Assembly (NCBI GenBank): GCA_000091165.1 | Contig: FP565575.1 | Span: forward strand, 30,001-62,000 | Direction of reading: 5' to 3' | Length of the DNA stretch: 32,000 nt | Source: Candidatus Methylomirabilis oxygeniifera | GTDB taxonomy: Bacteria; Methylomirabilota; Methylomirabilia; Methylomirabilales; Methylomirabilaceae | Part shown: in pieces, positions 1-32,000 of the stretch | Layout of the letters: every line of letters starts with the position of its first letter | How positions within the stretch are numbered: position 1 is the first letter of the stretch | Notes under the pieces: generated by a model | Databases searched by the model: none | The model's input: the letters and a program-made list of their open reading frames with translations, nothing else | Told to the model about the DNA's origin: nothing | Made by a program: the position numbers and the translations under genes

Positions 1-2
1 AC

Positions 3-89
3 ATTACGCTGGATGCGTATGCCATGTACAAGCAAGGAAAGAAAATTCCGGAGATCAAGGCGGTAATTGACCGAAAATATGCGAGATGA
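3..89 (+). CDS. 3' end of an unidentified CDS (partial, runs off the window start)
   Basis: Frame 3 is open from the window edge and reads ...ITLDAYAMYKQGKKIPEIKAVIDRKYAR, with TGA at 87-89. No family recognised. Confidence 0.3.
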   Translation: MTLDAYAMYKQGKKIPEIKAVIDRKYAR

Positions 90-101
90 GAGGGGAGAGC
101 T

Positions 102-248
102 ATGGCGATAGATCCCGTGTGCAAGATGACGGTAGACGAAAAACAGGCGGCGGCGACAGCCGTGCATCAGGGGGTGACCTACTATTTTTGCGCCGTAGGC
201 TGCAAGCGCGCCTTCGAACAGTCGCCGGAGAAATACCTGTCGAAATAA
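102..248 (+). CDS. YHS-domain small metal-binding protein (48 aa)
   Basis: ATG 102 is preceded by GAGAGGGGAGAG. Translation is MAIDPVCKMTVDEKQAAATAVHQGVTYYFCAVGCKRAFEQSPEKYLSK. The pattern DPVC.M.V...A....G..YYFC...C...F...P..Y is the YHS/TRASH-type signature. It is too short for the supplied ORF track, which lists a different frame (86..277). Confidence 0.8.
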   Translation: MAIDPVCKMTVDEKQAAATAVHQGVTYYFCAVGCKRAFEQSPEKYLSK

Positions 249-286
249 GCGACAGGCCGGAAGTGCGGGAGCGGTAGTGTATTGCC

Positions 287-1453
287 CTACGCCGCCCGGA
301 GGGCGTCGACGATCTTCATGCGCGCGGCGCGCACCGCGGGCAGGAACCCGCCGGCCAGCCCCATTGTGAGCGCGAAGACCAGCGACTTCCCGACGATCTC
401 CGGCGTCAGCGTGAAGCGGAACGCCAGTTCCGAGAACGACTGCCAATTCATCGTCGAGATCTGGACAAGCTGCATCGCCGACGCGCACGCGAGCCCCACT
501 ACCCAGCCGACCAGTCCGAGAAACAGTGCCTCGGCGAGGAACGCCACCAGGATCGAGCCGCGCCGGAACCCGAGGGCGCGCAGCGCGCCGATCTCCGAGG
601 TGCGGGTTGCCACTGCGGCGTACATAGTGATCATCGCGCCGATCATTGCGCCGACCGAGAAGATGACCGAGAGGGTCAGCCCCAGGTAACTGATGAAGTT
701 CGACATGACCTGCGACTGCTCTTCATAAAAGGTGCGCTCGCGCTTAACGTCGAGCGTCAGTCGCGGATCGGAATCGAGCCGCTGCTTCAGCGCGTCGAAC
801 TGCGACGGATCGGCGAGACGCGCCGCGAGTGACGAGAATGCCGACCGTCGGAATGCCTGGATCATCTGTTCACCGTCGCCCCACACCTCCGAGTCGAACG
901 CCGATCCGCCGGCGTCGAAGACGCCCACCACCGTCCACTCGCGGCTGCCGAAACGGAGTCGTTCGCCGATCCCCGTACCCTCGAAGCGCTCGGCGATGCT
1001 TCTGCCTACTGTGATCTCGGTGCTGTCGGGTCGAAACATCCGTCCGAAGACGACCCGGACCTGGGGACGCAGGGCGAGACCTTGCGCGCCGACCCCACGA
1101 ACAGTGACATTGGTCGGTACGCCGGTGCCGCGCTTGGGCTGCGTGATCAGGACGACCACCTCCTTCGACGCCATCCTCGCCCCGTCAGGGCCGATAGCAA
1201 TCTCCGGCTGGCTCTCGATGATCGCCGCTTGCGCGCGGGCGACAGAACTCTGGATTTCGGTGCCGGAAGAGCGGCGGGTCACCAGGATGTTGTTCGGCTG
1301 TCCGGTCGCGATGAGCGTCTGCTTGAGTCCGGCGTCGAGCATCATCACCACCGCGAACACAAAGACGACGAGCGCCATCCCGCCCGCCGTCAGCGCGGTG
1401 GTATACTTCCGAGCCCAGAGGTTGCGTACACTGTATGAGACGGGAATCGGCAT
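287..1453 (-). CDS. ABC transporter permease, FtsX/MacB family
   Basis: 388 aa with an N-terminal TM, a large periplasmic loop and a C-terminal 3-TM FtsX-like module (...EIGALRALGFRRGSIL...). Sits 16 nt downstream of a paralogous permease. Confidence 0.9.
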   Translation of the reverse strand: MPIPVSYSVRNLWARKYTTALTAGGMALVVFVFAVVMMLDAGLKQTLIATGQPNNILVTRRSSGTEIQSSVARAQAAIIESQPEIAIGPDGARMASKEVVVLITQPKRGTGVPTNVTVRGVGAQGLALRPQVRVVFGRMFRPDSTEITVGRSIAERFEGTGIGERLRFGSREWTVVGVFDAGGSAFDSEVWGDGEQMIQAFRRSAFSSLAARLADPSQFDALKQRLDSDPRLTLDVKRERTFYEEQSQVMSNFISYLGLTLSVIFSVGAMIGAMITMYAAVATRTSEIGALRALGFRRGSILVAFLAEALFLGLVGWVVGLACASAMQLVQISTMNWQSFSELAFRFTLTPEIVGKSLVFALTMGLAGGFLPAVRAARMKIVDALRAA

Positions 1454-1469
1454 GGTTCTCGCTCCGCTG

Positions 1470-2627
1470 TCATCCGACGGCGCGCAGCCCCTCGACGATC
1501 TTGACTGTTGCAGCCCGCCGCCCGGGCACGGCCGCCGCGATCATCCCGACGCCGATCGCGCAGACGATCTGCAGGACAACCGTCTCGCCGCTGACTTTAA
1601 AGACCGGGAATATCGTCCCCACCTTCGCGGCGAACCAGTCGGCGACCGGGAACGTGAGCGCGATGCCGGCCGCCGCGCCGATCACGGCGATCGCCACCGA
1701 TTCGCCGACGATAAGCGCTGCGACGTAGCCGGGTGAGAAGCCGAGGACCTTGAGTGTCGCGTACTCGGAGAGCCGCTCGCGGGCGGTCATTGCCATCGTA
1801 TTGGCCATGACCGCCAGGATGATGACGATCACCACGTAGGAGACGATCCTGATGGCGATGACCAGTGCCTCCGTCTGCTTGACGAAGCCGATCTGAAAGG
1901 CGCGCTCGGTTTCGGTCAGCGTCTCGGCCAGTGAGTTCTTGAACAGGACGTCGATCGCGCGGCTCACCTCGGCGACGCGGTCGATGTCGATGACGTCGAC
2001 CAGGTAGACGCCGACATAGTCGGTCTGACGGCCGGCGCGCTTCTTCATCGTCTCGTTGAGGTACTCCCAGTGGAAGAACATCTGCGAGGTATCGGTCTTG
2101 GTGTCGATGCCGTCGTAGACGGCGCGTACCGTAAACTCCCAGGTGCCCTGGTAGATCGTGCCGCGCAGCGGCAGCGCGTCGCCGACCATGAGATGGTAGG
2201 TATCGGCAATCTTGCGGCCGATGACGGCGCCTTTGCGGTCGCGCAGAAAGGCCGTAAACTCCTCCGGCACGACGAGGTATTCGGGGTACATGGCGAAATA
2301 GGTGCGCGGTTCGATGGCGAACTGTGGAAAGAAGTTCTTCGGATCCTGGTAGATGCCGGCGAACCAGGTGGCGTGCGAGACGGCGCGCACGCCGTCGACG
2401 GTGCGGATCTGATCGCGATAGCTGAGCGGCAGATGGAACACGAGTGAGACGGCGTTGCGCGTCACGAGGCGCGTCGGGGCCGCACCTGCCGCGCCCGCGT
2501 ACCAGGCGTCCACGACCGTCTGCAACAGCCCGAACGACAGGATCGCGACCACCAGCCCGAGTAGTGTGAGCAGGGTGCGCAGCCTGTGGCGCAGCGCATT
2601 GCGAAGGACGAGCTTCAGGAACTGCAC
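1470..2627 (-). CDS. ABC transporter permease, FtsX/MacB family (second copy)
   Basis: 385 aa with the same architecture (MQFLKLVLRNALRHRLRT..., C-terminal ...EYATLKVLGFSPGYV...). Lies 7 nt after the ATPase gene. Confidence 0.9.
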   Translation of the reverse strand: MQFLKLVLRNALRHRLRTLLTLLGLVVAILSFGLLQTVVDAWYAGAAGAAPTRLVTRNAVSLVFHLPLSYRDQIRTVDGVRAVSHATWFAGIYQDPKNFFPQFAIEPRTYFAMYPEYLVVPEEFTAFLRDRKGAVIGRKIADTYHLMVGDALPLRGTIYQGTWEFTVRAVYDGIDTKTDTSQMFFHWEYLNETMKKRAGRQTDYVGVYLVDVIDIDRVAEVSRAIDVLFKNSLAETLTETERAFQIGFVKQTEALVIAIRIVSYVVIVIILAVMANTMAMTARERLSEYATLKVLGFSPGYVAALIVGESVAIAVIGAAAGIALTFPVADWFAAKVGTIFPVFKVSGETVVLQIVCAIGVGMIAAAVPGRRAATVKIVEGLRAVG

Positions 2628-2634
2628 CGGATGT

Positions 2635-3357
2635 TTACCTCAACGATCGCTCATGGACATCGTCCGCTGTTGACAGCTCCCCTTTATCCAAATACATGAT
2701 GGCGTGGGCCTGGTCGGCGGCGCGACGGTCGTGCGTGACCATCACGATCGTCTTGCCAAGGTCGGTGTTCAGGCGATCCATGAGCGTGAGCACCTCCTCG
2801 GCCGAGTGGCGATCGAGATCGCCGGTCGGCTCGTCGGCCACGATCAGCCGCGGGTCGGCGATGATCGCGCGCGCGATGGCGACACGCTGTTGCTGCCCGC
2901 CGGACAGCTCCGAGGGGTAATGTGCCATGCGATCCGACAGACCGACGAGTTCGAGCGCCGCCTCGACGTGCTCGCGCCGCTCGTGTCGGGTCAGCCGCGT
3001 CAGTGTGAGCGGCAGTTCAACGTTCTCGAAGGCTGTCAGGACCGGGATTAGGTTATAGAACTGAAAGATGAAGCCGACCGTCCCTGCGCGCCAATCTGCA
3101 AGCTCGGCCTCAGACAGGCGGGTGATATCGATACCGTCGAAGAGAATCTCCCCGGTGTCGGGTTTGTCGATGCCGGCGATCAGGTTGAGCAGCGTCGACT
3201 TACCCGATCCCGACGGGCCCATCAGGCCGAGGAAGTCGCCCGTACGCACCTCGAGGGTGATGTCGGTCAGTACCGGCACGATCTGTCCGCCTCGCCGGTA
3301 GGACTTTGCAACGTTGCGGATGTCGATCAGCAGCGGCGGAGCGGCGGTCTCATTCAC
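2635..3357 (-). CDS. ABC transporter ATP-binding protein (MacB/LolD-like)
   Basis: Walker A GPSGSGKST, ABC signature LSGGQQQRVAIARA, Walker B IVADEPTGDLD. Confidence 0.95.
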   Translation of the reverse strand: MNETAAPPLLIDIRNVAKSYRRGGQIVPVLTDITLEVRTGDFLGLMGPSGSGKSTLLNLIAGIDKPDTGEILFDGIDITRLSEAELADWRAGTVGFIFQFYNLIPVLTAFENVELPLTLTRLTRHERREHVEAALELVGLSDRMAHYPSELSGGQQQRVAIARAIIADPRLIVADEPTGDLDRHSAEEVLTLMDRLNTDLGKTIVMVTHDRRAADQAHAIMYLDKGELSTADDVHERSLR

Positions 3358-3376
3358 GAGCGGTTGCCTCGCGGTA

Positions 3377-4588
3377 TCACTTTCGGTCCGTCTTGACGCG
3401 CGTCCCGTCGCCGACCTTGTCGAGGGGGGTGAGGACGATCTTCTCTCCGGCCTGGATGCCGCTGACCTCGATGAGGTCGCCGAGCGCGCGACCGGTTTCG
3501 ATCTTGGTACGGACGGCCCTGCCGTCTTTCACCATGAGGACGACCTTCTGTCCGTCACGTTCGACAACCGCCTGCCTTGGGACGGCGGTGACCGGCTTCC
3601 GATCGGAGGTGGCCACCTCGCGCTCAAGAAATGCGACCTTGGCGCTCATATCCGGCAATACGCGCTGATCGCGATCCGTGAAGCCGATCTTGACCATTAC
3701 TGTTGCCTTCGCGCGGTCAACGGTCGGTACGATCCGGTTGACCACGCCGGCAAAGCGCGTGTCGGGTACGGCGTCGAGCTGGATCTCGCACGGCTGGCCG
3801 ACCGTGATCCGACCGAGCGAGGATTCGGCTACGTCGGCCTCGACCTCGAGCGTCGACATGTCGGCAATGGTGACGACTGCGCCCTTGGTGTCCATGGCGC
3901 TCGAGAACGGGGTGATGTTGTCGCCAACATTGGCGTTCTTGGTGAGCACCACCCCGTCGAACGGCGCGCGGATCAATGTTTGGTCGAGCGAGACCTCGGC
4001 CGCCTTCAGGTTCGCCCGCGCGACAGCAATGGCGGCCTCGCCTGATCGCGCCGCCGCGCGCGCCTTATCGGCCCGCGCCACCGCGGTGTCGAGCTCTAAT
4101 TGGCTGATATAGTTGTTCTGGAATAGCTCGCGCCAGCGTGCCAGGTTGCGTTCGGCGTCGCGCAGCTCGGCCTGCGCCTGCTCGAAGTTCGCCTCAGCGA
4201 CGGCAACGTTCGCCGCCGCCTGTTCGCGCGCTGCGGCGACGTCGCGACTCTCAAGCCGTGCGATGACCTCGCGTGTCTTGACACGGCTGCCTTCCATGAC
4301 GCCGAGCCATTCAAGGCGTCCCGTTGCCTTCGACGCCACCGCGGCCTTCCGCTGTGCGACGACATAGCCGGTGGCGTTCAGCATGGTCACCGCCTGCGAC
4401 GGATACGCCGTCGTGACCGAAGCGGTTTCCACCGTTACAGGGCCGCCGAAGCCGCCGGAGAGTCCGAGTATCGCTGCAGCGCCTAACAGGGCGAGACCCA
4501 CGGCCCACGGCCATAGCCGTCGGCGCGCGCGCGGCGCACGGGCCGCGGTCCGGTCGATGCTCAGTTTGGAGAGATCGGGATTACTCAC
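3377..4588 (-). CDS. Efflux periplasmic adaptor (HlyD/MacA-type membrane fusion protein)
   Basis: 403 aa with GTG start and GAGGTG RBS. Has an N-terminal TM (WPWAVGLALLGAAAIL), an Ala/Glu-rich coiled-coil hairpin region, and beta-barrel/lipoyl-type segments typical of MFPs. Confidence 0.9.
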   Translation of the reverse strand: MSNPDLSKLSIDRTAARAPRARRRLWPWAVGLALLGAAAILGLSGGFGGPVTVETASVTTAYPSQAVTMLNATGYVVAQRKAAVASKATGRLEWLGVMEGSRVKTREVIARLESRDVAAAREQAAANVAVAEANFEQAQAELRDAERNLARWRELFQNNYISQLELDTAVARADKARAAARSGEAAIAVARANLKAAEVSLDQTLIRAPFDGVVLTKNANVGDNITPFSSAMDTKGAVVTIADMSTLEVEADVAESSLGRITVGQPCEIQLDAVPDTRFAGVVNRIVPTVDRAKATVMVKIGFTDRDQRVLPDMSAKVAFLEREVATSDRKPVTAVPRQAVVERDGQKVVLMVKDGRAVRTKIETGRALGDLIEVSGIQAGEKIVLTPLDKVGDGTRVKTDRK

Positions 4589-4616
4589 GACACACCTCTA
4601 GAGAAGGGCGCACGAG

Positions 4617-5432
4617 TCAGCTTAGGGCAGTTGAGAGTTCCTGGAGCAAAAGTCCAAGCCGCGTACAGACCGCTTTGGTTCGTCGACCCAGGCCGACCAG
4701 GTGGGAAAGGGTGAATGGATGCATGAGCAGGTATCGCGTCAATCGCGGCAGGTCCGGTTCGCCCTCCGCATCGAGAAACTGATCGAAGCCGACCGCGAGG
4801 TCCTCATGGACCGGATCGAGGATGCCGCGGATGGCCAGGAACGGGATCGAACAGGCCGAGGCCGCAGACGCGATGGCGGCGCTCTCCATGTCGACGGCCA
4901 GAGCACCGGACCCAGCCGCCAGGACCCGTTTCTCCTCCATCGTCAGAATGTGGTCGACGGTGAGGATTGGACCGAGGCAGTGCCGACTGTCCCATCGCCG
5001 GATCACGGTCATAGCCGCGTCCTGCAAACCGGGATCGCACGGAAAGCTTTCCAGTCTCGAATCCCTTCTTCCACACAACACCTGTCCTGAGTTTCGCCGA
5101 AGGATCGTCTGGTTTCCCACAATCAGGTCCCCTGCCTCTACATCAGGGCTTAGCCCGCCAGCGATGCCGAGCGATAAGGCGGCAGCAATAGGCGTTTCTT
5201 TAAAGAGGCGATGGGCAGCGGTTTCGGCGTAGTCCGGTCCTACGCCGGTCTTAGCTACCAGCAGATCGCGGCCCTTAACCGTAATCCGGATCATCGAGTC
5301 CGATCTGGACGCAGGTGGGCCGGTTGGCCGTAAAGCTGTCGCGAGGGGCTTCATCTCTGCCCGCGTCGCCACGAAGACGGCGAACGGCGCGTTACCGACC
5401 GTGCGGGTCCGGGAGGGGTGCGCCGTTGTCAT
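4617..5432 (-). CDS. hpnG: Hopanoid-associated phosphorylase HpnG (nucleoside phosphorylase family)
   Basis: PNP/UDP-phosphorylase-like sequence (FAVFVATRAEMKPL..., GIAGGL, AVDMESAAIA) immediately downstream of shc. The track ORF extends to 5582, but that N-terminus is antisense noise inside shc. I place the start at ATG 5432 (MTTAHPS...), overlapping the shc end by 41 nt. Confidence 0.8.
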   Translation of the reverse strand: MTTAHPSRTRTVGNAPFAVFVATRAEMKPLATALRPTGPPASRSDSMIRITVKGRDLLVAKTGVGPDYAETAAHRLFKETPIAAALSLGIAGGLSPDVEAGDLIVGNQTILRRNSGQVLCGRRDSRLESFPCDPGLQDAAMTVIRRWDSRHCLGPILTVDHILTMEEKRVLAAGSGALAVDMESAAIASAASACSIPFLAIRGILDPVHEDLAVGFDQFLDAEGEPDLPRLTRYLLMHPFTLSHLVGLGRRTKAVCTRLGLLLQELSTALS

Positions 5433-7395
5433 CGTGGCCGGCAGCGGCCTTCTGGAGCAGGGTGCGATAGAGGGAAAGGGCCCAGAGAGGGAAGTAGAGA
5501 CGATAGAGATGATACCGAAGATAGAAGACGCGGGGGAATCCTGTTCCTGTGAATTCTCGTTCCTCCCAATCGCCGTCCGCACCCTGGGTCCGGAGGAGGT
5601 AGTCGATACCTTTTTTCACCGCGGGATGTCGTACGACGCCGGCATGCAACAGTCCCAGGAGCGCCCAGGCGGTTTGCGAAGCGGTGCTTGGTCCCTGACC
5701 GGCTGTCCGTGGGTCCTCGTAGGAATGACACGATTCGCCCCAGCCCCCGTCCGGATTCTGATGGCTGATCAGCCAATCGACAGCTCGCCGGATGTAGGGC
5801 TGATCCATCCGCTCTCCGATAGCTCGAAGCCCGGCCAGTACCGACCAGGTTCCGTAGATGTAGTTGACCCCCCACCGACCGAACCAGCATCCTGTCGCCT
5901 CCTGCTCCCGCTTGAGGAACGCAATACCGCGCTGCGCCGCAGGGGCTGCGTTGCTCCAACCCAGATGGCCAAGCATCTCGAGCATCCGTCCGGTCAAGTC
6001 CGACGTAGGTGGATCGAGCAGCGCCTTGTGGTCCGCGAAGGGGATATCGTTCAGAAACAGCTTGTTGTTATCCTTGTCGTATGAGGCCCAGCCCCCATCG
6101 CTGGATTGCATCGGCAGGACCCACTTGAGCGCCTGCGCGAGCGCTGCGTCTTTGATTGCCTGATCGGGGAGATTGGTCTTGATCAGGGCGGTCATCACTA
6201 CGGCGCTATCGTCGACATCGGGATAGAACTCGTTCTCGAACTGAAAATACCAGCCGCCGGGCTCGGCGTCCGGAGCCTTGACCTTCCAGTCCGCGACCGT
6301 TCGGGTCTGCTTCGAGAGCAGCCATTCGCACGCGGTGATCAGCGCAGGATGATCGGTCGGCAACCCCGATGCAATCAGCGCATTCACCGCCAGACAGGTG
6401 TCCCAGCTAGGGGGGAAACAGGGCTGCACGTGAAGGGTTCGCTCATCTTCTACCTCGAGGGCTTCGATCTGCTTGAAGGCCCTGGCCACTAATGAGTGTT
6501 CGACCTCGTAGCCCAGACAGCGCAACGCGATGACCGAGTTTGCCATGGCCGGATAGATTCCGCCCAGGCCGCCTTCCCCCATGCGGCGCAGCATCCAGGC
6601 CGTGGCCCGCTCCATCGCCAACCGCCGGAAGTAGGATATCGGATGCCACTCATACCAACGAAGCACCCGATCGGCCGCCAGGAAAAGGTTTCGCCTCGCA
6701 AGCGGCTGCGGGTCTCTGGGAAACCAGTAGTCATGCTTTGGCGCGTCCCCCACACGAAGCTCCGCAAGATCGGCGCCGGCGGGGACCGGCGTGATCGGCT
6801 TGTGGGCAAAGATGATCATCAGGGGTGTGAGCACGGTTCTGGACCAGTAGGAGATCGCATGCATATTGAACAACGATCCTTGAGGCAGGAGGAACAGCTC
6901 GATCGGCATGGCCGGGACGCCGCGCCAGTCGAACTGGCCGAAGAGGGCGAGAGTAAATTTGGTGAAGACGTTCGCGCGGAATAGGCCGCCCTGGCGAAGG
7001 ATGACTTCTCGGGCCCGTTGCATGAACGGCTCTGCCTGACTGTGGCCGCATAGTTTCAGCGCGAAATAGGCCTTGACCGTCGTGCTCAAGTGGCTCGGCC
7101 CGCCATAGTAGATATTCCAGCCGCCATCCGGCAGTTGCGTATCGCGCAGGTAGGTTGCCGCCTTGCGCTGCTTTGTTTCGTCTACCTTACCGAGCAGGTA
7201 ACGGAGCATGATGTACTCGGAGGTGAGTGTGGAGTCGGCCTCCAGTTCTGCCGCCCAATAACCTGCGGGATCTTGCATGGCCAGGAGCCGAGACCTGGCC
7301 TGTTCGATCGCCTCGTCAAGCGGGTTACCATCAGCCGGCAGAACAGTGCGTATCATCTCAAGCTGCGAATGTCTTTCAGACGGTACCGACATCAC
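5392..7395 (-). CDS. shc: Squalene-hopene cyclase
   Basis: 667 aa with the catalytic DxDD motif (YPDVDDSAVV) and multiple QW repeats (QDPAGYW, QLPDGGW, QSSDGGW, QNPDGGW, QGADGDW). Confidence 0.96.
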   Translation of the reverse strand: MMSVPSERHSQLEMIRTVLPADGNPLDEAIEQARSRLLAMQDPAGYWAAELEADSTLTSEYIMLRYLLGKVDETKQRKAATYLRDTQLPDGGWNIYYGGPSHLSTTVKAYFALKLCGHSQAEPFMQRAREVILRQGGLFRANVFTKFTLALFGQFDWRGVPAMPIELFLLPQGSLFNMHAISYWSRTVLTPLMIIFAHKPITPVPAGADLAELRVGDAPKHDYWFPRDPQPLARRNLFLAADRVLRWYEWHPISYFRRLAMERATAWMLRRMGEGGLGGIYPAMANSVIALRCLGYEVEHSLVARAFKQIEALEVEDERTLHVQPCFPPSWDTCLAVNALIASGLPTDHPALITACEWLLSKQTRTVADWKVKAPDAEPGGWYFQFENEFYPDVDDSAVVMTALIKTNLPDQAIKDAALAQALKWVLPMQSSDGGWASYDKDNNKLFLNDIPFADHKALLDPPTSDLTGRMLEMLGHLGWSNAAPAAQRGIAFLKREQEATGCWFGRWGVNYIYGTWSVLAGLRAIGERMDQPYIRRAVDWLISHQNPDGGWGESCHSYEDPRTAGQGPSTASQTAWALLGLLHAGVVRHPAVKKGIDYLLRTQGADGDWEEREFTGTGFPRVFYLRYHLYRLYFPLWALSLYRTLLQKAAAGHDDNGAPLPDPHGR

Positions 7396-7397
7396 GC

Positions 7398-8398
7398 CTA
7401 CTCCAAAAAGTTCCAGACGGCCATCCTGAGCATGTCCTTTGGGCTATTTCGGAGCCCGAGGACCACTGAGGCTTCGAAGCCGGAGTGCATCTTGCAATTG
7501 TGGCAGCGCGGGTCCTGGCGGGACTCCCAGTAGTCCCAATCCACACTTTGCCAGAACTCCTCCCACGTCCGATAATACTTCTCCCCAATGAGGTAGCACG
7601 GCCCCCTCCAACCTTGAGGGGTATAGGTGACGGTGCTCCACGGGGAGCAGGGGTACTCGCGCAGGCCGGCCGCAAATTCGAGAAACATCGGGGTAGATGT
7701 CAGTCGATATCCCTTTGACAGCTCGAGCACCCTTTGGAACTTGTGGTGAATCTCCTCGCGAACCAGGAAGAAATCGGATTCGACCGAAACATACTGATAG
7801 CCCGGCGAGAGAAGCATCCCGTCCACCCGATACTCTTGCAGCAGGCGGCACAACGCCTCAACCTCGTCCATGTCGGTCTCTTTGAAGATGGTGTATTTGT
7901 TGTGATGCGATAACCCAACCGCTTGCCTTCCTTGATCATTTCGAGTGCTTTATCGAAGACACCTTCCCTGTCGCAGACCTGGTCGTGCGTCCGCTTCAGC
8001 CCGTCCAGGTGGATGTTGATCGTCAGCCGGTTGTGCGGCGTGATCTGGCCGTAGACGGTTCGATCAAGCATCAACCCGTTCGTGCACAGGTAGATGTGCC
8101 GCTTGCGGGCGATAATTCCCTCCACCAGCTCTTTCAGTTCCGGATAGATCGTGGGCTCTCCACCGCAGAGTGAGACGACCGGGGCGCCCGAGTCATCCGC
8201 CGCCTTCAGACACTCCTCCAGCGTCAATCGGTCCTCGATTCGCCCGGTGTGTCGTTCGACAGAGCACCCCAGACAGGCCAGGTTACACGTATAGAGCGGT
8301 TCGAGCATAAGGACGAACGGATACCGTGTGTTGCCTTTGAGTCCCTGGCGGATCTGGTGCTTCACCATGTCGGTCGTGATGTGCAGCGGAAATCTCAT
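7398..8398 (-). pseudogene. hpnH: Hopanoid biosynthesis radical SAM protein HpnH (adenosylhopane synthase), reading frame broken by a 1-nt shift near 7890-7893
   Basis: The N-terminal ORF 7700..8398 carries the radical SAM CNLACLGC motif and stays family-like up to ...GYRITTNT. The C-terminal ORF 7398..7871 (MDEVEALCRLLQEY...CHNCKMHSGFE) is the rest of the same protein in the -1 frame. Adding one base at AATACA^CC restores ...NTTIFKETDMDEVEAL. This could be an assembly error rather than a true pseudogene. Confidence 0.85.
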
Positions 8399-8601
8399 GC
8401 CGGTACTCCACGACCGACAAAACTATACGCTACCCCCCACTGCCGGTAGCGTGCGAAGACCATCCAGGCGATCCCTGTGAACAGGGCGGTCCACCGCCAT
8501 CTGATAGCGACAGCCGCCGCCATCAGAGAGAATGCTAGAAATGCAAGAACATAGGATCGCAGGAAAACCGTTAAAACAAGGAGTTGGATCGCTTCCGCCA
8601 T
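8395..8601 (-). CDS. Small hydrophobic protein (68 aa, about 2 TM), first ORF of the hopanoid operon
   Basis: ATG 8601 with GAGGGA RBS. Hydrophobic sequence LLVLTVFLRSYVLAFLAFSLMAAAVAI...ALFTGIAWMVF. Its stop overlaps the hpnH start by 4 nt. No family recognised. Confidence 0.45.
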   Translation of the reverse strand: MAEAIQLLVLTVFLRSYVLAFLAFSLMAAAVAIRWRWTALFTGIAWMVFARYRQWGVAYSFVGRGVPA

Positions 8602-8902
8602 TCAGCTCCCTCGCAGTAATCGACTAAATGTCGTCCCGAATCCTGCGTGAACAGTTATAGTATCAGCGGTGGGTCAGCGAGTCAGGGACGAGGTCGAAAC
8701 CCAGCCTTCGGGGTTCTCCGGCCATTGGAATGGATACTACCCCAAAGGGTAGGGTGCATTCCAAGCCGCAGACCTACCGTATTGTGGCAATATAGGCCAC
8801 TGAGTTTGATCAGCCATTGGCCGTTCACGCGGGAACAAAATATATATCACGTCTGACCGGGTGCTGGCAATCCAAAAAGAACACGAAAATGGAAAACGGG
8901 AC

Positions 8903-9029
8903 GGAAAATGGGGACAGATACTATCACCTCACCATCTCCGCCGCCTCACTGGTGCTTCCTGGTGCCGGCCCATCGCTCGACATCCGCGCCAAGCCGTCTC
9001 TTAGATAAGAGTGTCTGTCCCCATTTTCC
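8903..9029. repeat. Perfect 16-bp inverted repeat GGAAAATGGGGACAGA / TCTGTCCCCATTTTCC separated by 95 nt
   Basis: Arms are at 8903-8918 and 9014-9029. Three more pairs follow after one mismatch. The right arm lies 15 nt downstream of the DegT stop. On the minus strand the distal arm is followed by a T-rich tract (GTCCCGTTTTCCATTTTCGTGTTCTTTTTGG). Confidence 0.85.
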
Positions 9030-9043
9030 TGTATGGGGGCAGA

Positions 9044-10162
9044 TCATCTGTCGTAGAACGCTTGGAAGGCATCCACGACATATTCGAGCATCGGCGGGGT
9101 CAGTTCCGGATAGATCGGCAGGGCCAGCGTCTCTCTGGCGGCCCGCTCGGATTCCGGCATATCCCCCTTCTTATACCCGAGATACTCAAAGCAGGTCTGC
9201 AAGTGGAGCGGCACAGGATAGTAGATGTCGTGGCCGATTTCCCGAGCCTCCAGGAAATGACTCAGCTCATCTCGTCTTGGGGCCCTGATCACATACTGAT
9301 TAAAGACGTGCCGTTCATTCCTGGGGATGTCCGGAAGCCGGATTTGGCAGTCCAGGCCTCTGGCGCGGAAGAGCGCGTCGTACCGCTCGGCATTGGCAAT
9401 CCGCTGCTCCGTCCACTGGTCGAGGCGCTTCAACTTGACAGCCAGGATAGCCGCCTGTAGTTCGTCAAGGCGGAAGTTGCCGCCGAGAAGAGAGTGGAGG
9501 TATTTGGTTGACGACCCGTGGTTCCGCAGAGCCGAGAGGGTCGAGGCCAGGGAAGGGTCGTTCGTAATGACCATCCCACCGTCACCGAAACCCCCCAGAT
9601 TTTTTGTGGGGTAAAACGAGAAGCAACCTAAGAGCCCAATGCAACCGGCCCTTTTGCCGAATGCGTCCTCTGCCCCGATGGCTTGAGCCGCGTCTTCTAT
9701 TACAGCGAGTTTGTGTTGAACAGCCAATGCGCGGATCGGTTCCATCTCAGTGCAGCGCCCGAACAGATGGACCGGGAGGATTGCGCGGGTTCGATCCGTG
9801 ATCCGTTCGGCAATCAGCTTTGCATCGATCGTGAAACGGGCCGGATCGATATCGACGAAAACCGGCTTCGCCCCAACCCTGACGATCGATCCTGCCGTCG
9901 CGATAAAGGTGTACGGGGTGGTGATGACCTCGTCTCCGGCACCGATGCCCAAGGCCATGAGAGCCAACAGGATGGCATCGGTGCCGGAGGAGACGCCCAC
10001 CGCGTAGCGGGCGCCGCAATACCGCGCGACGTCATCCTCAAGTCGGCGAACCCGCGGACCCAGGATGAACTGCTGATCGTCGCACACCTCCTCTATCGCG
10101 CGTCTGACCTCGCCCTTGATGGCGGCGTACTGGCCTCTAAGATCGAAAAAGGAAACTCGCAT
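9044..10162 (-). CDS. DegT/DnrJ/EryC1/StrS-family PLP-dependent sugar aminotransferase
   Basis: 372 aa. Contains MRVSFFDLRGQY..., GVSSGTDAILLAL, and FSFYPTKNLG with the PLP lysine. Confidence 0.9.
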   Translation of the reverse strand: MRVSFFDLRGQYAAIKGEVRRAIEEVCDDQQFILGPRVRRLEDDVARYCGARYAVGVSSGTDAILLALMALGIGAGDEVITTPYTFIATAGSIVRVGAKPVFVDIDPARFTIDAKLIAERITDRTRAILPVHLFGRCTEMEPIRALAVQHKLAVIEDAAQAIGAEDAFGKRAGCIGLLGCFSFYPTKNLGGFGDGGMVITNDPSLASTLSALRNHGSSTKYLHSLLGGNFRLDELQAAILAVKLKRLDQWTEQRIANAERYDALFRARGLDCQIRLPDIPRNERHVFNQYVIRAPRRDELSHFLEAREIGHDIYYPVPLHLQTCFEYLGYKKGDMPESERAARETLALPIYPELTPPMLEYVVDAFQAFYDR

Positions 10163-10348
10163 CTATTCGCACCCGTATGTAGAGATCGCCTGCGTCGCTC
10201 GCCTACTGTCTGACACTTCCAAAATTTTACGCACGTCTGAGGGTGAAGTCTACAGCTTTTTCACGATGCTGCTGAGTCAGGCGGATCTTTCGGCCAGAGA
10301 TCAGACGGGGAACCCGCAAAAAATTTGATTCCTACCGCCATTTTTTTC

Positions 10349-10376
10349 TTGCATTTCTGTCAAAACGCGATATAAG
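10349..10376 (+). promoter_or_regulatory. Candidate sigma70-type promoter for speH (TTGCAT-16 nt-TATAAG)
   Basis: Hexamers at 10349-10354 and 10371-10376, in the 278-nt divergent intergenic region and 65 nt upstream of the TTG start. Sequence match only. Confidence 0.3.
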
Positions 10377-10440
10377 GCATTTGAACAAAGACGTACGGGA
10401 GGTGGGTATCGGATAACAATTTTGCAAGGGGGGTAGATCG

Positions 10441-10875
10441 TTGCAAGCACTCGGGAAACACCTGTTAGTGGAACTACACGGTTGTAACCCGGAGCTGCTG
10501 AAAAAAGCCGAAGTAGTCAGGGACATCCTGGTGTGCGCGGCTAACGCATGTAAAGCCACCATTGTTGACACCTCCTTCCACGAGTTCAATCCATTCGGTG
10601 TGAGCGGCGTGGTTGTGATTGCCGAATCTCATATCTCGATTCACACCTGGCCGGAATATCGATACGCAGCGGTTGACATCTTCACGTGTGGAGATGTGCT
10701 CAGACCGGAGGTGGCTGTCGACTATATTGCTGCCCGCTTTCGGTGTAAAAAACCGTCGGTGGTTGAGATGCGGCGCGGTATCATTCCCGGACACGTCGGA
10801 AAGCTGGTGCATAAATTGAGCCCATCCATGGAGAAAGCTGTCGATGCCGATCAAGAACTTTCGCTGGTTCATTGA
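10441..10875 (+). CDS. speH: S-adenosylmethionine decarboxylase proenzyme (pyruvoyl-dependent, SpeH/SpeD class 1)
   Basis: TTG start is the only start in the open frame, with RBS AAGGGGGG. Contains LGKHLLVELHGC and the self-cleavage motif AESHISIHTWPE. Confidence 0.9.
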   Translation: MQALGKHLLVELHGCNPELLKKAEVVRDILVCAANACKATIVDTSFHEFNPFGVSGVVVIAESHISIHTWPEYRYAAVDIFTCGDVLRPEVAVDYIAARFRCKKPSVVEMRRGIIPGHVGKLVHKLSPSMEKAVDADQELSLVH

Positions 10876-11761
10876 AGCGCTGAGCCCGGAGGAAGGACAC
10901 CTGCACGGGATTCAGCGAGCCCTGTTCTCCGCCCAGACCCCCTATCAGTCTCTCGACATCATGGAACTGGGCAGCTACGGGAAAGCCCTTGTCCTCGACG
11001 GCAAGATCCAGTCGAGTCTTCTCGATGAGTTCATCTACCACGAGGCGTTAGTCCATCCGGCGATGCTCAGTCATCCCGCCCCTAAAAACGTATTCATCGT
11101 GGGCGGCGGGGAAGGGGCGACGCTGCGGGAGGTGCTTCGGCACCCCACTGTAGAACGGGCTCTGATGGTCGATATCGATGAGGAGGTTGTCAGCCGATGT
11201 AAGGAGTTGCTGCCCGAGTGGCACAAGGGCGCCTTTGATGATCCGCGCACCGAACTCCGCTTCCTGGATGCCAGACGATACCTGGAGGAGACGGACGAGC
11301 GGTTCGACGTGATCATCATCGACATCTCTGAGCCGGTGGAAGAGGGCCCCGCATACCTCCTATTTACACGGGAGTTTTATCATATCGTAGATCGATGTCT
11401 GACGGACCAGGGGATTATCGCATTGCAGGCAGGCTCCGTCAGTCTCTCCCACCTGTCCTGTTTTTCCGCCATACACCAGACCTTACGGACCGTATTCCCC
11501 ATCGTCGCCCCCTATTGGGCGACGATCCCCAGCTTTGCCCTTCCCTGGGGATTCTCCGTAGCCTCCAAACGGCCTGACCCACGGGCGTTGGGACCGAATG
11601 CTATCGATCATCTCATCGCCGAACGGATAGGGACCGACCTACGGTATTACGACGGCCTGACGCATCAGATGTCCTTCCTCCTTCCAAAGCATGTACGCCG
11701 GCGCCTTGAAGAGGAGAAGCGGATCATCGAGGACAACTCCCCCCTCTTTACCTTCCACTAA
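10844..11761 (+). CDS. speE: Spermidine synthase (polyamine aminopropyltransferase)
   Basis: 305 aa. Contains YHEALVHPAM, VFIVGGGEGATLREVLRH, DIDEEVV and DVIIIDISEP. Overlaps speH by 32 nt. Confidence 0.92.
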   Translation: MPIKNFRWFIEALSPEEGHLHGIQRALFSAQTPYQSLDIMELGSYGKALVLDGKIQSSLLDEFIYHEALVHPAMLSHPAPKNVFIVGGGEGATLREVLRHPTVERALMVDIDEEVVSRCKELLPEWHKGAFDDPRTELRFLDARRYLEETDERFDVIIIDISEPVEEGPAYLLFTREFYHIVDRCLTDQGIIALQAGSVSLSHLSCFSAIHQTLRTVFPIVAPYWATIPSFALPWGFSVASKRPDPRALGPNAIDHLIAERIGTDLRYYDGLTHQMSFLLPKHVRRRLEEEKRIIEDNSPLFTFH

Positions 11762-11921
11762 AGGACAGGGTATAGGGTGCAGGGTATAGGGTTGAGGGGC
11801 AGCACTTTAGAGCTCGACACTGATTCGGAGTGCAATCCTTCTCGCGTACCCGAATACCCTTCACCCGCGTCCCAGGCCTTACTGCCCTATACCCTATACC
11901 CTCACCCCTACGCCCTGTCTT
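11762..11921. repeat. Inverted pair of GGGTRNA heptad arrays (locus 1)
   Basis: G-arm 11768-11799 is GGGTATAGGGTGCAGGGTATAGGGTTGAGGGG. C-arm 11885-11916 is CCCTATACCCTATACCCTCACCCCTACGCCCT. The reverse complement of the C-arm aligns with the G-arm at about 30 of 40 positions, including the flanks AAAGGACAGGG and AGAAAGACAGGG. About 85 nt separates the arms. Fills the whole speE-decarboxylase spacer. Confidence 0.9.
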
Positions 11922-11925
11922 TCTA

Positions 11926-13389
11926 ATGATTCCAGAACGACAGTACAGAACTCCCCTCTTCGATGCGATGGTCAACCTCGCGGAGAGTCGCAAGGTTTCT
12001 TTCCACACTCCAGGGCATAAGAGCGGCAAGGGTATCTCGACTCGCTTCCGAAAGTTCGTCGGTCCCAAGATCTTTACGATCGACTTGACAACGCTTGACG
12101 AGGTCGATTGCCTGCAGCGGCCGGTGGGGGTCATCAAGGAGGCCCAGGAACTGGCCGCCGAGGCGTACGGGGCCGACCATTCCTTCTTTCTGATCAACGG
12201 AACCACCGGCGGCAATCATGCGATGATCGTGTCGACCGCCAGCCCTGGAGACGAGATCCTGATCGCGAGGAATGCGCATAAATCGATTCTGACCGGGATC
12301 ATCCTGAGCGGCGCGACACCGCGGTTCTTCCTGCCGGCCTTCGACCGGGAGTTAGGCATGCTGTTAAACGTGACGGTCGAAGAGGTCGGACGCACCATGG
12401 CGCAGTATCCGAAGGCCAAGATCCTGTCCCTGACCAGCCCCAATTACTACGGCGTGACAGCCGACCTGCGCGCGATCGTTTCCATGGCGAAGCGTCGAGG
12501 GATCCTGGTGCTGGTAGATGAGGCCCACGGTCCCCATCTCCATTTTCACCAGGCGCTGCCCACGTCGGCGCTCGATGCCGGAGCCGATCTGTGTGTTCAG
12601 TCCACCCATAAGATCCTGGGAGGGATGACTCAATCCTCCATGCTGCATCTGAAGGGTTCGGATATCGATCACTCCAGAGTTGTAAAGCTGCTGCTGCTCC
12701 TGCAAAGCACCAGCCCTTCGTATATTCTGATGGCGTCGTTGGATCTGGCTAGAATGCAGATGGCGACCGAAGGGGAGAAACTCTTAGGCAAAGCCATCGA
12801 TCTGGCGAGAGACGCGCGAGATCGCATCAATCGGATTCCCGGTCTATCCTGCTTCGGTGAGCCCGATCTGCGCGGTCGTGATTTCTTCCTGGATGTGACG
12901 AAACTCACCATTTGCGTGAAGGAGCTTGGTCGCAGCGGCTTTGAGGTCTCCGCCACCCTGAACGCCGAGTTCGGTATTCAGGTGGAGATGGCCGATCTGT
13001 TCAATATTCTGGTGATCGTCAGTATCGGAGACAGAAGGGACGACCTAGATCGACTGGTCGCGGCACTGGGTATCGTGGCCGGGCGCGGTACCCGGCCTCA
13101 AGACCCGCGAGCCATCCCGTTCCTGCTTCCGCCCCTGGGTCAGCAGTGCCATCTGCCGCCACGGGATGCCTTCTTCGCCCCTTCAGAGTATCTGCCGCTT
13201 GCGAAAGCGGAGGGGCGTATCAGTGCCGATATTATCACCATTTACCCGCCTGGAGTGCCCGTCCTTGTGCCCGGCGAAGAGGTCGGGTCTTCGGCGATCG
13301 ACTACCTGCGCTCACTCGCTTCTTATGGCGCAAGAATTGACGGGGTCCTGGAGTTGGATGAGCCGCAGATTCGCGTTCTGCGCGATTAA
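11926..13389 (+). CDS. Orn/Lys/Arg decarboxylase family protein (likely arginine decarboxylase of the polyamine pathway)
   Basis: MIPERQYRTPLFDAM...VSFHTPGHKSGKG, with the PLP-lysine motif QSTHKILGG. The track start 11830 would translate the repeat element, so I chose ATG 11926. No SD sequence is visible upstream of it. Confidence 0.88.
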   Translation: MIPERQYRTPLFDAMVNLAESRKVSFHTPGHKSGKGISTRFRKFVGPKIFTIDLTTLDEVDCLQRPVGVIKEAQELAAEAYGADHSFFLINGTTGGNHAMIVSTASPGDEILIARNAHKSILTGIILSGATPRFFLPAFDRELGMLLNVTVEEVGRTMAQYPKAKILSLTSPNYYGVTADLRAIVSMAKRRGILVLVDEAHGPHLHFHQALPTSALDAGADLCVQSTHKILGGMTQSSMLHLKGSDIDHSRVVKLLLLLQSTSPSYILMASLDLARMQMATEGEKLLGKAIDLARDARDRINRIPGLSCFGEPDLRGRDFFLDVTKLTICVKELGRSGFEVSATLNAEFGIQVEMADLFNILVIVSIGDRRDDLDRLVAALGIVAGRGTRPQDPRAIPFLLPPLGQQCHLPPRDAFFAPSEYLPLAKAEGRISADIITIYPPGVPVLVPGEEVGSSAIDYLRSLASYGARIDGVLELDEPQIRVLRD

Positions 13390-13412
13390 GCCCGCCCTCT
13401 TGAACTTTTCCA

Positions 13413-13441
13413 TTGCTTTTTTACATCCTTTTCCGTATATT
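13413..13441 (+). promoter_or_regulatory. Candidate sigma70-type promoter for secDF (TTGCTT-17 nt-TATATT)
   Basis: Hexamers at 13413-13418 and 13436-13441, in the AT-richer spacer after the decarboxylase stop. Sequence match only. Confidence 0.3.
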
Positions 13442-13536
13442 TTGCCGTCCGATGGTTCCCAGGACGTCGCCTTTCATAGAAGAGACGGGTAAGAGATCAT
13501 GAAAAAAACGTAATATGGAAGGTCCTCTCCCTTCTG

Positions 13537-15093
13537 TTGGTGACGGTGATAGCCGGCTACTATCTGTTTCCCACGCTATCCGGCCGATCGTCACTCCCCT
13601 CGCTATTGCCGCCGTTACTACCGCGCGCTGAGCGACTCAATCTTGGACTCGACCTCCAAGGGGGGATGCACCTAGTTCTGGAGGTGGTTGCCGAGAAGGC
13701 CGTGGAAAATACTATTGATCGATTGATCGCCGAACTGCGTCGGGAAACCGACAAGGCAAATATCCTTGTTGAACAGATGACTCGCGAGGGGATCGACCGG
13801 ATCAGGATCAAGCTTCAGGCGACAGAAGGCCTGGAAGGCGTACGCCGTATCCTCAAAAACTACAGTAACCTGCAAGAGTCCGGCGGCTCCGGCCCGACAG
13901 AGCTGATTCTGAGTCTCGCTTCCGGTGAAATGAAGCGGATGCAGGAATCTGCTGTCCGGCAAAGTCTGGAAACCATCCGAAATCGTATTGATCAGTTCGG
14001 GGTGGCCGAACCTCACATTGTACAGGAAGGAGACCGGCGGATCGTGGTCCAGCTCCCCGGCATTAAGGAGCCGCAGCGGGCCATCAATCTGATCGGCAAG
14101 ACCGCCCTCCTGGAGTTTAAACTGGTGGCAGAAGATGCCAATCTTGCCGAAGCAGTGGCGGGAAGGATCTCGGAGAACGACCAGCTTCTCTATCTACGCA
14201 GTACGGACGAGCAGCAAAAGATGAACAAGGTTCCCATTGTTGTGCAGAAGCGGGCCGTTCTGACCGGTGATCTGCTCACCTCAGCCCAGGTACAGATCGA
14301 CAGCCAAACCAACCAGCCGGTGGTCTCCATAGAGTTTGATCAAGAAGGTACGAGACTTTTCGGCGAGGCGACAGCAGCCAATGTGGGCCGACGTCTGGCC
14401 ATCGTCCTGGATGACACGATCTACTCGGCCCCGGTCATCCGGGAAAAAATTCCGGGCGGCAAAGCCCAGATATCCGGAAGCTTCACCATGGAGGATGCCA
14501 GGGATCTGGCGATCGTGTTACGGGCCGGCGCGCTTCCCGCGCCCGTCAACATCATTTCAAATCTAACGGTTGGCCCGTCGCTTGGTCTGGACTCTATTCA
14601 AAAAGGTGTACAGGCTGCTATTCTGGGCGGCGCTCTCGTTATTGCCTTTATGGCCATCTACTACAAGCTGTCCGGGGTGATCGCCAACCTTGCGCTGGTT
14701 TTGAACCTCATCTGGCTGGTGGGGGCGTTGGCTAGTCTCAGGGCTACGCTGACGTTACCCGGCATTGCCGGCATTATCCTCGGGATCGGGATGGCGGTAG
14801 ACTCGAATGTATTGATCTTGGAACGGATTCGCGAAGAGCTCCGATCGGGAAAGCCGGTCCGGTCGGCTATTGAGGGGGGCTACGATAAAGCATTCCTCAC
14901 GATTATCGACTCCCACGTCACGACGCTGATTACCGCGTGTGCGTTGTTTTTATTCGGGACAGGACCGGTGAAAGGGTTTGCGGTCACACTGAGCCTGGGG
15001 GTGATCTTCAACCTGGTGACGGCCTTGACGGGAACCAGGGTAGTGTACGATTGGATGACCCAACGATGGAACTTAAAAACACTCAGCATCTAA
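13537..15093 (+). CDS. secD: Protein translocase subunit SecD
   Basis: Contains LGLDLQGGMHLVLEV, a large periplasmic domain, and a C-terminal 5-TM bundle (GIAGIILGIGMAVDSNVLILERIREE). The track start is TTG 13537. The frame is open and SecD-like from 13501, and an ATG at 13499 is one base out of frame (see findings). Confidence 0.9.
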   Translation: MVTVIAGYYLFPTLSGRSSLPSLLPPLLPRAERLNLGLDLQGGMHLVLEVVAEKAVENTIDRLIAELRRETDKANILVEQMTREGIDRIRIKLQATEGLEGVRRILKNYSNLQESGGSGPTELILSLASGEMKRMQESAVRQSLETIRNRIDQFGVAEPHIVQEGDRRIVVQLPGIKEPQRAINLIGKTALLEFKLVAEDANLAEAVAGRISENDQLLYLRSTDEQQKMNKVPIVVQKRAVLTGDLLTSAQVQIDSQTNQPVVSIEFDQEGTRLFGEATAANVGRRLAIVLDDTIYSAPVIREKIPGGKAQISGSFTMEDARDLAIVLRAGALPAPVNIISNLTVGPSLGLDSIQKGVQAAILGGALVIAFMAIYYKLSGVIANLALVLNLIWLVGALASLRATLTLPGIAGIILGIGMAVDSNVLILERIREELRSGKPVRSAIEGGYDKAFLTIIDSHVTTLITACALFLFGTGPVKGFAVTLSLGVIFNLVTALTGTRVVYDWMTQRWNLKTLSI

Positions 15094-15094
15094 A

Positions 15095-15166
15095 GGATAG
15101 GGTGGAGGGAAAAGCAAGACCGGTGAGTTCTTAACCCTACACCCTATACGCTACACCCTACACCCT
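15095..15166. repeat. Heptad-array element (locus 2): short G-arm plus long C-arm inside the secD-secF spacer
   Basis: G-arm 15095-15109 is GGATAGGGTGGAGGG, starting directly after the secD TAA. C-arm 15135-15166 is CCCTACACCCTATACGCTACACCCTACACCCT, followed by GAGG and the secF GTG. Confidence 0.85.
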
Positions 15167-15176
15167 GAGGTATATC

Positions 15177-16115
15177 GTGATTGAGATTCTCGGCAAAACA
15201 CAGATCGATTTCGTCGCCTGGCGGAGGATTGCGTTTGCGGTGTCGTCCGTCCTGTGCCTCCTCGGAGTTATTTCGATCATTCAGATCGGCCGCGGCGCAG
15301 CGAATCTCGGAATCGACTTTGCCGGCGGCACCTCTGTTCAACTGAAGTTCAACAAGCCGGTAGAGCTTGGCCAGGTTAGAGCGTTGCTGGCGGAGAACGG
15401 TCTGAGGGACAGCGAGCCCCAGCAGTTCGCCGAAGGGGACCGCATCATGGTCCGCTTGAAGCGAGCGGAGGATAGTCGGGTCGGTATGGCCCAGCGGGTG
15501 CAGGACATCTTTGTCAAAGCGTTGCCTGACAATCCATTCGTTGTAGAGGGGACGAATGAGGTTGGGCCGGCCATTGGGAAGGATCTCCAAAAAGCCGCCT
15601 TGTGGGCGATCGCCATTTCCATGCTCGGCATCATCGCCTATATCGCCTGGCGCTTCGAGTTCAAGTTCGGGGTGGCTGCGGCCATCGCCACCCTCCATGA
15701 TGTATTAGCTGTTCTAGGGTTGTTCATGATATTGAATCGGGAGATTACCCTCCTGATCATCACTGCGTTGCTTACTCTTGCCGGCTATTCACTGACCGAC
15801 ACGGTGGTCGTCTTCGACCGGATCAGGGAGAATCTTCGAGACCGACGAAAAGAATCGCTGGGAGAGATCATCAATCAGAGCATCAATGAGGTATTGAGCC
15901 GGACGACCGTGACGTCGCTGACGGTCCTCCTGGTTTTACTGGCCCTCTTTCTGTTGGGCGGAGAGGTACTCCACGATTTCTCTCTCGCGCTGATTGCCGG
16001 TGTCTGTGTCGGCACCTACTCTTCCTGGTTTGTGGCATCTCCCATTGTCTATGAGTGGCGTATACGGGAGCATGCCAGAGTGAAAACTCCCGTCAAGGCC
16101 AAAGCCAAGGGATAA
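15177..16115 (+). CDS. secF: Protein translocase subunit SecF
   Basis: GTG start with GAGG RBS. Contains MIEILGKTQIDF, LGIDFAGGTSVQLKF, and a C-terminal TM bundle with DTVVVFDRIREN. Confidence 0.92.
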   Translation: MIEILGKTQIDFVAWRRIAFAVSSVLCLLGVISIIQIGRGAANLGIDFAGGTSVQLKFNKPVELGQVRALLAENGLRDSEPQQFAEGDRIMVRLKRAEDSRVGMAQRVQDIFVKALPDNPFVVEGTNEVGPAIGKDLQKAALWAIAISMLGIIAYIAWRFEFKFGVAAAIATLHDVLAVLGLFMILNREITLLIITALLTLAGYSLTDTVVVFDRIRENLRDRRKESLGEIINQSINEVLSRTTVTSLTVLLVLLALFLLGGEVLHDFSLALIAGVCVGTYSSWFVASPIVYEWRIREHARVKTPVKAKAKG

Positions 16116-16162
16116 ACGTCGGGAGCCGACCCCCGTTTGCGGGACTGCCTTTTCTTTTCTCC

Positions 16163-16192
16163 TTGACAACCCATTTCGCCTTAAGGTAATAC
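16163..16192 (+). promoter_or_regulatory. Candidate sigma70-type promoter upstream of gmhA (TTGACA-18 nt-TAATAC)
   Basis: TTGACA at 16163-16168 and TAATAC at 16187-16192, in the 218-nt secF-gmhA spacer. Sequence match only. Confidence 0.3.
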
Positions 16193-16333
16193 CTCTACCG
16201 AAGCCCGGATTGATTGATCCAGTCGTCAGTTTCAAGCGCCAGATTCCGCGTTGTGAGTACCGGGCCTGCGACTGGTGAAAGTGGCAATGAAGATCCGGAG
16301 CGGTTTTTCAGCCTGGAATCTGGAGCGCGGAAT

Positions 16334-16930
16334 ATGGAACCTGGAACCTCTCATTCGCATCGGGAGATGGCCGAGGCCATATTCCGTGAGAGCGCCGGGC
16401 TTCAGCTCGCCTTTCTGGAAGGCCACCTGGACTTGGTGGCCAGGGCTGCCACAGCCATCGCGGGAGCCCTGCGGGCCGGACGGAAGGTGTTGATCTTCGG
16501 CAATGGTGGGAGCGCGGCTGATGCCCAGCATTTTGCGGGCGAGTTGGTAAACCGATTCCTGCTGGACCGACCGGCGCTGCCCGCCGTCGCGCTGACCACC
16601 GACGGCTCGATTCTTACAAGTATCAGCAACGATCGGGGCTATGCTCAGATCTTTGCCCGTCAGGTTGAAGCGTTGGGTTCAGCCGGCGATGTGGCCATCG
16701 GGATCAGTACGAGCGGCCGGTCCCCCAGTGTCGTGGGTGGGATTGAAACGGCTGGCAAGTTGCAACTCTGCACCGTTGCGTTCACCGGTGGGGATGGGGG
16801 AAAGCTTGCCGGGTTGGCAGACTATGCATTCGTGGTTCCCTCTCGATCAACACCCAGGATTCAGGAGGTCCACGCAACGCTCGGTCATGCTCTCTGTCAA
16901 CTGGTTGAGGCTGAACTGTTCGGCGTGTAG
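16334..16930 (+). CDS. gmhA: D-sedoheptulose-7-phosphate isomerase (SIS domain)
   Basis: Contains VLIFGNGGSAADAQHFAGELVNRF, ISTSGRSPSV and EVHATLGHAL. I prefer ATG 16334 (GGAGCG RBS, 6-7 nt spacing) over the track start 16214, whose extra 40 residues look non-coding. Confidence 0.85.
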   Translation: MEPGTSHSHREMAEAIFRESAGLQLAFLEGHLDLVARAATAIAGALRAGRKVLIFGNGGSAADAQHFAGELVNRFLLDRPALPAVALTTDGSILTSISNDRGYAQIFARQVEALGSAGDVAIGISTSGRSPSVVGGIETAGKLQLCTVAFTGGDGGKLAGLADYAFVVPSRSTPRIQEVHATLGHALCQLVEAELFGV

Positions 16931-16944
16931 GTAAGGAGGAGTCC

Positions 16945-18012
16945 GTGAAAAGCGGCAAGACGTGGATCGCTCTCGTTACACTGAGTGCCCTCTTGGCCAC
17001 CGCTATGCCGGCCTTGGCGAGGTCTCCGCGTCCCGCGAGGAGTCGGGAAGATCTCACCCTCCCATCGACATCCCGACTCTCCGTGCAGGACACGCAGGCA
17101 AATCGCGCGCAGATAGATCGCCCGTTAGACGTGCCCGTGTCGACACGACAGACAGCTCGCTGGGGTGTTCCATCTGATCTCAACTGGTTTGTGAACGATC
17201 CTGAGGCGCTAAGCGCATCGTCAGCGCTGTTGATGGATGCCGATACAGGCGCGATACTGTTTGCCAGGCATCATATGGAGCGGCGCTCTCCGGCCAGCAC
17301 GACAAAGATCATGACGGCGCTTCTCATTCTGGAGGAAGGGCAACTCGACGACAAAGTGCTGATCAGTGAGCGGGCGGCCGCCGTGTCGGGAACCGGATTG
17401 GGACTGAGGCGCGGCCAGCGGGTTGTGCTTAGAGACCTGTTGTGGGCGATCCTGCTCAAATCCGCGAATGATGCCGCGTTGGCGGCAGCCGAGCACGTCG
17501 GAGGAAGCGAAGAGCAATTTGTTGCCCGAATGAATGCGAAGGCGGCTTCTCTTGGAATGCAGGGAACGCAGTTCAGCAATCCTCACGGACTGGACCACCA
17601 GGACCACTACTCGACCGCCTTCGACCTGGCGATCCTTGCCCGTCAGGCCCTGCGTAATCCGACATTCGCCCGTATGGTGCAAACCCGTGAAGCTCAAGTC
17701 GCTATCCTGACGGGGCGGAACGGAAGCGTCGTGAAGCGGAGGGTGATCCGAACTCACAATCAGCTTCTCGGACAGTTCTCCGGTGCGGATGGCGTCAAGA
17801 CCGGGTACACCTCGCTGGCAGGTCGCTGCCTTGTGGCGTCAGCGACGCGTGGCGACCATCAACTGATCGCTGTGCTCCTCAACGACTCTCGGCGGTGGGT
17901 TGAGGCCGCAGCGCTGCTGGAATACGGTTTCGCCGCTCTTGGCGGGCGGGTGTCCAGCGTTGGGGTTTCCAATGGGGGCTCCGTCGATATGCTAAAAGGC
18001 GAGGGGGGCTGA
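16945..18012 (+). CDS. Serine-type D-Ala-D-Ala carboxypeptidase (peptidase S11, PBP5/6-like)
   Basis: GTG start with AAGGAGGA RBS and a signal peptide (ALVTLSALLATAMPALA). Has the SxxK (SPASTTKIM), SxN (SAND) and KTG (KTGYT) motifs. Confidence 0.9.
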   Translation: MKSGKTWIALVTLSALLATAMPALARSPRPARSREDLTLPSTSRLSVQDTQANRAQIDRPLDVPVSTRQTARWGVPSDLNWFVNDPEALSASSALLMDADTGAILFARHHMERRSPASTTKIMTALLILEEGQLDDKVLISERAAAVSGTGLGLRRGQRVVLRDLLWAILLKSANDAALAAAEHVGGSEEQFVARMNAKAASLGMQGTQFSNPHGLDHQDHYSTAFDLAILARQALRNPTFARMVQTREAQVAILTGRNGSVVKRRVIRTHNQLLGQFSGADGVKTGYTSLAGRCLVASATRGDHQLIAVLLNDSRRWVEAAALLEYGFAALGGRVSSVGVSNGGSVDMLKGEGG

Positions 18013-18053
18013 TACCGCCTTCTCGTTGTTTGTCTGCAACTCCTCTGATCTCA

Positions 18054-18176
18054 GGGTTTAGGGTATAGGGTGTAGGGTATAGGACAAAGCAACCCTAAAT
18101 ATCACTACTTCCTCAACCCTGGATCCTTAGCCCTCCATCGTGATCCCTACACCCTATACCCTACACCCGACACCCT
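18054..18176. repeat. Inverted pair of heptad arrays (locus 3)
   Basis: G-arm 18054-18083 is GGGTTTAGGGTATAGGGTGTAGGGTATAGG. C-arm 18145-18176 is CCCTACACCCTATACCCTACACCCGACACCCT. The spacer holds further CCC tracts, including CCCTAAA at 18093-18099. Confidence 0.9.
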
Positions 18177-18206
18177 GCGCCGATACGCTGAGGGGGGCAT
18201 TTGATA

Positions 18207-19346
18207 ATGACCAGTACCGACAGATGCCTTGCCGAGCAAGATGCCTGGCTGGCGCTCGCTCTGATTCCAGAGGTTGGCTCAGCGACGTTTTATCGCCTGA
18301 GGGAGGCGCTTGGTTCAGTGGAGGCCGTACTCAGAGCAAACAAAGAGGCGCTCGCGCAGGTTCCAGGTATCAGTCGACAGGTTGCGCAAGCCATTGCCTC
18401 CTTTCCGTGGCGGGATACCCTTGATCGGGAACTGCGAGTCATCGAGACGAGAGGTCTTGGTCTGAGACGGTTTGGTGAGGAGGGATATCCCGAGCTGCTG
18501 GCGGCCATCCATTCCCCCCCGCCGGTCCTCTATCTGCGAGGTACGATGAGATCGGAGGATCGGACGGCTGTGGCCATTGTCGGTTCCCGAACGGCGAGTC
18601 CGTATGGCGCCGAGATAGCTGAGCGGATCAGCGGGGAACTCGCGCAGCGCGGGGTGACAATTGTCAGCGGAATGGCCCGCGGGATTGATGCGGCAGCGCA
18701 TCGAGGGGCACTGCGAGTCGGCGGCCGGACCCTCGCCGTGCTGGGGTGCGGATTAGGGGTGACCTACCCCCCGGAGCACGCAGAGCTCGCCGACCAGATT
18801 GCGGTACAGGGCGCCGTGATCAGTGAGTTCTCAATCTTTACGCCGCCAAAGCCGAGCCACTTCCCGCGGCGTAACCGGATCATCAGCGGCCTGGCGCGCG
18901 GTGTCGTTGTGATTGAAGCCGGGCTTGACAGCGGGGCATTGATTACCGCAAATTACGCGCTTGAACAGGGACGCGACGTCTTCGCGGTTCCCGGGCAGGT
19001 AACATCGCGCCTCAGTCGCGGGTGCCACCAGCTTATCAAAGCAGGCGCGAAACTGACGGAGGGCTGGGAGGATATCTGGGAGGACGTTGAGCTACAGGTG
19101 GCTCCTAGCGCGCAGACCATGCTGGATCTGACCGCCGCGAGGAGTCCGCTTGAGCCGCAAGAGGTGCTGATTATCGATACCCTTGAGGCCGGACCGATGC
19201 AGATTGATGACCTGATCGCCCGGACTCAGCTTCCGGCAGGACAGATGGCCTCACTGCTGCTATCATTGATGCTCAAGGGCCTGATTGAGGAGCTACCCGG
19301 CAAAAGTTTTGCGAAACGAATTCGACCGACGAAAGGCAGGGTATAG
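18207..19346 (+). CDS. dprA: DNA-processing protein DprA (Smf)
   Basis: Contains SGMARGIDAAAHRGAL, FPRRNRIISGL, and a C-terminal winged-helix-like tail. ATG 18207 follows GAGGGGGG; the track uses TTG 18201. Confidence 0.9.
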   Translation: MTSTDRCLAEQDAWLALALIPEVGSATFYRLREALGSVEAVLRANKEALAQVPGISRQVAQAIASFPWRDTLDRELRVIETRGLGLRRFGEEGYPELLAAIHSPPPVLYLRGTMRSEDRTAVAIVGSRTASPYGAEIAERISGELAQRGVTIVSGMARGIDAAAHRGALRVGGRTLAVLGCGLGVTYPPEHAELADQIAVQGAVISEFSIFTPPKPSHFPRRNRIISGLARGVVVIEAGLDSGALITANYALEQGRDVFAVPGQVTSRLSRGCHQLIKAGAKLTEGWEDIWEDVELQVAPSAQTMLDLTAARSPLEPQEVLIIDTLEAGPMQIDDLIARTQLPAGQMASLLLSLMLKGLIEELPGKSFAKRIRPTKGRV

Positions 19347-19409
19347 GGTTGGGAGGGGCAAGGGGTTGTACTGGTAATCCTTTACCCCGAACTCTGGACC
19401 CTATACCCT
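19339..19409. repeat. Heptad-array element (locus 4) overlapping the dprA stop codon
   Basis: G-arm 19339-19366 is GGGTATAGGGTTGGGAGGGGCAAGGGGT; the dprA TAG at 19344-19346 lies inside the first heptad. The degenerate C-arm at 19384-19409 is TACCCCGAACTCTGGACCCTATACCCT. Confidence 0.8.
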
Positions 19410-19437
19410 AGTTCTTTAGAGGGAGGAAACAGAGGGC

Positions 19438-21915
19438 GTGCCAAAGTCATTGGTAGTTGTCGAGTCGCCTGCAAAGGCCAAAACGATCGAGAAATATCTC
19501 GGTAAGGGGTTCGTCGTCACGGCCTCGATGGGCCATGTTCGCGATCTGCCGGCTAAGTCGCTGAGTATTGACATCGCGCACGACTTCGCCCCGCAGTACG
19601 AGATTATCGCGGGGCGAGAGAAGGTGATGTCGGCGTTGAGGAAGGCGGCCAAGACCGCCGACGCCATCTATCTTGCGGCCGATCCGGATCGGGAGGGAGA
19701 GGCCATCTGCTGGCACCTTCAGCAGGAGCTCGACGCCGCCAAAAAACCGGTCCATCGCGTGACCTTCGACGAGATCACGAAGCGCGCGGTGCGAGAGGCG
19801 TTCGATCATCCGTCTACCATAGACCAGCGGCTCGTCGATGCTCAGCAGGCCAGACGAATTCTGGATCGTCTGGTCGGATACCAGATCAGTCCGCTCCTCT
19901 GGGATAAGGTCAAGCGCGGGCTGTCCGCCGGGCGGGTCCAGTCGGTCGCGCTGCGTCTCATCGCGGATCGGGAACGGGAGATCAAGGCGTTCGTCAAGAC
20001 CGAGTACTGGTCGGTCGATGTGGCCTTGGAAGGCCGAACGCCTCCGTCATTGAGGGCGGGGTTGTACAAGATCGACGGCGGGCGGGTGAGCCTGCCGGAC
20101 CAGGCGCAGACCGATCAGGTTGTTCGAGAGCTGAGGGAGCAAGAGTTCCGGATCACCGACCTGACCAGGAAGGAAAAGCGTCGCAATCCGGTCCCGCCGT
20201 TTACGACCAGTAAGCTGCAACAGGAAGCCGTTCGAAAGCTTCGCTTCACGGCCAGACGGGCGATGCAGATCGCCCAGCAACTCTACGAAGGGATCGAGGT
20301 CGGCGAGGAAGGCGCCGTAGGGCTGATCACCTATATGCGGACCGACTCGGTTCGTGTCTCTCAGGAAGCCCAGGCGGAAGCGGCCCGCTATATCGCTGAG
20401 CGATTCGGGCAGCCGTTTGTGCCGGATCGACCGCCTGCCTATCGCAGCGGCCGCGGCGCCCAGGAGGCCCACGAAGCGATCCGCCCGACCTCAGTGTACC
20501 GGGATCCGGTATCGCTTCGACAGTTTCTGACGAAGGATCAACTGGCCCTCTACACCCTGATCTGGAGCCGATTCGTGGCGTCTCAGATGCCGCCGGCCCT
20601 CTACGACGTCACCACTGTGACGATCCAGGGCGGGCGATTCACGCTGCGGGCCGGCGGTCGACACCAGCGGTTCGCCGGTTTTATGCAGGTCTATATCGAG
20701 GGGAGGGATGAGGCGCCGGAGACCAAGCCGACCGAGGCCAAGGACGAAACGGCCGAGGAGACGGCCGTTGAGGAAGAGGCCGAATTAACGCTCCCCCCTC
20801 TCGAGGTCGGGGACCCGTTGCGGCTGCTTGATGTGACCCCGGCTCAGCACTTTACGCAGCCTCCGCCACGCTTCACCGAGGCGACACTGGTGAAGGAGCT
20901 GGAGGAGCGGGGGATCGGACGCCCCAGCACCTATGCGGCCATCCTGAGCGTCATTCAGAACCGCGACTATGTGGTGAAGGCGCAGGGTAAATTCCGACCC
21001 ACGGAGCTGGGCGGGATCGTCGTGGACCTGCTGGTGGAAAGCTTCCCTCGCGTGATGGACTACGAGTTTACGGCCAGGATGGAGACGACCCTGGATGAGA
21101 TCGAAGAGGGACAGAAGAACTGGCTTGAGGAGATGCGTCGCTTCTATGAGCCGTTTTCCCAGTGGGTAAAAGAGGCCGCCGTCGGTATGCGGAATATCAA
21201 GGCGATGGAGGAAAAGACTGAGGAGATCTGCGAGCGGTGCGGCAGTGGAATGGTGATCCGCTGGGGCCGGTTCGGCCGCTTCCTGGCCTGTACCAATTAC
21301 CCGGAGTGTAAGGGCACGCGCGAGTTGACGGCCGAACTGAAAGGAGAGCATGGGACGGATGAGGACACCGACGTCTCCGCTGAGGCTGTCACGGCGCCTT
21401 GCGAGAACTGCGGACGGCCTATGGTGATGAAGCGCGGCCGGTTTGGACCCTTCCTGGGTTGTTCCGGATACCCTGAGTGCAAGACGATCCGGAAGCTCTC
21501 GCAGGCGGAGGCGGCGAGTGCGCGGCCTGCGCCGCAGCCGACCGACGAGGTCTGCGAAAAGTGTGGTAGTCCGATGGTGTTGCGGGAGGGTCGATTTGGC
21601 CGCTTCCTGTCCTGCTCCACCTATCCTACCTGCAAGCATATTAAGCCTATTGCGATCGGGGTCAAGTGCCCGCAATGCGGGAGCCCTCTGTCGGAGCGAC
21701 GCACCAAACGGGGCCGGGTCTTCTATGGGTGTACGGCGTATCCTAAATGCGCCTTTGCCATCTGGGATCGTCCGATCCAGGAACCTTGCCCGCAATGTGG
21801 GGCCGCCTTTCTGGTGGAGAAGAAACTGAAAGGCGGCGGGGTCTCGATCCGTTGTCATGCGGAAGGCTGTGCCTACGCGCGGGAGGCCGATACGACAGTA
21901 CAGGCGAACGCGTGA
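19438..21915 (+). CDS. topA: DNA topoisomerase I (type IA) with five C-terminal zinc-ribbon repeats
   Basis: GTG start with GGGAGG RBS. Toprim N-terminus [17 protein letters not shown] and active-site Tyr in ITYMRTDS. Has repeated CxxCG...GRFG.F..C..YP.C modules. Confidence 0.97.
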
Positions 21916-23243
21916 CAGAGATTGTTGTAGTTGGCGGAGGCTTGGCCGGAAGCGAAGCGGCCTGGCAGGCGGCGGAGCGGGGCGCCCATGTTCGCCTCTA
22001 CGAGATGCGTCCGGCCTACCCCACACCCGCCCACAGGACCGACCGATTAGCCGAACTGGTCTGCAGCAACTCCCTGAAGTCGGATTCGCCGGACGATTGC
22101 CACGGCCTGTTAAAGCGGGAACTGACCGCGTATGGGTCGGTAATTATGACCGCCGCCCGGGCGCACGCCGTCCCAGCGGGATCGGCGCTGGCCGTTGATC
22201 GTGACGCCTTCGCCGCCGAGGTGACTGCCAGGCTTGCGCACCACCCGCGCATTACTATTGTTCGGGACGAGGTCAAGGCCATACCGGAAGAGAGGCCGGT
22301 GATTATTGCTACCGGTCCGTTGACCTCCGAGCGGCTGGCCGGCGCGCTGCGCGATCGATTCGTGAACTATCCGGCATCGGTAGACTCGTCCGTCGATACG
22401 CAGGATCTGCTCTATTTCTATGACGCCATCTCACCCATCATCGCTGGGGATACTATTGACCGGACCGTGACGTTTGCCGCCTCTCGCTACGACAAGGGAG
22501 GGGACGATTATCTGAATTGTCCGATGACCCGGGAGGAGTATCGCCTCTTTTGGCAGTCAATCAGGACGGCGGAGTTGGCGCCGATCCACTCGTTCGAGGA
22601 GGCGCGATATTTTGAAGGGTGTCTCCCGATCGAGGTGTTGGCGGCTCGGGGCGAGGATGCCTTGCGGTTCGGACCGATGAAACCGGTAGGCCTGATCGAT
22701 CCCAGGACCGGACGTCGGCCCTGCGCCGTCGTACAACTCCGACTGGAGAACCGGGAAGGGACGATGTACAATATAGTGGGGTTTCAGACCCGCCTGAAGT
22801 GGGGCGAGCAGCACCGGATCCTCCGAACGATTCCCGGGCTGGGCGGCGCCGAATTCCTCAGATATGGCTCGATCCACCGCAATACCTTTATCAATGCACC
22901 GACACTACTCCGGGAGACGATGCAGTTGAAAGGCGACCCAGGGATCTTGCTGGCCGGGCAGCTTACCGGCGTGGAGGGATACCTGGAATCGGCCGGGAGC
23001 GGCTTGTTGGCCGGGATCAACGCGGTCAAACTCGTACACGGCGAGACACCGGTCGTGCTGCCGCCGACGACAGCCCTCGGGTCCCTCATCCGTCACATCT
23101 GCCACGCGGACGCCCTCACCTTCCAGCCGATGAACGTCAACTTCGGCCTCCTCCCGCCGCTCGACCAGCTGATCCGCGCCAAGCGCGACCGGCGCCAGGC
23201 CCTTGCCGCCCGAGCCCTCCGTAACCTGCCTGATCTCGCATGA
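21912..23243 (+). CDS. trmFO: Methylenetetrahydrofolate--tRNA-(uracil-5-)-methyltransferase TrmFO (Gid)
   Basis: GTG 21912 overlaps the topA stop as GTGA. FAD fold [21 protein letters not shown]. Contains [20 protein letters not shown]. The track N-terminal extension from 21747 lies inside topA. Confidence 0.93.
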
Positions 23244-23305
23244 CGAACTAAAACAGAATGTTCACACCATACCTTTGTCTTGATGTTGGAATCCACCTCA
23301 CCGCT

Positions 23306-23722
23306 TCAGGACATACCTTTGACGTGCTCGATCGCCTTGAGAAACCCGCCGACGCCGACAATTTGTGGTGTCGTGAAGTTGTGCGGGAAGTCTTTTCTGT
23401 TTTTTGTCACTATGTAATCAGCCCTGCCGGCAAGCGCCGCTTCAAGGAACTTTTCGTCATCCCGGTCTTTACACAGACCGCTCGTGGCCACTGGTTGCAC
23501 TTTTACCGCCCTCTCGAATATTAACTCCAGCAATTCCTCGGATTTGTGGGCCGGAATGGCATTGTCAAATACATGGATCACGTCCACATATTCACGAAAC
23601 ACCGCGCGAGATATCACCAGATCGAAGTCGCCGTCCCGAAACCGCCCGATAATCCTGGCCGATCCGCCGTTACCGTTGAGGAGACCCGCAAGCAAGACAT
23701 TGGTGTCGATGACCGCCCTCAC
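23306..23722 (-). CDS. PIN-domain toxin (VapC-like)
   Basis: GTG start overlaps the antitoxin stop as GTGA. Contains AVIDTNVLL, DRDDEKFLEAA and YIVTKNRKDF, the acidic PIN residues in the expected order. Confidence 0.85.
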   Translation of the reverse strand: MRAVIDTNVLLAGLLNGNGGSARIIGRFRDGDFDLVISRAVFREYVDVIHVFDNAIPAHKSEELLELIFERAVKVQPVATSGLCKDRDDEKFLEAALAGRADYIVTKNRKDFPHNFTTPQIVGVGGFLKAIEHVKGMS

Positions 23723-23994
23723 ATGCGCGTCCCCTGCCGGACTTTCTTCACCGCCTTATCGATGTCTTTCTCTGTGATGCCGGCGTGTGCTGCCGCATTG
23801 CGAACTGCGCTCAAGGCATCGTCGAATCTCTTATCCCAATCTACCCCTCTGTCGCTCACCCGCTTGGGCACGATGACAATCACGTTGTCCTGGTAGCGAA
23901 TATCCACGTAATCCCCTTCTTCAATGTGGGCCTTGCGCCGTACGGCGGCTGGGATGGTGACCTGAGCGAATTTTTTGACCTTGACCATCGACAT
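23719..23994 (-). CDS. AbrB/MazE/SpoVT-family antitoxin
   Basis: MSMVKVKKFAQVTIPAAVRRKAHIEEGDYVDIRYQDNVIVIVPK is a swapped-hairpin AbrB-type DNA-binding domain. AGGAGGT RBS is present. Confidence 0.8.
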   Translation of the reverse strand: MSMVKVKKFAQVTIPAAVRRKAHIEEGDYVDIRYQDNVIVIVPKRVSDRGVDWDKRFDDALSAVRNAAAHAGITEKDIDKAVKKVRQGTRM

Positions 23995-24017
23995 GGATGT
24001 ACCTCCTTCTCTAAAAT

Positions 24018-24040
24018 TATAATAAACGAAAGTTATTATA
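24018..24040 (-). promoter_or_regulatory. Candidate TA promoter/operator: 8-bp inverted repeat TATAATAA-7 nt-TTATTATA
   Basis: Arms at 24018-24025 and 24033-24040. On the minus strand, TATAAT (24040 to 24035) lies about 40 nt upstream of the antitoxin ATG. Autoregulatory operators of this form are typical for type II TA systems. Confidence 0.4.
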
Positions 24041-24076
24041 TCGTGAGAACGGTGTCAAGCAATTCGGGAGAGCGCC

Positions 24077-24116
24077 AAAAAACAGTGGGCGTCAGGCCTT
24101 GGCCGCCTGCGCCCAC
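24077..24116 (-). terminator. Rho-independent terminator-like hairpin followed by T6 (minus strand)
   Basis: The minus strand reads GTGGGCGCAGGCGGCCAAGGCCTGACGCCCAC TG TTTTTT. The stem is 7+5 bp with one bulge (24085-24116) and the T-run is at 24077-24082. It sits between the IS remnant and the TA promoter. Confidence 0.6.
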
Positions 24117-24133
24117 CGCGACTTACCTGGCCT

Positions 24134-24178
24134 GACGTGAACAGTGTGGGGATCCAAAAGCCCCACACTGTTCACGTC
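24134..24178. repeat. Perfect 18-bp stem hairpin GACGTGAACAGTGTGGGG-9 nt-CCCCACACTGTTCACGTC
   Basis: Arms at 24134-24151 and 24161-24178. No U-tract on either strand. Function unknown. Confidence 0.9.
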
Positions 24179-24373
24179 TCTGGCAATCTCACAGCGCTGG
24201 TTGGGCAGGACGAGAGTGTTTCGTTTCACTCGCAATGACGAACCGTATCGCATTTCTCAGAAAGGTGATTTTTCTTGACAGGGGATAGGGGGAATTAGTA
24301 AGAAGAGTCCTCACTTTGCGTAAACTTTGTGGTCTTACACTGAGAGGTCTTGTCGAGAGGTGTGCAAAAGAAG

Positions 24374-24878
24374 TCAGGCGGCAACCTCCCCGGCTCGCTC
24401 CATGACGCGCACTCCATTGACGAACGTAACGCCGTGAGCGACCTCCTGCAACAACTCCGCGGCGTTCAGTCGGCGAAATCGCTGTCAGGCCACCAGCAGC
24501 ATCTTCCAGAGAACCGCGGTGGCATTCTCCACCTTCTTGAAGCGTTTCGCCGCATCGGTCCTGAGCCGCAAGGCGGCAAAGGGCGACTCGATCGGATTAC
24601 TGGTCCGCAGGTGCACCCAGTGCTCCTTGGAAAGCTGGTAGAAGGTCAGCATCCGCTCCCAGTCCCGATCGAGCCGCCGGCGCACCGATAGACTGGAGCG
24701 GTCTGGACCACCTGCCTACGGACTGAAGAACGAATTGGACCGGCCCATGGATGCAGGCGACGCGAGATTGATCGATCTGCGCGATCATCGTTGCCAGAAA
24801 TTGCTCGATGATTTTATCTGCCTCTACGATCGAACCTTCACGGATCCCACGGAACGGGAGGATCCTAGTCAGTGGCAT
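24374..24878 (-). mobile_element. IS256-family (Mutator-like) transposase, C-terminal remnant, decayed
   Basis: 24485..24685 reads DWERMLTFYQLSKEHWVHLRTSNPIESPFAALRLRT...LWKMLLVA. After an in-frame TGA (24485-24487) the same frame continues QRFRRLNAAELLQEVAHGVTFVNGVRV... to 24374. An upstream piece (IVEADKIIEQFLAT...RVACI) is in another frame. The N-terminal two thirds, including the catalytic core, are absent. Confidence 0.75.
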
Positions 24879-24994
24879 GATCGGTTGTGCCCTTCACTCG
24901 CCTGATTGCCCGACTCTTCCATGCTCTTGTCGGCGGGTGTTGGCTTATCTGGCTTAGTCGGTTTCATCGCCACGCTTAGGGCTACTGGCGAGGC

Positions 24995-25633
24995 GTGCTC
25001 CTGCGGGCGGGGGGTGCGTTTCTCATCCTGGCCCTGCTGTGGATAGTGCTTGCGTCTCTGTATACGCAGCTCTTGGCCGCGTTCGCCCGTCCCCTGATCC
25101 CCTCGATCGAATCCTCGCCTGGTACCCGCTACCTCGTGGAGGGGACCCGGATCATCGCACAGCGTCCGCTCATGCGGCAAACGATCACGAATGTGACGAC
25201 GAGCCGTACGCCCCTGCATGAGACCTCCGCCGACTATCCCATCGCGCTGCTGGCCGCGCTCGTGCTTGCGACACCAGGCTGGTCGCTCACGCGACGGGGC
25301 CGGGTCTTGGCTGTGACTGTGGGCCTGCTCATCCTGACCCAATTCCTCTCGTTCCTCATCAATATCGAGTACACGAAGCTGTGGCCACAGAAGACCGCCG
25401 TCGGCCTCGTCGTCTCGACCGATTACTCGAAGGCGAAGATGATTCTGTTCGATTGGCTGTATGCCTTCTCAGAGTTTATGGGCCGCGGCTTCTTTGCGCT
25501 GTTGCTGTACTTCGGAGCGATTACCCTGGTCTGGGGCCGCCCGGAGGACCGGATACTCGACGCTACGGTCGGAAGGAACGCGCCCTGCCCCTGTGGGAGC
25601 GGGCTGAAGGCTAAGCGATGCTGCGGAGGGTAA
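24995..25633 (+). CDS. Multi-TM membrane protein with C-terminal SEC-C zinc-binding motif
   Basis: GTG is the only start in the open frame. About 4 hydrophobic helices (AFLILALLWIVLASLY, YPIALLAALVLA, VLAVTVGLLILTQFLSFLI, FFALLLYFGAITLVW). The tail GRNAPCPCGSGLKAKRCCGG is a SEC-C motif. The core family is not recognised. Confidence 0.65.
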   Translation: MLLRAGGAFLILALLWIVLASLYTQLLAAFARPLIPSIESSPGTRYLVEGTRIIAQRPLMRQTITNVTTSRTPLHETSADYPIALLAALVLATPGWSLTRRGRVLAVTVGLLILTQFLSFLINIEYTKLWPQKTAVGLVVSTDYSKAKMILFDWLYAFSEFMGRGFFALLLYFGAITLVWGRPEDRILDATVGRNAPCPCGSGLKAKRCCGG

Positions 25634-25815
25634 GCAAGGGGGGAGGCGGGACGTTGGTGGCGGTCATTCAATCCGACCTCGGTGCCTCTGGCGCGGGCCC
25701 TCGGTCGGTTCATTCTGCGTTCGGTTGCAGAGCTGGCTCGTCGACAGAAAGGTGTGGTAGAATAGAACCATAATACAGAAGATCGTCAAGAAATTTCACT
25801 TGCAAGACCGTGCGT

Positions 25816-25884
25816 ATTCCGATTAATCTTGCCACTGATTCCGATTTGAATATTGCCATCGATTCCGATCCAAAAATGCCACCC
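25816..25884. repeat. Three tandem iteron-like units ATTCCGAT-N6-8-TGCCA (22-24 bp period)
   Basis: Units start at 25816, 25838 and 25862: ATTCCGATTAATCTTGCCAC, ATTCCGATTTGAATATTGCCAT, ATTCCGATCCAAAAATGCCAC. They lie in the AT-richer non-coding stretch between the SEC-C gene and the IPTL-CTERM ORF. Confidence 0.7.
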
Positions 25885-26052
25885 AACCAATACTCCACTT
25901 GATCGCAATCGTTTATGATGCGGATCTTTCCATTTTGCCTCCTGGCCGCTGATAGCTGCAAGCTTTTTCGCTTGACAGGTCCGGGAGGGACGTAGTTCAC
26001 ACCACCGCGAGTCAGGGACCGGCGCACTACGCAAGGGAAACGGTACGATGAC

Positions 26053-26430
26053 GTGCTGGGATTGCATGTTCGGTGGCGACACCACCACCTATATACCACC
26101 TCCACCTCACACCATACGACCTACAGCACCGCCGAGGGCTGCGCGCCGCAGACCGAGGAGACCGTAACAACCACCGCGGCGTTCGGACCCGCGTGGATCT
26201 GCATCGGCGATGATGGAGGGGATAAGATCTACCCGAACTGCAGCCCGGGATTCCCCTTCGAGATCATAGCGGGCTCCGTCAATTACAACACGAATACGCA
26301 CACGGAGACGTATGTGTGCAGTGCCGATCCGGCCGCCATCCCCACCCTCTCCGAATGGGCGCAGCTCGACATGGCCGCCCTGCTGGTCGGCGGCGGCCTG
26401 CTGGCGATACGAAGACAGGCTAAAGGCTGA
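26053..26430 (+). CDS. Small Cys-containing protein with IPTL-CTERM-type C-terminal sorting signal (possibly 5'-defective)
   Basis: The C-terminus AIPTLSEWAQLDMAALLVGGGLLAIRRQAKG has an IPTLSEW motif, a hydrophobic helix and a basic cluster. No signal peptide follows the GTG 26053 start. Confidence 0.55.
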   Translation: MLGLHVRWRHHHLYTTSTSHHTTYSTAEGCAPQTEETVTTTAAFGPAWICIGDDGGDKIYPNCSPGFPFEIIAGSVNYNTNTHTETYVCSADPAAIPTLSEWAQLDMAALLVGGGLLAIRRQAKG

Positions 26431-26447
26431 AGACCGAAGTCACGTAC

Positions 26448-26516
26448 GTCGGGTTAGCGTCGCGTAACCCGACATTCGCCTTCGAGCCACCAGGTGACGG
26501 CCTGAACGGCCTCACC
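26448..26516. repeat. Two adjacent hairpins sharing an ACCCGAC core, in a convergent intergenic region
   Basis: The first is GTCGGGTTA-8 nt-TAACCCGAC (26448-26473). The second is GGTGACGGCC-TGAAC-GGCCTCACC (26493-26516), followed by CGACCTACG. They may act as bidirectional terminators or a REP-like element. Confidence 0.5.
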
Positions 26517-26575
26517 CGACCTACGTTGCGACGTCCTGCTTGTCCCCTTCATCAGCCGTCGTCGCCGCTTTCAAC

Positions 26576-27751
26576 TTAAGTATACGCTCCACTCCACAGT
26601 TGCTCCAGGAACTCCCTGAACGGAAGCGCAGTCACTTGTCCGATGGTTCGTGGACGCGGCTCAAGACTCACACAGAGATAGCGCTTTAAGTTCTTTTCCT
26701 CCGCCAGTGCCAGCAGCGATTTCAGGTCCTGTGGCGACAGGTGTTCTTTTGCCTTCACCTCCACCGCCGTATGATCGCCGATGATAAAATCTACCTCAAA
26801 TCCCGACGTGGATCGCCAGTAGCTGAGCGGCTCTCCGAAGACATAGTCACGATAACTGAGCAGTTCGTGCATGACGTAGGTCTCGAACGCCTCGCCGAAC
26901 TCAGGGGTGCCGGGTCGATACTCGCGACCTTGCAGCGCTGCGACCACCCCGATGTCGAAAAAGTAATACTTCGAGGACGCCACAGGCTTTCTTTTCTTTG
27001 ACCGGCGCCACGCGGGCAGTTCGTGGAGCACCAGCGTATCCTGAAGAATCTCGAAGTATTCGTACACTGTTGTACGTGCCACTTGGGCATCATTGGCGAC
27101 ATTCGTAAAGTTTACGATCGTTCCATTACACAGGGCGGCCACTCGGAGAAAACGGCTGAAGGCTGGAACGTTACGGGTCATTCCTTCGGCGACGATCTCT
27201 TGCTGAAGATACGATCCCGCATAGGCTTGGAGATCGGCGCGCGGATCGTCCGAAAAGTAGATCGATGGGAGCAGCCCGCGTTCAACGGCGCGGATCAGAT
27301 CGAACCGTCGGCCCAGTTCCCGGTATGTGAGCGGATGAAGGTGCGTTGTGCGCGCGCGCCCTCCCAAGAGGTTGACGCCGCCGCGACGGAGCTTGCGCGC
27401 GCTGGAGCCGGTGAGCAAAAAACGTATGCCGCGCTCTTCGATGAGGCGGTGCACCTCGTTCAGCAGTTCAGGCAGGCGTTGAATCTCATCGATGACGACC
27501 ACGCGGTCGTGCGGGGTGAGTTCCTGTGCGATGCGCTCGGGTCTGCGACTGAGCGCCAGATAGATTGAGCTGTCCAGCAGATCGTAGACCCGCGTACCTT
27601 GCAAGGCGTGACGAATCAAAAATGTCTTTCCCGTCTGCCGTGGCCCTAGAAGGAAATAGGATTTGTTCTCCAGCAGAGCAGGAAGATCCAGGATGCGTGC
27701 TATTTTGGGTGGGTTGTCATGTGTCGTCGTCATAGTCATATATGATGCCAA
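26576..27751 (-). CDS. AAA+ ATPase with C-terminal DUF4143-type domain (COG1373-like)
   Basis: Walker A LLGPRQTGKTF and Walker B VVVIDEIQ. The C-terminal half (YYFFDIGVVAAL...GFEVDFII...AVEVKA) is typical of the DUF4143 nuclease-fold domain. Confidence 0.9.
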   Translation of the reverse strand: MASYMTMTTTHDNPPKIARILDLPALLENKSYFLLGPRQTGKTFLIRHALQGTRVYDLLDSSIYLALSRRPERIAQELTPHDRVVVIDEIQRLPELLNEVHRLIEERGIRFLLTGSSARKLRRGGVNLLGGRARTTHLHPLTYRELGRRFDLIRAVERGLLPSIYFSDDPRADLQAYAGSYLQQEIVAEGMTRNVPAFSRFLRVAALCNGTIVNFTNVANDAQVARTTVYEYFEILQDTLVLHELPAWRRSKKRKPVASSKYYFFDIGVVAALQGREYRPGTPEFGEAFETYVMHELLSYRDYVFGEPLSYWRSTSGFEVDFIIGDHTAVEVKAKEHLSPQDLKSLLALAEEKNLKRYLCVSLEPRPRTIGQVTALPFREFLEQLWSGAYT

Positions 27752-28028
27752 ATGACGATAGCGTCGTCAACACCTAATACGGTGGCTGGCTTCCTGCCCC
27801 TGAACATCCTGCACGAACCCGTAGTTGTCCCCTTCACCCGCGTCAGCGTCCGGCTCTTCCACGACTTCCTTCTCAGACCTTGAGCGCCTGCTCCTTGGCC
27901 ATGCGTATTGCCGTCGGCGTCTGTGGTTTTGCGGCCGGCGCTATGCCTTCTTCGAGTTCATGTTTTGCCTTGATCTTTCGACCTATTCCTCGTATCGTAC
28001 CGAACAGGCGCAGACGCGGGTTGAGCAG

Positions 28029-29009
28029 ATGCTGGAACAGATCGAGGCGTACCTGTTGTATCTTCAGGCGGAGCGAGCAGCGTCCCCGCATACGCTGAAG
28101 AACTATGCGATCGACTTGCAGCAGTTCCGGACGTTTCTTAGGGCCGGCGAGTCATCGCAGTTGGAACCTACCGTAAGCGCGGTCGAACGACCTGTTGTCA
28201 GAGATACAGGACGAGGGGATGCCCTGCACCGGCAGATCAAGCCGGGTGAGATCGACGTGCTGGCGATCAGGGCCTTCGTGGCGGATCTACATAGAAGGGG
28301 GATCGCGCGAAGCAGCATCGCGCGGAAGCTTGCGACCCTGCGATCGTTCTTCCGATACCTGTGCCGGGAGGGTGTTGTTGCTGCGAATCCGGCGAAGCTG
28401 GTATCCACCCCGAAGCTGCCGAAGCGGCTTCCGGCCTATCTGACCGTGGACGAGGTTGATCGGCTCTTGGCGTCGCCTGGCGAACAGGATCTCCCTGGCG
28501 CCCGCGATTTGGCGATTCTGGAACTCTTTTATGCCTCGGGCATCAGATTGAGCGAGCTGACGGGATTAGATGTACGGGATGTAGATATCCGAGAGGGTCT
28601 TGTTCGGGTAAAAGGTAAGGGGGGTAAGGAGCGGATCGTTCCAGTAGGGTCGAAGGCGATCGTTGCTCTGAGGCGCTATCTCGATAGGCGGAGCGATCTG
28701 ATCCATGAATCGAAGCGAGTAGCCCCCGAGTCTGTCGCGTTGTTCCTCAACCGACAAGGCGGCCGCTTGAGCCAGCGGAGCATTGCTCGAATCGTCTTAA
28801 AACACCTGAATCAGAGCGGTGTGGGGCCGAAGATCACGCCTCATGGGCTGCGTCACAGCTATGCCACGCACCTGCTTCAGGCTGGAGCCGATCTCCGCGC
28901 AATTCAGGAACTGCTGGGGCATTCACGGCTCTCGACGACCCAGCGGTATACCCACCTGAATCTGGATCACCTGATGGCGGTTTACGATAAGGCGCATCCG
29001 AGAGCCTAA
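28029..29009 (+). CDS. xerC: Tyrosine recombinase XerC/CodV
   Basis: Start MLEQIEAYLLYLQAERAASPHTLKNY. Catalytic residues in ARDLAILELFYASGIRLSEL, HGLRHSYATHLL and LGHSRLSTTQRYTH. The xerC-hslV-hslU context fits. The track start 27825 adds a non-protein-like extension. Confidence 0.9.
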   Translation: MLEQIEAYLLYLQAERAASPHTLKNYAIDLQQFRTFLRAGESSQLEPTVSAVERPVVRDTGRGDALHRQIKPGEIDVLAIRAFVADLHRRGIARSSIARKLATLRSFFRYLCREGVVAANPAKLVSTPKLPKRLPAYLTVDEVDRLLASPGEQDLPGARDLAILELFYASGIRLSELTGLDVRDVDIREGLVRVKGKGGKERIVPVGSKAIVALRRYLDRRSDLIHESKRVAPESVALFLNRQGGRLSQRSIARIVLKHLNQSGVGPKITPHGLRHSYATHLLQAGADLRAIQELLGHSRLSTTQRYTHLNLDHLMAVYDKAHPRA

Positions 29010-29015
29010 GAGCTA

Positions 29016-29057
29016 GGGTATAGGAGTTAGGGTGGAGGGTATAGGGGGTAGGGTGCA
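29016..29057. repeat. Heptad-array element (locus 5), single G-arm between xerC and hslV
   Basis: GGGTATAGGAGTTAGGGTGGAGGGTATAGGGGGTAGGGTGCA. No C-arm partner was found. It contains the probable hslV GTG (29053) and SD-like GGAGGG and AGGGGG. Confidence 0.85.
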
Positions 29058-29586
29058 AAGAGTTCGGAGTACAACGATCCTGGCAGTGCGGCATAAGGGG
29101 AAAGTGGTGGTGGCCGGGGACGGACAGGTCTCCTTTGGCGAGACCGTGATGAAGCAGACTGCCCGCAAGGTCCGTCGGCTGTGGAACGATCGGGTGATCG
29201 CCGGTTTTGCCGGCGCTGCGGCCGATGCGTTTGCCCTCCAATCGAGGTTTGAGGCGAAACTCGAGGCGTTCAGCGGCAACCTACCGCGCGCTGCGGTTGA
29301 GTTGGCGAAGGATTGGCGCACCGACCGGGCCCTCCGCCGATTAGAGGCGTTGTTGGTGGCGGTCGACAGGGAGCATTCGCTGGTCATTTCGGGGACGGGG
29401 GACGTGATCGAGCCAGACGACGGGGTGGTCGGCATCGGCTCCGGTGGGCAGTACGCGGTTGCCGCAGCTCGAGCCCTTATCGGCTTCTCAGAGCTTGATG
29501 CGAGAAGGATTGCCGAGGAGGCGATGAAGATCGCCGCCTCTATCTGCGTCTATACGAACGATACGATTACGATTGAAGAGCTATAA
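29053..29586 (+). CDS. hslV: ATP-dependent protease subunit HslV
   Basis: [27 protein letters not shown] carries the catalytic Thr after a short propeptide. Also [10 protein letters not shown] and GSGGQYA. The start is GTG 29053 or GTG 29032; both lie inside the repeat. Confidence 0.9.
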
Positions 29587-29743
29587 CAGCGTACTAAGGT
29601 ACAAGGGGCGGGCGACGGGTGACTCTGCTTAATCTCGCCGTACGTCCGTGTACGGCTCGAATCGGCGCCGGCAGGCTGCGCTGCCCATGCTTCGCCTGCC
29701 ATCGACGACGCGTCGTCACCCGCCGTCCACCCCGATGGCAGTG

Positions 29744-29770
29744 TATCGGGCGCACGGTGCGCGCCCGATA
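29744..29770 (+). other. Perfect 10-bp hairpin TATCGGGCGC-7 nt-GCGCCCGATA just upstream of the hslU RBS
   Basis: Arms at 29744-29753 and 29761-29770. It is the last of several palindromes in the 204-nt hslV-hslU spacer, e.g. the 14-nt palindrome GACGACGCGTCGTC at 29704-29717. Confidence 0.8.
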
Positions 29771-29790
29771 TGAGGTATGGTGAGGTACTC

Positions 29791-31146
29791 ATGGAACAGT
29801 TGACACCGCGACAGATTGTGGCCGAGCTGGATAAATATATTATCGGTCAGAAGGAAGCAAAACGGGCCGTTGCGATTGCGCTGCGCAATCGGTGGCGGCG
29901 GCAGAAGCTTCCGGCGGAGCTGCGGGATGAGGTGGCGCCGAAGAACATTATTATGATCGGCCCGACAGGAGTGGGTAAGACCGAGATTGCCCGCCGTCTT
30001 GCCAAACTGGTTGATGCCCCGTTTATCAAGGTGGAGGCCAGCAAGTACACCGAAGTAGGCTACGTCGGACGCGACGTCGAATCGATGGTGCGGGATCTGA
30101 CCGAACTGGCGGTGGATATGGTGAAGGCGGAAAGAATCAAGGGGGTCCAGGAGCGGGCGAGGGAGCTGGCAGAAGAGCGGCTCCTGGATCTGCTGTTGCC
30201 CGTCAGCAGGATGCCGACAACCCCCGGCGTCGAGCAAACCTTGGACGCGAGCACAGTCACCTCGGCGGCAGAGACTCGCGAAAAACTCAGGAAGCGGCTG
30301 CACGAGGGGAAGCTGGACGACCGCACTGTAGAGTTAGAGGTCAAGGATCGCGCGATGCCGATGGTGGAGATTTTCAGCGGCGCCGGCATGGAGGGGATGG
30401 ACATCAATATGAAGGAGATGCTGGGGAGCCTGTTGCCCCAGCGGACCAAGCGACGCAAGGTCAAGATTCGGGAAGCCCAGCGGATTCTTGCCCAGGAAGA
30501 GGCCGATAAGCTGATCGATGTGGACGAGGTAAGGTCGGAAGCGGTTCGCCGCGTCGAGGACTCCGGAATCGTCTTCCTGGATGAGATCGATAAGATCGCC
30601 GGTCGCGATTCGGGTCACGGCCCGGATGTTTCGCGCCAGGGTGTGCAACGCGACCTTTTACCGATTGTCGAGGGGTGCACGGTCAACACCAAGTATGGCC
30701 TGGTACGGACCGATCACATCCTGTTTATTGCAGCCGGCGCGTTCCATGTCTCCAAACCGTCGGACCTGATTCCGGAGTTGCAGGGGCGCTTCCCGCTACG
30801 TGTAGAACTGGCCAGTCTTACACAAGATGACTTCGTCAGGATCCTTACAGAGCCGCAAAATGCCCTGATCAAGCAGTATACCGCGCTTCTGGAGACAGAG
30901 GAGGTCACGCTGGACTTTACCGAAGATGCCATTCAGGAGCTTGCGGCTACCGCATGCGCCGTCAATCAGGCGACTGAGAATATCGGTGCCCGCCGCTTGT
31001 ACACCATTCTGGAGCGGCTGCTGGATGAAATCTCGTTTGAGGCGCCTGCCATGCAAGGAGCCCAGGTGACGATCAATGCTGCGTATGTTCGTGAGCGGCT
31101 TCAGGAGATCGTCAAGAGCGAGGACCTGAGCCGTTATATTCTGTAA
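29791..31146 (+). CDS. hslU: ATP-dependent protease ATPase subunit HslU
   Basis: [20 protein letters not shown], with Walker [16 protein letters not shown] and Walker [14 protein letters not shown] 29791 follows GGTGAGG; the track start 29770 lies inside the hairpin. Confidence 0.95.
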
Positions 31147-31199
31147 GGCAGCGATCAGCAATCAGCTACCAGGTGAAATCGTTGCAACCAGTGGAGTGG

Positions 31200-32000
31200 A
31201 TGGTGGGGCAGCGGAAGACGTTAGAGGTCCGGCGCGGAATCGATAAGGCAAATGTCCTGATCGAGGCGCTGCCGTACATCAAGACATTTGCCGGGAAGAC
31301 GGTCGTCATCAAGTACGGCGGCGCGGCGATGACGGATGAGGCGCTCAAGCGGTCGGTGGCGCTGGACGTCATTCTCATGCGATACGTCGGGATGCAACCG
31401 GTTGTTGTCCACGGCGGCGGCCCTGAGATCAGCAGGGCGATGGAGCGGGCAGGACTGAAGCCGACCTTTATCTCCGGATTTCGGGTGACCGACCGGGAGA
31501 CGATGAAGATCGTTGAGATGGTGATGGTGGGCCAGATCAATCAGGAACTGGTGGCGCTTATCAACAGCAGCGGCGGGTCGGCCGTCGGCCTTTCAGGCAA
31601 GGACGGCGGGTTGATCCGGGCGAAGAAGGCCGGTCCGGCTGCGGCCGCTGAGCCTCCAACTGGTGCGGCCGAGCCGCAGATCGATCTGGGGTTTGTTGGC
31701 GAGATTGTTGCTGTTGACGAACGGGTTCTACTTGCCCTGGAGCGCGACGGATTCACGCCGGTGGTGGCCCCAACCGGCGTCGATGAGGCGGGCGTGACAT
31801 ACAACATCAATGCCGATCTGGCGGCCGGCGCAATCGCGTCGGCCCTGCAAGCGGAAAAGCTCATCTTCCTGACCGACACCGACGGTATTCTGGACAAGGA
31901 TGACGCCCTTATTCCTACGCTGAACAGGCACAGGGTGGAGCAACTTATCGCCGATGGCGTCATCTCGGGGGGGATGCTGCCAAAGGTTCAGGCCTGTCTG
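31200..32000 (+). CDS. argB: Acetylglutamate kinase (partial, runs off the window end)
   Basis: Not in the ORF track because there is no stop in the window. The translation gives ANVLIEALPYIKTFAGKTVVIKYGGAAM...VVHGGGPEI...GFRVTD...YNINAD...GGMLPK. The start is ATG 31200 or GTG 31203. Confidence 0.9.
   Translation, partial: MVGQRKTLEVRRGIDKANVLIEALPYIKTFAGKTVVIKYGGAAMTDEALKRSVALDVILMRYVGMQPVVVHGGGPEISRAMERAGLKPTFISGFRVTDRETMKIVEMVMVGQINQELVALINSSGGSAVGLSGKDGGLIRAKKAGPAAAAEPPTGAAEPQIDLGFVGEIVAVDERVLLALERDGFTPVVAPTGVDEAGVTYNINADLAAGAIASALQAEKLIFLTDTDGILDKDDALIPTLNRHRVEQLIADGVISGGMLPKVQACL

Follow-up and report, generated by a model that had tools for sequence, protein, structure and literature searches.

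Background

The short tandem repeats designated STRR were, reportedly, first described by Mazel et al. in 1990. PMC2670836 summarizes them as 7-bp tandem repeats able to form a hairpin between hupS and hupL, for which a part in stabilizing the transcript or in coupling translation has been proposed. Comparable heptameric simple sequence repeats (SSRs) were reported in PLoS One by Rehm et al. (2015; PMC4692102) for Xanthomonas (GGGAATC) and Nostoc PCC 7120 (GGGGA(C/T)T). Between 89 and 93% of these repeats are intergenic, in arrays of two to many units lying mostly between co-directional ORFs; they frequently form convergent plus/minus pairs with the potential to fold into stem-loops, they sit beside stop or start codons, and related species share the same spacers with arrays that vary in length and sequence (PMC4692102). 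Our search for follow-up literature on the GGGAATC repeats found none in the library covered, and a search with GGGTTCA yielded primer sequences only. Direct repeats of the heptamer TAACTGA have been described in marine Beggiatoaceae, cyanobacteria and Bacteroidetes (MacGregor 2015; PMC4679880), and Kaplan et al. (2016; PMC5100583) have reported motifs in E. coli that switch between G-quadruplex, hairpin and duplex forms.

The DNA analyzed here, referred to throughout as the window, is a 32,000-nt stretch of the genome of Candidatus Methylomirabilis oxygeniifera (NC10 / Ca. Methylomirabilota), in which five elements built from heptads of consensus GGGTRTA were found. An earlier note on the window had not recognized them as a described repeat family, a view that is not supported: the same architecture has been described for the Xanthomonas and Nostoc repeats (PMC4692102), and cyanobacterial STRR hairpins are likewise on record (PMC2670836). 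With the repeats of Rehm et al. the elements share a 7-nt unit with a G tract, a bias towards spacers, convergent pairs, adjacency to stop and start codons and variability at orthologous spacers; they differ in the unit itself, in the NC10 host and in that each unit holds a stop codon (TAG or TGA), so that arrays abut or supply the stops of genes. The likeness to STRR (PMC2670836) lies in intergenic heptanucleotide arrays with predicted hairpins between putatively co-transcribed genes, and in the existence of both G4-capable and G4-incapable units, to be compared with those of a more distant NC10 relative (L012). STRR units, however, are defined in heterocystous cyanobacteria. Since both host (NC10) and unit (GGGTRTA) are different here, the elements are best regarded as an analogue of STRR rather than as strict members. 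The TAACTGA repeats are likewise intergenic heptamer tandems, in 2-6 or more copies near start codons and with a patchy distribution across phyla, but they are AT-rich, direct only (with one inverted case) and located just upstream of starts instead of running from stop to start (PMC4679880). The E. coli motifs resemble the NC10 elements in that either hairpin or G4 is possible and differ in not being heptad tandems (PMC5100583). Altogether, we consider it probable that the elements are heptanucleotide SSR arrays in convergent pairs, and that they represent an NC10/Methylomirabilis version (GGGTRTA) of the class comprising the Xanthomonas/Nostoc repeats and STRR. The known range of heptamer arrays with convergent pairs at operon junctions, a class that has received little study, is thereby extended to the nitrite-dependent methane oxidizers of NC10.

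Heptad arrays in the window

Matches to GGGTNNNGGGTNNNGGG number 10 on both strands of the window, against 0.01 expected from shuffled sequences; TRF delimits period-7 arrays at 11765-11792, 11885-11902, 15134-15166, 18053-18083, 18145-18176 and 29014-29055, and seven is the sole over-represented short period. The heptad arrays first reported from inspection of the window are thus borne out. They resolve into nine arms, each of 2-5 heptad units with a G3-4 tract in the unit, as follows.

11761..11800, + strand: G-arm of the speE/decarboxylase element (AAGGACA + GGGTATA GGGTGCA GGGTATA GGGTTGA GGGG)
11801..11884, + strand: centre of the speE/decarboxylase element, non-repetitive, top of the predicted hairpin
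11885..11922, + strand: C-arm of the speE/decarboxylase element (CCCTATA CCCTATA CCCTCAC CCCTACG CCCTGTCTTT)
15093..15114, + strand: G-arm of the secD/secF element (AAGGATA GGGTGGA GGG), short, with two G3 tracts only
15130..15166, + strand: C-arm of the secD/secF element (CCCTACA CCCTATA CGCTACA CCCTACA CCCT)
18052..18083, + strand: G-arm of the carboxypeptidase/dprA element (CA GGGTTTA GGGTATA GGGTGTA GGGTATA GG)
18145..18177, + strand: C-arm of the carboxypeptidase/dprA element (CCCTACA CCCTATA CCCTACA CCCGACA CCCTG)
19337..19366, + strand: G-arm of the dprA/topA element (CA GGGTATA GGGTTGGGAGGGGCAAGGGG)
19384..19409, + strand: C-arm of the dprA/topA element (CCCCGAACTCTGGA CCCTATA CCCT), with three C3 tracts
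29013..29057, + strand: lone G-arm of the xerC/hslV spacer (CTA GGGTATA GGAGTTA GGGTGGA GGGTATA GGGGGTA GGGTGCA), without C-arm

The elements occupy the spacers speE/decarboxylase, secD/secF, D-Ala-D-Ala carboxypeptidase/dprA, dprA/topA and xerC/hslV, all five flanked by co-directional genes on the + strand. They fall within 17 kb, and the adjacent 21 kb to the left hold none (about 42 kb of the genome covered). Inverted pairing of a G-arm with a C-arm is confirmed by arm complementarity at four of the five loci, the array at 29016-29057 being an unpaired G-arm. The elements span intercistronic spacers from the stop codon to just ahead of the next start: G-arms begin 0-6 nt past the stop codon, a single locus standing apart with 41 nt, and C-arms end 3-30 nt ahead of the start codon.

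At speE/decarboxylase the first nucleotide of the G-arm is also the final one of the stop codon of speE (TAA, 11759-11761), the arms (11761-11798 and 11885-11922) are 79% complementary over 38 nt, and the decarboxylase ATG at 11926, in a TAATG context and lacking a Shine-Dalgarno sequence, lies 3 nt past the end of the C-arm; the earlier observation that the element fills this spacer (11761-11922) ahead of a start without Shine-Dalgarno sequence holds. The secD/secF G-arm also begins on a stop codon, the TAA of secD (15091-15093), and the secF GTG (15177) lies 10 nt past its C-arm, the arms being 83% complementary over 18 nt (15097-15114 and 15130-15147). Complementarity reaches 84% over 32 nt at carboxypeptidase/dprA (18052-18083 and 18146-18177; 96% in a 24-nt core) and 100% over 12 nt at dprA/topA (19338-19349 and 19398-19409), where the GVG... 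start of topA at GTG 19438 lies 28 nt past the C-arm. The lone xerC/hslV arm fills its spacer from 6 nt past the xerC stop, and overlaps both the probable hslV start (GTG 29053 or 29032) and its Shine-Dalgarno sequence.

The initial description of all copies as intergenic is correct as to their location in spacers, all five elements lying there when about 9% of positions 1-21915 is intergenic (a figure for the window, not for the whole genome), but it has to be relaxed at gene boundaries. The stop of dprA (TAG, 19344-19346) falls inside the first heptads of the dprA/topA G-arm, as it does in three Methylomirabilis relatives (L007, L010 and L096), and the likely hslV start also lies within an array. 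Because each TRTAGGG unit holds a TAG (or a TGA), an array may abut or replace a stop codon harmlessly. In the shared flank TAAAGGAYAGGG highlighted by the same description we read a first heptad in degenerate form (TAAAGGA against TATAGGG). These arrangements call for care with gene boundaries in annotation, since C-arms create spurious upstream extensions of ORFs and arrays supply stops.

Orthologous spacers in NC10 genomes

In the Methylomirabilis relatives L007-L011 and L096, elements are found in orthologous spacers with different unit counts and sequences. The clean units of the dprA/topA G-arm, for instance, number 2 in the window versus 12 in L096, and one arm in L007 has become homogeneous, (CCCCAAC)5. 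The Logan contigs L001-L006, which were considered for a comparison of close strains, proved uninformative, since their speE spacer matches that of the window with 100% identity. The carboxypeptidase/dprA element is specific to the lineage of the window. Judging from these comparisons, the same spacers have been kept across Methylomirabilis lineages despite a rapid turnover in the number and sequence of units.

The tempo of this turnover is illustrated by L007 and L008, which are 99.85% identical over 20.9 kb: 22 of their 31 internal differences, a change in unit number included, fall within the 87-nt secD/secF element. At the level of sequence comparison this concentration is slippage-type behaviour of a simple sequence repeat, even if mis-assembly of repeats could exaggerate the variability seen from one assembly to another, and arrays would be expected to grow and shrink through replication slippage of 7-nt units. 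Such hypervariable arrays could serve as strain markers for Methylomirabilis populations. Each G-arm, moreover, pairs equally well or better with the C-arms of other loci, and a matrix of G-arms against C-arms gave no locus-specific signal of compensatory evolution; the arms are one interchangeable family.

Replacement of the unit can be complete. In L012, the secD/secF spacer carries an inverted heptad pair of the form (GGAAACT)9.9/(TTCCAAT)3.7 and the dprA/topA spacer another, (GCCATCA)4.6/(GGCTGAA)5.3. Since these pairs use units without G3 tracts, the architecture is independent of such tracts and G4 is not its common denominator. An architecture that outlasts full replacement of its unit argues that the property shared by these elements is the heptad period together with fold-back pairing, and not G4.

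Slippage leaves the origin of elements unaccounted for. The carboxypeptidase/dprA element has no counterpart in the orthologous spacers of L007 and L010 and is, on this comparison, a gain in the lineage of the window. The speE/decarboxylase site is an overlapping TGATG junction in distant relatives (L014), and the element is bounded there by TGA...TGA in L007 and L010 and by TAA...TAA in the window. A terminal motif, AAAG(R)CAGGG...CCCTGYCTT, which is common to several loci and lineages, is similarly left unexplained by slippage.

REP, BIME and REPIN sequences of Enterobacteria and Pseudomonas are extragenic, occur in many copies per genome and can stabilize the upstream mRNA, the REP unit being an imperfect palindrome, conserved and some 20-40 nt long, that is mobilized by a RAYT (Y1) transposase. 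The NC10 elements resemble them in occupying operon spacers just past stop codons as inverted pairs that fold as long hairpins; their arms, by contrast, are heptad tandems devoid of an internal palindrome, and copies vary by whole units. The likeness to REP/BIME elements put forward at the outset therefore extends to location and fold and stops at the arms. Among the 10 window ORFs scanned against Pfam there is no Y1 transposase. The lineage-specific gain at carboxypeptidase/dprA, the presence of an element at speE/decarboxylase where the genes of distant relatives overlap, the repeated stop codons at its boundaries, the common outer motif and the presence of IS21- and IS110-type transposases 6-10 kb to the left of the window (GCA_009026205.1) could all be accommodated by a non-autonomous MITE- or REPIN-like element, with heptad arrays as terminal inverted repeats and a transposase encoded elsewhere. 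We nonetheless find this explanation decidedly improbable. No consistent target-site duplications accompany some 50 pairs, those of NC10 included, flank matches being of 0-1 nt, as expected by chance, with the sole exception of TGA/TGA or TAA/TAA at speE/decarboxylase. Compared by eye and unaligned, internal sequences appear unrelated even between orthologous copies: there is no obvious similarity among the four centres in the window or with their orthologs, and the speE/decarboxylase centre set side by side with that of L007 gave the same impression. Arms lack the palindromes of REP and change length by whole heptads, as SSRs do, and Rehm et al. saw no association with mobile elements (PMC4692102). 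Finally, a single G-first polarity realized with many units in many phyla would be hard to obtain from independent transposon families.

Predicted folding of the elements

Where arms match, the sense transcript is predicted to form a long hairpin. The speE/decarboxylase element gives the most stable fold (-75.7 kcal/mol, z -6.0), two others reach z -4.8 and -3.6, and secD/secF folds weakly (z -1.3 to -2.0). The imperfect hairpin suggested in the earlier note is hence strongly predicted for three of the four pairs (z -3.6 to -6.0) and only weakly for the remaining one. In L007-L009, the secD/secF versions pair via GGG/CCC ladders only (z -0.6 to -1.8). The weak secD/secF folds, these ladders and the missing C-arm of xerC/hslV show that the hairpin is not kept in every case, a point against the reading favoured in this work.

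The GGGTRTA unit also confers a capacity for G-quadruplex formation, and the quadruplex or i-motif, rather than the hairpin, might be the selected functional form, modulating for example how genes at operon junctions are transcribed or translated. In four of the five G-arms there are four or more G3 tracts separated by 4-nt loops, formally a G4 motif, and arm G4Hunter scores are predicted at 1.06-1.74. In vitro, G4 and i-motif folding has been demonstrated for related heptamers, which favour four units (PMC4692102), and under a G-first order the G-arm would have time to fold while the C-arm is still to be transcribed. The rule of at least four G3 or C3 tracts per arm is, however, not universal: the secD G-arm has two (GGGTGGAGGG) and thus no G4 motif, and the C-arm at 19384-19409 has three. 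Tracts per arm run 2, 3, 4, 5, 5 and so on, in numbers too small to define a mode. Given that many other 25-nt windows of this 60% GC sequence attain |G4Hunter| values of at least 1.5, the score is not specific to the arms. When folding allows for G4, the unpaired xerC/hslV arm is the sole one to prefer the quadruplex (-23.8 against -14.5 kcal/mol), and the hairpin dominates thermodynamically wherever both arms exist. Together with the units of L012, which maintain spacers and architecture while being incapable of G4, these results render a selected quadruplex unlikely.

Long hairpins with GC content directly past stop codons also raise the question of termination. In an intrinsic terminator, a U tract comes after a short GC-rich stem that is capped by a small loop. 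The elements depart from this form: loops of the paired elements span 15-86 nt, most copies lack a U tract, and a pattern scan flags none of them, the 12 terminators found against 14.6 expected revealing no enrichment. Promoter and terminator consensus scans of the window returned nothing at the elements, and Rfam at gathering score gave no match anywhere in it. The L007 copy of the speE/decarboxylase element does terminate in CCCCTGTTTTTG, a short T run, and STRR hairpins have been suggested as sites of pausing or termination (PMC2670836). Still, the elements lie inside obligate operon pairs (secD/secF) or before a decarboxylase gene without Shine-Dalgarno sequence, where termination would be harmful, and we view it as very improbable that they punctuate gene clusters as terminators or attenuators, whether intrinsic or of the roadblock type.

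The strict 7-nt spacing of the GGGT core and the Shine-Dalgarno-like GGAGG and GGGGG of G-arms beside the hslV start could instead point to arrays of binding sites read by a protein or by the ribosome, such as those of a post-transcriptional regulator or a standby site, a hypothesis with precedent in the TAACTGA repeats of Beggiatoaceae (PMC4679880). At one and the same spacer, though, unit sequence differs between NC10 lineages, the two halves of every element are complementary to each other, which speaks against a motif read in single-stranded form, and no candidate binding protein has come forward; this, too, seems to us very improbable.

For heptanucleotide SSR arrays in convergent pairs, the reading preferred here, co-transcription with the host operons would make a fold-back RNA hairpin the main molecular consequence. 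Such a hairpin would close the spacer and bring the stop near the next start, acting at most as a REP-like 3' stabilizer or processing mark, and the G4 capacity would be a by-property of the GGGTRTA unit. The persistence of the elements may largely reflect near-neutral tolerance instead of a selected function.

Arm polarity across phyla

The G-arm had been noted as always the 5' arm in the window. This is true, but the arrangement is strand-symmetric and says nothing on orientation relative to transcription: because the reverse complement of a G...C pair is again G...C, G-first distinguishes convergent from divergent pairs. So understood, the rule may reach well beyond NC10. Among 120 loci of other genomes, drawn from many phyla, G-arm-first outnumber C-arm-first pairs by 30:1 (42:6 under looser rules), the pairs coming from at least 14 phyla; the units differ among lineages within the G-first set, and adjacency to stop and start codons follows the same positional rules as in the window. 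A metagenome scan with CAGGGTNNAGGGTNNAGGGTNNAGGG returned, among the matches listed, mostly short TTTAGGG-rich contigs resembling the telomeres or satellite DNA of eukaryotes; owing to this resemblance and to a polarity of 9:10, the set was deemed unusable for bacterial statistics. Lone arrays in co-directional contexts comprise 24 in G sense versus 16 in C sense, a difference that is not significant and that comes from a crude ORF caller probably over-calling intragenic cases; of the rules, the one on distance alone applies to them.

Selection acting on the RNA, with the elements working as a hairpin-versus-G4 switch that tunes Rho-dependent polarity or translational coupling, might conceivably underlie the G-first rule across phyla, although we judge it quite unlikely. 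With the G-arm first, G-rich RNA would lie naked past the stop codon and the C-rich arm would be paired upon emergence; with the C-arm first, C-rich and G-poor RNA, a possible Rho loading site, would be exposed inside operons. Quadruplex formation by the G-arm would leave the C-arm exposed at the operon junction. Whichever process is responsible, the G-first polarity rule constitutes a concrete and testable lead on the function of this class of repeats.

Heptad arrays and inverted arms in the window

Tandem GGGTNNN units are read at all five loci, in agreement with the coordinates of the earlier note, and pattern counts and Tandem Repeats Finder bear them out. The pattern GGGTNNNGGGTNNNGGG has 10 matches over both strands, whereas dinucleotide-preserving shuffles give an expectation of 0.01, and a lag-autocorrelation scan of the window over short periods (4-12 nt) yields strong segments only at period 7. 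The proposed G-arm/C-arm inverted pairing likewise holds at four loci, with arms of 12-38 nt and 79-100% complementarity, and the inverted-arm check of the window loci found no partner for the xerC/hslV array at 29016-29057.

Period-7 arrays (Tandem Repeats Finder) and inverted arms
11765-11792, period-7 array
11885-11902, period-7 array
15134-15166, period-7 array
18053-18083, period-7 array
18145-18176, period-7 array
29014-29055, period-7 array
11761-11798 / 11885-11922, speE/decarboxylase arms, 38 nt, 79% complementarity
15097-15114 / 15130-15147, secD/secF arms, 18 nt, 83% complementarity
18052-18083 / 18146-18177, carboxypeptidase/dprA arms, 32 nt, 84% complementarity (24-nt core, 96%)
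19338-19349 / 19398-19409, dprA/topA arms, 12 nt, 100% complementarity

Other details of the initial description have to be revised. Only two G3 tracts are present in the secD G-arm, and three C3 tracts in the dprA/topA C-arm, so that the count of at least four per arm does not hold everywhere. The flank TAAAGGAYAGGG, taken as a separate shared motif, is better interpreted as a first unit in degenerate form (TAAAGGA against TATAGGG); an outer motif, AAAG(R)CAGGG...CCCTGYCTT, is common to several loci. The G-arm does come first, but since the reverse complement of G...C is again G...C, this order reveals convergent arrays and not their direction relative to transcription.

Some further repeats were seen in the window. 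Two weak arrays are built of other heptads: a CCTGGAA-like period-7 array (16312-16349; 5.4 copies, 64% matches) extends across the ATG (16335) called as start codon of the SIS-domain gene, and three CAGCNAT heptads (CAGCGAT CAGCAAT CAGCTAC, 31147-31170) directly follow the hslU stop codon (31144-31146). Their units resemble, respectively, the GGAAACT/CTGGAAA and (GCCATCA)n arrays of L012, a distant NC10 genome; no inverted partner was seen for the former, nor for the latter before the next ORF (31173). At the 3' end of ORF 26053-26430 there is a weak period-7 segment (AGGCTAA AGGCTGA AGACCGA AGTCACG, 26411-26444), with a short GC hairpin, GGGTTAGCGTCGCGTAACCC (~26452-26471), after it, and a 24-nt tandem repeat (ATTCCGATTnAATATTGCCAnnG, 25816-25883; ~3 copies, 76% matches) sits among small ORFs without assignment at 23.2-26.5 kb.

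Gene context

Flanking genes (Pfam)
10844-11761, plus strand, spermidine synthase
11926-13389, plus strand, Orn/Lys/Arg decarboxylase
plus strand, other flanking ORFs: SecD, SecF, SIS-domain protein, D-Ala-D-Ala carboxypeptidase, DprA, topoisomerase I, HslV
plus strand, integrase-family recombinase in the XerC position

According to public gene calls of an identical contig (WBTX01000001.1, GCA_009026205.1), shifted into window coordinates, intergenic DNA makes up ~9% of positions 1-21915. All four paired elements lie inside it; of the six co-directional spacers in that interval that exceed 80 nt, they take up four. The view that all copies are intergenic stands for these pairs with the reservation that the dprA stop codon (TAG, 19344-19346) falls inside the first heptads of the dprA/topA G-arm, and it calls for another at the lone array, which overlaps the probable hslV start. 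The only in-frame upstream start codons there are GTG 29053 and GTG 29032, and HslV's conserved N-terminal motif, TTILAV, begins at 29071. Because six codons (VQRVRS) precede it from GTG 29053, HslV probably carries a short propeptide, with its start codon and a Shine-Dalgarno-like GGGGG inside the heptad array.

The units themselves hold stop codons (TAG in every TRTAGGG, TGA in TTGAGGG) and, 7 being coprime with 3, any frame entering a G-arm closes within three units. Arrays bearing stops in all frames can therefore abut or even supply the stop codon of a gene. The C-arm, in the sense direction, contains neither stop nor start codons, which is why an ORF lister runs ORFs upstream through it (11830..13389, 18140..18424); such extensions do not count as a sign of coding sequence. 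To the left of the window, ~6-10 kb from its start (L256:16797-20918), lie IS21-like (Mu-transposase C-terminal domain plus IstB) and IS110-family transposase genes, which adjoin a copper-ATPase/CsoR-like cluster and show no visible link to the heptad elements.

Predicted folding

The speE/decarboxylase spacer RNA is predicted to form one long hairpin (-75.7 kcal/mol, z -6.0 against shuffles) that starts on the final stop-codon nucleotide and ends 3 nt short of the ATG, in keeping with the claim that the element fills the whole spacer. The expectation that each pair could form a hairpin is upheld for this locus, carboxypeptidase/dprA (z -4.8) and dprA/topA (z -3.6), and is weak for secD/secF (z -1.3); the lone xerC/hslV arm gives z +0.6. 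No Rfam family matches in the window. Terminator and promoter consensus scans of the window do not flag the elements, which also fail the defining features of intrinsic terminators, making it highly improbable that they act as such.

A regulatory role centred on G-quadruplexes draws on G4Hunter scores of 1.06-1.74 for the G-arms, in line with the canonical pattern first noted; the score is unspecific here, since many unrelated 25-nt stretches of this ~60% GC window also reach 1.5, and the tract count falls short at secD. Paired loci still prefer the hairpin when quadruplexes are permitted in the energy model. Under that model the lone xerC/hslV arm, alone among window arms, takes the quadruplex (-23.8 against -14.5 kcal/mol), and the dprA/topA variant of L010, from a related lineage, does so in part.

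Conservation and turnover in NC10 relatives

The closest named homologs of the spermidine synthase are found in Candidatus Methylomirabilota/NC10. The spacers were compared with two other Methylomirabilis-like lineages, L007-L009 (speE 89% identical) and L010-L011 (88%), both at ~81-82% overall nucleotide identity, and with the more distant NC10 genomes L012 (speE 75%) and L014 (72%).

Elements at orthologous spacers
speE/decarboxylase: window, 170 nt including stop and start codons; L007-L009, 146 nt; L010, 22-nt mini-hairpin, CAGGGTATAGGATGTAACCCTG; distant NC10, absent (L014, overlapping TGATG stop/start)
secD/secF: present in window, L007-L009 and L010; L012, different heptad pair
carboxypeptidase/dprA: present in window; absent from L007-L009, L010 and distant NC10
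dprA/topA: G-arm supplies the dprA stop in window, L007-L009 and L010; L012, different heptad pair

The comparison with relatives that the earlier note proposed thus finds elements at orthologous spacers, variable in length and sequence, with the carboxypeptidase/dprA copy confined to the window's lineage and apparently a gain. The largest NC10 copy seen, at dprA/topA of a Ca. M. oxygeniifera MAG (L096:1402-1520), opposes a 12-unit G-arm to a 5-unit C-arm. The decarboxylase gene, described as having no visible Shine-Dalgarno sequence before its ATG (11926), does lack one in every lineage compared.

Mobility of the MITE or REPIN kind might be suspected from the equal trinucleotides flanking the speE/decarboxylase element: TAA...TAA in the window (11759-11761 and 11924-11926), TGA...TGA in L007 (10916-10918 / 11057-11059) and L010 (10916-10918 / 10951-10953). 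A duplication of 3 bp could account for this match, as could independent insertions; a UAAUG/UGAUG restart context kept by selection is a third possibility. At the other loci no matching flank duplication was seen, no target-site duplications were found in ~50 pairs, and centres of different or orthologous copies, printed side by side unaligned, share no obvious similarity. The elements lack the palindromic unit of REP/REPIN and the target-site duplication and conserved core of MITEs, and we deem such mobility very unlikely.

The two spacers of L012 bear directly on the quadruplex. They hold inverted pairs of (GGAAACT)9.9 and (TTCCAAT)3.7 at secD/secF (14252-14411; predicted fold z -4.0) and of (GCCATCA)4.6 and (GGCTGAA)5.3 at dprA/topA (19887-19976; z -5.4), units without a G3 tract in the same spacers that hold GGGTRTA elements in the window. 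The quadruplex is hence not the common denominator, and a role centred on it is unlikely. Conservation extends to the 7-nt period and the fold-back layout, and not to the guanine tracts; that such a period reflects periodic protein or ribosome binding strikes us as highly improbable.

L007 and L008, independent assemblies, are 99.85% identical over 20.9 kb, and 22 of their 31 internal differences, a unit-number change included, fall inside the 87-nt secD/secF element (~70% of differences in 0.4% of sequence). Its C-arm is (CCCCAAC)5 in L007 against three units in L008 (CCCCAAC CTCCAAC CTCCAAC). Such clustering is typical of slippage-prone simple-sequence repeats, and mis-assembly of repeats could inflate it. 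The perfect (CCCCAAC)5-6 arms of L007 (14286-14330) and L009 (14281-14325) face GGGTRTA G-arms, and across L007-L009 the two pair only through a GGG/CCC triplet ladder (z -0.6 to -1.8), an instance of one arm homogenising alone and losing complementarity with its partner. In an all-by-all matrix, each window G-arm matches the C-arms of other loci at least as well as its own. No locus-specific compensatory evolution was found in this matrix, and complementarity derives from a shared family consensus.

Class and possible role

A literature search found no published description of these elements in Methylomirabilis. They are not the undescribed family initially supposed: Rehm et al. 2015 (PMC4692102) reported the same anatomy for repeats of GGGAATC in Xanthomonas and of GGGGA(C/T)T in Nostoc PCC 7120. 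Those repeats are 89-93% intergenic, mostly between co-directional ORFs, with 2-26 units (mode four) and 70-75 convergent plus/minus pairs among ~185 sites; related species keep them in the same spacers at different lengths (PMC4692102). They are transcribed, form G4 and i-motif in vitro, and have no link to mobile elements and no known function; an idea cited there is that the footprint of the polymerase active site suits heptamers (PMC4692102). The window elements share their placement relative to stop and start codons and every other defining feature tested, and differ in unit and phylum; they are an addition to a described class whose function is unexplained. Elsewhere, filamentous cyanobacteria have STRR hairpins of seven-base units between hupS and hupL, for which a part in stabilising the transcript or in coupling translation was proposed (PMC2670836), and Beggiatoaceae carry TAACTGA arrays (PMC4679880).

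The arrays are hypervariable, confined to operon spacers and able to fold back when their arms match. On balance, we consider it probable that they are slippage-grown heptad arrays whose function, if any, is REP-like. They would grow and shrink by slippage and be tolerated only where genes stay undisrupted. By folding on itself, an element would bring stop and start codons back together, which could be relevant to speE/decarboxylase, whose second gene lacks a Shine-Dalgarno sequence and whose ancestral junction would be an overlapping TGATG. Function would probably be that of a 3' exonuclease barrier or processing mark, and it may be weak, since neither the hairpin nor a four-tract G4 motif is kept at every locus.

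Distribution beyond NC10

When a single genome from each GTDB species was scanned with GGGTNNAGGGTNNAGGGTNNAGGG, at least 120 loci matched (L016-L135). The matches listed span at least 14 bacterial phyla, including Acidobacteriota, Planctomycetota, Cyanobacteriota, Verrucomicrobiota, Gemmatimonadota, Chloroflexota, Nitrospirota and Methylomirabilota, several Proteobacteria classes, CPR lineages and others, with varied units (GGGTTCA, GGGTCTA, GGGTCGA, GGGTGTA, GGGTACA, GGGTAGA and others). Among these matches, opposite-type arrays at most 150 nt apart are G-first in 30 cases and C-first in one (42 against 6 under a looser definition); the search pattern takes both arrangements equally, so that this excess is not an ascertainment effect. 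Lone arrays among them keep to similar places: those with a G-rich sense strand lie 0-30 nt downstream of the preceding stop codon, and those with a C-rich sense strand ~5-45 nt ahead of the next start codon. We may speculate that G-first polarity stems from avoiding exposed C-rich RNA, a possible Rho loading site, after the stop codon. The matches listed from a metagenome scan (L136-L255) lack this polarity (9 against 10). Most are short contigs, collected in a small number of lake and marine samples and dominated by (TTTAGGG)n-like arrays; they resemble telomeric or subtelomeric DNA of eukaryotes, of the plant/algal type.

Follow-up and report, generated by a model that had tools for sequence, protein, structure and literature searches.

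Probable decay of an exosortase H operon between trmFO and xerC in Candidatus Methylomirabilis oxyfera, with a second, intact xrtH locus in the same genome

Introduction

Exosortase H (XrtH, TIGR04177) and the proteins ending in the IPTL-CTERM signal (TIGR04174/PF18203) form a curated protein-sorting system, in which cargo genes typically lie on either side of xrtH. The full-length enzyme has approximately 160–175 residues and a core with the motifs NNCN…, NLLR… and AHLY…. A family of exosortase H-associated membrane proteins (NF041730/PF28117, XrtH_assoc) has also been defined. Long exosortases such as XrtA have EpsI-type partners, non-catalytic proteins encoded adjacent to or fused with the exosortase. 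To our knowledge, the cleavage and attachment chemistry of XrtH has never been demonstrated by experiment. A literature survey covering XrtH, exosortase H and IPTL-CTERM turned up no experiments on the system, the only related report being that of an S-layer protein with an IPTL-CTERM domain in M. lanthanidiphila (PMC8671808). Because this S-layer protein has the signal, IPTL-CTERM sorting is relevant to the envelope biology of Methylomirabilis.

The stretch of Candidatus Methylomirabilis oxyfera DNA analyzed here (the window, 32,000 nucleotides) encodes an unassigned membrane protein with a SEC-C tail and, downstream of it, a small open reading frame (ORF) ending in an IPTL-CTERM-like segment. 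A sequence-only reading had proposed the two as a possible sorting pair and had added that the enzyme, if they were linked, would be of a new type. The analysis presented below indicates that the segment between trmFO and xerC is most probably a decayed exosortase H operon, and that sorting should depend on a second, intact xrtH locus. This is a known kind of system that has decayed locally; only the conserved SecA-like zinc tail carried by the XrtH partner is of interest.

Results

Intact relatives and a second xrtH locus elsewhere in the genome

Two relatives retain the operon at the corresponding chromosomal position, in the order trmFO–cargo–xrtH–partner–xerC–hslV in L088 and trmFO–xrtH–partner–small cargo–xerC in L157. 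The window itself contains no intact exosortase; 20 further ORFs scanned with NCBIfam were assigned to housekeeping functions only (hopanoid, polyamine, SecDF, dprA, topA, xerC and others). Elsewhere in the same genome, an intact XrtH is encoded (CBE68293.1; UniRef D5MEW4, 'Exosortase H') beside a paralog of the membrane protein, likewise with SEC-C (CBE68292/CBE68291). The XrtH of L001 (P0144), which is at least 90% identical to CBE68293.1 and falls in the same cluster, scores 88.6 bits against TIGR04177 (cut-off 86), and a 484-aa IPTL-CTERM cargo is encoded near it.

A deleted xrtH gene

Two stretches of the segment are related to XrtH:

24878..24979, plus strand: remnant of xrtH (exosortase H), identified by tblastn with the XrtH proteins of L088 and L089, by translation and by DNA alignment
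27752..27883, plus strand: second scrap resembling the XrtH N-terminus (…TVAGFLPLNILHEPVVVPFTRVSVRLFH…), found by tblastn just upstream of xerC

The first encodes the peptide SVVPFTRLIARLFHALVGGCWLIWLSRFHRHA, ending at a stop codon, in which XrtH residues ~46–58 are fused directly to residues ~155–175. With the L088 and L089 queries, tblastn aligns 24884–24931 to XrtH residues 46–61 at 75% identity and 24917–24976 to residues 156–175, also at 75% identity (E 1e-5). Only 33 codons are left; approximately 100, including those for the catalytic Cys, Arg and His, have been deleted, so that the remnant at 24878–24979 has neither the length nor the core of a full-length exosortase H. DNA alignment places the deletion junction at the microhomology TCTTCCATGC, and homology to every relative begins at 24914/24915. 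The second scrap matches residues 31–62 of L088 XrtH (59% identity, E 5e-5), and its region is 86% identical in DNA to positions 2256–2427 of L157, in which xrtH is still intact. On these alignments, the scrap is older than the xrtH deletion.

A frameshifted membrane-protein gene

The membrane-protein gene now consists of two parts in different frames:

24906..24982, plus strand: ancestral 5' end of the gene (…SAGVGLSGLVGFIATLRAT), once overlapping the 3' end of xrtH in a different frame; its own frame no longer agrees with that of the body
24995..25633, plus strand: body of an XrtH-associated-type membrane protein, 212 aa from the first available start (GTG 24995), with four TM helices, a small beta-sheet on the periplasmic side and, at the C-terminus, a SEC-C zinc motif

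A 1-nt deletion in the window (GCTTAGGG-CTACTGG), seen by comparison with L088, L089, L090, L157 and L001, has cut off the ancestral start; tblastn accordingly detects the N-terminal extension (24939–24986) and the body in different frames. For the body, both hydropathy and the AlphaFold2 model (pLDDT 86.5) bear out the approximately four membrane helices that had been noted from the sequence. The description of its only cysteines as part of a cytoplasmic SEC-C motif also agrees with our results: C198, C200, C209 and C210 all fall within CPCGSGLKAKRCC, the PF02810 match scores 31.6 bits (cut-off 20.4; residues 194–211, nt 25574–25627), and the motif is predicted on the cytoplasmic side. Helices 2 and 3 are joined by a short, strongly positive loop (TRRGR), and this charge predicts a cytoplasmic location for both the N-terminus and the SEC-C tail. 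A Foldseek comparison of the model with the PDB found no structural relative (best E 0.49, TM 0.25).

The membrane protein as a probable XrtH partner

Judged by profile comparison, the membrane protein is a divergent, sub-threshold relative of the XrtH_assoc family (NF041730/PF28117). NF041730 is the only profile that matches the membrane body, at 20.9 bits (E 2.5e-4), below the cut-off of 35. Eight of ten relatives tested also match it below the cut-off, at 20–28 bits, and a distant SEC-C-tailed relative, P0187, is the only one to pass (38.1 versus 35; range among the relatives tested, 20–38 bits). Many of the 128 homologs of the membrane protein have a precomputed PF28117 XrtH_assoc match; the window protein does not. 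The SEC-C motif is missing from about a quarter of the homologous ORFs, in some of them through contig frameshifts.

Genomic context was obtained from a metagenome search in which the SEC-C tail had been removed from the membrane-protein alignment. A genome-contig search with the full-length alignment was dominated by the PCPCGSGLK pattern; it therefore recovered only the SEC-C tails of unrelated proteins (L008–L087), with no usable context. Among the 52 informative metagenomic loci, defined by at least 550 nt of upstream sequence, 49 encode an XrtH homolog immediately upstream on the same strand, usually overlapping. Of 59 scored pairs of XrtH and membrane-protein ORFs, 52 share an identical relative position of the two, and on one contig (L128) the two proteins share a single reading frame. 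In the window, the xrtH remnant occupies the position expected for XrtH next to the membrane gene. IPTL-CTERM cargo genes are present at 18 of 71 loci (69 metagenomic loci, L001 and the window), most of the contigs being short; homologs of the membrane protein thus do co-occur with such cargo. The proposed pairing stands to the extent that the membrane-protein family belongs to the IPTL-CTERM system, as argued by the XrtH adjacency, the cargo genes and the weak but consistent XrtH_assoc matches. The part concerning a new enzyme type does not stand.

A truncated cargo gene

Downstream of the membrane gene lie a leader region and a cargo gene:

25900..26062, plus strand: conserved upstream/leader region of the small cargo gene, with a TTGACA motif; 76% identical to L159 2119–2280
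26053..26430, plus strand: 5'-truncated small IPTL-CTERM cargo gene, 125 aa, of the TTSTSHHTTYS…NTNTHTETxVC family; sorting signal at nt 26338–26418

The C-terminus, AIPTLSEWAQLDMAALLVGGGLLAIRRQAKG, had been recognized as IPTL-CTERM-like from its layout, and both models confirm the assignment (TIGR04174, 36.8 bits, cut-off 20.5; PF18203, 21.6 bits, cut-off 20.8). The ORF at 26053–26430 has no signal peptide and no N-terminal hydrophobic segment, and N-terminal hydrophobic signal peptides are present in the homologs P0124, P0127, P0128 and P0129. Approximately 150 nt of the L159 and L157 sequences are missing between 26062 and 26095, with loss of the start codon and signal peptide. In L159, positions 2119–2280 lie upstream of the cargo start; the first ~13 codons of the window ORF come from the former leader. 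An upstream peptide, MMRIFPFCLLAADSC, was considered as a signal peptide and rejected: a stop codon in the same frame lies between it and the ORF, it is unlike the signal peptides of the homologs, and it lies upstream of the real start in L159.

The window thus holds three damaged genes, namely xrtH, the membrane-protein gene and the cargo gene. All three lesions recur in six independent assemblies, and because these assemblies are identical, sequencing error can be rejected as their source.

Insertions around the operon

The description of the surroundings as an accessory patch proved accurate. Between trmFO and xerC, the following elements are found:

23306..23994, minus strand: pair of a PIN toxin and a MazE/AbrB-type antitoxin (PF13470, 82.3 bits; PF04014, 46.7 bits)
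24485..24685, minus strand: C-terminal fragment of an IS256-family (Mutator-type) transposase (PF00872, 25.1 bits; profile positions 309–364 of 379), upstream of the xrtH remnant
26576..27751, minus strand: AAA_14/DUF4143 ATPase gene (PF13635, 108.2 bits; PF13173, 77.9 bits)

The toxin–antitoxin pair is missing between trmFO and the xrtH operon in L088 and L157 and is inserted relative to these syntenic relatives; a second copy of approximately 55 nt from the 3' end of trmFO is found at 24088–24146. The ATPase gene is likewise missing from L157 and L088, and relative to L157 it is inserted between the cargo gene and xerC. Mobile DNA, in the form of the toxin–antitoxin pair, the IS fragment and the ATPase gene, has entered the locus. 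A scan for promoters and terminators over 24000–26600 found sites no more numerous than in shuffled sequence, and an Rfam scan of 23200–28000 returned only a chance miRNA match (E 0.048).

Discussion

Alternative readings of the segment

The idea that the SEC-C membrane protein itself cleaves and anchors IPTL-CTERM proteins had some initial appeal: the protein adjoins an IPTL-CTERM ORF in a window that lacks an intact exosortase, and its fold has no counterpart in the PDB, which leaves room for a catalytic role on structural grounds. It is now largely refuted and must be regarded as extremely improbable. The residues invariant across 18 homologs (Y46, G50, R57, A88, A92, P94, W96, G137, L155, F158, R194 and N195) include no Cys, His or Ser outside the cytoplasmic zinc motif. 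The exosortase Cys/Arg/His pattern is absent from the protein, all four of whose cysteines are in the C-terminal SEC-C, and no exosortase-family match (TIGR04178, PF09721) was obtained at E <=10. Remote homology of the partner family to XrtH was likewise rejected (hhalign probability 5.7%). Homologs nearly always occur alongside a canonical XrtH that has the catalytic motifs, the window has an xrtH remnant directly upstream of the membrane gene, and the genome carries the canonical exosortase CBE68293.1 elsewhere, against the suggestion that a local link would imply an enzyme of a new type. Because the local genes are damaged and an intact copy exists elsewhere in the genome, the locus does not represent a new kind of sorting enzyme. 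A different question is whether the damaged genes are still in use, with translation from GTG 24995 yielding a membrane protein that lacks the N-terminal extension and acts as a second partner of the XrtH at the other locus, and with the 125-aa protein being made and having some role despite lacking a signal peptide. The membrane body could still be produced from this GTG and work with the other XrtH, because its ORF is open (over 212 codons, the same in six assemblies) and its Ka/Ks against relatives is not raised; the values of 0.14–0.23 do not exceed those between relatives with intact operons, but, as pairwise averages over a long divergence, they are blind to a recent loss of constraint. 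At least one other lineage with xrtH deleted at the same site (L090) has kept an open partner ORF, and the region upstream of the cargo gene, TTGACA motif included, is conserved. Against this, in L139, which also has an xrtH-less locus, the partner gene is frameshifted. The ancestral start of the membrane gene and its upstream context lay within xrtH and have since been put out of frame or deleted, and the GAGG only 1 nt before GTG 24995 is poorly spaced. Without a signal peptide, the cargo has no Sec route to the periplasm, and its sorting helix carries a G-to-D change (AQLDMAALLV versus AQIGMAALLV). Continued use of the damaged genes therefore seems unlikely.

The remaining alternative concerns the DNA between the two genes, which had been described as an iteron-like regulatory array:

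25816..25883, no strand assigned: tandem repeat, 3.0 copies with a 24-nt period, consensus ATTCCGATTTAATATTGCCACCG (TRF score 71)

The short tandem repeat is real, with three direct copies that conserve a ATTCCGAT…TTGCCA core upstream of the cargo gene, as a protein-binding array controlling the pair might. Its proposed regulatory role found no support and is very unlikely. One assembly (L007) lacks exactly 25837–25860 and five others match the window, so that the copy number is two or three among otherwise identical assemblies, a variation that slippage would produce. In L157 and L159, the homologous intergenic regions lack the repeat and its ~260-nt surroundings, no regulator gene adjoins the repeat, and a scan with promoter consensus sequences found nothing there on the plus strand.

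Decay of the operon at the trmFO–xerC site is thus the reading that we prefer. The segment would formerly have contained a full operon, with xrtH, an overlapping gene for an XrtH-associated membrane protein, and a small secreted IPTL-CTERM cargo. Because only a 33-codon xrtH remnant and a cargo without a signal peptide are left, the local copy is not self-sufficient as a working system. IPTL-CTERM protein sorting in Ca. Methylomirabilis oxyfera should therefore depend on the second, intact xrtH locus with its own membrane-protein paralog.

A possible link between sorting and export

From the families involved, an intact system might work as follows. The cargo would be exported by Sec, and the IPTL helix at its C-terminus would then keep it in the membrane. 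XrtH, presumably a transpeptidase-like membrane enzyme with Cys, Arg and His, would cut at IPTLxxW and attach the protein to the envelope. We infer that the four-TM partner serves this short exosortase as a subunit or adaptor with no catalytic role, and that, through its cytoplasmic SecA-type zinc-binding tail, it plausibly links the complex to SecB, to ribosomes or to the Sec translocon. The absence of the SEC-C motif from about a quarter of the homologous ORFs weighs against this role of the tail. In a preprint, SecA-type metal-binding domains are described as binding SecB and ribosomes (bioRxiv 10.1101/613315). A more specific proposal, which we put forward tentatively and consider more doubtful than likely, is that the partner is an adaptor that would dock XrtH, a minimal exosortase, to SecB, ribosomes or SecYEG/SecA, so that the IPTL-CTERM helix would be handed straight from the translocon to the sortase; the window copy might still serve in trans. 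If true, this would be the first physical link of an exosortase with the Sec machinery and would bear on S-layer protein anchoring in Methylomirabilis. The conserved SecA-type metal-binding tail on an exosortase partner, taken with the natural XrtH–partner fusion, offers a testable idea for exosortase–export coupling. The near-constant pairing would also justify naming members of this clade, currently annotated only as "SEC-C domain-containing" or "YecA family", as XrtH partners. The window copy itself has very little significance, since it is a duplicate in decay and the working copy of this curated sorting system lies elsewhere.

Comparison with known systems

The closest described system is that of exosortase H and IPTL-CTERM. 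The window cargo tail passes both IPTL-CTERM models, an XrtH that passes TIGR04177 is encoded both in relatives at the same site and at the second locus, and the gene order, with cargo genes on either side of xrtH, is the typical one; the window copy differs in its xrtH remnant and in a cargo that has lost its signal peptide. With the XrtH_assoc family, the membrane protein shares, at the family level, the site immediately downstream of xrtH with overlap, a length of ~200 aa and a multi-TM layout. The C-terminal SEC-C motif of its clade lies outside the 184-position NF041730 profile, and the window copy of the gene has a 5' frameshift and has lost its xrtH partner.

The EpsI-type partners share the concept of a non-catalytic companion, adjacent or fused, and the L128 reading frame is such a fusion of the membrane protein with XrtH. 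Sequence similarity to them is absent, a Pfam scan of the membrane protein at E <=10 having returned SEC-C only, and they have a single-anchor periplasmic domain in contrast to the four TM helices found here. The tail itself has the same CxCx8C[C/H] motif as the C-terminal metal-binding domain of SecA and the YecA/YchJ SEC-C proteins (PF02810), at the very C-terminal end, behind a flexible linker and with a predicted cytoplasmic location. In SecA, YecA and YchJ, this motif is carried by a soluble ATPase or chaperone-like protein, whereas here it is found on a polytopic membrane protein of an exosortase system.

Genomic setting and architecture of the two ORFs

The locus is embedded in a conserved gene string, secD–secF–gmhA–dacA-like–dprA–topA–trmFO … xerC–hslV–hslU, in which the trmFO-xerC interval of the window spans about 23.3-27.8 kb and carries the following features:

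PIN/MazE-type toxin-antitoxin pair
24485-24685, minus strand: IS256-family transposase, C-terminal fragment
24995-25633, plus strand: membrane-protein ORF, GTG start, 212 aa, C-terminal end …GRNAPCPCGSGLKAKRCCGG
26053-26430, plus strand: IPTL-CTERM (cargo) ORF, GTG start, 125 aa, C-terminal end …DPAAIPTLSEWAQLDMAALLVGGGLLAIRRQAKG
AAA_14/DUF4143 ATPase gene, minus strand

Both ORFs of the sorting pair proposed by the sequence-only reading are present as described. The cargo tail scores above cut-off in both IPTL-CTERM models (TIGR04174, 36.8 bits vs 20.5; PF18203, 21.6 vs 20.8), and the assigned SEC-C motif of the membrane protein, which contains all 4 of its cysteines, is likewise recovered (PF02810, 31.6 bits vs 20.4). 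Hydropathy analysis agrees with the suggested four or so transmembrane segments, revealing 4 hydrophobic helices, and an N-in, C-in topology is predicted because the helix 2-3 loop, TRRGR, is strongly positive. An AlphaFold2 model, with 18 homologues used as input, is confident (pLDDT 86.5, pTM 0.76) and has three long helices (2-38, 98-129, 146-179) and one short helix (82-91), together with a sheet of three strands (45-76) and a hairpin (132-139); a disordered linker and a zinc knuckle follow.

Several other features of the window were recorded. About 55 nt, derived from the 3' end of trmFO or from just past it (as in the compared loci L088 and L157), are duplicated at 23171-23230 and 24088-24146 on either side of the toxin-antitoxin insert, which looks like a by-product of cassette insertion. 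A 45-nt near-perfect palindrome (24134-24178, 84% self-complementary) lies between this insert and the IS fragment. A hopanoid gene cluster (7700-8398 and 4617-7395, both minus strand) encodes squalene-hopene cyclase, an HpnG-like phosphorylase and HpnH; the HpnH ORF matches just the first 174 of the 318 profile positions, which may reflect a truncated gene or one that runs on in a different frame.

A membrane protein family associated with exosortase H

Outside the SEC-C tail, the sole profile match of the membrane protein is NF041730, "exosortase H-associated membrane protein" (20.9 bits, E 2.5e-4, residues 2-128), which falls under the 35-bit cut-off. Among ten homologues tested, eight match this profile at 20-28 bits, every score again under the cut-off, while P0187, a distant relative with a SEC-C tail, clears it (38.1 bits, profile positions 1-180 of 184), and many homologues carry a precomputed Pfam PF28117 ("XrtH_assoc") match. 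The family is small, with about 150 clusters (50% identity) at E ≤ 1e-10 among 1.84 billion representatives, a minority of these being matches to SEC-C alone; most full-length members possess the SEC-C tail (44/59 complete ORFs).

Genomic context was counted as decisive evidence for the identity of the protein. A metagenome scan using a query without the SEC-C tail returned 69 loci, 52 of them extending 550 nt or more beyond the homologue on its upstream side, and in 49 of these 52 an exosortase H (XrtH) homologue lies directly upstream on the same strand. The relative position of the two genes is identical in 52 of 59 scored ORF pairs, and in intact loci the last ~56-60 nt of xrtH also encode the partner's N-terminal extension in a second frame. 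The neighbour in L001, another M. oxyfera assembly, is a TIGR04177 exosortase H (88.6 bits vs cut-off 86). In one metagenomic locus (L128, JACXTT010054977.1, 3094-4596) a single reading frame holds XrtH and partner; as only one contig shows it, this fusion may be an assembly frameshift. Its C-terminus carries a class III nucleotide cyclase-like segment (VTVLFTDIVGST…) in place of the SEC-C tail. Homologues of the membrane protein do co-occur with IPTL-CTERM cargo: among 71 loci, comprising the 69 from the metagenomes, L001 and the window, 18 contain such ORFs, even though most contigs are just 1-5 kb.

No homology between the family and XrtH was detectable by hhalign (probability 5.7%), outside the tail none of the Cys, His and Ser positions in the homologue alignment is invariant, and a structure search found no PDB relative. 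Together with the context, these results argue that the membrane protein is a non-catalytic partner of exosortase H, and the adjacency to XrtH, the lack of homology to it and the lack of invariant residues contradict the earlier suggestion of a new type of sorting enzyme.

An intact operon at the same site and its decay in the window

Intact arrangements occupy the same site in close relatives. L088 has the order trmFO – 404-aa IPTL-CTERM cargo – xrtH – partner – xerC – hslV, with a partner 82% identical to that of the window, and L157 the order trmFO – xrtH – partner – 134-aa small cargo – xerC, with a cargo 77% identical to ORF 26053-26430. In the window, three lesions are evident. Of xrtH only 24878-24979 is left (SVVPFTRLIARLFHALVGGCWLIWLSRFHRHA, ending at a stop codon), a remnant that splices XrtH residues ~46-58 onto ~155-175 at microhomology TCTTCCATGC and lacks the segments with the catalytic Cys, Arg and His; DNA homology with every relative starts at 24914/24915. 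Near 24982 the partner gene lacks 1 nt that five relatives have (GCTTAGGG-CTACTGG), which puts both its ancestral start and an N-terminal extension of ~40 residues, preserved in the TTG 24906 ORF, out of frame with the partner body. Right before this body, and now in its frame, stands the old xrtH stop codon; the earliest usable start of the body is GTG 24995, with GAGG just 1 nt before. The cargo lacks, between 26062 and 26095, about 150 nt of L159/L157 encoding the start codon and signal peptide (…GLWGALVLVMLVALS…); its present ORF opens with ~13 codons that originate from the former leader, and its sorting helix carries a G-to-D change. Sequencing error was ruled out as the source of the lesions because 24700-26500 is identical to the window in six independent assemblies, one repeat unit excepted.

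That repeat unit belongs to a tandem repeat of three ~24-nt copies at 25816-25883. The repeat exists as previously noted; its proposed iteron-like regulatory role finds no support, as copy number varies (L007, a compared assembly, has exactly one unit fewer) and in L157 and L159 the homologous intergenic regions lack the repeat along with about 200 nt of surroundings. A short ORF-like stretch at 25915-25995 (MMRIFPFCLLAADSC…; counterpart at L159 2134-2215, MMRFPPFCFLAADRC…), is followed directly by a conserved TTGACA ahead of the small cargo gene; it may encode a leader peptide or be no more than conserved promoter DNA.

Loss of xrtH at this chromosomal site recurs independently in other lineages. 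In L090 (177-467) the cargo's IPTL-CTERM tail helix is fused to XrtH's final residues; in L139 (914-1723) the cargo tail (…PTLSEWGVI…) is joined straight to the partner's N-terminal extension, xrtH being absent between them; and in L159 (1645-1848) xrtH and partner are both lost, leaving just a 67-aa IPTL-CTERM stub after trmFO. Right before xerC, the window also contains a scrap resembling the XrtH N-terminus (27752-27962, …FLPLNILHEPVVVPFTRVSVRLFH…) and, behind it, a sequence weakly matching the partner segment …YAFFEFM. The XrtH-like scrap shares 86% DNA identity with L157 2256-2427 and, since it coexists there with an intact xrtH, represents an older partial duplication apart from the recent deletion.

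A second locus and the status of the window copy

An NCBIfam profile scan found no exosortase among 20 further window ORFs. A canonical exosortase is encoded elsewhere in the genome, on the same 2.75-Mb contig, as the second locus carries XrtH CBE68293.1 (UniRef D5MEW4, "Exosortase H") and the adjoining CBE68292/CBE68291, which fall into one cluster (≥90% identity) with P0025, a paralogue 64% identical to the window protein. In L001, this locus reads 484-aa autotransporter-repeat IPTL-CTERM protein – toxin-antitoxin pair – xrtH – paralogue. The reference genome annotates the paralogue beside XrtH as two proteins, CBE68292.1 (172 aa) and CBE68291.1 (64 aa), whose lengths sum to P0025's 236 aa, reflecting either a frameshift or stop in the reference or a copy that is interrupted too; the reference XrtH is annotated at 155 aa vs 175 aa in other assemblies.

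Most probably, the copy in the window is a relic. Residual function in trans appears unlikely, even though it would accord with a partner body ORF that is still open and with Ka/Ks values of 0.14-0.23, not above those among intact relatives.

Proposed mechanism and comparison with known systems

The adjacency to xrtH, the overlap or fusion with it, the predicted topology, the conserved SEC-C tail and the three lesions were counted as established; the mechanism draws on family knowledge. IPTL-CTERM cargo would be exported by Sec, retained by its C-terminal helix and processed by XrtH, a very short enzyme (~160-175 aa) that the partner may complement. Through its cytoplasmic tail, a metal-binding motif of the SecA type, the partner could attach to SecB, to ribosomes or to the translocon; SecB and ribosomes are described as bound by the SecA MBD in a preprint (bioRxiv 10.1101/613315). 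An IPTL-CTERM domain has been reported on an S-layer protein of M. lanthanidiphila (PMC8671808), and a literature search found no experimental studies of XrtH or its partner. NCBIfam and Pfam already contain curated models of the exosortase H/partner system, and the window adds to it one divergent, sub-threshold and damaged member; the locus itself is ordinary, and the sole feature deserving follow-up is that an exosortase partner carries a conserved SEC-C tail.
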